The notes under the pieces are model-generated. The model saw nothing but the letters and a program-made list of their open reading frames with translations. It had not been told where the DNA came from and did not search any database. A stretch of 64,000 nt of DNA from Escherichia phage vB_EcoP-CHD5UKE1. The DNA lies in sequence record NC_070989.1. The stretch is one strand, 5' to 3'. Both the position numbers and the translations under genes were made by a program. Of this stretch, positions 1-64,000 are shown in pieces. The number at the start of each line of letters is the position of its first letter. The stretch's first letter is position 1.

Positions 1-1181
1 CAAACGGTCAAGTGTTTGATTCTGCTGCACCGAACATCACATATGCGTCCCCTCACACAATGGTAACACTAGCCTCCGCTCCTGGGCAGGTGGCGACTAA
101 CGGGGCAATTCAATCAATCACCTCTACAGACGATGTGGCTCCAGTGGGGGCTGGAGGTAAATACATATCCACAAACTTTGACGCATCACGTTCCAGTCCT
201 ATTTATGGTCGCTCCACTGAGGAGATTCTGACCCGTAACTTTGTTGGTGTTTGGACTATCCGTGCTCATGGTGGTTTTGTAGCAGCTAATACTTCTTGGT
301 CTGTTATCAACAGGGACAGCGCAGCTCCGGCTTTAAACACTTCTGTAGTTGGTGGTAAGGTGGAATCTAAATACACTAACCCAACCTCCTCTCAATATGC
401 TCGTATGTATATTTCCTCTTCTTGGGGGAGTGTTTGTTCTGCCGTGATTGAAGCACAAGGTACAAGTACTCACGCTTATAAGTTTTATGAGGATGGCACT
501 GTTGATTTTAGGCAGTCTGGTAAGACAAACCCATTCCGCATGTACACACCAACTGGAATTTGGTCTGGACTGACGGATGCGGGGCCAAACAATTTAACCA
601 CCGATGGAATGGACAGGGTGGCGATTTCTGGTGGCTCTGACACAGTGGTGCGTGGGTACTCTATTGGAGGATCTAAACCTAATGGTTATCCAACCAAGGT
701 TGGGTATCATATGTATTTGCCGGGAAATGACGCCTTCGGTATCGCCTGTACAACTATTGGAGGAGACAACGGAAGGTTCTGTCGATATTTTTACGACATA
801 GACGGGCAGATATATGGCTCAACTGATTATGGAAACTTTAGCTATACAAAGAGTGGTGTCTCGGATGAAAACCTGAAACATAACATTGTTGATATTGATG
901 CAGAAAGAGCTATTGAAGTAATAAAAGGACTGAAGTTCAAATCCTTTGTTTACAACGATGATGAGAAGAATCGATCTCGTCGTGGTATCATTGCACAGCA
1001 GGCAGAGACGGTAGAACCTCTGTATGTCAAGACTCGTAAGTATCCCGGAACTGGAAACGGCGATTCTATGAAAGAGCAGAAAGAGTTAGACACAACTCCT
1101 ATGCTACTTGACACTATGCAGGTTGTTCAGAATTTGCTGAAGCGTGTAGAAGAGTTAGAAGCTCAACTGGCTGCTAAGTAA
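1..1181 (+). CDS. tail fibre/tailspike protein, C-terminal part (5' end outside window), with peptidase-S74-like intramolecular chaperone domain
   Basis: Frame stays open to base 1. C-terminal ~120 aa (GVSDENLKHN...GLKFKSFVYNDDEK...RRGIIAQQ...coiled-coil EELEAQL) match the auto-cleaving chaperone domain of phage fibres/endosialidases. Terminator follows. Confidence 0.75.
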   Translation, partial: NGQVFDSAAPNITYASPHTMVTLASAPGQVATNGAIQSITSTDDVAPVGAGGKYISTNFDASRSSPIYGRSTEEILTRNFVGVWTIRAHGGFVAANTSWSVINRDSAAPALNTSVVGGKVESKYTNPTSSQYARMYISSSWGSVCSAVIEAQGTSTHAYKFYEDGTVDFRQSGKTNPFRMYTPTGIWSGLTDAGPNNLTTDGMDRVAISGGSDTVVRGYSIGGSKPNGYPTKVGYHMYLPGNDAFGIACTTIGGDNGRFCRYFYDIDGQIYGSTDYGNFSYTKSGVSDENLKHNIVDIDAERAIEVIKGLKFKSFVYNDDEKNRSRRGIIAQQAETVEPLYVKTRKYPGTGNGDSMKEQKELDTTPMLLDTMQVVQNLLKRVEELEAQLAAK

Positions 1182-1185
1182 AGGA

Positions 1186-1206
1186 TTGCCCCTTCGGGGG
1201 CTTTTA
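1186..1206 (+). terminator. rho-independent terminator after tail-fibre gene
   Basis: GC hairpin tgcccc-ttcg-ggggc followed by TTTT. Confidence 0.6.
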
Positions 1207-1275
1207 GAAGTTAAACTAGTGAATAGGTAATGAAACTAATATATCCCAAGAGGTTAATATATAGGAGACACTCAA

Positions 1276-1494
1276 ATGAAAATGATGAAACAAGCTGCAT
1301 ATGGTTTAATCTGTTTAGGTGCAGGTGTTGTGGTGTCAACCGCAGTTCCTGTAAGCGCAGTTCATCCACTAGTAACTGTCCCTGCTCCAGTAGAGAAGCT
1401 TAGCTCTCAATGCAAGCAGAGAACAATTCAAAATAACCTAGTTGTTATTTGTCCTGATGCTGAATCTAACGCTCTAAGAAAGATACTACCTTAA
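1276..1494 (+). CDS. small secreted/membrane protein (N-terminal signal-like hydrophobic segment), possibly lysis-associated
   Basis: RBS AGGAGA 8 nt upstream of ATG; hydrophobic N-terminus AAYGLICLGAGVVVSTAVPVSA; lies directly upstream of the lysozyme gene. Confidence 0.5.
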   Translation: MKMMKQAAYGLICLGAGVVVSTAVPVSAVHPLVTVPAPVEKLSSQCKQRTIQNNLVVICPDAESNALRKILP

Positions 1495-1523
1495 TTTAAA
1501 GGGACCACAAAAGGAGGTTAGAA

Positions 1524-2015
1524 ATGGATAACGTCGCATTGCCACCTGTACAATTAAACTTAAGCCCAGCTGGAATGGAATTCATCATGAAGCATGAGGG
1601 TATGAGAACAAAGGCTTATAAAGATTCCGCAGGTATCTGGACTATATGTGTAGGGGCTACGCGCGATATGAATGGTTATCCGGTTAGACAAGGATTAACG
1701 TATTCTATAGAGGATTGTCTAGCTCTGCTAGATAGAGACACACAAGACTCTGTTCGTGCTACTCAGAAGAACATAAAGGTTCCTTTACTAGTTCATGAGT
1801 TTGATGCACTCACTTCTTTCAACTTCAACGTTGGCAGTGGTGCTTTGAGCACATCTAAGTTAAGGAAAGTAATCAATGGAGATGTTAAGGGAGACGTTTA
1901 TTCCGAATTTCTTCGTTGGGATAAAATAACGGTCAAGGGAGAGAAGCAGAGAAGTCAGGGTCTTCATAATAGAAGAGTTGCAGAAGCTAATCTTTACACC
2001 GAAGGTAAATATTAA
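1524..2015 (+). CDS. lysozyme/endolysin, glycoside hydrolase family 24 (T4 E-like)
   Basis: RBS AAGGAGG; motifs HEG...KAYKD..G.WTI.VG and FDALTSFNFNVG align with T4-type lysozyme catalytic region. Confidence 0.9.
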   Translation: MDNVALPPVQLNLSPAGMEFIMKHEGMRTKAYKDSAGIWTICVGATRDMNGYPVRQGLTYSIEDCLALLDRDTQDSVRATQKNIKVPLLVHEFDALTSFNFNVGSGALSTSKLRKVINGDVKGDVYSEFLRWDKITVKGEKQRSQGLHNRRVAEANLYTEGKY

Positions 2016-2027
2016 TGGAGGTGCCTT

Positions 2028-2831
2028 TTGGCTATCGAAACTAATGCGGTAGTTATTACCGATTTAAACCCACTCTATCCTAGAGACAGGGATTACATCT
2101 ACGAGGGGGCGGCTCAAATCCGCCTCATTAAACAAACATTACAGAATACATTCCCCAATGTTACAGAACCAGTTGATATTGATTCTGACACCTTTAAGAT
2201 TATGTCAGAGAAGCTCAAGTTTACTGGTGATGCAATGGATGTTGGTGGTCTTATGATCAAGAACGTTACTCCGGGAACTGGCGACAAGGACGTTGTTACT
2301 AAAGGCCAGATGGAAGCGTTCATGAAGAACTGGATGGAGAATAAGCTCTATCGAATTGGTTCTTACTACATCACTGAAGAAGATATTAACCCCGGTGATT
2401 CTATCTCCTTAGGGTTTGGTTCTTGGGCTAAAGTGACTGGTGTCATTATGGGCACTGGTGTAGTAAACCCTGATGGTTCTGTCCCTAATGCTCAGAGAGT
2501 TGAGTTCCAAGCAGGTGGTACTGGTGGTCGTGTCTTCAACACCATTCGAACAGAGAACGTACCTTTGATGACAGTTAATGGCTCCAGCTTCTCCTTATCC
2601 AGTAACACCCACAGCCACAATATGGTATTTGGTCGTGGAGATGCTAGTGGTCATAACAGCTCGCCAAACTGGTATAGCCCGGGTGGTGGTTACAGCCAGA
2701 GAACTGATAATGACACACATACTCATACAATCTCTGGTAGTGTAAGTCTTGGTCGTGATGATATCTCTCGTCAACCTATTAACACTTTGCCACCATTCAG
2801 AGCAGCTCACATTTGGAGACGTATTAGCTAA
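2028..2831 (+). CDS. virion structural protein (putative tail/fibre-associated), Gly-rich
   Basis: Only in-frame start after upstream stop is TTG at 2028, preceded by GGAGGT; position inside structural module; no recognisable catalytic motif. Confidence 0.55.
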   Translation: MAIETNAVVITDLNPLYPRDRDYIYEGAAQIRLIKQTLQNTFPNVTEPVDIDSDTFKIMSEKLKFTGDAMDVGGLMIKNVTPGTGDKDVVTKGQMEAFMKNWMENKLYRIGSYYITEEDINPGDSISLGFGSWAKVTGVIMGTGVVNPDGSVPNAQRVEFQAGGTGGRVFNTIRTENVPLMTVNGSSFSLSSNTHSHNMVFGRGDASGHNSSPNWYSPGGGYSQRTDNDTHTHTISGSVSLGRDDISRQPINTLPPFRAAHIWRRIS

Positions 2832-2840
2832 GGAGGAATT

Positions 2841-5800
2841 ATGGCGCTGTATCCAATAAAGTCGCTAGGTGCTGTAGGCGTTATCGCTGATCAGGCTCCG
2901 ACAGACTTAGCTCCTAATGCTTTCACTAATGCTATAAATGCTCGATTTGTTGAGCAGAGAGTATTTAAGACGGGGGGCAATGCCCCTCTTTCTTATGTAG
3001 ACGAAGATAAGGATTTAACCCCTCTGTCTTTCGTTTCTATGCCTTTCGATTATTATAGCGCAGGTAATAGCTTTCTTGTTGTAGGTACAGATAAGAAGTT
3101 ATATAAACTGACAGATGAAAGCTTGACTGATATTAGCCGTAAGGTTGCTACAGTCACCAAGAAGGCTTCTGCCTCAATTAAGATTTATCCAGTTGTTTCT
3201 CAGATCGTTCCTAAAGAATCAACTATCTCAATGAACTTCAATCAGACCAAGAATCTAGAGGTTTCTCTTCTCCCTGCCGATGCTAACAATACTGATCTTA
3301 TTTGGGAGGTTAGTAATTCATCCTATGGAAGTGTTATGGTAGACCCTAGTGACTCCAAACTTGCTACTCTAACATCTTTTGAGAAAGAGGGTAATCTTGT
3401 AGTAACTATCTCTACTGCCAATGAATCCGTAGTGGCTCAGATTGCTGTTAATATCATCGATGGTGATTCAGGCATCTTCTTGAGTCAAGATACTGTTACA
3501 ATTCGTAAAGGAGGGACTACTACTCTCACGGTTGTTACTGGCAAAACCCCTGTAACTTGGTCCAGCAATAACGCTTCTATTGTATCTGTAACCCCTAACG
3601 CCAACTCTTTAACTGCTGTCATTACAGCGAATGGAGAAGGTAATGTAACAATCACTGCTGATAACGGGACTAAGACTGCTTCTTGTGAGATTGTTTCTAT
3701 CCCTCAGATTGATAGTATCTCTTTAAGCCAGTCAGATGTTACTGTGAGTAGAGGTTCTCAGTATATTTTAACTGCCACCCTTTCTCCTGCTAACGCCCCT
3801 AATCAAAACATTACTTGGACCTCTTCTAACCCAAATATTGCAACAGTATCAGGGACTAGCACACAAGGGACAGTAAATGCTTTACTTGCTGGCTTTACTG
3901 AGATTACAGCTACCACTGAAGAAGGTAATAGAGTTGCTGTCTGTACTGTACGTGTAGATTTAGCTGGAAGGACAATGAGAACAAGTGCTATGGCATTTGC
4001 TGCTCCTGTATCAGAGTCGGTAGAAACTCAAGATGAGGAAGTAGTAACTCCTCCTGAAAGTGAGGAAGTTGTTTATTTTGCTGAGCCTACATCTGGTATA
4101 GATACGTCAGGGATGTATGAAGGTAATAACTTCTATGACTACTCTAACGTGAATGATATTGAAGGTTTTGCAAGAGCTTCTTTACTGGCAACCCCTTTGT
4201 CATCTGTAACCTTAGATATTGTCAGCGCTTCTCTTGATGTTGGTGAAGAGATTGTCATTACAGCCACAGCTTCTCCAGAAGGTGAGTACTCTTATCAGTG
4301 GTCTGTTGATAAAACTGGTTATGTTTCTACAACTTCAGTTACTGGTAAATCTATCAAACTGGTTGCTCTTCGTAAAGGAGAGATTAACGTAACATGTACT
4401 GTCAGTCAGATGACTCAGAAAGATTACGATGCTTTTGATGACTATCCTTGGTATCACGCTGTTATCTCTAACTGTGCAGTTGCTACAACTCACTATGAAA
4501 CTCCTCAGGTAAAAGAATTCGAATCAGAATACTTTGTAGACCTTCCGGGGTGGGGTGAGCAAACAGTTGTTGATAATGATGGAAACCCTTCAGTCAAGAA
4601 GTTTAACTGGAAATGTGAGAGAGTGAGATCTTTTAACAACCGTCTTTTTGCCCTGAATATGAGAGAGGCTAATGCTTCTGGTGTTACCACTAACTACCCG
4701 CTTCGTCTTCGTTGGTCTAACTTTGCCAATGAGAACAAGGCTCCTACACTGTGGGATGATTTTGCTTACGATCGTGTTGTGTCTTCGGACTTAGCTTCTA
4801 ACATCGTAGGGCAGACTCAGGCTCTAGAGAATGGATATGCTGGTTACATTGATTTAGCTGACTCTAACGGCAGCTTGATTGATATCCTACCTCTTAAAGA
4901 TTACTTGTTCGTTTATACAGAGTTTGAAACGTATATAGGTTCTCCGACTAATAACACGTACCAACCTCTAATGTTCAAGAAGCTCTTTAATGACTCTGGT
5001 ATCCTTGCTCCTGAGTGTGTGGTTGAAGTAGAAGGTAGTCACTTCGTAGTTACTCAGAACGATGTAATCTTACACAATGGTGCAACCAAGAAGTCAATTG
5101 CATCTAACCGTGTCAAGAACATGTTGATTAACGAGGTGTGTCTGGTTAACCCTCTAGCAACTCGAGTACACTTGCATCAGGATAAGAAAGAAGTTTGGGT
5201 TCTGTACGTAGGTCCGGGAGAACCAAAAGAAAGCTTCGCTTGTACTAAAGCTGCTGTATGGAATTATGAGTTTGATACTTGGTCTTTCCGTACTATTCCA
5301 TATGCTCAGTGTATCGGTCTTGTTGATCCTCCTGTTTTAGAAAGAGGTCCAATCTGGTCTGACTTCCAAGAAATCACTTGGGATGACCCATCTATTAAAG
5401 AACTTGTTTGGAGAAAGGATGCAACAAACTTCAGACAGAGGGTTACGATAGTAGGTTCGTTCTTGAGGGGATTCTATCAGGTGGATGTAGGTGCTCTTGA
5501 CTATTTCTATGACAGGCTAAACGATGTTGTTATAGAGAAGCCTCTGGAAATGAGGTTGGAGAGGACTGGTATAGATTTTGATAATGTGACTAATGAGTGG
5601 AATCAGAAGCATATTAACAGGTTCCGGCCTCAGACAACCGGTTCAGGTACTTACATATTTGAAGCTGGTGGTAGTCAATTCTCAAATGAATATGGACACC
5701 CACACACATCGAAGACTTATACAATTGGTGTTGACAGGCATGTCTCGGTGAGACTGAACCATCCATACCTTTTCTATAATGTTATAGATAATGATGTTAA

Positions 5801-5858
5801 CAGTAATGCTGCTATCAATGGTTTAACGATAGAGTTTGCTGTTGGTGGGCGGAGATAA
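2841..5858 (+). CDS. large virion structural protein with tandem bacterial Ig-like (Big_2) domains; putative tail/tailspike component
   Basis: 1005 aa; two adjacent ~80-aa repeats (LSQDTVTIRKGGTTTLTV...VTITA and LSQSDVTVSRGSQYILTATLSPANAP...ITATT) typical of Big_2; RBS AGGAGG. Confidence 0.7.
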   Translation: MALYPIKSLGAVGVIADQAPTDLAPNAFTNAINARFVEQRVFKTGGNAPLSYVDEDKDLTPLSFVSMPFDYYSAGNSFLVVGTDKKLYKLTDESLTDISRKVATVTKKASASIKIYPVVSQIVPKESTISMNFNQTKNLEVSLLPADANNTDLIWEVSNSSYGSVMVDPSDSKLATLTSFEKEGNLVVTISTANESVVAQIAVNIIDGDSGIFLSQDTVTIRKGGTTTLTVVTGKTPVTWSSNNASIVSVTPNANSLTAVITANGEGNVTITADNGTKTASCEIVSIPQIDSISLSQSDVTVSRGSQYILTATLSPANAPNQNITWTSSNPNIATVSGTSTQGTVNALLAGFTEITATTEEGNRVAVCTVRVDLAGRTMRTSAMAFAAPVSESVETQDEEVVTPPESEEVVYFAEPTSGIDTSGMYEGNNFYDYSNVNDIEGFARASLLATPLSSVTLDIVSASLDVGEEIVITATASPEGEYSYQWSVDKTGYVSTTSVTGKSIKLVALRKGEINVTCTVSQMTQKDYDAFDDYPWYHAVISNCAVATTHYETPQVKEFESEYFVDLPGWGEQTVVDNDGNPSVKKFNWKCERVRSFNNRLFALNMREANASGVTTNYPLRLRWSNFANENKAPTLWDDFAYDRVVSSDLASNIVGQTQALENGYAGYIDLADSNGSLIDILPLKDYLFVYTEFETYIGSPTNNTYQPLMFKKLFNDSGILAPECVVEVEGSHFVVTQNDVILHNGATKKSIASNRVKNMLINEVCLVNPLATRVHLHQDKKEVWVLYVGPGEPKESFACTKAAVWNYEFDTWSFRTIPYAQCIGLVDPPVLERGPIWSDFQEITWDDPSIKELVWRKDATNFRQRVTIVGSFLRGFYQVDVGALDYFYDRLNDVVIEKPLEMRLERTGIDFDNVTNEWNQKHINRFRPQTTGSGTYIFEAGGSQFSNEYGHPHTSKTYTIGVDRHVSVRLNHPYLFYNVIDNDVNSNAAINGLTIEFAVGGRR

Positions 5859-5863
5859 CAACA

Positions 5864-5886
5864 AGGGGCTTCGTGCCCCTTTTATT
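5864..5886 (+). terminator. rho-independent terminator/attenuator
   Basis: aggggc-ttcgt-gcccct followed by TTTATTGTTTT; lies between two structural genes. Confidence 0.5.
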
Positions 5887-5901
5887 GTTTTGGAGGAACT
5901 T

Positions 5902-6870
5902 ATGGGTGCAGGTGGTTTTCGTAAGAATACTGGTCGCAACAACACCACACTCCCGTACAACGTTGGGTTTCTCAATAATGTACAGGACACAGAAACATAT
6001 AACGTAGCCGTGTATGATGAATTACAAAAAGTTAGCACAGCTACTAACCAAATGTTCCAAGCTATAGATGAAATTCACGAAGAGATTGATGTTCGTATTA
6101 AAGCTCTTAATGCAATGAATCTACAATTTGATGAGCTTGAGAATAGAATTACTACAGAGATAGAAACAGCTATTGCAGATATCCAAACACAGATGGGGAA
6201 TCTCTCCACTGAAGATATTTGGGATAATTCTGTTCAACCTCCTGTAAAATTAGAAAGCACTGTATCTGGCTTTAAAACAAGTATTGAGGGTAACACAACT
6301 AAGATTCAAACGGTAGAAGGTATTGTCAACGACCAAGGTCAAGAGATTGCTTTAGTTCAGACAGAGATTCAAAATATTAATGGAAGCCTCTCTCAGTATA
6401 TGAAGCTTTCTGAATATGAAGCTACATGGGGAGTCAACTCTACAGTAAACGGAAGATATGCTGGGGTCAAGTTAACTAACAACGGAACAAACAGTCAATT
6501 CCAAGTAACAGCTAACAAGTTTATTGTTGGTGATGGCAGCTCTGGTAACACACCTTTTGTGTTTGAGGGTGGTAGGGCTAGAATGGAATTCGCTGACATA
6601 AAGAACGTCAATATCACAACAGCTCAGATTGCTAACGCTAGAATCCAATGGGCACAGATCGATAACGTATCCATCTCCAATGCTCAGATTCAGAACTTGT
6701 CAGCGGATAAGATTACTGCTGGCTCTATGTGGGGTTCTAACTGGAGACTTACTGTTGGTGGGGACTTTGTTATGGGTGGCACAGGTGGGGCACAATTGTG
6801 GATGAATGGTAACAGAATAGACTTCTACGATGGAAGCGGTGCTCTGAGAATCAGGATAGGGAGTTGGTAA
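5902..6870 (+). CDS. tail fibre-like protein with short C-terminal sequence repeats
   Basis: ATG 5902 preceded by GGAGGAA (ORF-track start 5836 lies inside the terminator). N-terminal coiled-coil heptads; repeats NVNITTAQIANARIQWAQIDNVSISNAQIQNLSADKITAG resemble fibre repeats. Confidence 0.6.
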   Translation: MGAGGFRKNTGRNNTTLPYNVGFLNNVQDTETYNVAVYDELQKVSTATNQMFQAIDEIHEEIDVRIKALNAMNLQFDELENRITTEIETAIADIQTQMGNLSTEDIWDNSVQPPVKLESTVSGFKTSIEGNTTKIQTVEGIVNDQGQEIALVQTEIQNINGSLSQYMKLSEYEATWGVNSTVNGRYAGVKLTNNGTNSQFQVTANKFIVGDGSSGNTPFVFEGGRARMEFADIKNVNITTAQIANARIQWAQIDNVSISNAQIQNLSADKITAGSMWGSNWRLTVGGDFVMGGTGGAQLWMNGNRIDFYDGSGALRIRIGSW

Positions 6871-6871
6871 T

Positions 6872-7903
6872 ATGGCATACGGAATATGGACACAACCAGT
6901 AGGGCCGGGGCCAGCAACCCCCGCTCCCTTATTTATTGATAGCGGAAGCACTTTCCCTCAGTTCAAGAATAGTATAAGAGGGAGTTTTAACTTTAATGGG
7001 GCTGGGAGATCTTTCCCTATTAGTGGATGGGATGGCAGTGGTCAGATAGTTATTGTTCCTACCGGTTCTTTATGCTGGCAATGGGAAGTCCCTCCTAACC
7101 TAGTTCCTGATGTTTATTGTGTGAATAATATCTACGTAGAAAACAGTTCCTCTTTTAGAGTTACTCTGAATCAGAACCCCGGCAGTAACCCCTTATTTGA
7201 CTGTGGGTTCAACGTATATCAAATATGGCCTAGAGCGGATAGGAATTACGGAATTACCTTTTCTAATACAGCAGACTACTTCTCGATATCTGATAGTGGG
7301 GTCGTCGGTCAATGTATTTGGGCTTGGCAGGGGACCATAAACAATGCCCTTCAGATACCAAATATCGGTGGGTTCAATATGACCAATGCTGTTGTGTTTG
7401 CTAATTGGTCTGATGGAGGGATAGGACTATCTTATACCTCTGATGACAGGGTTATTCGTGTTTATCAGAACAGACCTTACATAAACGGCAACACTAACGA
7501 GGGTGGTTCTGTGTTTGCTAGAGTTGCAGTATTCTGCAATGGAGCAGGAGTTCCGGAACATAATGGAGGTTTGAATATTTATTCTCCGGGTACCACGCAA
7601 TGTGTCTTCTCTACTAACAGAACACCTTTCACTGTGGATACTTTTATAGGCTCAGGAGGCGGTAACACTGGAATGGCATACCCTATGATACCTCTTACCT
7701 CTGGAATAGGTGCGATAAAAGGCCAAGGCAGTGGATGGAGATATCAGCAAATGAGATCTCACACCATGAGTGGTTCTACGATAGGAACGGGCTATGGAAG
7801 GTATTTATTTCAGTGGGATCAGAATTACGACCTAGGAGCTGATACTGTAGTTAATTTATCAGTTCCTGTAATAAATGCAGCTAAGGTTTTTGCTGGACTA
7901 TAA
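6872..7903 (+). CDS. virion structural protein (hypothetical, tail-associated)
   Basis: Tightly coupled to upstream gene (stop TAA then ATG); Gly/Asn/Ser-rich beta-type composition. Confidence 0.55.
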   Translation: MAYGIWTQPVGPGPATPAPLFIDSGSTFPQFKNSIRGSFNFNGAGRSFPISGWDGSGQIVIVPTGSLCWQWEVPPNLVPDVYCVNNIYVENSSSFRVTLNQNPGSNPLFDCGFNVYQIWPRADRNYGITFSNTADYFSISDSGVVGQCIWAWQGTINNALQIPNIGGFNMTNAVVFANWSDGGIGLSYTSDDRVIRVYQNRPYINGNTNEGGSVFARVAVFCNGAGVPEHNGGLNIYSPGTTQCVFSTNRTPFTVDTFIGSGGGNTGMAYPMIPLTSGIGAIKGQGSGWRYQQMRSHTMSGSTIGTGYGRYLFQWDQNYDLGADTVVNLSVPVINAAKVFAGL

Positions 7904-7915
7904 CAAGGAGATATT

Positions 7916-8698
7916 ATGGCAATTAAGATGGGTATTGAAGAACTAGACCCAATGGTTCAACAGGCTTCAAAGAAGTATGGGATTCCTGCTGCTTTGATTC
8001 ATGCTGTAATCCAAAGAGAGTCTAGTGGTCGTCCTACAGTAGCCTCTGGAACTGGTCCTGTAGGCTTAATGCAGATCAGTAAAGGGTTGGCTAAAGACTA
8101 CGGTTACAAACTAGAAGACAGACTTGACCCAGCAAAGAATATTGATATGGGTGCTCGTTATATTCGAGATAACTTAAAGGCTTTTAATGGTGATGTTAAG
8201 AAAGCAATGGTTGGTTATTCAGAAGGTATTGGTGGAGCTAAGCAAATGTTCGCTGGTAAAAAGGGATTTACACCTCAAGCCCTTGACTCAATGAACAACA
8301 AACACTTTCTTCCTTTCTATGGTGATGCAGCTTCTCAGATTGCTAACCCTATCGGAGCTTTGCAAGCTGTTCAACCAGTTAACCAATTTAGTCCGGATAT
8401 TCTTGATAGAGAGAAGGCTTCTCAAGCTCCAACTCAGGCAGAAATTGCTGCTTCTAAGACTGGTGCTTTAGGTGGTAATCCAGTAGAGTTTTACTCTGAT
8501 GGGGCACAAGAAGGGGAAGATCAGAAGCATCAGCAGAACTTTGGTAATGCAGTATTAGGGGTAGCTGCTATGCTTGCTGGTAAACCTCCCACCTCTCAAA
8601 CAGTTCAGAGGGCAAGTGCACCACATGCAGCAGGTTCTCAGTACAGCCCACAAACACAAGCAGTGCTCCGACGTCTGGCTAGCATTGGTATAAAGTAA
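7916..8698 (+). CDS. virion-associated lytic transglycosylase (SLT domain)
   Basis: RBS AAGGAG; motif ALIHAVIQRESSGRP...GLMQIS with catalytic Glu-Ser and GLMQ signature of SLT/lysozyme-like fold. Confidence 0.8.
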   Translation: MAIKMGIEELDPMVQQASKKYGIPAALIHAVIQRESSGRPTVASGTGPVGLMQISKGLAKDYGYKLEDRLDPAKNIDMGARYIRDNLKAFNGDVKKAMVGYSEGIGGAKQMFAGKKGFTPQALDSMNNKHFLPFYGDAASQIANPIGALQAVQPVNQFSPDILDREKASQAPTQAEIAASKTGALGGNPVEFYSDGAQEGEDQKHQQNFGNAVLGVAAMLAGKPPTSQTVQRASAPHAAGSQYSPQTQAVLRRLASIGIK

Positions 8699-8717
8699 TA
8701 ATCTTTAAGGAGGACTT

Positions 8718-9770
8718 ATGTCTTTATTTGGAAAATCAGCTTCTAGCAAAACCACAGTGGCCCCTTCCTCTCAGGTTGATGCCCTGCTGAAGCAGATTGT
8801 TGCTAATGCTCAGAATATGCAGAACAACGATCCGGGATTCATCTCCCAACAGCTGGCTGGGTTTAATGGCAATCAACAAGGCGCTCTGAACAACTTAGCA
8901 GCTTCTACTACTCAGAAGCAATTGGCTGATATGTACACGCCTCGTACACAGCAAGGGTTGGACCAATTAAACTCTCTTGCACAGCAGTATCAGAATATTG
9001 TCAACGGTGGTGGTCTAACTGCTGATGGTGTTAATAACTTCAGTAAAGGATTGAATAACTCAGCTCTTGCTCAAGCGACTAGTAAGGCAGCTTCCAATGT
9101 ATCTCTCGGAAATGGTTCTGATTCAGGCTCTCTCCGTAGAGCTGCTGCTCAAGGTGCTGCTCTGAACAGTGCTAACACTAACCTGTCTCGTACTATCAGT
9201 GGTAAGAATATGGGTGTAAGTGCTCTGCAACAAGATCAGAACTTCCAGAGAGGGTTGCTTGGTGCTCAGTCTGGTTTAGCTGGACAGAACCTCAATCTTG
9301 GTGCTCAAGGCGTTCAGGCAACTCAACAAGCTATTCAGAATCAGCTGATGGCTGGTAATCTGCAACAGCAACAAGCTCAAGCTCAAGCTGATATTAATTG
9401 GCAGAACGCTATTGGCTCTCAGCAGTATGGGTGGAATCAGCTTAACAACCAACTTAATGTATTAAATAGTGTAAGCCCAATGGCTGGGTATACAATTAAG
9501 AATGCTGCTCCGGGGGTTAATACTGGACAACAGCTCCTAGGTGCTGGTATCACTGGTTTAGGTATTGCAGGTCGTATGGGTGCTTTCTCTCCTAACCAAC
9601 AGACTCAGAATGCTTGGAGTTCCTATAACAACTCAGGTGGGCAATCTGGAATGGCTGGTCCTATGATTGGAGGTTCTAATCTTTCTCAACAGAAAGGTCA
9701 GTCTAACTGGTTATCCACAGCAGGTAGTAATATCTTAGGTGGTGTCTTAGGGGCATTTGGAGCAAACTAA
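8718..9770 (+). CDS. Gln/Asn/Gly-rich virion protein (putative internal/ejection protein)
   Basis: RBS AAGGAGG; low-complexity Q/N/G-rich sequence with glycine-rich C-terminus. Confidence 0.55.
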   Translation: MSLFGKSASSKTTVAPSSQVDALLKQIVANAQNMQNNDPGFISQQLAGFNGNQQGALNNLAASTTQKQLADMYTPRTQQGLDQLNSLAQQYQNIVNGGGLTADGVNNFSKGLNNSALAQATSKAASNVSLGNGSDSGSLRRAAAQGAALNSANTNLSRTISGKNMGVSALQQDQNFQRGLLGAQSGLAGQNLNLGAQGVQATQQAIQNQLMAGNLQQQQAQAQADINWQNAIGSQQYGWNQLNNQLNVLNSVSPMAGYTIKNAAPGVNTGQQLLGAGITGLGIAGRMGAFSPNQQTQNAWSSYNNSGGQSGMAGPMIGGSNLSQQKGQSNWLSTAGSNILGGVLGAFGAN

Positions 9771-9782
9771 AGGAGATTTGAT

Positions 9783-10751
9783 ATGGGACTTTTCGGAGGC
9801 GGGGGTAGTAAAACTACTTCCCAAATGATTCGCCCTGAATACATTCAACAGTATATTGACCAGCTTAACCAACAGATTGGTAATACTAGTTCAGGGGATT
9901 ACGTTTATCGTGACAATGTAGGATTTAATAATAACCAGACAGAGGCACTTAATAACTTAGCACAATCTGGCGCTTTAGGCACGCTCTCACAGCAATATAT
10001 GGATGCAGCAGGTCAAGGCTTGGGCTATCTAGATAATGCCTATAAAGGTTATCAGAGCCTCTCTGGACAAGGTGGGATTACTGGAGAACAGATTGGTGCT
10101 CTCGCTGGTCAACTGTATGACGATGACGCTGTGCAAGCAGCCATTACCGCTAATAATGAACAGGTTCAACAGAACTTGGCACGTAATGCTCTTCCTCAGT
10201 TAGCTCAACAGTTTGCTGGTCAACAAGGTTCAGGTGCTCGTATGGCTAAGTCTTTTGCCCAAGGTGATGCTCTGAATCAGATGCAGGGCCAAGCAACAGA
10301 TATTACCAATAGTGCCTATAACTCGGCTATTAGCCAAGCTGAAAGCATCCTCTCTGGTAATAGACAGAATCAGGCAGCTGCTCTCTCTGGTCTTTCTAAT
10401 ATTGGTTCTAACCTTTCTAACCTAGGTCAGCAGGGTGCTAATTTGTCTCAACAGCAAATAATGAATCAATGGAATGCAGGGTTGCAGCAACAACAGCAAC
10501 AACAGAATGAATATGATAATGCCTACCAGAATGCTCAGAACGCAGCTAATTGGGGATGGCAAGATATCAATAACCAACTCGGTGCAGCAGGTGTACTTAA
10601 CGGTGCTCTCGGACAAACTACAACTACTAAAACATCTGGTGGCAAAGGTGGTTTCCTTGGTGGAGCTATGAGTGGTGCAGCAGCTGGCTCTTCCTTTGGA
10701 CCTTGGGGTGCATTAGCTGGGGGTGTAATCGGTGGGTTGGCTAGTACTTAA
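9783..10751 (+). CDS. Gln/Asn-rich virion protein, compositionally similar to the preceding gene
   Basis: RBS AGGAGA; similar composition and glycine-rich hydrophobic C-terminus; likely paralogue of 8718..9770. Confidence 0.55.
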   Translation: MGLFGGGGSKTTSQMIRPEYIQQYIDQLNQQIGNTSSGDYVYRDNVGFNNNQTEALNNLAQSGALGTLSQQYMDAAGQGLGYLDNAYKGYQSLSGQGGITGEQIGALAGQLYDDDAVQAAITANNEQVQQNLARNALPQLAQQFAGQQGSGARMAKSFAQGDALNQMQGQATDITNSAYNSAISQAESILSGNRQNQAAALSGLSNIGSNLSNLGQQGANLSQQQIMNQWNAGLQQQQQQQNEYDNAYQNAQNAANWGWQDINNQLGAAGVLNGALGQTTTTKTSGGKGGFLGGAMSGAAAGSSFGPWGALAGGVIGGLAST

Positions 10752-10764
10752 TTAGGAGATAAAT

Positions 10765-12414
10765 ATGCAACAGACAACTTACGCTCAGGTCAGAAGTCGT
10801 GACCCGAGAAATACTTTCTATGGTGTTAATCCGGGAGCGGCTTCGGCCTCTCCTTATATGGCTAGACCAACTCAGACAGCAGATATTTCTATGTATCAAC
10901 GTCCTGCTGTACCTGCTGGGCTTTCCTCTCTTGTAGGTCAAACTTCAGTAGATTATCAGAATATGTTGAATCCTGTTCAGAGTAATGGTCTTCCTTCTGA
11001 TATCCCAAATGATGTACAACCTCAAGCACAACAGGCTGTAACTCTTCCTGAGTTTGAGAATCAAGAAACCATGCAAGCTGCTGGACTTTCTCCTTCTTCT
11101 ATTCCTCCAGAATCAGAACCTCTTCCGGTAACACCTCCTACTAAACCGTTAGAAGCTGGTCCTATGGAGTTTACTCCTTCTCAGGTGGAACAGGCACAAG
11201 GTGTGATTAATACTCTTGCTCAAGGACAAGACGCTGGTGATGGAATGACTGCTGCTACTCGTGCTAAAGATCAGGAACGCGTCAACAACGATATCTTGCA
11301 AGTTGCGAAAGCTAAAGACCCTTCGGAAGCTTGGAACAAACTACAGAAAGAACCATTCTATCAGAACTCTAGTTTCTACACAGGTTTGATGGGTGTAGGT
11401 CTTTCCATTATGTCAGGTAAGTCTCCTATTGAAGCTTTCCAGATTGGTCAGGGAATGGCTAATCAAGATGAGACTAAGAAGCAACTGGAAGCTAACCGTG
11501 ATGCTCTGATTGAACAAGGCTTCTCTCAAGACTCGATCGCAGCTGCTATTGCTAACGGAGACCCATCTCTACTGAAGATGAGAGCTGTAGACCCTGCTCA
11601 GAAAGAAGCGCTGTATACTGCTCGTGAAGAACGACAAAATGCTGAATGGGATAGACGTCAACAGATTCAAGAGCAAACTATGCGTGAGCGTGCTGATGAA
11701 ACTCGTCGTGCCGCTGAAGAAAGAGCTAACATGAACTTTGAACGTCAGAAAGAGTTGATTGGTTATCGTGATAAGGTTAAGGCTGAACGTGCTGAACAAG
11801 CTGCTCAGAGTTTTAACTTTAACCCGAAAGAAGTTCGTCTTGCTCAGAATACAGCTGAAGGTACGGTTGCTAAGCAGTGGGCAGAGAAAGGTGGCCTGTT
11901 TAACCAGTCTAACAAAGACTTGGATTTGGCTGATAAGGCTGTTAAGGATAAAGACTATCAGACAGCTCGTTCTGCTTACATGCAGGCTATCATGAACTCC
12001 GCAAGGGCTGAAATCGGTGCTACTCGTTCTCTTACCGAAGAAGACTTGGGGCACTTTGCAGAAGACCCATCAATCTTCGTTCGTGTTGGCAACAAGTTTG
12101 CACTGAAATCTGGATGGCGTCCTACTGATTCTGCTCTTGCTTATGCTCGTAAGCAAGCTAACGTTGGTCACACCTCTGCAATGAAAGGTGTTGCTGATGC
12201 TAAGAGAGCTACGATTGAAGCTTACATCGGTTCTGGTATGGATAAGAAGAGAGCTACTGCATTGGTTAACCGTGCAATCCCTTCTGGTGGTTTCTATGAC
12301 CCTCTAGGTGTTTTCTCTGAACAAGCAGAAGAAGCAGTTGGTGGTGCAGCAACCAATCCTAAGCTTAATGGTGCTTTATCAGCTGTCGAAGACACTAGCT
12401 GGTTTACTCAATAA
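10765..12414 (+). CDS. virion protein (hypothetical), Pro/Gln-rich N-terminus and charged helical C-terminus
   Basis: RBS AGGAGA; 549-aa ORF inside the structural block. Confidence 0.55.
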   Translation: MQQTTYAQVRSRDPRNTFYGVNPGAASASPYMARPTQTADISMYQRPAVPAGLSSLVGQTSVDYQNMLNPVQSNGLPSDIPNDVQPQAQQAVTLPEFENQETMQAAGLSPSSIPPESEPLPVTPPTKPLEAGPMEFTPSQVEQAQGVINTLAQGQDAGDGMTAATRAKDQERVNNDILQVAKAKDPSEAWNKLQKEPFYQNSSFYTGLMGVGLSIMSGKSPIEAFQIGQGMANQDETKKQLEANRDALIEQGFSQDSIAAAIANGDPSLLKMRAVDPAQKEALYTAREERQNAEWDRRQQIQEQTMRERADETRRAAEERANMNFERQKELIGYRDKVKAERAEQAAQSFNFNPKEVRLAQNTAEGTVAKQWAEKGGLFNQSNKDLDLADKAVKDKDYQTARSAYMQAIMNSARAEIGATRSLTEEDLGHFAEDPSIFVRVGNKFALKSGWRPTDSALAYARKQANVGHTSAMKGVADAKRATIEAYIGSGMDKKRATALVNRAIPSGGFYDPLGVFSEQAEEAVGGAATNPKLNGALSAVEDTSWFTQ

Positions 12415-12434
12415 GACCTAAGTCCTGCCTTCTA

Positions 12435-12443
12435 TAATGTATA
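12435..12443 (+). promoter_or_regulatory. candidate phage-specific promoter core TAATGTATA
   Basis: Exact TAATGTATA(TAGG) 39 nt upstream of the ATG at 12482; the same 9-mer recurs at similar distance upstream of several minus-strand genes. Confidence 0.5.
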
Positions 12444-12481
12444 TAGGGGGTAGGACATTTTTATTTATAAAAGGAGACGTT

Positions 12482-15400
12482 ATGGCTAACATTAAACCGT
12501 GGGAAGAAGCTTCCAAAGCTCCTGCGTATCTGAATGCCTCTCCGGAGCAACAAGCTCAAATGAGAGAACAATATAAGGCAGCAGGTGGCTCTATTCCTGA
12601 GGAACAACCAGTAGCACAACCACAACAAGAAGAACGTGGTGCTATAGGTGAGTTTGCTCAAGGTGTGTCAAATGCTCTTCAATCTGGTGGTGCAAATATT
12701 GCAGCTAGTGCTGCTAAAGGTATTGGTGGTTTAGTTGAGATTGGTGAGAATCTAGCTGGAGCACAAACTAGTTATGGTAAGCGTATCCAAGAGAACTCTC
12801 AGAACCTTCTGAAAGAACGTATGGATAAGATTGAGGATGGGATTGGTAAAACTGTCGGTCAGTATGCTGGCGTTGCTGGTGATATCGGTTTGACAGTTGC
12901 TAACCCATTGGCTGCTGCTGCTATCATCGCAGGTCGTGAGACAGGTCGTGCATATGCAGACCAAACCCCTGAAGAGGGAGAAGATAAGTCTATTCTAGAT
13001 GCAGCCTTAGTTGGTGGTGCTAACTATGCGGCTCAGAGAATCCTTCCGGGTGCTGTCGGTACAGCTGAGTCCACGCTTGGACGTATTGGTCAGAACGTTG
13101 CTAGTAACGCAGTGGCTGGTGCTAAAGGTGGTGCTCTTGTGGGTGCTGCTGAAGCTCAGAATAAGCACGGAGATGACACAACCTTTGCTAATATATTAGA
13201 AGGTGCTATCGAAGAAGGTGCTATGGGTGCTGCATTCGGTGGTGCAGTTGGTGGGGTTCATGGTTTGATTAGCCGTCCGGATTCTGCTGTCTTCAAGAAT
13301 ACTCCAGAGTATGCGAAGACTGATATTGCTGCTGATGATGAACTAATTCGTAGTGCTAAGAATATTGATGAACTGAAAGAAGCTTACTCTAAAGCTGAAA
13401 CTGCTAACGCTGCTTCTGCTCTTAACCTTCTGGATGAGAATGGATTCCGTATTACAGATGCTGTTGCTGTAGATTCTCCTGCTGCTCAGCGTATTCTTAA
13501 TACTGACCAAGCTCGTGCTGAGAAAGCTGCTTCTGTTCAGAAAGAACATTCCAACATTCCGGGCCTTAATCCTTTATCTTCTCCTGCTAAGACTCGTGGT
13601 AAATCATTTGCTGATAATGAGCACAACCAGAAGCAGGCTGTTGCTATGAAGGATGCAATGGCTGACTACACCAAAGACAACACGAAAGCTCTTACAGATG
13701 TTCTAGATAACCTAGACCGTGAATTAACTTCTCTCCGAGCTTCTGGTGATTTTACTGGTAGTCCGATTGATATTAAGAATCGTACACAAGCTGACCGTGA
13801 TTTCATTGATGCTTACAAGACTTTCTACAATGAAGCAAATCGATTCAAAGCTCGTGATGGTGAAGACTTTAATAACTTTGTAGAGAAAGCTGCTGAACTA
13901 CAGAAGATGGCTGATAATGTTTCTCCAGAGATGAAGAAAGCTATTGGTGGGTTGAAGAAACTGAAAGGTATGCCTGAAGGTTTTAATCCTATTCAAGATG
14001 CTTACACTCTGAACAATACAGCTAAATTCATGAGCAACCAAGATCGTGGTTGGACTTCCTTGACTGATGATGGATTCCGTGAGGCTTCTTCTCCTAGTCT
14101 GGTGATGAACACTCTCGGTGCTGCTAAATATGCTCTGAATCGCTTCTCTTCTCAGCGTGCCCGTTCTCAACGTGTTAAGCAACAAGAGTCTAATAGTGAA
14201 GCTATCCGCTCTCTGGCTCGTGGTGATTTGGAAGTTGCTCGTGCTAAATCTACTGCTGATGAAGCTCGTGCTAAGATGGAAGAAGAACCAGTTGTTGATG
14301 ACATTAAATTTAAGACGCAAAATGACGTGGAAACCGAACCGGTTCGGGAGCCTTCTTCTAGTACTGTGACGGAAGAAAATCTTCCTTCTTCTACTCCTCA
14401 AGAAACCCCTCTCACAGCTCGTGATTTAGTTGCGCAAAGACGCGCTATCCGTCAGGCTGAACAGCGTCGCGCTGAAGAAGAGGCAGCAGCAGCTCAAGAA
14501 GCTCCGGTCGAACAAGCTCCACAGGCTGAACCTCTCCCTGCTCGTAACCCTTTAGAGGAACGTCGTGCAATGGAACAGCAACGTGCTCAAGAAGAGGCCG
14601 CACAGGCTCCAGAACCAACCGTAGAGGAACCAACAGTCAAAGCTGAGCCATTACCTGCTCGTGCTCCTAAAGCTCCTAAGGAAGCTGTACAGGACGTTAA
14701 ACCGGCAAGTGGTGTAGAACGTTTAGCTGCTATGTCTAGTGCTGCTCGTCAGGCTACTAAAGATCGTGCAGAACGCTTTGCTCGTTCTCTGTACTCTAAG
14801 GCTGCTAAAGCTAAAGCTACTGCTGAAAACTTCTTGGCTTATAAAGGCGATCCTAAGGAACTGATGCGTCGTATTCGTCAGGAAGATAATGCTATCAACA
14901 CTGAACGTCATGAAGAAATGGCTCGTAACCAGCTGGCCTCTCAGCAAGGTATTGCTACTGCTAAGAACAACACTGTACGAACTAATTTTGCTGAATGGGT
15001 TAAAGAACGTGGTCTGCCAGAAGACATTGCTACTAAGGCATTACGTGCTGAAGAGAAAGGTTTAGGTGGGAACGTAACTAACTTGGATAGTCTGAAACGT
15101 CGTGCTGAAAGGTTGTATCAGAAGCAGCGTGAGGATGAGTTTGATAGACTGTACCAACAAGCTCTAGAAGAGAACAAAGCTTTCGATAAGAAAGATGCTC
15201 CTAAACTGGTTGATCAGAAGAAAGAGCTTCAGTCTGAGATTGATGCTTTGATTGATTCAGAACCTTTACGTCCTGCTCAGAAAGATGCTATGCGTAAGCT
15301 GATGAATGACTTTGTAGATGGGAAGTTTAAATCTTCAGAGAAGGCTGGTAGGGAAGAGGCTTTGGAAGTTGGTCAGATGAAGGATATTTGGGATGGGTTT

Positions 15401-16903
15401 ATTAACACCTACAACAGAGAAGTGAATGCCTTCAACAAAGCTAACAAGAACTCTCAGTACGAAGCTGCTGCTAAGCACTTACAGGCTCGTGAAGAACGTC
15501 TTGCTACCCTCAGGAAAAAGGCTCAGGCTCGTTCAGATGCTAAGGCTGCTGTTGAGAATGAACGTAAAACTTTAGAGGCTATTGCAGCTCAGAAGAGTGA
15601 GATTGAGAAGATGATGGAAGGTTTACCTAAACCTGTTCGTGAGGCTCAGGAATCTCGTACATTGAAACAGTTGGCTGCTCACCATGACAAGAACTCTCCA
15701 GTTCCTCCAGAGAAGTTCCGTAGTTACATTGAACGTATCCACAACGCCGAGTCAGATTATCTTGATCGTCAGCGTCGTTTAACTGATGCAGAGGAAGATG
15801 CTCGTCAGGCCAAGTGGAACAAGATGTACGAGCAAGCGGAAGAGATGAACCGTAAGTTTGATGTGGACAAGAGAGTTAAGCGCAGTGAAGAGCTTAAAGC
15901 GGCCCAAGAGCGTGAGAATGATCTTATGGCAGTACAACGTCAACGTGATGACATTCATCGCCGCCTGATGCGTACTATGGAAGATAAGGGCATATCTAGA
16001 GAGGATGCTGAAGCGTTTGCTGGTTCCTATATGGACAACCGTTATGCACTTCTTGAGAAACCTATGACTCCTACTGAACATCAGAATGCTCGTTCTCGTA
16101 TCGAAGCTGATGTTGAGAAGTTTGCTAAGAAGTACGAATCAATGACTCCTATCGAGAAAGAGATTGTTAAGGTTACTGGAGATACTGAAGGTAAGCTTGA
16201 TAACTTGGATGCGGATACTAGGAAGGCTATTGAGGAGGCTCAGAAGGTTGACTCTGATATTAAGAAACTGCAAGAGGAAGAATTGGAGATGGAGAAGATT
16301 CGTTCTGCTCTGCCTGATGATGAAAAATCTCAAGCAAATTCTGATATCTTGGAAAGCATTAAACAACAGGAAGAGGTCTTTGCTGATAAAGTAGAGAAAG
16401 CTTTCTTGAGTGGGAAGAGCTTGGATGAGTTGGCTAGTGTGGCTGAAGTTTTAGACAGGGTTCATGGTGCAGATAAGGCTGGTAACAACCGTCGCTTTGT
16501 ACGTGCATTGCAGACTGCTGCTGAAAACAAGAAGAAGTATGGTGATAATCCAGTAGCTTGGTTTAGTGCTGATGATTACTCTGCCATTGCTAAACTTGGT
16601 GCTTCTTCCGCAGGTGGTAACAAATCCAGAGCACTGGAGAAGATCTTTGGTTCTACAGCTGAACAGGCTAAGAGTAAGTTGCTTGGTAGGGATGATGTAG
16701 CGAAGATGAGACGTGTGATTGAAGAGAACCCTGATATTAAGATTCCTTCTTACAAGACAACGAATCGTACTGAGTACTTGCAGTTCTTGGAGAAGTTTAA
16801 TGACGAAGGGAAGCCGAAGATTAAACGTGGCTCATTGTCAGAGAAGCTTGAACGCAGTAAGCGTCAATCGAGACTCCGTGTAAGAGTTCGACCTAAGGAG
16901 TGA
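12482..16903 (+). CDS. large virion protein (1474 aa), Ala/Glu/Lys/Arg-rich coiled coil; putative internal/ejection or tape-measure-like protein
   Basis: ATG 12482 with RBS AAAGGAGA (ORF-track start 12437 overlaps the promoter motif); very long predicted helical protein at the end of the structural block. Confidence 0.65.
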   Translation: MANIKPWEEASKAPAYLNASPEQQAQMREQYKAAGGSIPEEQPVAQPQQEERGAIGEFAQGVSNALQSGGANIAASAAKGIGGLVEIGENLAGAQTSYGKRIQENSQNLLKERMDKIEDGIGKTVGQYAGVAGDIGLTVANPLAAAAIIAGRETGRAYADQTPEEGEDKSILDAALVGGANYAAQRILPGAVGTAESTLGRIGQNVASNAVAGAKGGALVGAAEAQNKHGDDTTFANILEGAIEEGAMGAAFGGAVGGVHGLISRPDSAVFKNTPEYAKTDIAADDELIRSAKNIDELKEAYSKAETANAASALNLLDENGFRITDAVAVDSPAAQRILNTDQARAEKAASVQKEHSNIPGLNPLSSPAKTRGKSFADNEHNQKQAVAMKDAMADYTKDNTKALTDVLDNLDRELTSLRASGDFTGSPIDIKNRTQADRDFIDAYKTFYNEANRFKARDGEDFNNFVEKAAELQKMADNVSPEMKKAIGGLKKLKGMPEGFNPIQDAYTLNNTAKFMSNQDRGWTSLTDDGFREASSPSLVMNTLGAAKYALNRFSSQRARSQRVKQQESNSEAIRSLARGDLEVARAKSTADEARAKMEEEPVVDDIKFKTQNDVETEPVREPSSSTVTEENLPSSTPQETPLTARDLVAQRRAIRQAEQRRAEEEAAAAQEAPVEQAPQAEPLPARNPLEERRAMEQQRAQEEAAQAPEPTVEEPTVKAEPLPARAPKAPKEAVQDVKPASGVERLAAMSSAARQATKDRAERFARSLYSKAAKAKATAENFLAYKGDPKELMRRIRQEDNAINTERHEEMARNQLASQQGIATAKNNTVRTNFAEWVKERGLPEDIATKALRAEEKGLGGNVTNLDSLKRRAERLYQKQREDEFDRLYQQALEENKAFDKKDAPKLVDQKKELQSEIDALIDSEPLRPAQKDAMRKLMNDFVDGKFKSSEKAGREEALEVGQMKDIWDGFINTYNREVNAFNKANKNSQYEAAAKHLQAREERLATLRKKAQARSDAKAAVENERKTLEAIAAQKSEIEKMMEGLPKPVREAQESRTLKQLAAHHDKNSPVPPEKFRSYIERIHNAESDYLDRQRRLTDAEEDARQAKWNKMYEQAEEMNRKFDVDKRVKRSEELKAAQERENDLMAVQRQRDDIHRRLMRTMEDKGISREDAEAFAGSYMDNRYALLEKPMTPTEHQNARSRIEADVEKFAKKYESMTPIEKEIVKVTGDTEGKLDNLDADTRKAIEEAQKVDSDIKKLQEEELEMEKIRSALPDDEKSQANSDILESIKQQEEVFADKVEKAFLSGKSLDELASVAEVLDRVHGADKAGNNRRFVRALQTAAENKKKYGDNPVAWFSADDYSAIAKLGASSAGGNKSRALEKIFGSTAEQAKSKLLGRDDVAKMRRVIEENPDIKIPSYKTTNRTEYLQFLEKFNDEGKPKIKRGSLSEKLERSKRQSRLRVRVRPKE

Positions 16904-16910
16904 TAAAAGA

Positions 16911-16947
16911 AAAGCCCCAACCGAAAGGAAGGGGCTTTATTTGTTTC
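16911..16947. terminator. bidirectional rho-independent terminator at the convergence of the two transcription blocks
   Basis: aagcccc-(12 nt)-ggggctt hairpin flanked by T-runs on both strands (TTATTTGTTT on +, TTCTTTT on -). Confidence 0.65.
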
Positions 16948-17092
16948 TAAGTTTTAAAAACCATCAAATTCGTCATACATCCCAATTCTCTTCAGAAGTC
17001 TGGATGTTCATCTTCAAAGCATCCTGAGATGCCTCCGTAGAACCAATCTGATTTATTGCCAAGAATGACAACTTCTTCATTCATATACCCTC

Positions 17093-17254
17093 CTAGATTG
17101 TGTTTATAAAATTAGTAAGTTTCTCTTCACTTTCATCAAAAGCTTTTCCAGCTGCTTCCATCTCCCAAGTATCGGCATTGTCAATAAAGCTCTGAGCTTC
17201 TAATAGGTCGTGGATTAAGTCGAAGAGTTTATTTTTATCTGCTTGTGTGATCAT
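17093..17254 (-). CDS. small hypothetical protein (53 aa)
   Basis: Hand-translated ORF; AGGAA 5 nt upstream of ATG; last ORF before the convergent terminator. Confidence 0.35.
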   Translation of the reverse strand: MITQADKNKLFDLIHDLLEAQSFIDNADTWEMEAAGKAFDESEEKLTNFINTI

Positions 17255-17262
17255 GTCAGTTC

Positions 17263-17520
17263 CTAGATTAAATCGTAATACTGAATAATGTCAGAGAGTT
17301 TGAACTCTCGAATCTCATCTTTCTCTACATCTATCGCTGTCATAATCCAACAAGGTTTGCCACCGTTATGAAAACGGGAGCTAGCAACGGAGGTTCGGAG
17401 TGGAATAACGGACCGGTCAGCAACCTCGCCTCTCCAATTGCGATAGCGAAAGCGAAGCATTTGTTGCGTAGATTTTTGATCATCACTCATTTCCTTTTTT
17501 GAATTGTTTTCTTGCATCAT
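17263..17520 (-). CDS. hypothetical protein (~85 aa; start uncertain)
   Basis: ORF-track ORF 17263..17631 trimmed to the first ATG (17520) that limits overlap with the upstream HNH gene; an ATG at 17490 is an alternative. Confidence 0.4.
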   Translation of the reverse strand: MMQENNSKKEMSDDQKSTQQMLRFRYRNWRGEVADRSVIPLRTSVASSRFHNGGKPCWIMTAIDVEKDEIREFKLSDIIQYYDLI

Positions 17521-17884
17521 TCTCTTCTTTTGTTTTAATCTTATGACAAGGGTCTTTACACAGAACCTGAAAACCTTCTTTCTCACACAGAGCACGAGAG
17601 ATGATCTCATCCCAAGTGGCTTCATGGTCAAGAGGAACTATAGGCTCTATGTGGTCAATAGCCATATCCTTTACAGGGTGGTCAGAACCACACATGGCAC
17701 ACTTAAAGTGCATTGCCAGTCTGCCTGTCTTTGGATTAATCTTCTGCTCTGTCTTGGCGTCTGCTAGTGCATCGAACATGGGCTTCCACTTTCTAGTCAG
17801 AGAACGAATCCCTGACTTGATGAAAGAGTTATAACGAGCTTCAGTCCACATTCCACTACAGCGAGTCTTCTCAGACTTCGCCAT
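17483..17884 (-). CDS. HNH-family endonuclease-like zinc-binding protein
   Basis: CAMCG...DHIEPIVP...LCKDPCHKIK matches the C-x2-C/DH..P/C-x-x-CH..K pattern of HNH nucleases. Confidence 0.6.
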   Translation of the reverse strand: MAKSEKTRCSGMWTEARYNSFIKSGIRSLTRKWKPMFDALADAKTEQKINPKTGRLAMHFKCAMCGSDHPVKDMAIDHIEPIVPLDHEATWDEIISRALCEKEGFQVLCKDPCHKIKTKEENDARKQFKKGNE

Positions 17885-18050
17885 AATCAGCTTCTTCCCA
17901 AACTCGTTTGTTTACACGATGGCTTACCTTACCCTCTCGAGGAATACGACCAGTCCGCTGATCAAACAGTTGATGTTTAATCTTTTGGTCTTTACGAGAT
18001 TCACGGTTGGAGGAGTTTTCATCATATGAACGATAATCAAATTTACCCAT
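17871..18050 (-). CDS. small hypothetical protein (59 aa)
   Basis: Hand-translated; RBS AAGGA 7 nt upstream of ATG; stop overlaps start of downstream gene. Confidence 0.35.
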   Translation of the reverse strand: MGKFDYRSYDENSSNRESRKDQKIKHQLFDQRTGRIPREGKVSHRVNKRVWEEADYGEV

Positions 18051-18063
18051 TATAATATCCTTA

Positions 18064-18906
18064 TTACCAAGATTTATCTAACCATGTCCAGTCGAACAGG
18101 TCTTCCGGAGTCTGACCAACAAAGAGAAGCCGAGCATTCTCAAGCATCTTCTCTTCATCTTCAGTATCGAACTTCTTATAATATTCCATTCGTACTATAT
18201 GATACATGGTCCACTTATCTGTAACACCAGCTAGTAATTTAGCTGCTGCCTTCTTCCCTACTCCTTGACGTCGAAGCTGAAGCTTACCCCCCCACATGAC
18301 TTCTTCACGTTCCCCACATCCGGGGATATTATCCGTACCATCTCCAATCAACATTTGATAGAAGAAGTTTTGCCATGAAACTAAATCAGATACATAGTGA
18401 GGAGGAACCTCTTTTTGTCTTTCTCCACAAGCCCAACGGTAATGCCATCCGGGAGTTATCAACAAATCTTTGTCTCTAGTACAGATGATAGTGTTCTTAT
18501 CTCTACGTTGCCTTTCAGCTAGTGCATCATCAGCTTCTCTACCAAAGACCTCAATGTATTCGTACTTGGCTTTAATGTAATCACCAACGTTTTGCCAGTG
18601 AAAAGGTCTTTCTCCGGGAGGTCTGTTTGCCTTGTAGTCTTGTTGCTTAGCAACATCGAAACGGAAGTTACCACCTTCGCTGAAGTAGAATACAACCTTA
18701 CTACAACCCGAGCGAGCTATGATTGTATCGATCTTGTACTGAAGTCGTTCAATCATGAAATTGTAATCAACTGGAACACGTCCTGTGTCAAGGAAGGGAT
18801 GCTCCTGAGTAAGAGCACCTACTTCATACCGAAGAACGTCAGCGTCCACTATAGCAACTTCAGGGAGCTTAACCTCTTCCATAAATATCATCCTGAGCTT
18901 GAGCAA
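18064..18906 (-). CDS. 5'-3' exonuclease / flap endonuclease (FEN, T7 gp6-like)
   Basis: Motifs GREADDAL, CTRDKDL and IGDGTDNIPG...KKAAAKLL are hallmarks of the PIN-like 5' nuclease plus H3TH domain; true start may be the internal ATG at 18882. Confidence 0.8.
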   Translation of the reverse strand: MLKLRMIFMEEVKLPEVAIVDADVLRYEVGALTQEHPFLDTGRVPVDYNFMIERLQYKIDTIIARSGCSKVVFYFSEGGNFRFDVAKQQDYKANRPPGERPFHWQNVGDYIKAKYEYIEVFGREADDALAERQRRDKNTIICTRDKDLLITPGWHYRWACGERQKEVPPHYVSDLVSWQNFFYQMLIGDGTDNIPGCGEREEVMWGGKLQLRRQGVGKKAAAKLLAGVTDKWTMYHIVRMEYYKKFDTEDEEKMLENARLLFVGQTPEDLFDWTWLDKSW

Positions 18907-19758
18907 TAATCCAATCTAGATCTGATACTGCTGATTCAATAGTTGAGTCATTAAATAGTAGATATGTTTTTCTCTGCTCTCCTTCAATATATGAGCGAGA
19001 GTCTCCATCAAAAGAGCAACCATCTCTAAGAACTTGGACAACTTGGACATGGAAATTCTTTTCTAGTTCTCGTACCTCTGCATCAAAACCTCCGTCAGTA
19101 AACATGACAATATCATCCTGACCTAACCCTTCTTGTTTGATGCTTTTTACAGCAAGATTCCCCATATGGTTGTTGCCAAACATAGGTTTTAAGAAGTCTT
19201 CACTTGTAGAAATCATCAAATCTCTTACAGACTTCCCTCCCCATTCTGGTCTAGGTTTTTCTTTCCATTCACGGTCTTCATAGCGTGCTAGAAAGTTTTC
19301 TAGAGGTATGCCTAGTGCAGCAGCAGCTACCTTGTACATTGGCTCCTTGAAGGATTTGGTTGAATAATTGTGATGGTATGAATGGGCATTGACCCAAGCA
19401 TTGGCTATCGTATCTTTACCACAACCCGGAGGCCCATTAAGAATTACTACTAAAGGCTTATAATGGGAATCTACCACCATATTGGTCAGTGCTGGATTGC
19501 CTTGAGATTCCATTTCTAATTGCTCCGTGTGGTCATGTGAGTAGTCTACTGGAGAAGTTTTGTTACCAGTAACTTTAGGTAAAATCGCTCTAGTTGTTTC
19601 TACGTATTTACCGCCATCAATATTGATTTGAAACTCTACAAGCTCATTCTGTAACTCATATCCTGATAAGTTGGATAGCTCCTCCAACTCATCTCTGATG
19701 AAATTTAAATGTTTGATTTTAATTGCAAGAGCTTTCTTTAAAGCTTTTACCTCTTCAC

Positions 19759-19768
<10 letters not shown>
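18869..19768 (-). CDS. P-loop NTPase, putative (deoxy)nucleotide kinase with N-terminal coiled coil
   Basis: Walker A VVILNGPPGCGKDT; size and context suit a nucleotide kinase; substrate unknown. Confidence 0.55.
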
Positions 19769-21254
<1,486 letters not shown>

Positions 21255-21255
<1 letters not shown>

Positions 21256-21515
21256 TATTTTATCCCACGCTCTTTCAGAGCTTCTAACAATCCATTGTGA
21301 TTGGCAGCACATTCTGTGTACTGGTCCTGATACCACTCCAACGTAGTGGCTAGTGCCTTTCCTTGAGCACTCTCTAAAAGAGGTAGGTCAACCCTACATT
21401 CAGCTTTTAGGTTTGTTGGTAAGGGCATTGATTGCCTGCTGTTGTCGCTCGTTGAACATGCGGACATAGTCATCGCTAGCGCAGACATTATAAAAAACTG
21501 GTTTAGTTTTCTCAT
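21255..21515 (-). CDS. putative o-spanin (Rz1-like outer-membrane lipoprotein)
   Basis: Signal-like N-terminus with lipobox-like MSAC, Pro-containing periplasmic region; embedded out of frame in the 3' end of the i-spanin candidate. Confidence 0.45.
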
Positions 21516-21750
21516 AATGCATCTCTTTATAAATGGTTTCCGTGTTCTTCTTCCAGTTAGATAAACCGGTAAGAACTCTCTGAGCAACCTCATCAGCTGC
21601 CTTGCTTCTTTCAATCTCTAACTCTTGTTGATGTTTCTCTTTATCTAGATTACTACTGTCTGTTTGGTACTCGTTAAACTTCATACCACCAAAGAATACA
21701 AGAGCTGAGAAAACGATAAACCCTAAGTTATCACTTAATGTGTTTTGCAT
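21400..21750 (-). CDS. putative i-spanin (Rz-like), N-terminal TM helix plus coiled coil
   Basis: TM segment LGFIVFSALVFFGG followed by charged helical region; overlapped by the lipoprotein ORF in another frame. Confidence 0.45.
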   Translation of the reverse strand: MQNTLSDNLGFIVFSALVFFGGMKFNEYQTDSSNLDKEKHQQELEIERSKAADEVAQRVLTGLSNWKKNTETIYKEMHYEKTKPVFYNVCASDDYVRMFNERQQQAINALTNKPKS

Positions 21751-21760
21751 GTTGTCTCCA

Positions 21761-21786
21761 ACGAAAAAAGCCACCCGAAGGTGGCT
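21761..21786 (-). terminator. rho-independent terminator (minus strand)
   Basis: agccacc-ttcg-ggtggct followed by TTTTTT on the minus strand; downstream of the HNH gene. Confidence 0.65.
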
Positions 21787-21808
21787 AAGCTATAACAAGG
21801 AGAGTTAT

Positions 21809-22222
21809 TTATATGAATTTCTGCATACCTTTGATACGAGGGTTATCATCACCAACTCTCGATTTACAGTAAGCGATAAAAGATTCAGTATTGAGGTTAT
21901 CCTTTTGAGAACCCCACTGGAGATTGTCTGCTCTATTGTTGCTCGGATTATCATCCAGATGCATAACAACAGCGTTAGGAAAAGGTTTCTCACCATGAAA
22001 AGTCTCACACACTAAGATATGAATCCTTTTCTTAAACTTTCTTTTCCTGTTTACAAACACCATTCTTCCATCTTTCTCTCTATATCCGCTATATGGTTTT
22101 CCTACGAAAAGCCTAACTCCACCATTATTCGTTATGGCTGTGAAAGGCTTAATCTTAACTCTACCAAAAGATGATACGGAAAGGAAATCATAATAGGGGT
22201 GATCTTTCCAGACTTCTTCCAC
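21809..22222 (-). CDS. HNH homing endonuclease
   Basis: HLDDNPSNNRADNLQWGSQKDN HNH core and N-terminal W..HP.Y..Y.VS..G motif. Confidence 0.75.
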   Translation of the reverse strand: MEEVWKDHPYYDFLSVSSFGRVKIKPFTAITNNGGVRLFVGKPYSGYREKDGRMVFVNRKRKFKKRIHILVCETFHGEKPFPNAVVMHLDDNPSNNRADNLQWGSQKDNLNTESFIAYCKSRVGDDNPRIKGMQKFI

Positions 22223-22231
22223 TATTTATCC

Positions 22232-22978
22232 TCAAAATGGGCTATCGTTGTCGTCTTCATAAGTAGAAGCAGGCTCTTTATCAATCGTAGGGATTGAAGG
22301 AGTAGCTTCTTTCTGCTCTGTTTCAGAAGCACGAGTAATTTCACGACCAGCCAGAGGCATGTTCTTAGCGTCATTAGCTTGGGTAAGCAGGTTGCGCTGG
22401 AACGGGAACATCAGTTGATAGGATGCTACGTTCTCATCGGTTTCCGCATACGGTTCGAAGAATACCAGAGGACTGCGAGCTTCACCAACTGCTGCACGAT
22501 ATTTGGTTGGGATTGGAGAAATGGTTTTGATGGAGTTTTTAACTTCACCAGCTTTGTTAGTGTAAGAGTTAACCAGAATATTAACAGGCTGACCTAACAG
22601 AACATCCTTGAACCAAGACAGATCACCTTTCAGTGCTTGAATACTTGGGTCAATCATCTTGCAAAGATCAAGAATACCAGAGTTCTTAGCTCGTGGGTTT
22701 ACATCATAACTCTTGAACTGGCAAGCCGGACGTGGTTCTAATGCCTTACCATCGGAATCTTTACCAGTAGCATCAACACCAATCAGCTCGAAAGCCAAAT
22801 CCATACGGAAAGCCGGATTCTTAGGAGTTACTGCTTTGGTCTTCGGGTCAATCCAAGGGTCACGATTGTGAACACCCAAACCTACTACACGAACGATACG
22901 TGCTTCGTATTCACCATCAGGGATTACATCGTAGTTGGATTTACGGGAAGCAGTTGCGATAGTTGGAATCATAGACAT
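22232..22978 (-). CDS. putative ssDNA-binding protein (T7 gp2.5-like, acidic C-terminal tail ending in Phe)
   Basis: Size ~248 aa, acidic C-terminus ...YEDDNDSPF; RBS AAGGAAA; preceded by TAATGTATA motif. Confidence 0.45.
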   Translation of the reverse strand: MSMIPTIATASRKSNYDVIPDGEYEARIVRVVGLGVHNRDPWIDPKTKAVTPKNPAFRMDLAFELIGVDATGKDSDGKALEPRPACQFKSYDVNPRAKNSGILDLCKMIDPSIQALKGDLSWFKDVLLGQPVNILVNSYTNKAGEVKNSIKTISPIPTKYRAAVGEARSPLVFFEPYAETDENVASYQLMFPFQRNLLTQANDAKNMPLAGREITRASETEQKEATPSIPTIDKEPASTYEDDNDSPF

Positions 22979-23037
22979 ATTTTAATTTCCTTATTTAATT
23001 TGAAAGATTGTTGCTCTCTTTGAGCGGTTATGTATAG

Positions 23038-23046
23038 TATACATTA
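23038..23046 (-). promoter_or_regulatory. candidate phage-specific promoter core TAATGTATA (minus strand)
   Basis: Exact 9-mer 60 nt upstream of the ATG at 22978. Confidence 0.5.
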
Positions 23047-23109
23047 CGCTTATACCGATAAGAGTACTATATAATATAAGTATCTTTGGTAGTAGATATA
23101 ACACACTAG

Positions 23110-23118
23110 TAATGTATA
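23110..23118 (+). promoter_or_regulatory. TAATGTATA motif on the plus strand inside the minus-strand block (possible antisense/sRNA promoter)
   Basis: Exact 9-mer; no plus-strand ORF downstream; followed 95 nt later by a large hairpin. Confidence 0.3.
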
Positions 23119-23214
23119 TATTGTATAGCTGATAAAGTTATTGCAGGCTTGTATATTGGGCAATTCACAGAATCCCTTGCAAGTACCGAAGGGCAGGAGC
23201 CACCTGCGAGATAA

Positions 23215-23280
23215 AAATAGAGAATTAAGGAATCCTTGATTTAGGTTGTAGGGACTCCTAGGGACTTTGATTCTCTATTT
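23215..23280 (-). terminator. large hairpin (11-bp perfect stem, 44-nt loop), terminator-like on minus strand
   Basis: aaatagagaat...attctctattt inverted repeat; on the minus strand the 3' arm runs into TTTTTAT. Confidence 0.35.
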
Positions 23281-23394
23281 AAAAGAATATTAATTACTTA
23301 TTACCTAAATAATTAACTAACTTACTTAAACCAAATTCAAGAATAATAGATAAAAAGATTATTCCTAAGAAAGCTAAAAAGTAAAGGATATAAG

Positions 23395-23571
23395 TTACCA
23401 TTCAAGTAAACCTTTAAAGTTAGTTTGTTCTACTATCCTCTGATAACGAAGATTAGAATCAGCTTGTTTCTTTAACATCTCATTATATTGATCTCTGATA
23501 GAGTCTTTATAAACTACAGGTTCTTTAAATACTGAGATCTTCTTTTTCTCAGAGTTAGATAGTACATCCAT
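23395..23571 (-). CDS. small hypothetical protein (58 aa; start uncertain)
   Basis: ORF-track ORF 23395..23694 trimmed to an internal ATG because its 5' part overlaps 23555..23770 in another frame. Confidence 0.35.
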   Translation of the reverse strand: MDVLSNSEKKKISVFKEPVVYKDSIRDQYNEMLKKQADSNLRYQRIVEQTNFKGLLEW

Positions 23572-23770
23572 CACAGGTAAGATCTCCGAGAAGGGACAGT
23601 GATAACAAACGAGACTGCTCATCGCTATACAGTTGATCAATCTCTTCTTTAAGTTTTGCCAACTCAATGAAATTGATAAGTTGACCATGTTCAAGACAGT
23701 CTGTTTTTAGTATAAATAAAACTTCAGCGTCTGTTGAATCTTCACTTGAGTATTTATCAATGTATTCCAT
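23555..23770 (-). CDS. small acidic hypothetical protein (71 aa)
   Basis: ORF-track ORF, ATG start. Confidence 0.45.
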   Translation of the reverse strand: MEYIDKYSSEDSTDAEVLFILKTDCLEHGQLINFIELAKLKEEIDQLYSDEQSRLLSLSLLGDLTCDGCTI

Positions 23771-23786
23771 TTTTTACTCCTATTAA

Positions 23787-23930
23787 TTATGACCAAGATT
23801 TAACTTTTACTTCGACGTATGTTTTAACTTCACCTTTCAAGACTTCCTGAGAAGCATTTGCACTTTCCTCAGAGTGATGTACAACGGTGATATCTTTCTT
23901 TCCAATCTTATAAGTGTGAATCCAAATCAT
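23787..23930 (-). CDS. small hypothetical protein (47 aa)
   Basis: Hand-translated; ATGA overlap with upstream stop; RBS AAGGAAG. Confidence 0.35.
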   Translation of the reverse strand: MIWIHTYKIGKKDITVVHHSEESANASQEVLKGEVKTYVEVKVKSWS

Positions 23931-24094
23931 ACTTCTTCCTTATATTCCCAATTTCTTTCATAATACCCAGAGTTGTAGTTTAGGACGCACCTCTCGGCCT
24001 CTTCTATGTCGTCAGTGTTTAGGATATTTACCCATCCTCCAACTTCATCAAAACCTTCTTCTACTTCGTTAAACCATACACTATACTTTTTCAT
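23927..24094 (-). CDS. small hypothetical protein (55 aa)
   Basis: ORF-track ORF 23927..24127 trimmed to the ATG that forms an ATGA overlap with the upstream ORF stop. Confidence 0.45.
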   Translation of the reverse strand: MKKYSVWFNEVEEGFDEVGGWVNILNTDDIEEAERCVLNYNSGYYERNWEYKEEV

Positions 24095-24267
24095 CGAGAA
24101 GTTCTTCCCCAATCTTTTACATAGCATCGACCGTTAACCCACTTTGTCTCTGACTTAAATTCTTGAGACAATCCCACTTCACAGTCTTCTCTACTGGCAT
24201 CTCCTCCGATATCAATCAGATACAGGAATAGAGCTATACCTAAAGCCCAAAGAATTATCTTCTTCAT
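24091..24267 (-). CDS. small membrane protein (58 aa, N-terminal TM/signal segment)
   Basis: Hand-translated; ATGA overlap with stop of the HAD-like gene; hydrophobic IILWALGIALFLYLI. Confidence 0.4.
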   Translation of the reverse strand: MKKIILWALGIALFLYLIDIGGDASREDCEVGLSQEFKSETKWVNGRCYVKDWGRTSR

Positions 24268-24656
24268 CGAATCACCAAAGGCTCTTCAGAGTACACAGGA
24301 GCGGCTATTTCTACAGGAGGTGCTGCCCTAAGGTCATTAAGTCTTACGCCCTTCAGCATACCGTCTAGGTGGTCCTTTTTGGGGATTCCAACAGGGAAGT
24401 CGTCAATCCAAATATCGACGAAGAAACCTAGCTGTCGACAGACCTCATCCTTCTGTACACCATTACAAAAGATAATAGGAATCTGCAAACACTCTGCATC
24501 AATCTTAATGTCGTGGTTATCGTACCCATTAGGCTCTGCAAAGCGATAAGTTACAAAGCGTACATCGTAGCCCTTTTCTTGCATTAATGCCACCACAGAG
24601 CGCCACAGCTTTTTATCTGAGGTGTAAGTGTCATCATAATCTAAACCAACATTCAT
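24264..24656 (-). CDS. HAD-superfamily phosphatase (putative 5'-(deoxy)nucleotidase)
   Basis: N-terminal GLDYDDT (DxDxT) and IWIDD motif; start set at ATG 24656 with RBS AAAGGA (ORF-track start 24674 is a TTG inside the terminator hairpin). Confidence 0.55.
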   Translation of the reverse strand: MNVGLDYDDTYTSDKKLWRSVVALMQEKGYDVRFVTYRFAEPNGYDNHDIKIDAECLQIPIIFCNGVQKDEVCRQLGFFVDIWIDDFPVGIPKKDHLDGMLKGVRLNDLRAAPPVEIAAPVYSEEPLVIR

Positions 24657-24671
24657 GTCAAATCCTTTAGA

Positions 24672-24697
24672 CAAGAAAAGCCGCCCGAAGGCAGCTT
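24672..24697 (-). terminator. rho-independent terminator (minus strand)
   Basis: aagctgcc-ttcg-ggcggctt followed by T-rich tract on the minus strand. Confidence 0.55.
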
Positions 24698-24702
24698 CTT
24701 AT

Positions 24703-24879
24703 TTAACTGTTCACTTTAGCTTCAAGTGTTTCGTTTTCAATACTCAAGTCAATCACTACACCAGTAAGCTCAACGACTGCTTGGCGAAGGGCATCTTTAC
24801 CCATAGAGTGTACTTGAGATAAGAAGAAAGCTTTACCTTCTTCAGTGGATAGGGTTTCTTTTAATTCAGAAGCAGTCAT
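24703..24879 (-). CDS. small hypothetical protein (58 aa)
   Basis: Hand-translated; RBS AAGGAA 6 nt upstream of ATG; followed by terminator. Confidence 0.4.
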   Translation of the reverse strand: MTASELKETLSTEEGKAFFLSQVHSMGKDALRQAVVELTGVVIDLSIENETLEAKVNS

Positions 24880-24888
24880 TGATATTCC

Positions 24889-25056
24889 TTATGTTATGTT
24901 ATAAATTCGCATGATTGTACCACCATTGGCTTCAATAGCAGCAACCATTTGGTTTCGTTCTTCATCCGTGTAAACTAACACACTTCTAAACTCACCTGTT
25001 GCATCAGTATAAAGGATGTTATATTTCGGAGGTGGCTTACGGTAAATACCTTCCAT
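24889..25056 (-). CDS. small hypothetical protein (55 aa)
   Basis: ORF-track ORF 24889..25083 trimmed to the ATG overlapping the stop of the upstream small ORF. Confidence 0.4.
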   Translation of the reverse strand: MEGIYRKPPPKYNILYTDATGEFRSVLVYTDEERNQMVAAIEANGGTIMRIYNIT

Positions 25057-25175
25057 CACTCTTTCTCCTCTCGCTCTTTCCACAGTTCGGCTAGCTCTAG
25101 ATAGAACTCAGCCTCATCAGGACGACCTTGTTCATTACAGATGGCGCTCTGACGATAACACCAATCCGATGGCAT
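25056..25175 (-). CDS. small hypothetical protein (39 aa)
   Basis: Hand-translated; TGATG overlap with downstream gene; weak RBS. Confidence 0.3.
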   Translation of the reverse strand: MPSDWCYRQSAICNEQGRPDEAEFYLELAELWKEREEKE

Positions 25176-25239
25176 CTCTTCCACTTCAATCTCCTTGTTA
25201 CGAACCAATCAATAAGAATAGTTCATTCGTCTTATTTAT

Positions 25240-25434
25240 TCACTCTACCAATGCAGGTACTTCTATCCTTTTAACTGTGAATGTCTTGTTTGGAAACTTT
25301 CGAACTAGCTCTGCTGCTTTGGTTATTGCTAAGTTCTCTGTCTCAAAGATACACAGTTGACCATTTAATGCTACGAGAGTGGAGCCACCGCTGAAGACGG
25401 CCCAAGATTCATAATAACCACGAACACTCATCAC
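25240..25434 (-). CDS. small hypothetical protein (64 aa)
   Basis: ORF-track ORF; 4-nt overlap with upstream gene. Confidence 0.5.
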   Translation of the reverse strand: MMSVRGYYESWAVFSGGSTLVALNGQLCIFETENLAITKAAELVRKFPNKTFTVKRIEVPALVE

Positions 25435-25799
25435 TCAACCTCGATACTATATAGAGTTTTCAGTGTATCTTTAATCCAAGCCCGTCGTTTTGGATTCTTA
25501 TGATGTGCCCCGTTTTCCCTATCTATAAAATACTGATCACATCCGAATGGGTATGTTGGGTCCAAAAACTTTTCTTGATTAAACATATTCTTCATGTCGT
25601 CAATATCTAAATGCTTTGTGAAATAGTAATACCTCTTATAACAGCGAAAGTTGAAGCATAATCCGTGATCTTCACTAAACCATTTTGGATAAATTCCAGT
25701 CTTAGTTATTTCATAATATTGGAGGAGGAAATCCTCCATCCCCCTCTCTTTAGCTAAACATCTCAATGTTCTGTAGATGATATTGGTTTCTTTCATCAC
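25431..25799 (-). CDS. hypothetical protein (122 aa)
   Basis: ORF-track ORF immediately downstream of the polymerase gene. Confidence 0.55.
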   Translation of the reverse strand: MMKETNIIYRTLRCLAKERGMEDFLLQYYEITKTGIYPKWFSEDHGLCFNFRCYKRYYYFTKHLDIDDMKNMFNQEKFLDPTYPFGCDQYFIDRENGAHHKNPKRRAWIKDTLKTLYSIEVE

Positions 25800-25804
25800 T
25801 CACC

Positions 25805-27649
25805 TTAGTGTGTATGCATCCAGTTAAGTCCAATCTGACAATCAGATGCCAGAGGACATTCCATATTCAGATACTCGCCAGCTTTCTTAACACAAAGCTC
25901 GGTGTGCTCTTTGAGTTTCTGTACATCATTACGGTTTACTGAGAATTGACCTTCATCGTGCATATCAATTACCTTAGCACAATGAACCTTATCTTTCTCA
26001 ATCCACTTGTTAAGGAACATCATAGCATATTTCATAACAACAGCACCAGCACATTGCAGGAGTGTGTTAAGGGCTTTATGAACCATAACCTTACCAGTGG
26101 CATCCCGTCTCATTGTAATCTTACGACCATCAACTCCAATCAAGTATCCTTGAGCAGCTTTCTCTGTCATACGATCAATGAGGATTGCAATACATGGATT
26201 CTCTGCCAAGAAACGTGCTCGCATCACTGAACCTTCGTCAGCCCCACCACCTACAATTGAACCAAGCTTAGCGTCGCCAGCGCCATAGTTAAATGCATAG
26301 ATAAACGTCTTAGCGTTGTCACGAGTAGGAAGACCAGCAAGTTTCTGGTTGTGGGAGTGGATATCACCTTCAAGGAGAATATCACGATACATAATAGCAG
26401 AAGCTAAACCACGTTCTGCCAGAGCTTTCTTAGCTGGGTTGTTCTCTTCGATTGCCTCAGCAAGCATATCCCTACACTCTTTAATGAGGTAGTGAGCGAG
26501 CATACGAAGTTCAAGTCCAGAACCATCATACCCTAAGAATACTTCTTTACCAGCGGGTATGTAATATTTGTAAGCGCCTACAGGTTTGTCTTTCTTCCCC
26601 GGCTTACCTTTCTCGTAAATTACGTTAGTACCTTTTCGTATATAACAACCATCAGGAACAACGTTAGTAATAACGAAAGGACGAGAGTGATCACTGTCTG
26701 AGTTATAGTCAGACTCAAACAAACTGCGACACTCGTGACCAAACAGACCACGGGAGGGAATATTAACCACGATACGATGTTTGAATCGAAAAGTCGGCGT
26801 AGCGCAGCTGTTAGCTTCTGCCGAAAGTTTACCATCTTCGCGTTCCTTTGCTATGAGTCCACTGATAAGACCTAGCCTGTGAGCCGCTACAACGCGTCTC
26901 TTAAGCAAACTTCCGACACTCCCTAGCTCACCCCCTAACCCTTCTTCAAGAGTCTCCTCGAGGTTTGTAGGAGCTGTAGGCCACTTGTTTGATGTGGCTA
27001 GTGCTTTCTTAATCTCATCAAACGTTACAGGATTACGGCGATTAGGGTTCAACCCCAAACCAAATACGTAAGCCTTCATGTAATTCTTAGTCTTAAACCT
27101 GAAATGCTTTTCTAAGAACTTCTTAATATCAGCGTCAACCATCTCGGCTGTCTGCTTCTGCTTAGCATTGCCTCGCATCCAAGCAGTATACCATGCTTGG
27201 TATGTTCCATACTTTCTCATATCTTTCTTAATTTCGAAAGTATTCCAAGGCTTCTTAGATACGTTAAACTCTGGAGGAAGAAAGCCCTCATCCATAAGAG
27301 CTTCTTTAACTCGTGCATCTTTCGATGGGTCAAAGTCTACGTATTCGACACAGGTGAAAGCTCCACCAATATCTTCTCTCTTCAGCCCAACCCTATCACA
27401 ATAGGCTTGAGGCCACTTCTGTAAAGCTCCAGACTTCTTAAATGGCTTCATGTAAGTAGAGCCATCTAATCTCATCTTAGGTAAGAGAGGAATCAACTCT
27501 CTGTCAATATTAACAATAATCTCTTTAAGGAGGTGAACATACCACCGAGCATTTCTTCGGTTGAAACTCACTCCGTGCTTTGCTTGCTTAGAGATTATAT
27601 CAGCGACAGTCATCTCTGTCAAAAATGGAAGAGCGTCCGGGTTGCTCAC
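25805..27649 (-). CDS. DNA polymerase, family A polymerase domain (palm/fingers/thumb) without exonuclease domain
   Basis: Motif A YDGSGLELRMLAHY, motif B RDNAKTFIYAFNYGAG, motif C VIDMHDEGQF; no DEDD exonuclease motifs in this 614-aa ORF. Confidence 0.9.
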   Translation of the reverse strand: MSNPDALPFLTEMTVADIISKQAKHGVSFNRRNARWYVHLLKEIIVNIDRELIPLLPKMRLDGSTYMKPFKKSGALQKWPQAYCDRVGLKREDIGGAFTCVEYVDFDPSKDARVKEALMDEGFLPPEFNVSKKPWNTFEIKKDMRKYGTYQAWYTAWMRGNAKQKQTAEMVDADIKKFLEKHFRFKTKNYMKAYVFGLGLNPNRRNPVTFDEIKKALATSNKWPTAPTNLEETLEEGLGGELGSVGSLLKRRVVAAHRLGLISGLIAKEREDGKLSAEANSCATPTFRFKHRIVVNIPSRGLFGHECRSLFESDYNSDSDHSRPFVITNVVPDGCYIRKGTNVIYEKGKPGKKDKPVGAYKYYIPAGKEVFLGYDGSGLELRMLAHYLIKECRDMLAEAIEENNPAKKALAERGLASAIMYRDILLEGDIHSHNQKLAGLPTRDNAKTFIYAFNYGAGDAKLGSIVGGGADEGSVMRARFLAENPCIAILIDRMTEKAAQGYLIGVDGRKITMRRDATGKVMVHKALNTLLQCAGAVVMKYAMMFLNKWIEKDKVHCAKVIDMHDEGQFSVNRNDVQKLKEHTELCVKKAGEYLNMECPLASDCQIGLNWMHTH

Positions 27650-27665
27650 TTTATACTCCTTTAAA

Positions 27666-28088
27666 TTATTGGTAAAGTAAATCTGTAAATGCTTGGTTAT
27701 CTTCTACTACATTCAACATGGTAGCTTCATCACTATAAGCCCTAACCGTCCCGTTGACAACTGTCCAAGGAGGAGGTGGAGGTGGTGTATGGTTAGCCCT
27801 AGCTTCACGAGGTTGCTCTCGTACTAAATGAGCCACAACCCTTTGGTTAGCGACTTCTTCTCTTTCTCTAATAGCTCTCTGGATATAGGCCAGCTTCATG
27901 CCCCAAGCTTCTTCAAACTCTTGAGGATGCTTATCACTGATAACCACATACTGACGTTCAGAAATACCAGAGCGAATCTCTGATAATAATTCATGGAACA
28001 AATCTAGTTCGTGCTCAGTGAGATTCATTTCAATATCATCCCACTTTAGAACTAGGAAACGGTTTTGGTGTCTAGCTGGTAATGGCAT
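27666..28088 (-). CDS. hypothetical protein (140 aa) with poly-Pro stretch
   Basis: ORF-track ORF; contains PPPPPP. Confidence 0.5.
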   Translation of the reverse strand: MPLPARHQNRFLVLKWDDIEMNLTEHELDLFHELLSEIRSGISERQYVVISDKHPQEFEEAWGMKLAYIQRAIREREEVANQRVVAHLVREQPREARANHTPPPPPPWTVVNGTVRAYSDEATMLNVVEDNQAFTDLLYQ

Positions 28089-28091
28089 AAC

Positions 28092-28376
28092 TCAACCTCT
28101 TGGGAATGGCATCAAAAATTCCACAGCAGATTTAATTTCACTATTGATTCTTGAATCACGATAAGAGATAAACTTACCTTTGCTATCACGTAACATCACA
28201 TGAGTTCTGGCTGTTTTGTGAGGGAGTAGTGTGACACTAGTTGGGATAGTATCAATCCCTACAGCGTATTTGTCAATAGTCTTACTTTCAGCCAACAGAT
28301 AAGACCAAGTACGCGGTTTCTGCTCCGGGCGGTTGGGGTATGTGTCTCGAATCTGTACCATAGCTAACTTATTCAT
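28092..28376 (-). CDS. small hypothetical protein, tandem paralogue 1
   Basis: Shares KTARTHVMLRDSKGKFISYRDS...EFLMPFPRG with the adjacent ORF. Confidence 0.5.
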   Translation of the reverse strand: MNKLAMVQIRDTYPNRPEQKPRTWSYLLAESKTIDKYAVGIDTIPTSVTLLPHKTARTHVMLRDSKGKFISYRDSRINSEIKSAVEFLMPFPRG

Positions 28377-28377
28377 A

Positions 28378-28632
28378 TTAAACTCCTTTAGGGAATGGAA
28401 TGAGATTTTCTACTGCAACACGGAAAGATTTTTCTACGTTCTTATTCTTATAAGAGATAAATTTTCCATCAGCTCCGCGAAGGAGTACGTTAGTGCGAGC
28501 TGTTTTTGGGTTAATCTCAATCATCCGTTCGATGATCTTGTTTGATTTGTTGTGGTGGTTAGTGAAAGTCCACTTAACAACCTTGCCATCTCTGGTTACA
28601 TCAAAAATATTTACGATTTTTACAATAGACAT
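28378..28632 (-). CDS. small hypothetical protein, tandem paralogue 2
   Basis: Shares KTARTNVLLRGADGKFISYKNK...ENLIPFPKG with the adjacent ORF. Confidence 0.5.
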   Translation of the reverse strand: MSIVKIVNIFDVTRDGKVVKWTFTNHHNKSNKIIERMIEINPKTARTNVLLRGADGKFISYKNKNVEKSFRVAVENLIPFPKGV

Positions 28633-28673
28633 ACTTATTACCTAGGAAGTTTAGTTTGGTTTATATAAAAGAA

Positions 28674-28700
28674 AAGGCCACCCATTTGGGTAGCCTTATA
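28674..28700 (-). terminator. rho-independent terminator (minus strand)
   Basis: aaggctaccc-aaat-gggtggcctt hairpin followed by TTTTCTTTT on the minus strand. Confidence 0.6.
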
Positions 28701-29018
28701 TTACGATGAGCTTAAAGCTCCTTTGCGTGCTCCAGCTGCTTTTCCAGCTCGATCACCACTTTTGCCGCCGTTTGAACGGTTTGAGCTGACTGATTCAACA
28801 CATAAGTTGCTTGACGCATTAGAGCCTCCAGACTTGACAGCTCGTTTGTGTCCAACATCTTTACCTCTGACAGCAGCTTTTCCATCGCGCTTTTCAACGA
28901 TGCGACGTGCACGGTGGCGCTGAGCATCTCCGCTCTTGCTCCCAACGCCTGTTTCACCACGGGCAATTGCGGTACGTCTTTCTTGTGCATAATCTCTCTT
29001 TCCTACATGGTCTGCCAT
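28701..29018 (-). CDS. basic Gly/Lys/Arg-rich small protein (frame choice uncertain)
   Basis: Excellent RBS AAGGAG 6 nt upstream of ATG and TAATGTATA motif 36 nt upstream; an alternative helical ORF in another frame (28712..28990) cannot be excluded. Confidence 0.4.
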   Translation of the reverse strand: MADHVGKRDYAQERRTAIARGETGVGSKSGDAQRHRARRIVEKRDGKAAVRGKDVGHKRAVKSGGSNASSNLCVESVSSNRSNGGKSGDRAGKAAGARKGALSSS

Positions 29019-29053
29019 TTAAAACTCCTTAATATATCAGTGTACACTAAGGA

Positions 29054-29062
29054 GTATACATT
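29054..29062 (-). promoter_or_regulatory. candidate phage-specific promoter core TAATGTATA (minus strand)
   Basis: Exact 9-mer 36 nt upstream of ATG 29018. Confidence 0.5.
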
Positions 29063-29072
29063 ATGGATGCTA

Positions 29073-29321
29073 TTAAAACTCTGCTAAGTATTTAATATCA
29101 GAGGCATATACCTCATCAAAGGAAATAACTTCTCCGTTGTAAAGAAGTTCTATCTTCAGTATACCAGAGCATTTGGTGTCTTTAGAGTCGACTCTGATAG
29201 AGAGCTTATCAACTATCTGAGCTTTAATCTCTTCTATTACTAACTCTTGAGTATTACTCACTCCACCCTCCCGGTGGTACAAAATCATCAGGAACGTCAA
29301 TGATAGTAGGTTCTCCATCAT
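29073..29321 (-). CDS. small hypothetical protein (start uncertain)
   Basis: ORF-track ORF; 5' part overlaps the upstream ORF, so the true start is probably internal. Confidence 0.4.
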   Translation of the reverse strand: MMENLLSLTFLMILYHREGGVSNTQELVIEEIKAQIVDKLSIRVDSKDTKCSGILKIELLYNGEVISFDEVYASDIKYLAEF

Positions 29322-29439
29322 TCATGCAGGTGTCTTCATTGAACTCTTCACACTCAAAACATGCTCGTTCGATATTTTTGTAGAAGTCGATGGTTGCTGA
29401 ACCATCACCACAATCTCGGATAACTAAAGAGACTTTCAT
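29254..29439 (-). CDS. small Cys-containing acidic protein (61 aa)
   Basis: ORF-track ORF; 4-nt overlap with the PhoH gene stop. Confidence 0.5.
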   Translation of the reverse strand: MKVSLVIRDCGDGSATIDFYKNIERACFECEEFNEDTCMNDGEPTIIDVPDDFVPPGGWSE

Positions 29440-30179
29440 TTATCTTGTTCCTTTTCCATAGCTTTAACAATGGCTTTACAGAAACCAGAACGAACAATAT
29501 CATCCGACTCACCGTCTACAATCTCAGCGAACTCATACAGATCATGTTCATCAATAAAGTTGGTAGCCCAAGTAAGACCACTCTCACGACCACGCATATC
29601 ATGCTGGTTAGTATCACCCATGCAGAACAGCTGAGAGGTTTCTCCCAATCGAGTCATGATTGAGAAGGCTTCATCTTTAGTGGTGTTCTGGAACTCATCA
29701 ACAATAACAATAGCATCATTGAAAGAACGACCACGGAGATATTCCAGAGGTACGAACTCAATGTTGCTATTACCAAGTTGGCATTCATAGAACCCCTTAC
29801 CATATCGCTGAGTGATAACATCAATGATAGGCATCAGGTATGGTTCAAACTTCTCACGCATTCCTCCCGGAAGTAACCCAAGAGAGTTGCCCATGCCAAC
29901 CGAAGGGCGACTCAGAATGATCTTCTGAATCTTACCACTCTTCAGTGCATCAATAACCGTGGAAGTGATTACAAAGGTCTTACCACAGCCCGCAGGAGCG
30001 TCTGTGAACACAACTTGTTTAGTCTTAATAGCATTGAGTAGCTCAGACTGAAACTGGTTCTGAGGGACTACAGGCTTTGCTAAAACCACCTCTTCATACT
30101 CTCGCTTACCTTTACGAGTAACAAGTGCTTCCCGACGAAGGTCTTTCCGTGATTCTTTCCGTGATTGACGACGACTCAT
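29436..30179 (-). CDS. phoH: PhoH-like ATPase
   Basis: Walker A FTDAPAGCGKTF and Walker B IVIVDEFQN; length typical of PhoH. Confidence 0.85.
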   Translation of the reverse strand: MSRRQSRKESRKDLRREALVTRKGKREYEEVVLAKPVVPQNQFQSELLNAIKTKQVVFTDAPAGCGKTFVITSTVIDALKSGKIQKIILSRPSVGMGNSLGLLPGGMREKFEPYLMPIIDVITQRYGKGFYECQLGNSNIEFVPLEYLRGRSFNDAIVIVDEFQNTTKDEAFSIMTRLGETSQLFCMGDTNQHDMRGRESGLTWATNFIDEHDLYEFAEIVDGESDDIVRSGFCKAIVKAMEKEQDK

Positions 30180-30361
30180 TTACGCTCTCCAATTTCTTCG
30201 TAATGACACTCAGTAGTTAAGCAGTCTTTACAGATTGCTGTATAAACCCTGACGTTAGTAAATCGTTTATTCTTCCCTTTGGTTGGAGAGCCTTTGGCAA
30301 GCTCTCTGATAACCTTGTTACTTAAATGAAGGTTTGTTCCTTCACATCTAGAGCACTTCAT
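30176..30361 (-). CDS. small zinc-ribbon protein (61 aa)
   Basis: C-x2-C...C-x2-C spacing. Confidence 0.5.
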   Translation of the reverse strand: MKCSRCEGTNLHLSNKVIRELAKGSPTKGKNKRFTNVRVYTAICKDCLTTECHYEEIGERK

Positions 30362-30677
30362 GGTTCATATCTTTATGAATCCTGTAAACAGCTGTCGCCA
30401 TACAAGCAACAGCCTCATTATGTGGGAGGTGCATTCCTGTAGAACCATCCCAATCTTTGAACTCAGCGTCAAAGACTCCGGTAGGCTCTGGATACAGAGC
30501 TTGCAGCTCCACTAGATCATTAGCAACTTGTTGCCATTTATCATCAGACCAGATAGGGTCATCCAACCAGTAATACAAATAGGAATGGATGATCAATTGC
30601 CTTCTATGCCGATTGATTACTTCAGCTGGACTTATCTCACTTCCATTTGAAGTCCTAAATGTATTACCGTCGATCAT
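30348..30677 (-). CDS. hypothetical protein (109 aa)
   Basis: ORF-track ORF. Confidence 0.5.
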   Translation of the reverse strand: MIDGNTFRTSNGSEISPAEVINRHRRQLIIHSYLYYWLDDPIWSDDKWQQVANDLVELQALYPEPTGVFDAEFKDWDGSTGMHLPHNEAVACMATAVYRIHKDMNHEVL

Positions 30678-41315: not shown

Positions 41316-41529
41316 GAGGTTCTACCTTAATGCCTTTGATTTTTACATAATCAGCAAGCACGTTGTTGATCACCGTTGGGAAAGGAACCTCAACCTGTGT
41401 TTCAAGTACTTGACCAATACCAGCTTGCATCCACTTCTGGATTGCACGAAGGTTATCACATCCTGTGCTCGTCATCGGGATACGTCGAGTAGTTACAACG
41501 TTATCCAGCATCATCTTACGAATTTCCAT
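41296..41529 (-). CDS. small hypothetical protein (77 aa)
   Basis: ORF-track ORF; tightly packed between the amidotransferase fusion and ATP-grasp genes. Confidence 0.5.
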   Translation of the reverse strand: MEIRKMMLDNVVTTRRIPMTSTGCDNLRAIQKWMQAGIGQVLETQVEVPFPTVINNVLADYVKIKGIKVEPHVKSGS

Positions 41530-41531
41530 AC

Positions 41532-43562
41532 TTAACCTCTATTCAATGAACATTTAGGAGAATTACAATAAACTTGATTCATAGAACCAAGCGTACAACT
41601 TTCAGCATCGCGCCACGGAATCTGCTTAAAACACTCTGAGCAGTATCCGAGGGTTGACCACATGGCTTTGGTGAAGTCAGTGCTTCGGTTTCCGTCGAAG
41701 CTGACAACAGTTTTGCGGAGAGCTGTTCGTGATTCAGGAAACACACCTGCTTTCTCAGCAGGTTCCTCCTTTTTTGGCTTAGTTGAGATTGCAAAAATAC
41801 TGTTGCTACGTTTCTCAACATAAGCATCAACAACATCTTCCAGAGTTATGCCTGTCTGTTTCGCTGAGGAAGGTAATACAGTCATACGACCAATCATATC
41901 TTCAGTTACACGTAAAGCAAACTCAGGACGACGGGCGTTTGTTGTATCTGTTGCTTTAATCCATACATAACCATCTTTGATCGTAGCATTAGATACTTTC
42001 TTCTTTACTTCTACAGCGCAGACTTTACAGATATCTTCACCACGAAGACGACTAAGTTCATCATCGAACTCATTCTCTGTTTTAACTTCACCGCAGATTT
42101 CACAAACACCAATAGGAGTTTCCTCCTCTTCTTCCTCTTTAGGTTTAGTCAAACCTTCCAGACATTCAGGATGCCAGTAGCATTGATATGCGAAGACTGC
42201 TTTAGGTGCATCTTTCCAATCAATGTGTTTGTCACAACCACCACAATCACCATGAGAGTGTGCTTCCCAGAATTTACGAGTGATAGTAACGCCATTCTTG
42301 TTGACGAAACTATCATTCATATCAAAAGGGATATCATCATCGAAGTCAGCAGTAGTTGACTCAGGCTCCTTTTTCTCCAGAGATGGGTCAACAAAATGAC
42401 CTGCTGTGATCACTAAACGAACCATAGCATTAACTTCGGAGATGCAGGATACTGTCCCACGGTAAACAATTTTAGGGTCTTTCAGGGCATCCTGATAAGC
42501 CTTAATGTCTACGTTATGAACATCACCTTCGATATACTCTTGAGACTTCTCATCGTAGATATAACCAATCATCTTACCACGAGAAGGAACAGCACCAGCA
42601 GTTGCATAAGGAACAAACTCATGCGGAGTGATTTCCACAGTCATATCTCGGCGAATGTCAATGTTTCGATCGCTTGCGATTTTGTTTTGACTTACCACTG
42701 CGTTTCTTCGACGAACGTCTGCCGCTGTCACTCCCGGCTTCGTGTCGTAAGGATTGCTTGTATTGCTTTTTGAGGAACTTTGATAGTTGCTTTGGCTGTA
42801 GTTGTTCGAGTAATAACTGCCCCAACGATTGGCTACCGTAAAAACCGGAAGCTCGTGGGCGACCTCTTCAACCAGAGTCATGCTGTTGTTTGACATATCA
42901 AAGATATATTCTGTACCAACTTTACATTCAAAATGCTCATCAATACGGTTCTTGTGAGATCTAGAACGCTTCAGAATCCACATCAACATGTCTTCTTCAG
43001 AAGCACCAAACCAATCTCTGTTACAACGTGCGAGGTGGAATGGACGCTCTTCGTTACGGATGATATGAAGACGGTTATCAGAAGCATCATGCCAGATTAA
43101 GGTGAAAGCACCATCCAGCTTTTGAATAGTCTCTGCTGCACCAATAGTGTTAATAGAGTGGCAGATGTTCTCACTGTCTACCTCGAAGTTTTTGCTGTCA
43201 GGTAACAGATCTTGGTCCATCAAGGTTCCATTATGAACCAGAGTGATGTTACCATGTTGGAAAGGATGGGCGTTCTTGGCGTTAACTGCACCTTTCGTTG
43301 CATGACGACTGTGACCAACAATCCATGAAGGTGCTACAGTGTAAGCTGTTTCACCAGTGGTGTACTTCTTGTACTCATCTTGTAGGATGAATGCGAAAGA
43401 AGGAAGAGCTTCTTTATAAGTGAAGACTTCCTTAGTACTTTTACGCTGACCAAAGATACCGGAGGAATGTTGTCCTCGGAATACTCCAGCATAAAAGAGT
43501 TGGTTAAATACGTCTAAATCAGTGCTTGACAGATTACCGCCAGCTAATACGATGCCACAAAT
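41532..43562 (-). CDS. class-II (Ntn) glutamine amidotransferase-like domain fused to a Cys-rich multi-zinc-ribbon C-terminal region; non-AUG (ATT) start inferred
   Basis: In-frame extension upstream of the ORF-track ORF (41532..43223) encodes (I)CGIVLAGG...RGQHSSGI...GHSRHATKG...NAHPF...LVHNGTL, the N-terminal-nucleophile Cys signature. A stop lies 2 codons upstream of the Cys; AGGTGG sits 7 nt upstream of ATT-TGT. Confidence 0.55.
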   Translation of the reverse strand: MCGIVLAGGNLSSTDLDVFNQLFYAGVFRGQHSSGIFGQRKSTKEVFTYKEALPSFAFILQDEYKKYTTGETAYTVAPSWIVGHSRHATKGAVNAKNAHPFQHGNITLVHNGTLMDQDLLPDSKNFEVDSENICHSINTIGAAETIQKLDGAFTLIWHDASDNRLHIIRNEERPFHLARCNRDWFGASEEDMLMWILKRSRSHKNRIDEHFECKVGTEYIFDMSNNSMTLVEEVAHELPVFTVANRWGSYYSNNYSQSNYQSSSKSNTSNPYDTKPGVTAADVRRRNAVVSQNKIASDRNIDIRRDMTVEITPHEFVPYATAGAVPSRGKMIGYIYDEKSQEYIEGDVHNVDIKAYQDALKDPKIVYRGTVSCISEVNAMVRLVITAGHFVDPSLEKKEPESTTADFDDDIPFDMNDSFVNKNGVTITRKFWEAHSHGDCGGCDKHIDWKDAPKAVFAYQCYWHPECLEGLTKPKEEEEEETPIGVCEICGEVKTENEFDDELSRLRGEDICKVCAVEVKKKVSNATIKDGYVWIKATDTTNARRPEFALRVTEDMIGRMTVLPSSAKQTGITLEDVVDAYVEKRSNSIFAISTKPKKEEPAEKAGVFPESRTALRKTVVSFDGNRSTDFTKAMWSTLGYCSECFKQIPWRDAESCTLGSMNQVYCNSPKCSLNRG

Positions 43563-43641
43563 TTTCTAATCCACCTGAAGGGTAAACCCTTTCATCTAAT
43601 TAACCTTTAAATTGTGCCCCTTTATCAGAGGCACTCATTGA

Positions 43642-44745
43642 TTACAGCGCTTGCTCTAACTGATTTTCCAGATGGTCTGGAATGTACCCTGTGATATTGC
43701 TATCACTGTGACCAGACTCACGTAGTAAGTCAAAAATAGCACGAATACGTTGTTCTGGAGCGTGTCTTACTTGAGATAGGTCTGCTGTACGAAGCATAAC
43801 CAAAATCTCTTGATACAAGTTGTTAGCGTTCCCTCGAACATATCCAAGGAATCCATAGAAGTCTGACATAAGACGTAAGTCAACAAGAACCTCTCCGTTG
43901 GAGTTAGTTCGACGTAAACGAATACGACCAGACTGTTCTACTTCATGAGAACGGCAATACAAAACATCACGGGCCATACAATACCCTGAATGCAAATCAG
44001 ATTCATCCAGATTGTAATCCAGAGGAAGGTAAGGAAGCATTGGGGCAAATCGTACAGTATTTAAGTGCTCAATAAACTGATCATTGCTCATATCTGCGTT
44101 ATCTAAAGCCAGCTTCTTCAACATCAAGAAGCGGTTAACCAGATTGAGAAGTTGACCACGTTTCCACTTAGGCTCACTGATACGGAACTCAATTGAACCG
44201 TATTGGGCAAGTGGCAGAAGGTTCAGAGATGTATATTTATCCCATGAACGAACCAGACGGTTGAAGAATTCTTCACCATCGTAGTTAAATGCGTCAGAGG
44301 CATTCATTACCTGTGCTTGTACCACTGCAAACGCAGGGCAGAAATTGCTACGATAACGATGGTAGCCTGAACACTTGAACAGCATCTTTTCATAGAAGGT
44401 CCAAGCAAGGATGGTCTTCTTGAGGATATTACTATCAGCATCCCTCATATCCATATGAACGTGAGTAGAGCAACGCCAAGTCCCCTCGGCGTGCGATTCA
44501 GCTACTGCTTCACTCAGGTTGTTGATAGCGTCTAACAACTCCTGTCCGTTGTAAGGTCGTGAACATACCATTTCACAACCGTTACGCAGGGAACCATCCT
44601 CTGTGCAATCCCACATATCTGCTTCGATATGTTCAGAACCTTCGAGTTCAAGCTCAATACCGACACCGCACTGAAGTGCAATTGAACTATGCGCCTCAGT
44701 TAAACGACCTTCTCGATATCCAAAAGTTTGCGCTACAGTTGTCAT
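43642..44745 (-). CDS. amidoligase-like protein (glutamine-synthetase/gamma-glutamylcysteine-ligase fold), putative carboxylate-amine ligase
   Basis: GIELELEG, DGSLRNGCE, STHVHMD and GSIEFR motifs resemble the metal/ATP-binding strands of GS-fold amidoligases; assignment from motif memory only. Confidence 0.5.
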   Translation of the reverse strand: MTTVAQTFGYREGRLTEAHSSIALQCGVGIELELEGSEHIEADMWDCTEDGSLRNGCEMVCSRPYNGQELLDAINNLSEAVAESHAEGTWRCSTHVHMDMRDADSNILKKTILAWTFYEKMLFKCSGYHRYRSNFCPAFAVVQAQVMNASDAFNYDGEEFFNRLVRSWDKYTSLNLLPLAQYGSIEFRISEPKWKRGQLLNLVNRFLMLKKLALDNADMSNDQFIEHLNTVRFAPMLPYLPLDYNLDESDLHSGYCMARDVLYCRSHEVEQSGRIRLRRTNSNGEVLVDLRLMSDFYGFLGYVRGNANNLYQEILVMLRTADLSQVRHAPEQRIRAIFDLLRESGHSDSNITGYIPDHLENQLEQAL

Positions 44746-45359
44746 AACGAATCCACCAACGTAATATTATAATTGCTAAGGTTTTCAGAAATGTGATGAA
44801 AGTGTTCCAGAAGTCGCATCGGTTGCTGACCGTAAGAGTCACGAGGTGCTTCCAGATCTACTTGTCCTACCAGTGCACCTTTATAATGCACTTTACCATC
44901 TGTAGGATTGATGTAAATATAACGAGTAACCAATCCATCAAATTCAGGATTGAACAGACTGTAAACCATTTCACCAGAGATAGAACGACCAATCCCCGGA
45001 GCGTTTCGAATCTTGTTACCCATCAAACCCTTCGCTCTCTGACGAACAGGGTTGATATGAGTCCAGCTTACAGTGTTGCCGTTATGGAACAGATAACCAA
45101 CATCAGGTGATTCAAGAATCAAGGTTGGGTCGAACACTGGAATATTCATCGTAGTGTTTCGGAGATTCCCATGCTCATTCTTGTACCACTGCTCTACAAC
45201 AAAGTACAGAGCCTGTTCTGCTTCGTGTGAGAAGTCATCGCTGCGGAAGTTACCGCTCTGCTCAACACCAATCACAAAACACGGAAGGTTGATATTGCCT
45301 GCTCGTTTAGCAATCCATGTACCATTATAGTAATGAGAAAAATCAGCTACTAAGCTCAC
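44742..45359 (-). CDS. hypothetical protein (205 aa), member of the ligase cluster
   Basis: ORF-track ORF; 4-nt overlap with upstream gene; no recognisable motif. Confidence 0.55.
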   Translation of the reverse strand: MSLVADFSHYYNGTWIAKRAGNINLPCFVIGVEQSGNFRSDDFSHEAEQALYFVVEQWYKNEHGNLRNTTMNIPVFDPTLILESPDVGYLFHNGNTVSWTHINPVRQRAKGLMGNKIRNAPGIGRSISGEMVYSLFNPEFDGLVTRYIYINPTDGKVHYKGALVGQVDLEAPRDSYGQQPMRLLEHFHHISENLSNYNITLVDSL

Positions 45360-45368
45360 GATAACCTC

Positions 45369-46175
45369 TTATGCTACCTGAAGGAGTTTGATCTGCTGGT
45401 CAGCTTCTTTAACGTTGTTCCCGTTAATGATTTCATGAAGCTTCTCAATCGGAAGGCGAGAGTGCAATGCCATCAGAGTGGACATATCACACTGCTGAAC
45501 AACCTTGTCAACCTGATCGTAAACAAACTTACGGTTTTCACGATCACTAATCCAGAAGTTAGACAGAGAACGGTACTCAATACCATAGTCTTTATAACGG
45601 ATTGCAGATGCTTTACCGTAGAGTTCTTTACGGCGAGTATCTTTGTCCATAATTACTGCTGGGAGAGACAGGAAGTAGTCACACAGCACACCCAGCATCA
45701 TCTGAGTTTGCAGAGTGATATCCAAAGCACCAACTACGCCAAGATGTACGTGACCACCGGCAGTACGAAGTCCCTTATTCTGAGAAGTCGGGGATGGGTT
45801 TTTCTGACCAGTGAAGGCGTTGAAATCAGGAGTGCACCCGAAGATGAACGCTGATTCATTAAAGGTCTTCATCTCTTCTTCAGTGAAGATGTGAGAGCTA
45901 ACACCCGGAGCTGTTTCCATGTCCAGTTTGTTCAGGACATTATTGGTGAGATCGATACCACGTTGCATGTTATCGTTAAACGCTTCAAAACCGCTCTGTG
46001 GGTCAATATCAAACTCAGCCAGTACGTTGTCCTCTTGGAGACGAACATCCTTAGCCAGAGCGATCTTATCGTCCTTAGAGCAGCCTAATAAACCGGCTAC
46101 AGAAGTGATGATACCATTGCTAGTACGAACAAACATTTCAGGGTCAGAGCCGATAAGGAATTTGCGCTTAGTCAT
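45369..46175 (-). CDS. hypothetical protein, possibly a second glutamine-synthetase-fold ligase
   Basis: GSDPEMFV, GGHVHLGV and YGIEYRS loosely parallel motifs in 43642..44745; weak. Confidence 0.45.
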   Translation of the reverse strand: MTKRKFLIGSDPEMFVRTSNGIITSVAGLLGCSKDDKIALAKDVRLQEDNVLAEFDIDPQSGFEAFNDNMQRGIDLTNNVLNKLDMETAPGVSSHIFTEEEMKTFNESAFIFGCTPDFNAFTGQKNPSPTSQNKGLRTAGGHVHLGVVGALDITLQTQMMLGVLCDYFLSLPAVIMDKDTRRKELYGKASAIRYKDYGIEYRSLSNFWISDRENRKFVYDQVDKVVQQCDMSTLMALHSRLPIEKLHEIINGNNVKEADQQIKLLQVA

Positions 46176-47139
46176 TGTAATACTCCACTAGTTCAGAAAA
46201 GAGAGATGAGATTGTGTTACCAACTTCTTCAAGAGTAAGACCGGAATCTGCTCCAGTTCTTTGAATCAGTCGGGCTGTAAAGTTTTGTACTGTAATGTTT
46301 CCCAACTTGTCGTCTATTGCTTCACGTTTGTGACCATAACAGTTGGACCAGAGTCTTAACCACTCTGACATTGTTTCATACTCGTCCGGGTCTTGATCTT
46401 TAGCACGAGCAAATCTTCGTAAGGCATCTTGGTTATGGTTACGAACATAACCATTCTCGTTGTCGCCAACACCGAAGGGGTTTTGAACCCATACTTGCTT
46501 CGTGTATTCATCAGAGTCTACAACCAAAGGAAGGAATGCTGCTGCTGACATATTGTTGTTAATAACAATAGAGGTGCTCTCACTACTCCCATTGGCTCTT
46601 CCTCGTTGAGACCATCCACCGAAGAAGTCACGACCCAACCCAGCTAACACTAGAGCGATGCCGATGCGTTTACGCTTCAGCCACTCTTCCCTGTCTTCAA
46701 TTCCTTCTGCTAGGAAATCCATTCCACGATATTGCCCTTCCAGAATACTACGAAAGAGCATAAGTCCTGTGAAGATCTGATCTGCTGGATGCTCACGAAG
46801 GTTGACAGCAACACTATTCGCTGAAGTGATCGTAAATACGTCACGATAGCAAGACATGGAGTTCATAATGTCTGCTGTTTCAACCAAGTTCTTTTCAATA
46901 TCAGATGCAACATGACCGTGAAAAGAGTGAGTCCAGTAATTCAACATCTCCAGTTGCAAGTTGATATCACGGTTGAAGCGACGATAACGCCCTTCTTCCG
47001 AGATAACTTCACCATTAATGTCATTTACACACTGGCCTTGCATGTAGTTGTGGATACCGAAGCACCCACGACCTAAGAACTTCTGTTCCCCTAAATCCTG
47101 TTGAAGATTAAGAGGTACGATCGTTGTGGAGATTGACAT
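46168..47139 (-). CDS. hypothetical protein (323 aa), member of the ligase cluster
   Basis: ORF-track ORF; overlaps neighbour by 8 nt. Confidence 0.55.
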   Translation of the reverse strand: MSISTTIVPLNLQQDLGEQKFLGRGCFGIHNYMQGQCVNDINGEVISEEGRYRRFNRDINLQLEMLNYWTHSFHGHVASDIEKNLVETADIMNSMSCYRDVFTITSANSVAVNLREHPADQIFTGLMLFRSILEGQYRGMDFLAEGIEDREEWLKRKRIGIALVLAGLGRDFFGGWSQRGRANGSSESTSIVINNNMSAAAFLPLVVDSDEYTKQVWVQNPFGVGDNENGYVRNHNQDALRRFARAKDQDPDEYETMSEWLRLWSNCYGHKREAIDDKLGNITVQNFTARLIQRTGADSGLTLEEVGNTISSLFSELVEYYND

Positions 47140-47149
47140 AACTAACCTT

Positions 47150-48346
47150 TTATTTTCCTAAAAATAATCCGCTCATAATACCATCCCACTCAGAGGACGG
47201 AATCACTGAATACTCCGAACTTTGGTCCAGAGTTCCGCTACTGAATCGCTGAACAATATTATAAATATTGAACATATCTTTAGTCTCAGCGCGATAAGCG
47301 TAGACTAATCTGTCAGCTGTTCTTTCATCTTTAGATACCCGACGAGCAAAGGTAACCAGAAGATTGTCACCTTTGAGTATTTCTGACTCATCTTTTACTA
47401 GATCAGGGTGCATAACCGGCAAGAACATTGAGTTGTTCACTCGTAACTCTGCTGTTTCATCATTCTCATAATGAATCCATTTAAAATCTTCATCACGAAA
47501 GTGACCGCATCCATCTCTGTATGACTGTTGACGCCAAGGCACTTGAAATGCTTCAGCGTATTTATCAGCCATGCCAACCGTAAATAGTGACGCTGGGAAA
47601 ATACAAGCATCCCAATCGTTACCAACCAGAGTTGCTTTCGTTTCGCCCAAGAGGTTAGTGTAAGTGCTAACCATTCGTGAGTAAACATAAGCCTGAAGGA
47701 TTGTCCAGCCTTCAACCAACCATTTATGGAGGAAGGTTTCAACTTGACTCTCTTCATCTTCACAATAGAAGGTTCGGTCTAACATCAAATAGAACAGACA
47801 ACGATCAGCAGGGATATTCTCAGTTGCTACCCCCATAAAACCTTTATCGTGCCAGCGTAAACAGGAGGGACGATCTTTGTCCACAAATGCTTCCATAGCT
47901 TCCAGTACAGCACGAGGTGTGGTTCGGTGTTCAGGGTTTTTGTCGTTCCAACGTTCGATGTTATTTTTAGGAGGTGTGTCTTCATCTTCATATGAACACC
48001 AACTCAAAGCTTCAGCTACGTGCTTTTCATCACGCCAACGTCTAAAGCCTAACATCTTCATATGAGTTCCAGAGTTCCAGATATGCTTAATACTGCTCAT
48101 ATCCATCTCTCGACTTAATAAGAACTCTTCCCCATCAGCACTACGAACGTTAGCATCTTCATGCCACACTCGAACGTGCATGTTCCATCCATGAGTTGCC
48201 TCATACATGTTAGGGTCGAAGTAGTCATCATCTTCGTCGTCTTCATCAACGCCACCATTATAGTTGCGAAGCTGAAGGAACCCATAACAAGGAGGGTTGA
48301 CCGTTAAAACATTACCTTCAGTATCTTCTAATGTTACTGGAAACAT
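47150..48346 (-). CDS. hypothetical acidic protein (398 aa), member of the ligase cluster
   Basis: ORF-track ORF; Asp/Glu-rich N-terminal region; no recognisable motif. Confidence 0.55.
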   Translation of the reverse strand: MFPVTLEDTEGNVLTVNPPCYGFLQLRNYNGGVDEDDEDDDYFDPNMYEATHGWNMHVRVWHEDANVRSADGEEFLLSREMDMSSIKHIWNSGTHMKMLGFRRWRDEKHVAEALSWCSYEDEDTPPKNNIERWNDKNPEHRTTPRAVLEAMEAFVDKDRPSCLRWHDKGFMGVATENIPADRCLFYLMLDRTFYCEDEESQVETFLHKWLVEGWTILQAYVYSRMVSTYTNLLGETKATLVGNDWDACIFPASLFTVGMADKYAEAFQVPWRQQSYRDGCGHFRDEDFKWIHYENDETAELRVNNSMFLPVMHPDLVKDESEILKGDNLLVTFARRVSKDERTADRLVYAYRAETKDMFNIYNIVQRFSSGTLDQSSEYSVIPSSEWDGIMSGLFLGK

Positions 48347-48357
48347 TATACCAACCT

Positions 48358-48720
48358 CTATTGGTTTTTAATCAACTCAATCGACTTACGGATATAAAGA
48401 ATATCTCGGAAGTTTCGATAGTTGTTCATAAATTGGTGCTTCTGGAAAGTAGCTTCTTCCAGCGCTTTCTTTGCTTCTGCGTAGCTTTTACGGGCAAGAT
48501 GTACAACCCGCTCTGGTAGCATGTTTGCATGACGGATGACATACTTGTGAGCTTTCATATTGCTTTGCTCACGAGCAATCTTACCTTTAGCAACTTTGAT
48601 ACCATTTGCAATCCAAGCAAGTTCTTGCTCAAGCTCATCGTTGGACATTCCACCGAGGTTTGATGCAACCTTGTTCAGAGTTTCAATATTAACGTTGCCC
48701 TTGATGGGACGTGTATTCAT
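48358..48720 (-). CDS. hypothetical helical protein (120 aa)
   Basis: ORF-track ORF at the upstream end of the enzyme cluster. Confidence 0.55.
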   Translation of the reverse strand: MNTRPIKGNVNIETLNKVASNLGGMSNDELEQELAWIANGIKVAKGKIAREQSNMKAHKYVIRHANMLPERVVHLARKSYAEAKKALEEATFQKHQFMNNYRNFRDILYIRKSIELIKNQ

Positions 48721-48874
48721 ACTTACTCCTGTTGTTTACACTCGTCAATAACCCACTGATAAGTGGATTGCCCAGAAAAGAAACACTGAATAAATCCAGA
48801 TGTTCTCTGCGTTACCAGTGCTAGTGCACAAATCACTATCGCTGCTGCTAGCAGTTTTAAATCTAATTTAGACA
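48689..48874 (-). CDS. small membrane/secreted protein (61 aa)
   Basis: Hand-translated, not in the ORF track; hydrophobic N-terminus LLAAAIVICALALV; RBS GAGAGGAAA; 3' end overlaps next gene. Confidence 0.35.
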
Positions 48875-48890
48875 TATTTCCTCTCGTTGA

Positions 48891-48918
48891 ATTTAAAAAA
48901 GGACTCTCCGAAAAGAGT
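48891..48918 (-). terminator. rho-independent terminator (minus strand)
   Basis: gactct-tttcgg-agagtc followed by CTTTTTT on the minus strand. Confidence 0.55.
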
Positions 48919-49101
48919 CAAGCTTTAAATACAAAAAGATATTACCCAATATCTGTGGATAACCTGCTCTTAAAATATCTATCCGACGGATGTTAGAGGA
49001 ATGTTCCTCTCCCTAGCATCGGCCCCATACGGGAAATATATTAAGATTAGGTTAGTTGAGTCAGAATAACTCACATAGCCCTCCGAAGAAGGCTATAGAT
49101 G

Positions 49102-49569
49102 TTACTCTATCTTAACTGAAGGACAATACTTCTCTTTCTTGCTGCGATACATAACAACAATCCAGTTTGAATCACGACGCTCTTTCTTACGTCGTTTCTT
49201 TTCAGCACGAGTTTCATATGTGCTAGTTCGGTGGTCACGGTATATTCCACGAAGTTCATAAAATGCCCAACCACCACCAAACACTGCACCAGCCAAAGCA
49301 GCCAAAGATGAGGCACCAAGAGCAGGGGCAGCGAACCATGTCCACCAGTCAAAGGTTGACACGTCGTTGTGCCCGAGAAGTGTCCCACCTACTCCAGTAA
49401 GTGCCGCACATATAACAGATAAGAATCCAGACAGTATAACAAAACGCAAAACTGTTCGCCAGAAGTATTCACAAAAGTTAGTCATGTTGTCCCAATAGGA
49501 ATCAGAGAGACTTGACGTAGCTTTGTTGAATCTGTGCAACCATCCGTTCTTATTAACCTTAATCATCAT
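49102..49569 (-). CDS. integral membrane protein (about 3 TM segments) with basic C-terminus
   Basis: Hydrophobic stretches VILSGFLSVICAALTGVGGTLLG and FAAPALGASSLAALAGAVFGGGWAF; C-terminal KKRRKKERR. Confidence 0.55.
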   Translation of the reverse strand: MMIKVNKNGWLHRFNKATSSLSDSYWDNMTNFCEYFWRTVLRFVILSGFLSVICAALTGVGGTLLGHNDVSTFDWWTWFAAPALGASSLAALAGAVFGGGWAFYELRGIYRDHRTSTYETRAEKKRRKKERRDSNWIVVMYRSKKEKYCPSVKIE

Positions 49570-49799
49570 TTGCCTTTCTTAGCACGATCTTTGGCAGTTT
49601 TACCGGTGCGAATGCGATGGGAAACGTTAACCAGAGTGCCACCATCAACTACGGTAACGCTCTTGTTTTTAGCCAGATCGAACACAGTTTTCTCCGTGCC
49701 ACCCAAGCGAATTTGCTTAGGCTCACTGAAGGTTTGGGTTGATTTGGATTGGAACTGGAACGGTTGACGGATTGCATCAATTGCACTTACTTTAGACAT
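49566..49799 (-). CDS. small hypothetical protein (77 aa)
   Basis: ORF-track ORF; 4-nt overlap with the downstream gene. Confidence 0.5.
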   Translation of the reverse strand: MSKVSAIDAIRQPFQFQSKSTQTFSEPKQIRLGGTEKTVFDLAKNKSVTVVDGGTLVNVSHRIRTGKTAKDRAKKGK

Positions 49800-49905
49800 A
49801 GGGGAAATTCCTTAAAAAGTCATAGCTGCGTAGAGGGAATTCCCTACGCAAATTGGGCCGCCCACAGAGAGGCGTCATAGTACTAAAAGGAGGAGAGAAG
49901 AGGGC

Positions 49906-50022
49906 TTATTTAGCTACCTTTTTCTGTCCGTTTACGAACCAGATAATTGAACCGTCAGGCTGTCGTTGACCGAAGCCTTTCTGGTTAATCATATCGTCAT
50001 AAGAATATGCTTTACGTCTCAT
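49906..50022 (-). CDS. small hypothetical protein (38 aa)
   Basis: Hand-translated; ATGA overlap with upstream stop. Confidence 0.3.
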   Translation of the reverse strand: MRRKAYSYDDMINQKGFGQRQPDGSIIWFVNGQKKVAK

Positions 50023-50279
50023 TTGTTTTCCTGTGGAGTTAAGATAATTTCAGCTTTACTAAACTTCTCACCAACAACCATATCACCAGAGATGACACGC
50101 AGTTCTCCAGTGCCTAAGTTAACAGCTCCAGCAGGTTGACAGCCCCTGCTCTTAGCTGTAAGCATATAAATCTTTTGATCCTTACATTCTTGGAGTGTGA
50201 ATACGTCAGCCATGCTTAGGTCTTTAACATGGAGGATTATTTCCTCCTTGCTTTTAACTTTAATGTGAATAGTGCTCAT
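50019..50279 (-). CDS. small early protein, paralogue family A
   Basis: Shares the L..(G)D.F...(hydrophobic)...VNL..G pattern with eight or more other ~70-87-aa ORFs. Confidence 0.5.
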   Translation of the reverse strand: MSTIHIKVKSKEEIILHVKDLSMADVFTLQECKDQKIYMLTAKSRGCQPAGAVNLGTGELRVISGDMVVGEKFSKAEIILTPQENK

Positions 50280-50281
50280 GA

Positions 50282-50527
50282 TTACTCCTGAACCACTGAC
50301 ATACGAATCACTTCAACTGGGGCATCACTTTTCATAACACCTAATACACCAGTAAGAAGATTAACTGTCGTAATCCAACCATCTTCTACAGAGATTTTGT
50401 TGGACACATTATTGACACGGATGTAATACTGAGGGGATGCCGTTCCTCTCTGAATTACGAAAGGGTTTCCGGGAATAATTGTAGCCAGTGAAACCGTGTT
50501 ATCTTTAATCTTTGGGATGATCTTCAT
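50282..50527 (-). CDS. small early protein, paralogue family A
   Basis: Family pattern (PGNPFVI...TTVNLLTG). Confidence 0.5.
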   Translation of the reverse strand: MKIIPKIKDNTVSLATIIPGNPFVIQRGTASPQYYIRVNNVSNKISVEDGWITTVNLLTGVLGVMKSDAPVEVIRMSVVQE

Positions 50528-50778
50528 TTAGAGTCCTTAATAACGTTAGCTTCAACCTTAACAGGAATAACAGAGATACCCTCAACAGGACCACTCAAAC
50601 TTCCATCTTCCAGCCTGACACACACGACTCGATCTCGTGCAACTTCCACCCAATTAGTAGATGCCGCAGTACAAACCATGTGGATTGGACCATTCTCTTC
50701 CAGTCGGAAGGTATCACCCTTCTTCAGAGTGTGGAGCTTTGCTGTCTTGATGGTTTTGTTCAACTCGTTAACTTTCAT
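50524..50778 (-). CDS. small early protein, paralogue family A
   Basis: Family pattern (LKKGDTFRLEE...VCVRLEDGS). Confidence 0.5.
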   Translation of the reverse strand: MKVNELNKTIKTAKLHTLKKGDTFRLEENGPIHMVCTAASTNWVEVARDRVVCVRLEDGSLSGPVEGISVIPVKVEANVIKDSK

Positions 50779-50786
50779 ATTGATTC

Positions 50787-51098
50787 CTATTTAAGTTTGA
50801 GGCTAATATTAAGGTGCATACATGCCCTGTTCTGTACAGCAGCATAACTTCTACCGAGCATGTCAGCCATTCTCTGAATAGACATGAACCCAGCATTACG
50901 GATAAGGAACTGGTCTTCTTCTTCAGACCACTTAACTCGGATTGAAGCTCTTGATATTCCGAACTTAGTGCAAGCTGTGTTAACAGCATTCTCCGTTACA
51001 TTCATAATCTGAGCAACTTCTTGAACCGAGTACTCTTTGATCAATCTCCGAAGATTTTCAATCTGCATCGGAGTCCATATAGTTCTTCGTGCTTTCAT
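50787..51098 (-). CDS. putative DNA-binding regulator with two tandem HTH-like repeats
   Basis: Repeats WTPMQIENLRRLIKEYSVQEVAQIMNVTENAVNTA and WSEEEDQFLIRNAGFMSIQRMADMLGRSYAAVQNRA; start set at internal ATG 51098. Confidence 0.45.
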   Translation of the reverse strand: MKARRTIWTPMQIENLRRLIKEYSVQEVAQIMNVTENAVNTACTKFGISRASIRVKWSEEEDQFLIRNAGFMSIQRMADMLGRSYAAVQNRACMHLNISLKLK

Positions 51099-51388
51099 AC
51101 ATCCTCCAATTAAACATTTATATAAGACTTGCTTAGATAAAGATTCAATAAAATAGGGGGAGGGGACGAATCCTCCCATATCCTATTAATTAAGTTTGCA
51201 TGTAAGATCTAACAATCGGTTGCCTTTGTAGGAATAGGTGTAAAGCCAATCCAGCACTAAACTCCCGCCCCCTTAGTGGGCTGGGTTATTAAAGGGTAAC
51301 GCCCTTATGGGCTAGTTACATGAATGTTAGTTTGATAGGAGATCTGAAGTCCTATCTCAAAGGACTCTCGTAAGAATCCTTCACGATA

Positions 51389-51520
51389 TTACTTATTCAT
51401 TTTTCGTCGGCTATCTCTCCAAGCCAACCAAGTGTAGGTTTTCAACTCTTCTAAACTTTCTGGAGTGAAGAGATAATCTTTGAAGGTGTTTCCAAACCAC
51501 TCTAAAAACTCTTTAGTCAT
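51389..51520 (-). CDS. small hypothetical protein (start uncertain)
   Basis: ORF-track ORF 51389..51658 trimmed to internal ATG to avoid overlap with the membrane-protein ORF. Confidence 0.35.
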   Translation of the reverse strand: MTKEFLEWFGNTFKDYLFTPESLEELKTYTWLAWRDSRRKMNK

Positions 51521-51528
51521 AGAACCTC

Positions 51529-51777
51529 TTATTTTCTTGCGGGAAGAATTATATCCCACAACCCTGCCCACAAAACAAGGGATATAAAAATCACAGCAAT
51601 GATGGGCCATAGAAAAACTATAATTGCTATCTTTGATAGGTTTGGTTCGTTGCTCCATCCTCTGAACTCCACACTACCTTTTACGTCAAGGAATTTTATC
51701 AGAGCTGAAACTATCACCATACCTGTCAAGTAGACAATCAAGATACTAACAGGACTGATCACAAGGTTGATCTCCAC
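51529..51777 (-). CDS. small membrane protein (2 TM segments)
   Basis: Hydrophobic helices ILIVYLTGMVIVSALI and IAIIVFLWPIIAVIFISLVLWAGLW; start codon ambiguous (GTG at 51777 or ATG at 51720). Confidence 0.5.
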   Translation of the reverse strand: MEINLVISPVSILIVYLTGMVIVSALIKFLDVKGSVEFRGWSNEPNLSKIAIIVFLWPIIAVIFISLVLWAGLWDIILPARK

Positions 51778-51919
51778 ATGTTTTACAGATCACTGGTGAG
51801 TAACTACAGGCAGGGTATACAGACACCCCATCCCATGTCTCACATCCACAATCAGGACATGTACCGTTGGATTCCATGTCATCATCGTCATCTACTTCAC
51901 CGCCACCAAAACAACTCAT
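51746..51919 (-). CDS. small Cys-rich acidic protein (57 aa)
   Basis: Hand-translated; 11 Cys in CPDCGCE/CKTCGDQPCDQSC arrangement; RBS AGGGAG. Confidence 0.35.
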   Translation of the reverse strand: MSCFGGGEVDDDDDMESNGTCPDCGCETWDGVSVYPACSYSPVICKTCGDQPCDQSC

Positions 51920-51928
51920 ACAGACTCC

Positions 51929-52150
51929 CTAATAAACTAAACCTACAGCCTTTGCATCAGGTTGAGGGACTACCTTTGCGCTAGGGCGATAACCATCCAC
52001 TGAACCGTTCCAAAGATTGACACAGGTGACATATCCATCGTTTATGATGTCTGTTTTAATCCAGAAGTGTTTATCATGACCAAAAATACTTCCGTTTGGC
52101 AGAGTGGACAGCTCAACGGTTTTAAGCGACTGCTTAGAGTCTAGTTTCAT
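51929..52150 (-). CDS. small early protein, paralogue family A
   Basis: Family pattern (LPNGSIFGHD...VTCVNLWNGS). Confidence 0.5.
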   Translation of the reverse strand: MKLDSKQSLKTVELSTLPNGSIFGHDKHFWIKTDIINDGYVTCVNLWNGSVDGYRPSAKVVPQPDAKAVGLVY

Positions 52151-52157
52151 AATAACC

Positions 52158-52406
52158 TCAATTATCGTAGCATGTATTCCAATACATGTAGTTAACGTAC
52201 GTTCTCGGTTTGATTCCGTACATGATGAAGTGAGTCTTCTTAATCCTTTCCTTCAGCGTGTAATAAAGGCCATCACTGAAGTTACCAATCTTTACTTGGA
52301 AGCGTAAGGAGCGAGCATCCATTCGAAGCATAGAGATTAGCTGTACCCTACTACCTCCAGCCATCTCTTCAAGAAGCTTCTTTGTATTCCAATAATGAGC
52401 TGTCAT
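52158..52406 (-). CDS. small hypothetical protein (82 aa)
   Basis: ORF-track ORF. Confidence 0.5.
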   Translation of the reverse strand: MTAHYWNTKKLLEEMAGGSRVQLISMLRMDARSLRFQVKIGNFSDGLYYTLKERIKKTHFIMYGIKPRTYVNYMYWNTCYDN

Positions 52407-52407
52407 A

Positions 52408-52689
52408 TTACCACTCCTTACCGGTTGTTGTTACAGAACCACCACACCACTGCGCATCGGATAAGGTTTTAGTCTCCTCATCTACTGCTGCACCATTCAG
52501 GCATGAGATACCACTGTAACGCATATCAATTTCACCAGAATGAACCTTCTCGCCCTTATGCCAGCGAGAAACACAAACACCTTCCACTGCTACTGCACAC
52601 CATCCATCAGGACGGCTCTGTACGCAGCCTGTAAGGGCCACACAGACAAGGAAGATACAGATTAAGGATATTACACCACCCCAACTCAT
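52408..52689 (-). CDS. putative lipoprotein (93 aa)
   Basis: Signal peptide with lipobox LTGC (ISLICIFLVCVALTGCVQS); RBS AGGAGG. Confidence 0.55.
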   Translation of the reverse strand: MSWGGVISLICIFLVCVALTGCVQSRPDGWCAVAVEGVCVSRWHKGEKVHSGEIDMRYSGISCLNGAAVDEETKTLSDAQWCGGSVTTTGKEW

Positions 52690-52834
52690 AACTACCTCCT
52701 ATTTGATTTGGTGGACTATCTGGAATCGAACCAGAAGCTCACTAAGAAAGTAATTCCCACTGTTATAAAAGCACTTGCCTCAACAGGGATACACTAACTC
52801 TGGTGCCGTACCCATACTAGCCCTTGTTTAAAAT

Positions 52835-52910
52835 TGGTCGGGACGGAAGGATTCGAACCCTCGTAAGGCGAGTTAGAAGCTCGCTGCCTGTTCCACTAGA
52901 CTACGCCCCG
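52835..52910 (-). tRNA. tRNA-Arg (anticodon UCU), 76 nt with encoded CCA
   Basis: Cloverleaf folded by hand: acceptor CGGGGCG/CGTCCCG (one G-U), D-stem GTCT/AGGC, anticodon stem GCGAG/CTCGC with loop CTTCTAA, T-stem GAGGG/CCTTC with loop TTCGAAT, discriminator A, CCA. Confidence 0.8.
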
Positions 52911-53323
52911 ATAGATTTGAAACCGTTATACTTACCTGCACATGATCTGTTACAAAAAGAATTTGCATATTTAACATTTCGCTTTTCTTTTTCAAAAGAT
53001 CTTCCACAATAAGAGCAAACAACTGAAATCATTGTTCTTCCAGTAGTTGCTTCTAATGTTGACTTCTTTCTGTGATTTTCTATGGAAAGTATCTGAAGAT
53101 TAGATATGTCATCATTAGTTTTATTTCTGTCAATATGATCAACCTCCTCGTCTTCAGTTAGGTACCTGCCTATGTGACAAGACATTAAATATCTTGCGTA
53201 AGAAATGGTTGTCCTCTCCGTGTCGGTATTATACAAATCAACACGCTTCCTACCGTCTCTGCTTGTTCTTAAGTAGCCCAATCGCCAGTCATTAACGAAG
53301 GGGTATTCTAACTCTATCTTCAA
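52901..53323 (-). CDS. HNH homing endonuclease
   Basis: EEVDHIDRNKTNDDISNLQILSIENHRKK HNH core plus C-terminal Cys cluster; stop codon lies within the tRNA 5' acceptor stem. Confidence 0.7.
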   Translation of the reverse strand: MKIELEYPFVNDWRLGYLRTSRDGRKRVDLYNTDTERTTISYARYLMSCHIGRYLTEDEEVDHIDRNKTNDDISNLQILSIENHRKKSTLEATTGRTMISVVCSYCGRSFEKEKRNVKYANSFCNRSCAGKYNGFKSIGA

Positions 53324-53357
53324 AACCCCTCCATTGAGCTAAGGGTGCTGAGTTTGT

Positions 53358-53567
53358 TTAACTAAAGATACGCAAGGCCACATCGTGACCGATATGACCG
53401 GGAACTTTATGCTGTTCTATTTTCAAACAGCGCTTACAGACACGAGATACACTAGACTCTTTTCTCTCGACTGGAGTGTCTTTAGCGTGAGTGATTTGAA
53501 GGTTTTCAGTGATCACCCACTCGTGTTTACATCCAGAATCTTCGGGCTTTTTCTTACGAAAGAACAT
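53358..53567 (-). CDS. small zinc-ribbon protein, tandem paralogue (family B)
   Basis: CKHEW...CKRC pattern; ORF-track ORF trimmed to internal ATG 53567. Confidence 0.45.
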   Translation of the reverse strand: MFFRKKKPEDSGCKHEWVITENLQITHAKDTPVERKESSVSRVCKRCLKIEQHKVPGHIGHDVALRIFS

Positions 53568-53575
53568 AACACCCC

Positions 53576-53740
53576 TTAGATCAGATCTGTTTTCTTGTGC
53601 AGACCACAAACTTTACAGCGAGAGTAGATACGCAACCCTTGTCGCTCTCTGTCAGTAAGTTTATTTGTGATCGTCAGTTCATAAGTAGAAAGATCTTCCC
53701 ACTCATGGAAATGAAAGAAGCGTTTGAACCATTTGATCAT
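53576..53740 (-). CDS. small zinc-ribbon protein, tandem paralogue (family B)
   Basis: Hand-translated 54-aa ORF MIKWFKRFFHFHEW...CKVCG, paralogous to neighbours. Confidence 0.4.
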   Translation of the reverse strand: MIKWFKRFFHFHEWEDLSTYELTITNKLTDRERQGLRIYSRCKVCGLHKKTDLI

Positions 53741-53749
53741 AATGATTCC

Positions 53750-53911
53750 TTAGATTACATCACGATGACTAACATCACCACACACCTTACACTGAATAAC
53801 GTAACGTGTGCCCTTGTCATTATTCCCATCTGAATCTGTATAGACCAGAGGGCGAGTATCAATAATCTTCCAATCATGACAATGAAAGACACGCTTTAGC
53901 CACTTGAACAT
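53750..53911 (-). CDS. small zinc-ribbon protein, tandem paralogue (family B)
   Basis: MFKWLKRVFHCHDW...CKVCG; ORF-track ORF trimmed to internal ATG 53911. Confidence 0.45.
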   Translation of the reverse strand: MFKWLKRVFHCHDWKIIDTRPLVYTDSDGNNDKGTRYVIQCKVCGDVSHRDVI

Positions 53912-53918
53912 ATTAACC

Positions 53919-54170
53919 TCAAGCACAAGCAGGGAGGGTGATGATCTTATACTGACCTTCAAACTCTCCAAATAAACCTAAGAATGTAGGACTGTAAGTA
54001 CCAGTACAAACAAACTCATCAAACAGTGCGTTATAGCTAGGCTTAATCTTCCAAGCCCATACATAACCCATCTTGTCAATTGCAATGTAACGAGTGTTCA
54101 GAGGAACAGTCATCATCACATCATCAACTTCAATCACTTTAGTTATCGGTGCAGCTTGGAAGTTTTTCAT
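53919..54170 (-). CDS. small hypothetical protein
   Basis: ORF-track ORF 53919..54218 trimmed to the ATG adjacent to the upstream stop. Confidence 0.45.
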   Translation of the reverse strand: MKNFQAAPITKVIEVDDVMMTVPLNTRYIAIDKMGYVWAWKIKPSYNALFDEFVCTGTYSPTFLGLFGEFEGQYKIITLPACA

Positions 54171-54391
54171 CCTACTCTCCTGACGTTTAGGGTAGCTTGA
54201 TAAAATTTGACAGGACAACTTCTATCAAACGTAAATCTTGTTTCAGGGTTATTTATACAGATAGCATGTCTGTGCATAACCTTCATATATAAAGGAGGTT
54301 TTGTATCACCATCTATCTCTAGAGAGAACACATCACCATTACGGAGGCTGCCAAAAGTGTTATCTTTAGGCTCAGAGCGAACGATAATCAT
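54167..54391 (-). CDS. small early protein, paralogue family A
   Basis: Family pattern (LRNGDVFSLEIDGD...). Confidence 0.5.
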   Translation of the reverse strand: MIIVRSEPKDNTFGSLRNGDVFSLEIDGDTKPPLYMKVMHRHAICINNPETRFTFDRSCPVKFYQATLNVRRVG

Positions 54392-54564
54392 ACTTTACCT
54401 TTGATAAAAAGGTCATTACCACAGACATAGCATGAACGAACAACAGTAGCGCCACGCTGAACAATACGAACCTCTTCCTTAACCAGACTAATACGAGCAC
54501 CGCAGCAAGGGGAGTTGACATAAGAGTAACCAGCTTGCGTATGTTTGATTGTTTGCTTAGACAT
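54388..54564 (-). CDS. small zinc-ribbon protein (58 aa)
   Basis: Hand-translated; CC...C-x2-C; RBS AGAGGAAG; ATGA-type overlap with downstream gene; preceded by terminator. Confidence 0.4.
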   Translation of the reverse strand: MSKQTIKHTQAGYSYVNSPCCGARISLVKEEVRIVQRGATVVRSCYVCGNDLFIKGKV

Positions 54565-54607
54565 TTTAGCTTCCTCTTGTTAGTTTAAGTAAGAGCTGAC
54601 CCTTAAT

Positions 54608-54639
54608 TAAAACAACAAAGGCCACCCGAAGGCAGCCTC
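54608..54639 (-). terminator. rho-independent terminator (minus strand)
   Basis: aggctgcc-ttcg-ggtggcct followed by TTGTTGTTTT on the minus strand. Confidence 0.6.
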
Positions 54640-54642
54640 TCT

Positions 54643-54852
54643 TTATTGACTCACACCACGAATCAGATGATTCTGTAGCATTTCGTCTTCTGCATTATAC
54701 AGGAATGCAAACATCAACTCCTTAGCCACATCTCTTGAGCAATTAAGACACTTAGAGATTTGAGTTAGTTGCATGTTACGTTCAGTGTGTTCCATCAAGG
54801 CAATGCGAATGATCTCTCGCATACCTATTACATGAACTGTTTTAACCGGCAT
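54643..54852 (-). CDS. small hypothetical protein (start uncertain)
   Basis: ORF-track ORF 54643..54894 trimmed to internal ATG; an upstream 46-aa ORF (54842..54982) overlaps in another frame. Confidence 0.4.
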   Translation of the reverse strand: MPVKTVHVIGMREIIRIALMEHTERNMQLTQISKCLNCSRDVAKELMFAFLYNAEDEMLQNHLIRGVSQ

Positions 54853-55340
54853 AGGTCCAATTGCCTTGCTTGTTACGGATGGCTGACATTGCATGAATCC
54901 AGAAGCCTTCCAGTTTCAGAGCACCATTAGCTACTGCATCCATACGTTCAGGGCGGTTCATACGTTTGGTTGATACTTTCATACCTATCTCTCTTTGTTA
55001 GTGGAGGCATTATTGCCAGTTGATATAAGGGGTAGCCCTAGTCAGTAGACTAATCCTGACCGCGTACTCATTGCCGACCTTCTCTGCCTAAGAGTTCAGG
55101 TTCTAGAGCTATCTCTTATTCCAACTGGTGAAGACTCCCTACCCCTAGGAAGTCTCCTGAATCCCAAACCAATATGTACCCCTACATATCAGAAAGTCTT
55201 TCGAAAATTAACAGGTTTTAGTCTAACACCGGATGTTCGAGCAAGCTCTCCCTAGCGGTGTGGCATATGCCTGAATTAATAAGTTAATGAGGAACACCCT
55301 CACATAGCCCTCTGATAAACACAAGGGCTATAAGTCGGCG

Positions 55341-55559
55341 TTACTTTTGGGATAAACACAGATCAGGACGTGGCATAACAGTGGTTGATAGGCCGAAGAC
55401 TTCAACATAACCACTGTTCAAGTTAGCAGCTTTACACAGACCATCAGGGGTTTTATCTTCTAGCATCAGCCAGAAACGTCTATCGTAAGAGAAAACATCA
55501 CCACCCTTAACATCTTCTGCATTTGCATATTTAGGATAATCAACTACTTTAATTTCCAT
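55341..55559 (-). CDS. small early protein, paralogue family A
   Basis: Family pattern (VKGGDVFSYDRRFWLML...AANLNSG). Confidence 0.5.
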   Translation of the reverse strand: MEIKVVDYPKYANAEDVKGGDVFSYDRRFWLMLEDKTPDGLCKAANLNSGYVEVFGLSTTVMPRPDLCLSQK

Positions 55560-55569
55560 CTAATTGCCC

Positions 55570-55788
55570 TTATTGATAAATAGAAAGGTGGATAAGTTTA
55601 TTCACATGAGCGAAGTTAGGTAGGATTTGCATCTCATTGTTGAAGATATTAAAACAACGAACCCCGCCCTCTACAGCATAAGCAGATTTCTGAAACAGAC
55701 TACCTCCCCACACAAATACATCATGTGTTTCAAGAGATCGTAACTGAACAGCCTCGTCAACAACCTTCTTTTCAATGTTCATAATCAC
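55570..55788 (-). CDS. small early protein, paralogue family A
   Basis: Family pattern (LETHDVFVWGG...). Confidence 0.5.
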   Translation of the reverse strand: MIMNIEKKVVDEAVQLRSLETHDVFVWGGSLFQKSAYAVEGGVRCFNIFNNEMQILPNFAHVNKLIHLSIYQ

Positions 55789-56039
55789 TTCCGATTAGTA
55801 ATAACAACGTCATGAAGAAGAACAACCTTGCTTTTCGAGCTGAGCTTAAGGACTTGCTTGTTTGTTAGACTAAGGACGACACAACCACCATCAGAAGGCT
55901 TAGTCTCCTCGACCTGCGATCTAAACAGGTGAACAACCATGTAGAAATCTGCTCGTGTTTCCCTGATTTGGAATACATCTCCAAGTTTGAGATCACCAAC
56001 ACACAAAGACGGTTCATTTACTTCAAGATTAATCTTCAT
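55785..56039 (-). CDS. small early protein, paralogue family A
   Basis: Family pattern (LKLGDVFQIRETRADFYMVVHLF...). Confidence 0.5.
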   Translation of the reverse strand: MKINLEVNEPSLCVGDLKLGDVFQIRETRADFYMVVHLFRSQVEETKPSDGGCVVLSLTNKQVLKLSSKSKVVLLHDVVITNRK

Positions 56040-56292
56040 CTTTAACCTCTACCTCTACGTTGGTTATGTGGAGATCATTACGAACTTGGCAGACCTCATT
56101 TCGGTTAATAGGGACAAGCTTTCCATAGACCACATCAACGCATTTAACATGATAATCAGATGTTGAGTCTGTTCTGATATAGAGTTTTTCTCGGAAAGAA
56201 AACAAAACTCCCGGCCTCATGTTATTTAAACGAAGGTGATGGCCTGTTTCTTGGATATTAACTTTCACTGTTGATCTCCTGCTGTTTAGCAA
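56029..56292 (-). CDS. small early protein, paralogue family A (start uncertain)
   Basis: Family pattern (MRPGVLFSFREKLYIRTD...); 5' end overlaps the upstream ORF. Confidence 0.45.
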   Translation of the reverse strand: MLNSRRSTVKVNIQETGHHLRLNNMRPGVLFSFREKLYIRTDSTSDYHVKCVDVVYGKLVPINRNEVCQVRNDLHITNVEVEVKDED

Positions 56293-56554
56293 TAGCTACT
56301 CGCAAGTCTTCATTAGCACGAGCAAGGCGTTTAACTTCATGATCAAGGCTGATAAGGCGCTTGTTTCTGTCTTCAACTTGCATAATAAGATCGTTGAGTG
56401 TTACTTTAACTTTCTCATTATACATCTCATCTACTCGGACAAGAGATTTATACATTCTCTCCCAGCTTGCTGCTTTGTTTCTTAGGATAATAAATCCTAG
56501 AACGCTGATAGTTAAACAGATTACAAAAAGGAATTTATATACTTCTAAAGTCAT
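56258..56554 (-). CDS. small membrane-anchored coiled-coil protein
   Basis: N-terminal TM LFVICLTISVLGFIIL then charged helical region. Confidence 0.5.
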   Translation of the reverse strand: MTLEVYKFLFVICLTISVLGFIILRNKAASWERMYKSLVRVDEMYNEKVKVTLNDLIMQVEDRNKRLISLDHEVKRLARANEDLRVAIAKQQEINSES

Positions 56555-56753
56555 ATTATTTACCCTTTATCAGAGATTAAAAGTAATATTATTTAAGTAA
56601 GTTATGTTTAGTAAACTTATTTTCTAAGAAATTTTCAAAGGGTCTATATACAGAGCATTACCCATAGTTCCAGAATACTACCATCTTTTTCAATAAATTT
56701 ACTAAGTGATTGGTTTATAAAGGAATTTAGTTTGTCAAATCTGGCACTAGTGA

Positions 56754-57143
56754 TTATTCCCTAGAGCTATTATCGAACACTAAATCACCACAATACATAG
56801 GATTGGCATACCATTTTGGCACCCCTTCGCTCTTACTCTGAAAGTAAGTCCCACTGTACAGCGGAACATAATTCTTCTTAAGGGCACGTTTAGCCAGCCG
56901 CTCGCTTTCTCCAATAGCTTGCTTAGTCATCGGATTTTTATCACGAATCAGCTTTACATAACGTTTATAAGGTTTCTCCTGTTTTAATAGTACCGGAATC
57001 CACTCAAACTGGTTCTTTTGTCTTATCACCTGTTCAGCGGTCAGTTTTCGTTGGGCCATTCTATTTATTACGGTATCCGCAACTAAAGCCTTACATGCGG
57101 TTGGCTGATTCCCTGCCTCATAATAAATAGTCAATGTCAACAT
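56754..57143 (-). CDS. SleB-like cell-wall hydrolase family protein
   Basis: TIYYEAGNQ...CKALVADTVINRM resembles the conserved N-terminal motif of SleB/Hydrolase_2 proteins. Confidence 0.55.
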   Translation of the reverse strand: MLTLTIYYEAGNQPTACKALVADTVINRMAQRKLTAEQVIRQKNQFEWIPVLLKQEKPYKRYVKLIRDKNPMTKQAIGESERLAKRALKKNYVPLYSGTYFQSKSEGVPKWYANPMYCGDLVFDNSSRE

Positions 57144-57191
57144 TAGCTGGGCCGTTGTTATCAGAACTTGCTACCTCCTGTTTTACGGGCA

Positions 57192-57218
57192 TAAAAAAGC
57201 CCCAGCCGTAGCCGGGGC
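57192..57218 (-). terminator. rho-independent terminator (minus strand)
   Basis: gccccggc-tacg-gctggggc followed by TTTTTTAT on the minus strand. Confidence 0.65.
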
Positions 57219-57280
57219 AAACCTGAAAGCAACACATGACCGTTGCTATAAATACACTCGCAAATGCACTTATAGCAACG

Positions 57281-57303
57281 CAAAAAGCCGCTCAAAGGCG
57301 GCT
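57281..57303 (-). terminator. second tandem terminator (minus strand)
   Basis: agccgc-ctttga-gcggct followed by TTTTTG on the minus strand. Confidence 0.5.
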
Positions 57304-57383
57304 ATGCGGAAGCTTCAAATGGGGAGAGGGCACGACGCTACAGAAAGAGCGTCATAGTACTAAAAGAGGGGGCTATATTCCTA

Positions 57384-57827
57384 CTACTTAACCCTTGCCT
57401 CTTTGATGGGGTCAATGTATTTTTCAACGCCCCACTTGTGTTTACTATCTGCGTAGAAAACATCAGGTGCACACTGGCTTGTCTTAGGGAAAGCCTGAGG
57501 GTCTTTCGTGCTACCCTTAAACTTCTGTTTACCACGGGTGCGACCATTACAGAAGATTTCTAACTTCTTCTCTTCTTCTGTTTTAGCGCCCCCGCTCTGT
57601 AACAAAGAACGTTTATGATCAGCTAACAACAACGCATCAGCACGGTGGACACGATGACCTACACGTTTTGTCACACTGGAAGGAATATGGGATTCAGCCT
57701 CAGCCTTTGCAGCACGACGTTTTAAACTACGCTTACTAACGTGATTAGTTGCCTTCGGTTTCTCTTTCTCTAGTTCAGAGATAGCAAAACAACGCCCGCC
57801 CTTCATGCTGATTTTAGATTTAGCCAC
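57384..57827 (-). CDS. basic hypothetical protein (147 aa)
   Basis: ORF-track ORF; Lys/Arg-rich. Confidence 0.5.
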   Translation of the reverse strand: MAKSKISMKGGRCFAISELEKEKPKATNHVSKRSLKRRAAKAEAESHIPSSVTKRVGHRVHRADALLLADHKRSLLQSGGAKTEEEKKLEIFCNGRTRGKQKFKGSTKDPQAFPKTSQCAPDVFYADSKHKWGVEKYIDPIKEARVK

Positions 57828-57896
57828 AATCTTATTCCTTTTAGTGATAAATTATATCGGGCAAGCCCATCAAGGTGATAGGCTTGAACAAACAAC

Positions 57897-58106
57897 TTAA
57901 TCAAGTAAACCGAATGACTTCCAACTGCGTAGCAGGGTTGTACCATCATCCATAGTTACACATAATTTTAGTAGTTTCTTATTGGCACTACTCACCGTTG
58001 TAATTCGTCCGGTTGTACATTTACCTTTATTGCTATAAAGATACACTACACGACGACCTAACAAACGAGAGGGAGCTTTCTTAAACTCTGAAATATTAGT
58101 GATCAT
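57897..58106 (-). CDS. small hypothetical protein (69 aa)
   Basis: ORF-track ORF; stop/start overlap with upstream ORF. Confidence 0.5.
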   Translation of the reverse strand: MITNISEFKKAPSRLLGRRVVYLYSNKGKCTTGRITTVSSANKKLLKLCVTMDDGTTLLRSWKSFGLLD

Positions 58107-58327
58107 AATGCTTGATACCTTTGAATATGTTCAATACGGGTGGATTGAGCAAATGACGCTTTAACAGCCATTTTCCTAACTTCTTCTTTACGTTGGTTAG
58201 TGTGTACAGTATCCCAATGACTGTTATCACGTTGGCGCTGTAATATCTTACTACATTTGCGATGGTTTCCCGTGCTGCGATGTTTCTCACAAATAGGACA
58301 TTTGCCAAAATTATTACTGAATATCAT
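58103..58327 (-). CDS. small basic zinc-binding protein (74 aa)
   Basis: CPICEKH...H..KC; coupled by ATGA-type overlaps to both neighbours (preferred over the overlapping frame 58096..58308). Confidence 0.5.
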   Translation of the reverse strand: MIFSNNFGKCPICEKHRSTGNHRKCSKILQRQRDNSHWDTVHTNQRKEEVRKMAVKASFAQSTRIEHIQRYQAL

Positions 58328-58551
58328 TTTCTCAATCCCAACTTTCTTAAGATACGGCCTAACGTTGTTTCTTGCGTGATAATATAGCTGATCGCTTCAC
58401 GTTCCAATGTTTCAATCTTCATTGGTGACGGATACCATTCACCGGTAATAACACATTTATATTCAACGCCATACTTTTTAGATAGGCGGTAATGTTGACC
58501 GTTGACAAGATTCCTATAAATCGTGGTATGCGTAATTAACATGATCATCAC
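58324..58551 (-). CDS. small hypothetical protein (75 aa)
   Basis: ORF-track ORF. Confidence 0.5.
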   Translation of the reverse strand: MMIMLITHTTIYRNLVNGQHYRLSKKYGVEYKCVITGEWYPSPMKIETLEREAISYIITQETTLGRILRKLGLRK

Positions 58552-58595
58552 CTTTGATTAAATTCTTTGATTAATGCACTGAATCAATGCACTGA

Positions 58596-58632
58596 TAAAA
58601 GAAAAGGCGCTACCCATTAAGATAGCGCCTTA
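58596..58632 (-). terminator. rho-independent terminator (minus strand)
   Basis: aaggcgcta-(loop)-tagcgcctt followed by TTTTCTTTT on the minus strand. Confidence 0.6.
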
Positions 58633-58653
58633 TGTTTATTCAAATTGTCTTAC

Positions 58654-59562
58654 TTATGCTGCCTGACGTGCTGCCATAATCTCAGCCGCTTTACGCAATA
58701 CTTCTTCTTCTTCTGCTTTCGCCGCTTGTTCGGTACGGGTAGCAACCGTTGAAGAGATACGACCGCGCAGACTTTCTAACTTCTCCTGCATAGCTGCAAC
58801 AGTCTTTTCCATTTCATCAGCGTATGAATCGAGTGATTCTAATTCCTTGCTTGATGCGTTCATCAGGTAGTTATCAGAGATCGCTACCGTTGAGGCCGTG
58901 ACTTTCTTGATGAGTGAATCAAAGGACTTTTTAACCTTGCCTACTTCTTCACTTAAGGCAATGGTGTTATCACTAGTTGCGCCGTTGCGCTCATCAGCCA
59001 GTAATTTGGCTTCAATACGGATTGCATTCAAGCGTTCAACCAAAGCGTAAATATCTTGGTTAAAATCTTCCTTGTTTTTCGCCGGAATTTGCAGGTGTGC
59101 CGCCACGTTGTCATTACAACCCTTGTAAAAGTTAGGATTATCGACTTCAATTTCACGGCCTAAAGCAAAGTTTTCGAAAGCGTTTGACCAGCGAGCGCGG
59201 TTTTGTTCCATTTTGGTTTTAATTTGCGCTTCTTTCGCGTCTTCTTTAGCTTTCGCCTCACCTTCCAGATTAATCCACTTTTTACGACCATTTGCCGCAT
59301 CGGTGTTAAACTTGATAGGAGTTAAGAAAGTAATTGCGGTAGCGATAACATCCATATCACGGAAACGTTCGGTTAACAGGAAGTCAACCGCCGCCTGCAA
59401 TACATCTAACTTCTTACCATTACTGCGGAAGTGCTGTAAGTGTCCTAACAGGAAGTTAGAAACATCTTGTTTGATCGCCGCGTTATTACTGCGAATGTTG
59501 TTAGCCAGAGCATTAAAACCGGATTCGTTAACCAGAGTAAAGATTTTAGCCATAATATTCAC
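58654..59562 (-). CDS. hypothetical helical/coiled-coil protein (302 aa), first sizeable early gene
   Basis: ORF-track ORF with RBS GAAAGGTG; first gene downstream of the repeat-rich promoter region. Confidence 0.55.
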   Translation of the reverse strand: MNIMAKIFTLVNESGFNALANNIRSNNAAIKQDVSNFLLGHLQHFRSNGKKLDVLQAAVDFLLTERFRDMDVIATAITFLTPIKFNTDAANGRKKWINLEGEAKAKEDAKEAQIKTKMEQNRARWSNAFENFALGREIEVDNPNFYKGCNDNVAAHLQIPAKNKEDFNQDIYALVERLNAIRIEAKLLADERNGATSDNTIALSEEVGKVKKSFDSLIKKVTASTVAISDNYLMNASSKELESLDSYADEMEKTVAAMQEKLESLRGRISSTVATRTEQAAKAEEEEVLRKAAEIMAARQAA

Positions 59563-60474
59563 CTTTCAATTGTAAGGGCGCTATTGCCCCGCTCTCTATG
59601 AGCTTGTTTAAGTCACTATTAACTTAACTATAACCACTCGTTGTTAAGTAGTTATAGGTAAGCGGGGCGGTCTTATCAGGAGTTAACCTTGCCGCCCCCT
59701 TATCCGTGATGTTTCATCTGGTATCTTTAATTAGTCGCTATAAACGAAGCCGACCTGATAGCGATGATCAATCATCACAATAAGGCAGTGCGTCCGACTC
59801 TAATTAGTTACGTTATTGTAACCGTCGGCAATATCGTTTACTTTGCTTTCGCTCTCGCCTATCCTTTTATATCAACTCTCAATCGCTAGTCATCGCCCAC
59901 TACGGGATACTATTGCGAAAGAGTCATTGACCGTCTAATGTTCCGACGTTTTATATCTTTCGGCAAGTTTACTACATAAACCGACTATGTACTTTCATCA
60001 TAAGATGAATCTCAAGCCGTTCACATCGTAAACGTTCACACTAAACCTTATTGTTAAATAGCAATTTGCCACTTTTTAACCACTCCCCGCCGCTCTCAAT
60101 TGAGCGTTAATTCGTCGGGATTGCCTACCCTGATTAACTTCTTTCACCGTAGCACCGTTTTAGCGATGACCGCCGCTACCCTTAACCGTGGGCGATTAGC
60201 TTAAGTCTTTGCGTGTACTCGATGAATCCGTTTTATCAGTGGTGACGTTTCCAGTAAGGGAATGTAAGATTGTTTTCTCTGATAGTTTAGAGAATCTTAC
60301 ACCGTTTTATCTGGTATGTTATCTGATGGTTATTATCATCTAACATATTCAACCGATATAGGAGAATGTTTAAATTATTAAAGAGCGGTAAATCTGTCAG
60401 TGTGCTTTCTCACACTACGCAACTGTTAGCCGTTGTTACGCTTTCCTTAAGCGGTGATTTGCTTAAGTGTGCTC

Positions 60475-60503
60475 ATTATGAATCATGTTGTTTTCGCTGT
60501 CAA
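60475..60503 (-). promoter_or_regulatory. sigma70-type promoter (minus strand): -35 TTGACA, 17-bp spacer, -10 CATAAT
   Basis: Read on the minus strand: TTGACA-gcgaaaacaacatgatt-CATAAT. Confidence 0.6.
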
Positions 60504-60632
60504 CCACTTTTTTAATCTTTTTCGTCGTTCCCGCTATTGGGAGGATATATCAATCAGCTTTATTTGATTGAAGACTAAGCGGTGATGCTTATCTTATGAT
60601 TCATATTGTTAAAGAGCGGTTACTACATTTAC

Positions 60633-60660
60633 AGCTTAACACATCGTGTTAGCTTGTCAA
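60633..60660 (-). promoter_or_regulatory. sigma70-type promoter (minus strand): -35 TTGACA, 16-bp spacer, extended -10 TGtTAAGCT
   Basis: Perfect -35; weaker -10 with TG extension. Confidence 0.4.
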
Positions 60661-60960
60661 CTCTTTTTATCATCTTCTTTTAATTCCTTTCCCTTGTCTC
60701 GCGTGAATCTATGCGAAAGGGCAAGATGATAAGTCTGATTTGTCTTTTAGGAATCTAGTGCGCTTTCAAGCATTGACCATTTGAAAGTATCGAACAAATG
60801 AGGCTTATTTTGTTGCTCATCGTCCGCCTGTTCACGTATGAATCAGGAATCAATTCTAGTGGTCAACTAAGCGCCTTATAGTAATGACGTTCCCGCCACC
60901 TGTAAGACAAATCATATTTTTAAAGAGCTGGATGTTTCACGTCATCGCTTACTTATGCTC

Positions 60961-60989
60961 ATTATGTATCAGGCTTTTTCTAGTGTCAA
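60961..60989 (-). promoter_or_regulatory. sigma70-type promoter (minus strand): -35 TTGACA, 17-bp spacer, -10 CATAAT
   Basis: Read on the minus strand: TTGACA-ctagaaaaagcctgata-CATAAT; near-duplicate of the promoter at 60475. Confidence 0.6.
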
Positions 60990-61086
60990 TACTCTTTTTC
61001 AAGTATTTTCACTTTCTAGCCTGATTTTTAAAGAGCGGGGCAATTTCTTGCCTTGTATGTTTTACATCGTACCCGATGAAATGAAG

Positions 61087-61095
61087 TATACATTA
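61087..61095 (-). promoter_or_regulatory. TAATGTATA motif (minus strand) inside the early regulatory region
   Basis: Exact 9-mer; about 50 nt upstream of a TTAAAGAGCGG copy. Confidence 0.35.
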
Positions 61096-61270
61096 ATCAG
61101 ATGAGGTTGCAATAGGGTAAAGCAAATTATTTTAAACTTTTTTGAAAGGTGGGAAGTATAAGAGAATGCGCGCGGGATAACATACGCAAAACAGGCTGTA
61201 AATCACTTTCTAACGTCCTGTAAGCCATTCTAACGAGCTAAAAGGGAGTAAGGTATACAATCACCTTAGA

Positions 61271-61297
61271 AAAGAAAAAAGCCTCATAGTGAGGCTT
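61271..61297 (-). terminator. rho-independent terminator (minus strand)
   Basis: aagcctca-cta-tgaggctt followed by TTTTCTTTTC on the minus strand; downstream of gene 61374..61739. Confidence 0.6.
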
Positions 61298-61373
61298 ATA
61301 GGAAGGATTTAAAGCATCAGATAAATTATGACCATAGGCATGACTACGGCACAATAAAGAAGAAAGATTAAGC

Positions 61374-61739
61374 CTATGGATTTACACATTGACCGTTACC
61401 GGATGCCATTTCATTCATGGACTCATCAAAGAGCGTCAACGATGAGCGCATCAAGTGATCCACCGTAATTTGTTTACCGGTAGTTTCATTTACCAGTTGA
61501 ATAGTTTTAGCGTATGATTGTACATGTTCAAAATCATCAACATGCAAAATAATAACTTTAGGTGACTGTTTACCAGTTTCATAGTTTTCTATCAAATAGG
61601 TGCACTGTAAACCGTCAACCATATCAGGGGAGAATGTTGCAGCCTTTACACTACCCATAGCCGATAGCAGGACACCTAACAGGAGAACAACCAGAAAGAA
61701 GCCTACAACCGTTTTAACGACGAATTTAATAAACCACAT
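61374..61739 (-). CDS. membrane/secreted hypothetical protein (121 aa)
   Basis: N-terminal hydrophobic VVGFFLVVLLLGVLLSAMGSVKA. Confidence 0.55.
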   Translation of the reverse strand: MWFIKFVVKTVVGFFLVVLLLGVLLSAMGSVKAATFSPDMVDGLQCTYLIENYETGKQSPKVIILHVDDFEHVQSYAKTIQLVNETTGKQITVDHLMRSSLTLFDESMNEMASGNGQCVNP

Positions 61740-61834
61740 AGCAATAAACCTTTAGTTAGAAAACGTAAGAATACATCATATCAGTAATGAACAGCAGGAA
61801 GGTCGCACCAAACAAGCAACGCCAAAAATAATCA

Positions 61835-62113
61835 CTATTCATCGTTGCTACTCTCGCCAAAAAATGCTACGCTAATCTGTTCCACTTCTTCCAGCGACAG
61901 GAGAATCCCGCGTTGGGCTAAATACTTCCCAACAGTTAGATAATCTTGCACTAAGCAGACAATAGGAAAGCGGATAGTTTGTATCTCACCTTTGGAAAGA
62001 AAAGACAAATAACCAACGTCGGTTGATTCATCAAAGGATAGTGTAACGCCACCGTAATTATGCGTAGCAATTAACGCAATAGTTTCATTTCCCATAACGT
62101 TTCCAATCCTCAT
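61835..62113 (-). CDS. small hypothetical protein (92 aa)
   Basis: ORF-track ORF. Confidence 0.5.
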   Translation of the reverse strand: MRIGNVMGNETIALIATHNYGGVTLSFDESTDVGYLSFLSKGEIQTIRFPIVCLVQDYLTVGKYLAQRGILLSLEEVEQISVAFFGESSNDE

Positions 62114-62315
62114 AATGATTAACTAGTGCCTGATAATCGTCAGATGATAACTCACCGCCTAAATAGGCAACGGTTATGCGTGCTTTGTATTCTGACAAAC
62201 TGCATAGCGCGGGAGCGGATAACCTGCTTTCGCCATAACATCCTAGCACTTCAACGATACAACCGTTTAAAGATACTGATTTATTAATCACGATATGGTT
62301 AGCCATTAATATCAT
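62085..62315 (-). CDS. small hypothetical protein (76 aa)
   Basis: ORF-track ORF; overlaps neighbours at both ends. Confidence 0.45.
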   Translation of the reverse strand: MILMANHIVINKSVSLNGCIVEVLGCYGESRLSAPALCSLSEYKARITVAYLGGELSSDDYQALVNHYEDWKRYGK

Positions 62316-62562
62316 CCTTAATTAGCCCATGATTGAGCAGGTTAGCCAGTGATAAGCCACCGTCAAAATAAACAGAACGAAAATCAGCGCGGGTAATTTC
62401 AAGGCCAGCAAACTTCAACCAGTTTTTAGCTGATTGAAAATCCATTTTGCAAAAAGTAATGATAGGAACAGTAAGCTGACCATCGAGCGTATTAAACATG
62501 ATAGCGGTATCACCAATAAAACAAGAAAAGCCACTAGATAATCTAATTTCTTTAATAGCCAT
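62299..62562 (-). CDS. small hypothetical protein (87 aa)
   Basis: ORF-track ORF. Confidence 0.5.
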   Translation of the reverse strand: MAIKEIRLSSGFSCFIGDTAIMFNTLDGQLTVPIITFCKMDFQSAKNWLKFAGLEITRADFRSVYFDGGLSLANLLNHGLIKDDING

Positions 62563-62598
62563 TATTTATACTCCCAAAAGATTGGCAAATTAATTTAT

Positions 62599-63471
62599 TC
62601 ACTTACTAGCCTTAATACAGTTGGCTAAATTAACGTGAACGGTATAAACAGCGTTATCAGCGTTATTGTAAACAGTCGTGGCGATCATCGACTCATTGAT
62701 CGGGCCATAGCTAACAAGGTTAGTAACGGCTTTAACGTCTTCATAACGTTGTACAGTGCCGAAAGTCACCATATCCGCATCGTTATCAGTACGCTTAAGC
62801 ACTAAATCACTGTTAGGCTGATTATCTAACGTTTTAGATTGAAAGAGAACGCCATCATTAGTAACGTTGCTAAATTTCATCTTTAGCACGATATTATTGC
62901 CGTCACTATCCGCACCGTTGCAAATCATCCAACCCTTATTGATGGAACTAGAGAAGACACTAGCCGCATCAGTTGCAGGAGTAGGACTAGCGATAGCCTT
63001 ATCAGAAAGAGATGTGACCAGTGCACTAACACCAATAGCTGCAACCAGTGCATAACTTGCCAGATTAACAGACTTCATAATCTTACTTGCAACAGTAGGC
63101 TTGATTGGCTGTTTCTTGTTTTTCTTGTTCCATGCTTCAACCATGACAGACAAGCGGGATAATTCAGCTTTCACATCACGGCATGACTCAGGCCAATCTT
63201 TCTGATTCCAGCTATCTAAATTCGCTTGAATGTAACAATTGATAGCGTCCTGCATATCGGTAAAACCGTTCTCTTTGAACGTGCTTTCATCTTCACACTG
63301 TAAAGCGTTCGCAGTAGAGTTAATGATCAAGCAAGCCAGCATTACAGAGTTTTTGAATCCTTTACGTGCGCTTTCGTTTTCCATCCACGCATCAGGACTA
63401 CCAACAGTTAAGCCTAAAGAGGAAAGACTTTCGTTTGCTTTGTTCAAGTGGTTAATTGCTACTTTAGACAT
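62599..63471 (-). CDS. hypothetical protein with central TM segment (290 aa)
   Basis: RBS GGA 7 nt upstream of ATG; hydrophobic LASYALVAAIGVSALV; first gene downstream of the promoter at 63.5 kb. Confidence 0.55.
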   Translation of the reverse strand: MSKVAINHLNKANESLSSLGLTVGSPDAWMENESARKGFKNSVMLACLIINSTANALQCEDESTFKENGFTDMQDAINCYIQANLDSWNQKDWPESCRDVKAELSRLSVMVEAWNKKNKKQPIKPTVASKIMKSVNLASYALVAAIGVSALVTSLSDKAIASPTPATDAASVFSSSINKGWMICNGADSDGNNIVLKMKFSNVTNDGVLFQSKTLDNQPNSDLVLKRTDNDADMVTFGTVQRYEDVKAVTNLVSYGPINESMIATTVYNNADNAVYTVHVNLANCIKASK

Positions 63472-63515
63472 TTGATATTCCTTCTGGTTGATGAAAACTA
63501 CAAACTACACTCGCA

Positions 63516-63543
63516 ACTATATATTAAAGGAAAAGGCTGTCAA
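63516..63543 (-). promoter_or_regulatory. sigma70-type promoter (minus strand): -35 TTGACA, 16-bp spacer, -10 TATAGT
   Basis: Read on the minus strand: TTGACA-gccttttcctttaata-TATAGT, about 45 nt upstream of ATG 63471. Confidence 0.55.
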
Positions 63544-64000
63544 CCATTTATTTTCTAACTTTCTTGCATCCTACTGAAAACTAAAGGAATTTAATTTACT
63601 AAACTTTTTATACTCAGGGTATCAGCTTACTAGCTATTGTTACTTTATAACACCAATTCTACGGGCAGCAGACCAACAGACCAGGACACGGGGAGCATAC
63701 AACCGCAGGACAGACCACGGGGAAATATAGCAAGATAGTGCGGTAATAATATACCACTTAAATAATTAGTTAACTCAAACATCAAAGACGTTCGTACTTC
63801 GTACTCACAAAGGCACGCTGAAAAAGAAAGTAATAAAAGAAACAATTAAAAGAAATACAATCATCCACTTAATTAATACATATATCACTATTGCACTCAT
63901 AATCATTACTATTGAAACTATTATCAACGTAACTATGGGGAGCTGAACGGTAACAATACGGTATTATTAGACCTGTTATTATCACGCCTTAACAGAGTAT

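Follow-up and report, generated by a model that had tools for sequence, protein, structure and literature searches.

In a phiEco32-like coliphage (Kuravirus) with 99% identity to Bas91, the long gene-free region upstream of the phiEco32 gp124 homolog probably uses host promoters to load an RNA polymerase that Nus factors render Rho-resistant in the manner of rRNA operons, and this polymerase then transcribes a structured RNA before it reaches the early operon. The region would be the early transcription entry of the phage, built in two functional layers. In the first, three tandem host sigma70 promoters would fire leftwards, with two decayed copies of the promoter cassette among them, and each promoter would be followed on the nascent RNA by a BoxA of the rRNA operon type, usually just past a small hairpin. 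BoxA would bind host NusB-NusE(S10), which with NusA, NusG, and SuhB would give a processive RNA polymerase that resists Rho and helps the RNA to fold; such modification would be needed because the promoters lead into about 0.9 kb of untranslated folded RNA and not into a gene. That RNA, very stably folded and apparently conserved as structure, would form the second layer, and gp124 and the long early operon would follow only after it. The architecture of promoters, BoxA, and structured RNA recurs in distant relatives. The promoters were already known from phiEco32 and SU10; new here are the BoxA identity of the repeats and the folded RNA.

We note that phiEco32 serves as a model of how phages control the polymerase of their host, and that the means by which its long early transcripts escape termination is undefined; for phage 7-11, a relative, a paper on gene regulation (2022) says of an antitermination strategy that it "remains to be defined". 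The cluster of perfect BoxA elements of the rrn type is an answer that is directly testable in E. coli, for which nus mutants, bicyclomycin, and ChIP exist. Positions below are those of the window, the whole 64,000-nucleotide stretch of DNA that was analyzed.

Gene content and early promoters

The first early ORF past the leader (58654–59553, minus strand; ORF list, database identity) encodes the 299 aa homolog of phiEco32 gp124. Its true start is the ATG at 59553, as in database proteins that are 100% identical, and the gene-free span is therefore 59554–61373. No Pfam family was found for gp124, its PHROG is one of unknown function, and its AlphaFold model is of moderate confidence (pLDDT 74); a fold search of PDB and BFVD gave no significant match except its own orthologs. 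On the other side lies the homolog of phiEco32 gene 125 (61374–61739, minus strand, 121 aa; ORF list), whose "terminase" label is solely a PHROG name. The longest ORF inside the region is 49 aa, on the plus strand, so the initial annotation, which had listed no ORF of 61 aa or more across 59575–61373, is borne out by the ORF list. We give almost no credence to the idea that the spacer conceals small protein genes below that cut-off. Some depositors have annotated ORFs of 56–66 aa in it (SU7, MN05, Paul), but the 3-nt substitution periodicity that is strong in gp124 (84/245/57) is found nowhere in 59563–61373 (121/135/138 for the leader RNA), the minus strand of 59563–60470 has no ORF as long as 30 aa, and the covariation pattern there is that of RNA helices. 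The depositors' small ORFs are probably spurious.

Early promoters were reportedly mapped earlier, in two papers on phiEco32. According to the SU10 paper, the spacer has three sigma70 promoters, and a terminator follows the gene upstream, "like phiEco32"; the view of this DNA as an early control region is thus right and was already published. Table S2 of that paper gives three promoter sequences that are orthologous to those at 60989, 60660, and 60503 here. The initial annotation had called at least three leftward sigma70-type promoters with perfect TTGACA boxes, and three such boxes are indeed present on the minus strand, two of them in promoters that score 11/12 in our scan and the third with a weak −10. 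The first, P1 (60961–60989, minus strand; TTGACA-17-CATAAT, 11/12), corresponds to the SU10 promoter at 73996 and retains its −35 in 19/22 relatives. P3 (60475–60503, minus strand) has the same elements, spacing, and score and corresponds to the SU10 promoter at 73511; its −10 is invariant, and its −35 is TTGACA in 17/22 sequences and TTGACG in 5/22. Between them, P2 (60633–60660, minus strand; TTGACA-16-TAAGCT) has a perfect −35 (60660–60655) and a −10 with only 3/6 matches, which places it below the threshold of the promoter scan; its SU10 equivalent, at 73668, is marked "alt -10?" in the SU10 paper. The P2 −35 is retained in 15/22 relatives, and the remaining ones have a replaced cassette. 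Taken as a class, sites that resemble promoters show no enrichment (9 observed vs 6.6 ± 2.8 expected), and the start sites of P1, P2, and P3 used below are predicted ones, placed from the −10 elements.

Two decayed copies of a promoter cassette lie among these promoters. One, at 60593–60603 (minus strand), is a −10-region copy (CATAAG) of the duplicated cassette that aligns to the −10/spacer of P3; the other, at 60835–60867 (minus strand; TTGACC, 20-bp spacer, CATACG), was recognized from its sequence and from the relatives, in many of which it is deleted. The initial annotation had counted four YTTATGAWTCA units here. The relic at 60593 is the sole exact one; those at 60475 and 60835 have one mismatch and that at about 60960 has two, and window-wide the motif is not enriched (12 vs 8 ± 2.5). 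Relatives carry cassettes of 120–190 bp inserted exactly beside BoxA copies.

Farther upstream, the motif TAATGTATA, also listed by the initial annotation, lies at 61087–61095 on the minus strand and matches the promoter consensus of gp36, the phage sigma factor. In the whole window it occurs 5 times vs 0.59 expected; the copy at 61087–61095 is exact only here and in ECBP2 and KBNP1711, and is absent in phiEco32, SU10, and Paul. The intrinsic terminator of the upstream operon (genes 128–125), found by scan and annotated in SU10, is at 61270–61297 (minus strand), and its stem covaries among relatives. Two other candidates were rejected. A CRP site at 60398–60413 has, by eye, the wrong half-site spacing, and its sequence is a covarying RNA hairpin; a 16-nt complementarity between 61029–61044 and 59583–59598 is taken to be coincidental, because it is lost in phiEco32-type sequences.

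BoxA elements of the early transcripts

The repeat TTAAAGAGCGG was initially annotated as three exact copies plus one variant, with spacings of 231, 311, and 108 bp, a count that we confirm and that is matched by 0/100 shuffles. On the transcribed strand this repeat is BoxA: all four copies fit GYTCTTTAANA, the gamma-proteobacterial BoxA consensus (Baniulyte 2017, PMC5725501), exactly. The window holds 5 perfect BoxA matches vs 0.58 expected, and 4 of these lie within a 660-bp stretch of the minus strand, the sense strand of the leftward transcripts. Each copy is downstream of a mapped or putative promoter, and the varying distances that had been pointed out run from +8 to +80 relative to the predicted starts.

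BoxA-1 (GCUCUUUAAUA; 60376–60386, minus strand) lies inside the leader RNA, about 80 nt past the predicted P3 start, and is preceded by a covarying hairpin at 60417–60398. It is invariant in 22/22 relatives, and GCTCTTTAA-AAT at this site is the sole long invariant run in our alignment of 24 divergent sequences (alignment A2; gp124 down to 47%). In every homologous locus that reaches far enough upstream, the proximal BoxA lies between 870 and 936 nt ahead of the start of the gene. BoxA-2 (GCUCUUUAACA; 60607–60617, minus strand), at about +8 to +20 from the predicted P2 start, is likewise kept in 22/22 relatives, and conservation in relatives was the check named for these repeats when they were first noted. 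BoxA-3 (GCUCUUUAAAA; 60918–60928, minus strand), at about +25 to +35 from the predicted P1 start, is the copy previously listed as the variant; its variant base lies outside the BoxA consensus. BoxA-4 (also GCUCUUUAAAA, 61036–61026, a consensus match) and the hairpin that closely precedes it, which has a GNRA loop (GGCAA-GAAA-UUGCC, 61052–61039), together occupy 61026–61052 on the minus strand. BoxA-4 lies upstream of P1, and its transcription would come from the TAATGTATA site, a poorly conserved source, or alternatively from read-through of the terminator from gene 125.

The Kuravirus-like relatives that span the spacer have 3–6 perfect BoxA matches each, the clustered ones being sense and their flanks sometimes replaced. 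Counted on the sense strand, every relative has 2–5 copies. Divergent loci that span the upstream region (gp124 47–70% identical) have 2–3 BoxA, all sense and 0 antisense. In some relatives, BoxA copies are identical to the rrnB boxA with its flank over 18–21 nt. No BoxA cluster was found in the early region of phage 7-11. The 18–21-mer around BoxA-1 also occurs in one unrelated IMG/VR virus, beside a TTGACA, where its sequence suggests that it is probably another BoxA.

The initial annotation took the repeats for operators or other regulator-binding sites, or for iterons of a replication origin, and neither assignment is supported; they are corrected here to RNA signals. It is highly improbable that the TTAAAGAGCGG copies are DNA operators through which a phage or host repressor or activator tunes the early promoters. 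The repeats are real, clustered, conserved, and close to promoters, as operators would be, but they are strand-specific, always in the sense orientation, sit at variable positions off the core promoter elements, and are not palindromic, as most operators are. The perfect RNA-level consensus in 4/4 copies, and the longer identity to rrnB in some relatives, also argue against DNA operators.

A replication origin, with the repeats as iterons or with transcription from the promoters activating it through a pre-primer transcript, is very unlikely. The length of the gene-free region, its repeats and strong promoters, and a G+C content of 0.36–0.39 at 60200–61550, somewhat below the window average, would suit an origin, and the conserved folded transcript described below is compatible with a pre-primer RNA like ColE1 RNA II or those of T7/T4 origins. 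However, cumulative GC skew, a weak origin marker in phages and one of the checks proposed for this region, runs straight through 59.5–61.4 kb with no inflection, and its only sign change, at about 18 kb, follows a flip in gene orientation. DnaA boxes (TTWTNCACA) are absent from the region, and their window-wide count is that expected by chance. The direct repeats are accounted for as BoxA plus promoter-cassette remnants, and the supposed iterons differ in spacing and number among relatives.

BoxA acts at rRNA (Baniulyte 2017, PMC5725501) and protects long untranslated RNAs such as CRISPR arrays from Rho (Stringer 2020, PMC7665894). From the match to the consensus we infer that the phage copies may bind Nus factors and antagonize Rho. 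The rRNA itself is intrinsically Rho-resistant, and the Nus complex there mainly aids folding (Baniulyte 2017, PMC5725501); therefore the anti-Rho part of the model may be secondary. It has also to be considered that BoxA copies on abundant early transcripts are mainly decoys that titrate NusB-NusE(S10) away from rrn and so help to shut off the host, which we think unlikely. The 3–5 perfect BoxA copies behind near-consensus promoters, some of them identical to the rrnB boxA and flank, are what such decoys might look like, but antitermination in cis would call for one copy per promoter, and the place of BoxA-1, fixed and conserved on the 5′ edge of the RNA structure, suits a cis role. The decoy and cis roles are not mutually exclusive.

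A structured leader RNA upstream of gp124

From the P3 start region to the gp124 Shine-Dalgarno sequence, conservation, covariation, and folding energy identify a structured, untranslated leader RNA of about 0.9 kb (59554–60470, minus strand). The initial annotation recognized the promoters, the repeats, and a GC stem and missed this RNA, which takes up the left 0.9 kb of the region. We believe it to be previously undescribed, and the original phiEco32 papers may remark on the spacer. That the leader is transcribed is suggested by the promoters upstream of it.

Among Kuravirus and Suseptimavirus relatives the RNA is 77–97% identical over 900 nt and nearly free of indels, in the more distant relatives it has diverged less than gp124, and its loops and single-stranded stretches contain invariant runs of 27, 18, and 12 nt. 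In the close set of relatives, 73 of 262 pairs show compensatory changes vs 29.3 ± 3.1 in shuffled alignments (0/500) and 6–11 in slid controls, and 99.0% of cells are paired; the gp124 coding control gave 27 covarying pairs with 5.7% broken cells. In divergent homologs, 105/144 pairs are compensatory vs 56 ± 4 shuffled and 33–48 in slid controls. The consensus pairs were taken from RNAalifold, which inflates the absolute covariation counts because it favors pairs that covary; the controls were handled identically. The minimum free energy of the RNA is −280 kcal/mol vs −217 ± 6.6 kcal/mol shuffled (z = −9.5). G-U makes up 10.7% of the pairs vs 0.4% for A-C, and therefore the fold belongs to the minus strand. 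This strand asymmetry, the covariation, and the stability thus all support the RNA structure.

Three parts of the fold can be delimited. The central domain (59777–60054, minus strand), identified from an invariant run and covariation, is closed by a helix of 60053–60038 with 59793–59780. The 5′ strand of this helix lies in the 27-nt run (60043–60069) that is invariant among Kuravirus and Suseptimavirus; the helix is invariant in the close set and has 8 compensated pairs in the divergent set, and in the inner helices of the domain 11/11 and 5/5 pairs covary. The 3′ domain (59623–59779, minus strand) consists of three helices supported by covariation, 59779–59758/59726–59707 (10/17 pairs), 59756–59734 (7/7 pairs), and 59664–59649/59638–59623 (12/15 pairs). 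The hairpin at 59664–59699 (minus strand), with a 7-bp GC stem and the 21-nt loop CAAGGUUAACUCCUGAUAAGA, is the GC stem with a long loop of the initial annotation; it is real, and covariation makes it part of the structured RNA. In the close set 5/7 of its pairs covary and the loop is nearly invariant, and in the divergent set 6/6 pairs covary and the loop sequence differs. No complement to the invariant 21-nt loop was found in the window. A long-range helix is predicted between the Shine-Dalgarno region of gp124 and sequence adjoining BoxA-1; covariation support for it was sought in the close set and none was found.

Searches with nhmmer place the RNA directly upstream of every gp124 homolog. 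Its domain architecture is retained where gp124 is only 47% identical, and its 5′ half is remodeled in divergent phages. The RNA has no match in Rfam 15 (including GOLLD, ROOL, OLE, 6S, and riboswitches) at gathering thresholds, where the sole match in the window is a tRNA elsewhere, and only chance-level matches at E up to 10. No match was found by BLAST in 5,426 E. coli genomes, by scans for exact motifs in GTDB genomes, or by nhmmer in the remainder of the window and in the right half of phage 7-11. An IMG/VR search returned only five known Kuravirus contigs, and one metagenome scan returned eight further close relatives. The region thus adds a large, deeply conserved, covariation-supported RNA without a known family. 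The coliphages that carry it are easily cultured and several are in public collections (such as BASEL, Bas88–91), and therefore the new phage RNA is experimentally accessible.

The conservation suggests that the RNA may act in its own right, either in cis on the expression of gp124 and the early operon or in trans on a partner from the host or the phage. We tentatively put forward the possibility that it represents a new class of large structured noncoding RNA of virulent enterobacterial phages, produced in an rRNA-like manner and acting as RNA. Such production would involve tandem strong promoters and BoxA/Nus antitermination that also chaperones folding; the RNA could be, for example, a scaffold, a decoy, or an anti-defense/host-takeover factor, and processing might free it from the early mRNA, and a palindromic GUUAAC loop might let it multimerize. 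We find it doubtful that the folded 0.9 kb is instead a passive spacer, Rho-proof and RNase-resistant, or a set of RNase III/RNase E processing or stability hairpins like those of T7 early transcripts, with BoxA serving the downstream operon only. The RNA is contiguous with the gp124 mRNA, with no terminator between them in our scan, its helices are long and irregular (15–26 bp), and the remodeling of its 5′ half in divergent phages would also be in keeping with a passive role. On the other hand, a spacer or stability element would not require so much conservation: among Kuravirus and Suseptimavirus the identity is high over 900 nt and loops are invariant, several distant relatives keep the RNA better than the adjacent protein, and the domain architecture persists in the most divergent gp124 loci.

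Comparison with known systems

The closest parallel to the promoter-BoxA-leader arrangement is the antiterminator of the E. coli rrn leader (boxB-boxA-boxC; NusB/NusE/NusA/NusG/SuhB). The BoxA sequence is the same, in some copies over 18–21 nt with the flank included, a hairpin precedes BoxA, and the elements lie downstream of tandem strong sigma70 promoters and ahead of a long RNA that is untranslated and highly structured. In rrn operons a leader-spacer stem encloses the 16S rRNA, and the predicted long-range helix between the BoxA-adjacent sequence and the far end of the phage RNA is reminiscent of it. Unlike rrn, the system is encoded by a virulent phage, its RNA is something other than rRNA and belongs to no Rfam family, a protein-coding operon follows, several BoxA lie in series, and dependence on Nus factors is a prediction.

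Among phages, λ nut sites also place BoxA soon after the early promoters on an early transcript that is read by a termination-resistant host polymerase. In λ, however, boxB follows boxA and is bound by N, whereas the hairpins here precede BoxA, as in rrn, and vary in sequence, and this phage is virulent and not lambdoid. The tandem near-consensus sigma70 promoters near one genome end, firing inwards, are like A1, A2, and A3 of T7; in T7, gene 0.3 is preceded by no more than a short leader, which has RNase III sites and is not known to contain a BoxA, whereas a 0.9-kb structured RNA intervenes here. BoxA elements ahead of CRISPR arrays and in the suhB leader (PMC7665894, PMC5725501), which are called by the same consensus as the phage BoxA, also precede a transcript of unusual length that is not translated and that Rho would otherwise target; they are chromosomal and single copy, whereas those here are phage-borne and multi-copy and stand before a folded RNA and not a repeat array.

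The RNA resembles GOLLD and ROOL, large structured noncoding RNAs that are frequently phage-borne, and the phi29 packaging RNA in being phage-encoded and hundreds of nucleotides long, with many covarying helices, conserved loops, and a function that is not obvious from sequence. Unlike them, it is a 5′ leader fused to an mRNA and not a free-standing gene beside tRNAs, and it has no Rfam match. The PeSLs of T4-type phages are promoter/stem-loop cassettes that mediate shuffling, and here too repeated promoter-plus-hairpin modules flank variable inserts; unlike PeSLs, the cassettes of the present phages contain no ORFs, and the motif shared at their junctions is BoxA.

Gene-free spacer and early promoters

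The region is the counterpart of the ~1.9-kb spacer separating phiEco32 genes 124 and 125. It and its flanks have matches in 96-97 genomes of Escherichia and Shigella phages belonging to the phiEco32 group (Kuravirus and allies); Bas91 is nearest (99.3% over region and flanks). Most depositors have left the spacer unannotated and, as the initial annotation had claimed, no ORF of at least 61 aa lies within it. The true start of gp124 is the ATG at 59553, giving a 299-aa product identical to database entries, and so the gene-free span is 59554-61373; the GTG at 59562 is an extended start from a mechanical ORF caller (59554-59562), and the conserved ATG is preceded by AAAGGUGA. Pfam, PHROG and structure comparison gave no clue to gp124 function. 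ORFs of 56-66 aa annotated by depositors in the spacers of SU7, MN05 and Paul (2829-3029, 2926-3096 and 3078-3254 of the fetched loci L008, L014 and L021) are probably spurious, since spacer substitutions lack codon periodicity. Many records, and PHROG 13168, name the gene 125 homologue (121 aa, 61374-61739) "terminase", a label that looks doubtful given its lack of a Pfam match and its early-region location.

At least three leftward promoters with TTGACA boxes had been proposed here, and three are borne out. P1 (60989..60961, minus strand) and P3 (60503..60475, minus strand) are both TTGACA-17-CATAAT and score 11/12, while P2 has its TTGACA at 60660..60655 (minus strand) and a weak -10. Table S2 of the SU10 paper lists their orthologues as the three "early promoters between CDS120 and CDS121". 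That paper calls the arrangement "like phiEco32" and puts a terminator behind the upstream gene; our scan finds its counterpart at 61270-61297. Reading the region as an early control region was right, but this had previously been published (SU10 paper).

BoxA repeats and the promoter-cassette array

The repeats in the spacer are BoxA elements in a conserved architecture. The initial annotation had described three exact copies and one variant of TTAAAGAGCGG, which are present at the spacings it gave, and had regarded them as operator-like. Instead, on the transcribed (minus) strand the repeat reads CCGCUCUUUAA(N)AAU, and all four copies match perfectly the gamma-proteobacterial BoxA consensus, GYTCTTTAANA (Baniulyte et al., PMC5725501). 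Numbered outward from gp124, these are BoxA-1 (60386..60376), BoxA-2 (60617..60607), BoxA-3 (60928..60918) and BoxA-4 (61036..61026), all on the minus strand, and the base that made one copy a "variant" is outside the consensus. The window contains 5 consensus matches vs 0.58 expected, and none of 100 shuffles had five or more. Conservation of the repeats in relatives held as well: every fetched relative spanning the spacer retains 3-6 perfect matches, the SU7, Bas88 and NC-B group among them despite replaced surroundings, and the spacer-clustered matches are all on the transcribed strand. Each copy is preceded by a hairpin, and some copies are GCTCTTTAACAATTTATC(AG), identical to the rrnB boxA and flank of PMC2176067.

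The same repeats had been read as iterons of a replication origin. Such an origin, including a transcription-primed variant, is improbable on the sequence evidence: the supposed iterons are explained as BoxA, the region has no DnaA box, cumulative GC skew shows no inflection through it (the sign changes only near 18 kb, where genes flip from plus to minus strand), and nothing positive was found in its favor.

BoxA is the RNA site of NusB-NusE, which with other Nus factors and SuhB forms a Rho-resistant complex that also aids RNA folding at rRNA operons (PMC5725501), and long untranslated CRISPR transcripts are likewise protected by BoxA (PMC7665894). In the phage, binding by Nus factors, antagonism of Rho and whatever the leader RNA does in cis or in trans are inferred. 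Host sigma70 RNA polymerase would initiate at P1-P3, the nascent transcript would expose a hairpin early and then BoxA, and NusB-NusE and partners would assemble there to yield a processive, Rho-resistant polymerase, which would allow transcription of ~0.9 kb of untranslated RNA, or up to 1.4 kb from a P1 start, and of the long early operon. The complex may also assist leader RNA folding, as at rRNA. The rrn-type cluster of BoxA elements, carried by a virulent phage, is new, and the literature searched contained no link between boxA and phiEco32. For the phiEco32-related phage 7-11, in which a BoxA cluster of this kind is absent, a 2022 regulation study says of an antitermination strategy that it "remains to be defined".

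Promoter cassettes form a variable array, with frequent indels, in the right half of the spacer (60500-61373). In several relatives 120-190-bp inserts exactly adjoin TTAAAGAGCG copies 2 and 3 (60590-61000), at BoxA-2 in loci L006, L007, L014, L019 and L022 and at BoxA-3 in L005, L011, L012, L014, L015, L017 and L018, and bring their own hairpin and promoter-like (TTGCAA..TACTAA) elements. Because the inserts sit exactly beside BoxA copies, BoxA marks cassette junctions; promoter/leader modules may be shuffled by recombination. Of four YTTATGAWTCA units reported earlier one is an exact copy, but the set is looser than claimed and shows no enrichment across the window. In an alignment with 21 relatives the units at 60475 and ~60960 prove to be the -10 regions of promoters P3 and P1, and those at 60593 and 60835 the corresponding segment in two decayed promoter copies; the two repeat families are a single unit.

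The 21-mer TTAAAGAGCGGTAAATCTGTC (BoxA-1 and flank) is common to an unrelated virus (IMG/VR contigs L028, L030, L031 and L033-L035), where BoxA lies immediately upstream of TTGACA in BoxA-sense orientation. Among phages, leaders with BoxA may be more widely distributed.

A structured leader RNA

The left half of the spacer, 59554-60470, is a structured RNA. Conservation across the spacer is uneven, and 59563-60470 is almost without indels; in more distant relatives its conservation exceeds that of the neighboring protein gene, at 92% vs 75% (SU7) and 88% vs 74% (Bas88). Its variable columns fall 121/135/138 by codon position, without 3-nt periodicity, and it is therefore non-coding; those of gp124 (84/245/57) are strongly periodic. 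Folded as the minus strand with RNAalifold, 22 sequences gave 262 pairs with 99.0% of cells paired, and 73 of these pairs are compensatory, vs 29.3 +/- 3.1 with shuffled columns (0 of 500) and 6-11 in controls with partners slid by 1-3 columns. A gp124 control matched in length and number of variable columns gave 27 covarying pairs in the same pipeline, with 5.7% broken cells vs 2.2% for the leader. The leader plus strand scored worse than the minus strand. G-U accounts for 10.7% of leader pair cells vs 0.4% for A-C, which favors the promoter-transcribed minus strand as the folded one. The single-sequence fold is -280 kcal/mol, vs -217 +/- 6.6 kcal/mol for shuffled sequences, a z-score of -9.5. 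No Rfam family matches the leader, and searches of E. coli and GTDB genomes and of the rest of the window found nothing similar to it; a large conserved structured leader RNA without a known family is also new.

The "GC stem with long loop" of the initial annotation is real and is one of the best-supported helices (59699-59665). An invariant 21-nt loop (59671-59691), whose complement was not found within the window, includes the palindrome GUUAAC and has 6 nt of complementarity to ACGGUUAA, the invariant loop of a different hairpin (60182-60189). The two loops, both invariant in the close set, could form a kissing contact, intra- or intermolecular. A 7-9-bp helix is predicted between 60393-60383, adjoining BoxA-1, and the gp124 Shine-Dalgarno region (59567-59557), with no covariation in the close set.

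Deeper relatives and other features

Protein searches of public assemblies recovered gp124 homologues down to 47% identity, and in every locus extending upstream 1.4-3.4 kb without called genes precede the gene. Called genes further upstream on the long contigs run divergently, with the large terminase among them in three loci (L048, L051 and L053), so the genome arrangement there differs. In five Logan contigs (L046, L048, L049, L051 and L053, ~1-5000) 3.0-3.4 kb are gene-free between these divergent genes and the gp124 homologue; only the final ~1 kb of this is leader RNA, and 1.5-2 kb lie further upstream.

The RNA profile matches directly upstream of every gp124 homologue (E 1e-113 to 5e-16). 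Every locus that reaches across the upstream region carries 2-3 perfect BoxA matches, all sense and none antisense, with the proximal one 870-936 nt upstream of the gene where the contig is long enough (833 nt in the window), and promoter-hairpin-BoxA modules are found again. BoxA-1 (GCTCTTTAA-AAT) is the only long invariant run in the 24-sequence alignment. Compensatory pairs in the shared core number 105 of 144, vs 56 +/- 4 after shuffling and 33-48 with partners slid. The best-supported core in this divergent set is the RNA 3' half, the 5' half being remodelled; it comprises a closing helix (60053-60038/59793-59780) and helices at 59932-59872, 59829-59807, 59779-59707, 59756-59734, 59699-59665 and 59664-59623, all on the minus strand.

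The TAATGTATA motif that had also been noted in the spacer is present at 61087-61095, fits the phage sigma factor consensus and is enriched in the window (5 exact copies vs 0.59 expected), but only 3 of 22 genomes keep this copy, and phiEco32 lacks it. Four further exact motifs, at 12435, 23038, 23110 and 29055, are presumably middle/late promoters of the phage sigma factor. The window also carries a tRNA-Arg gene (anticodon TCT) at 52835-52910 on the minus strand.
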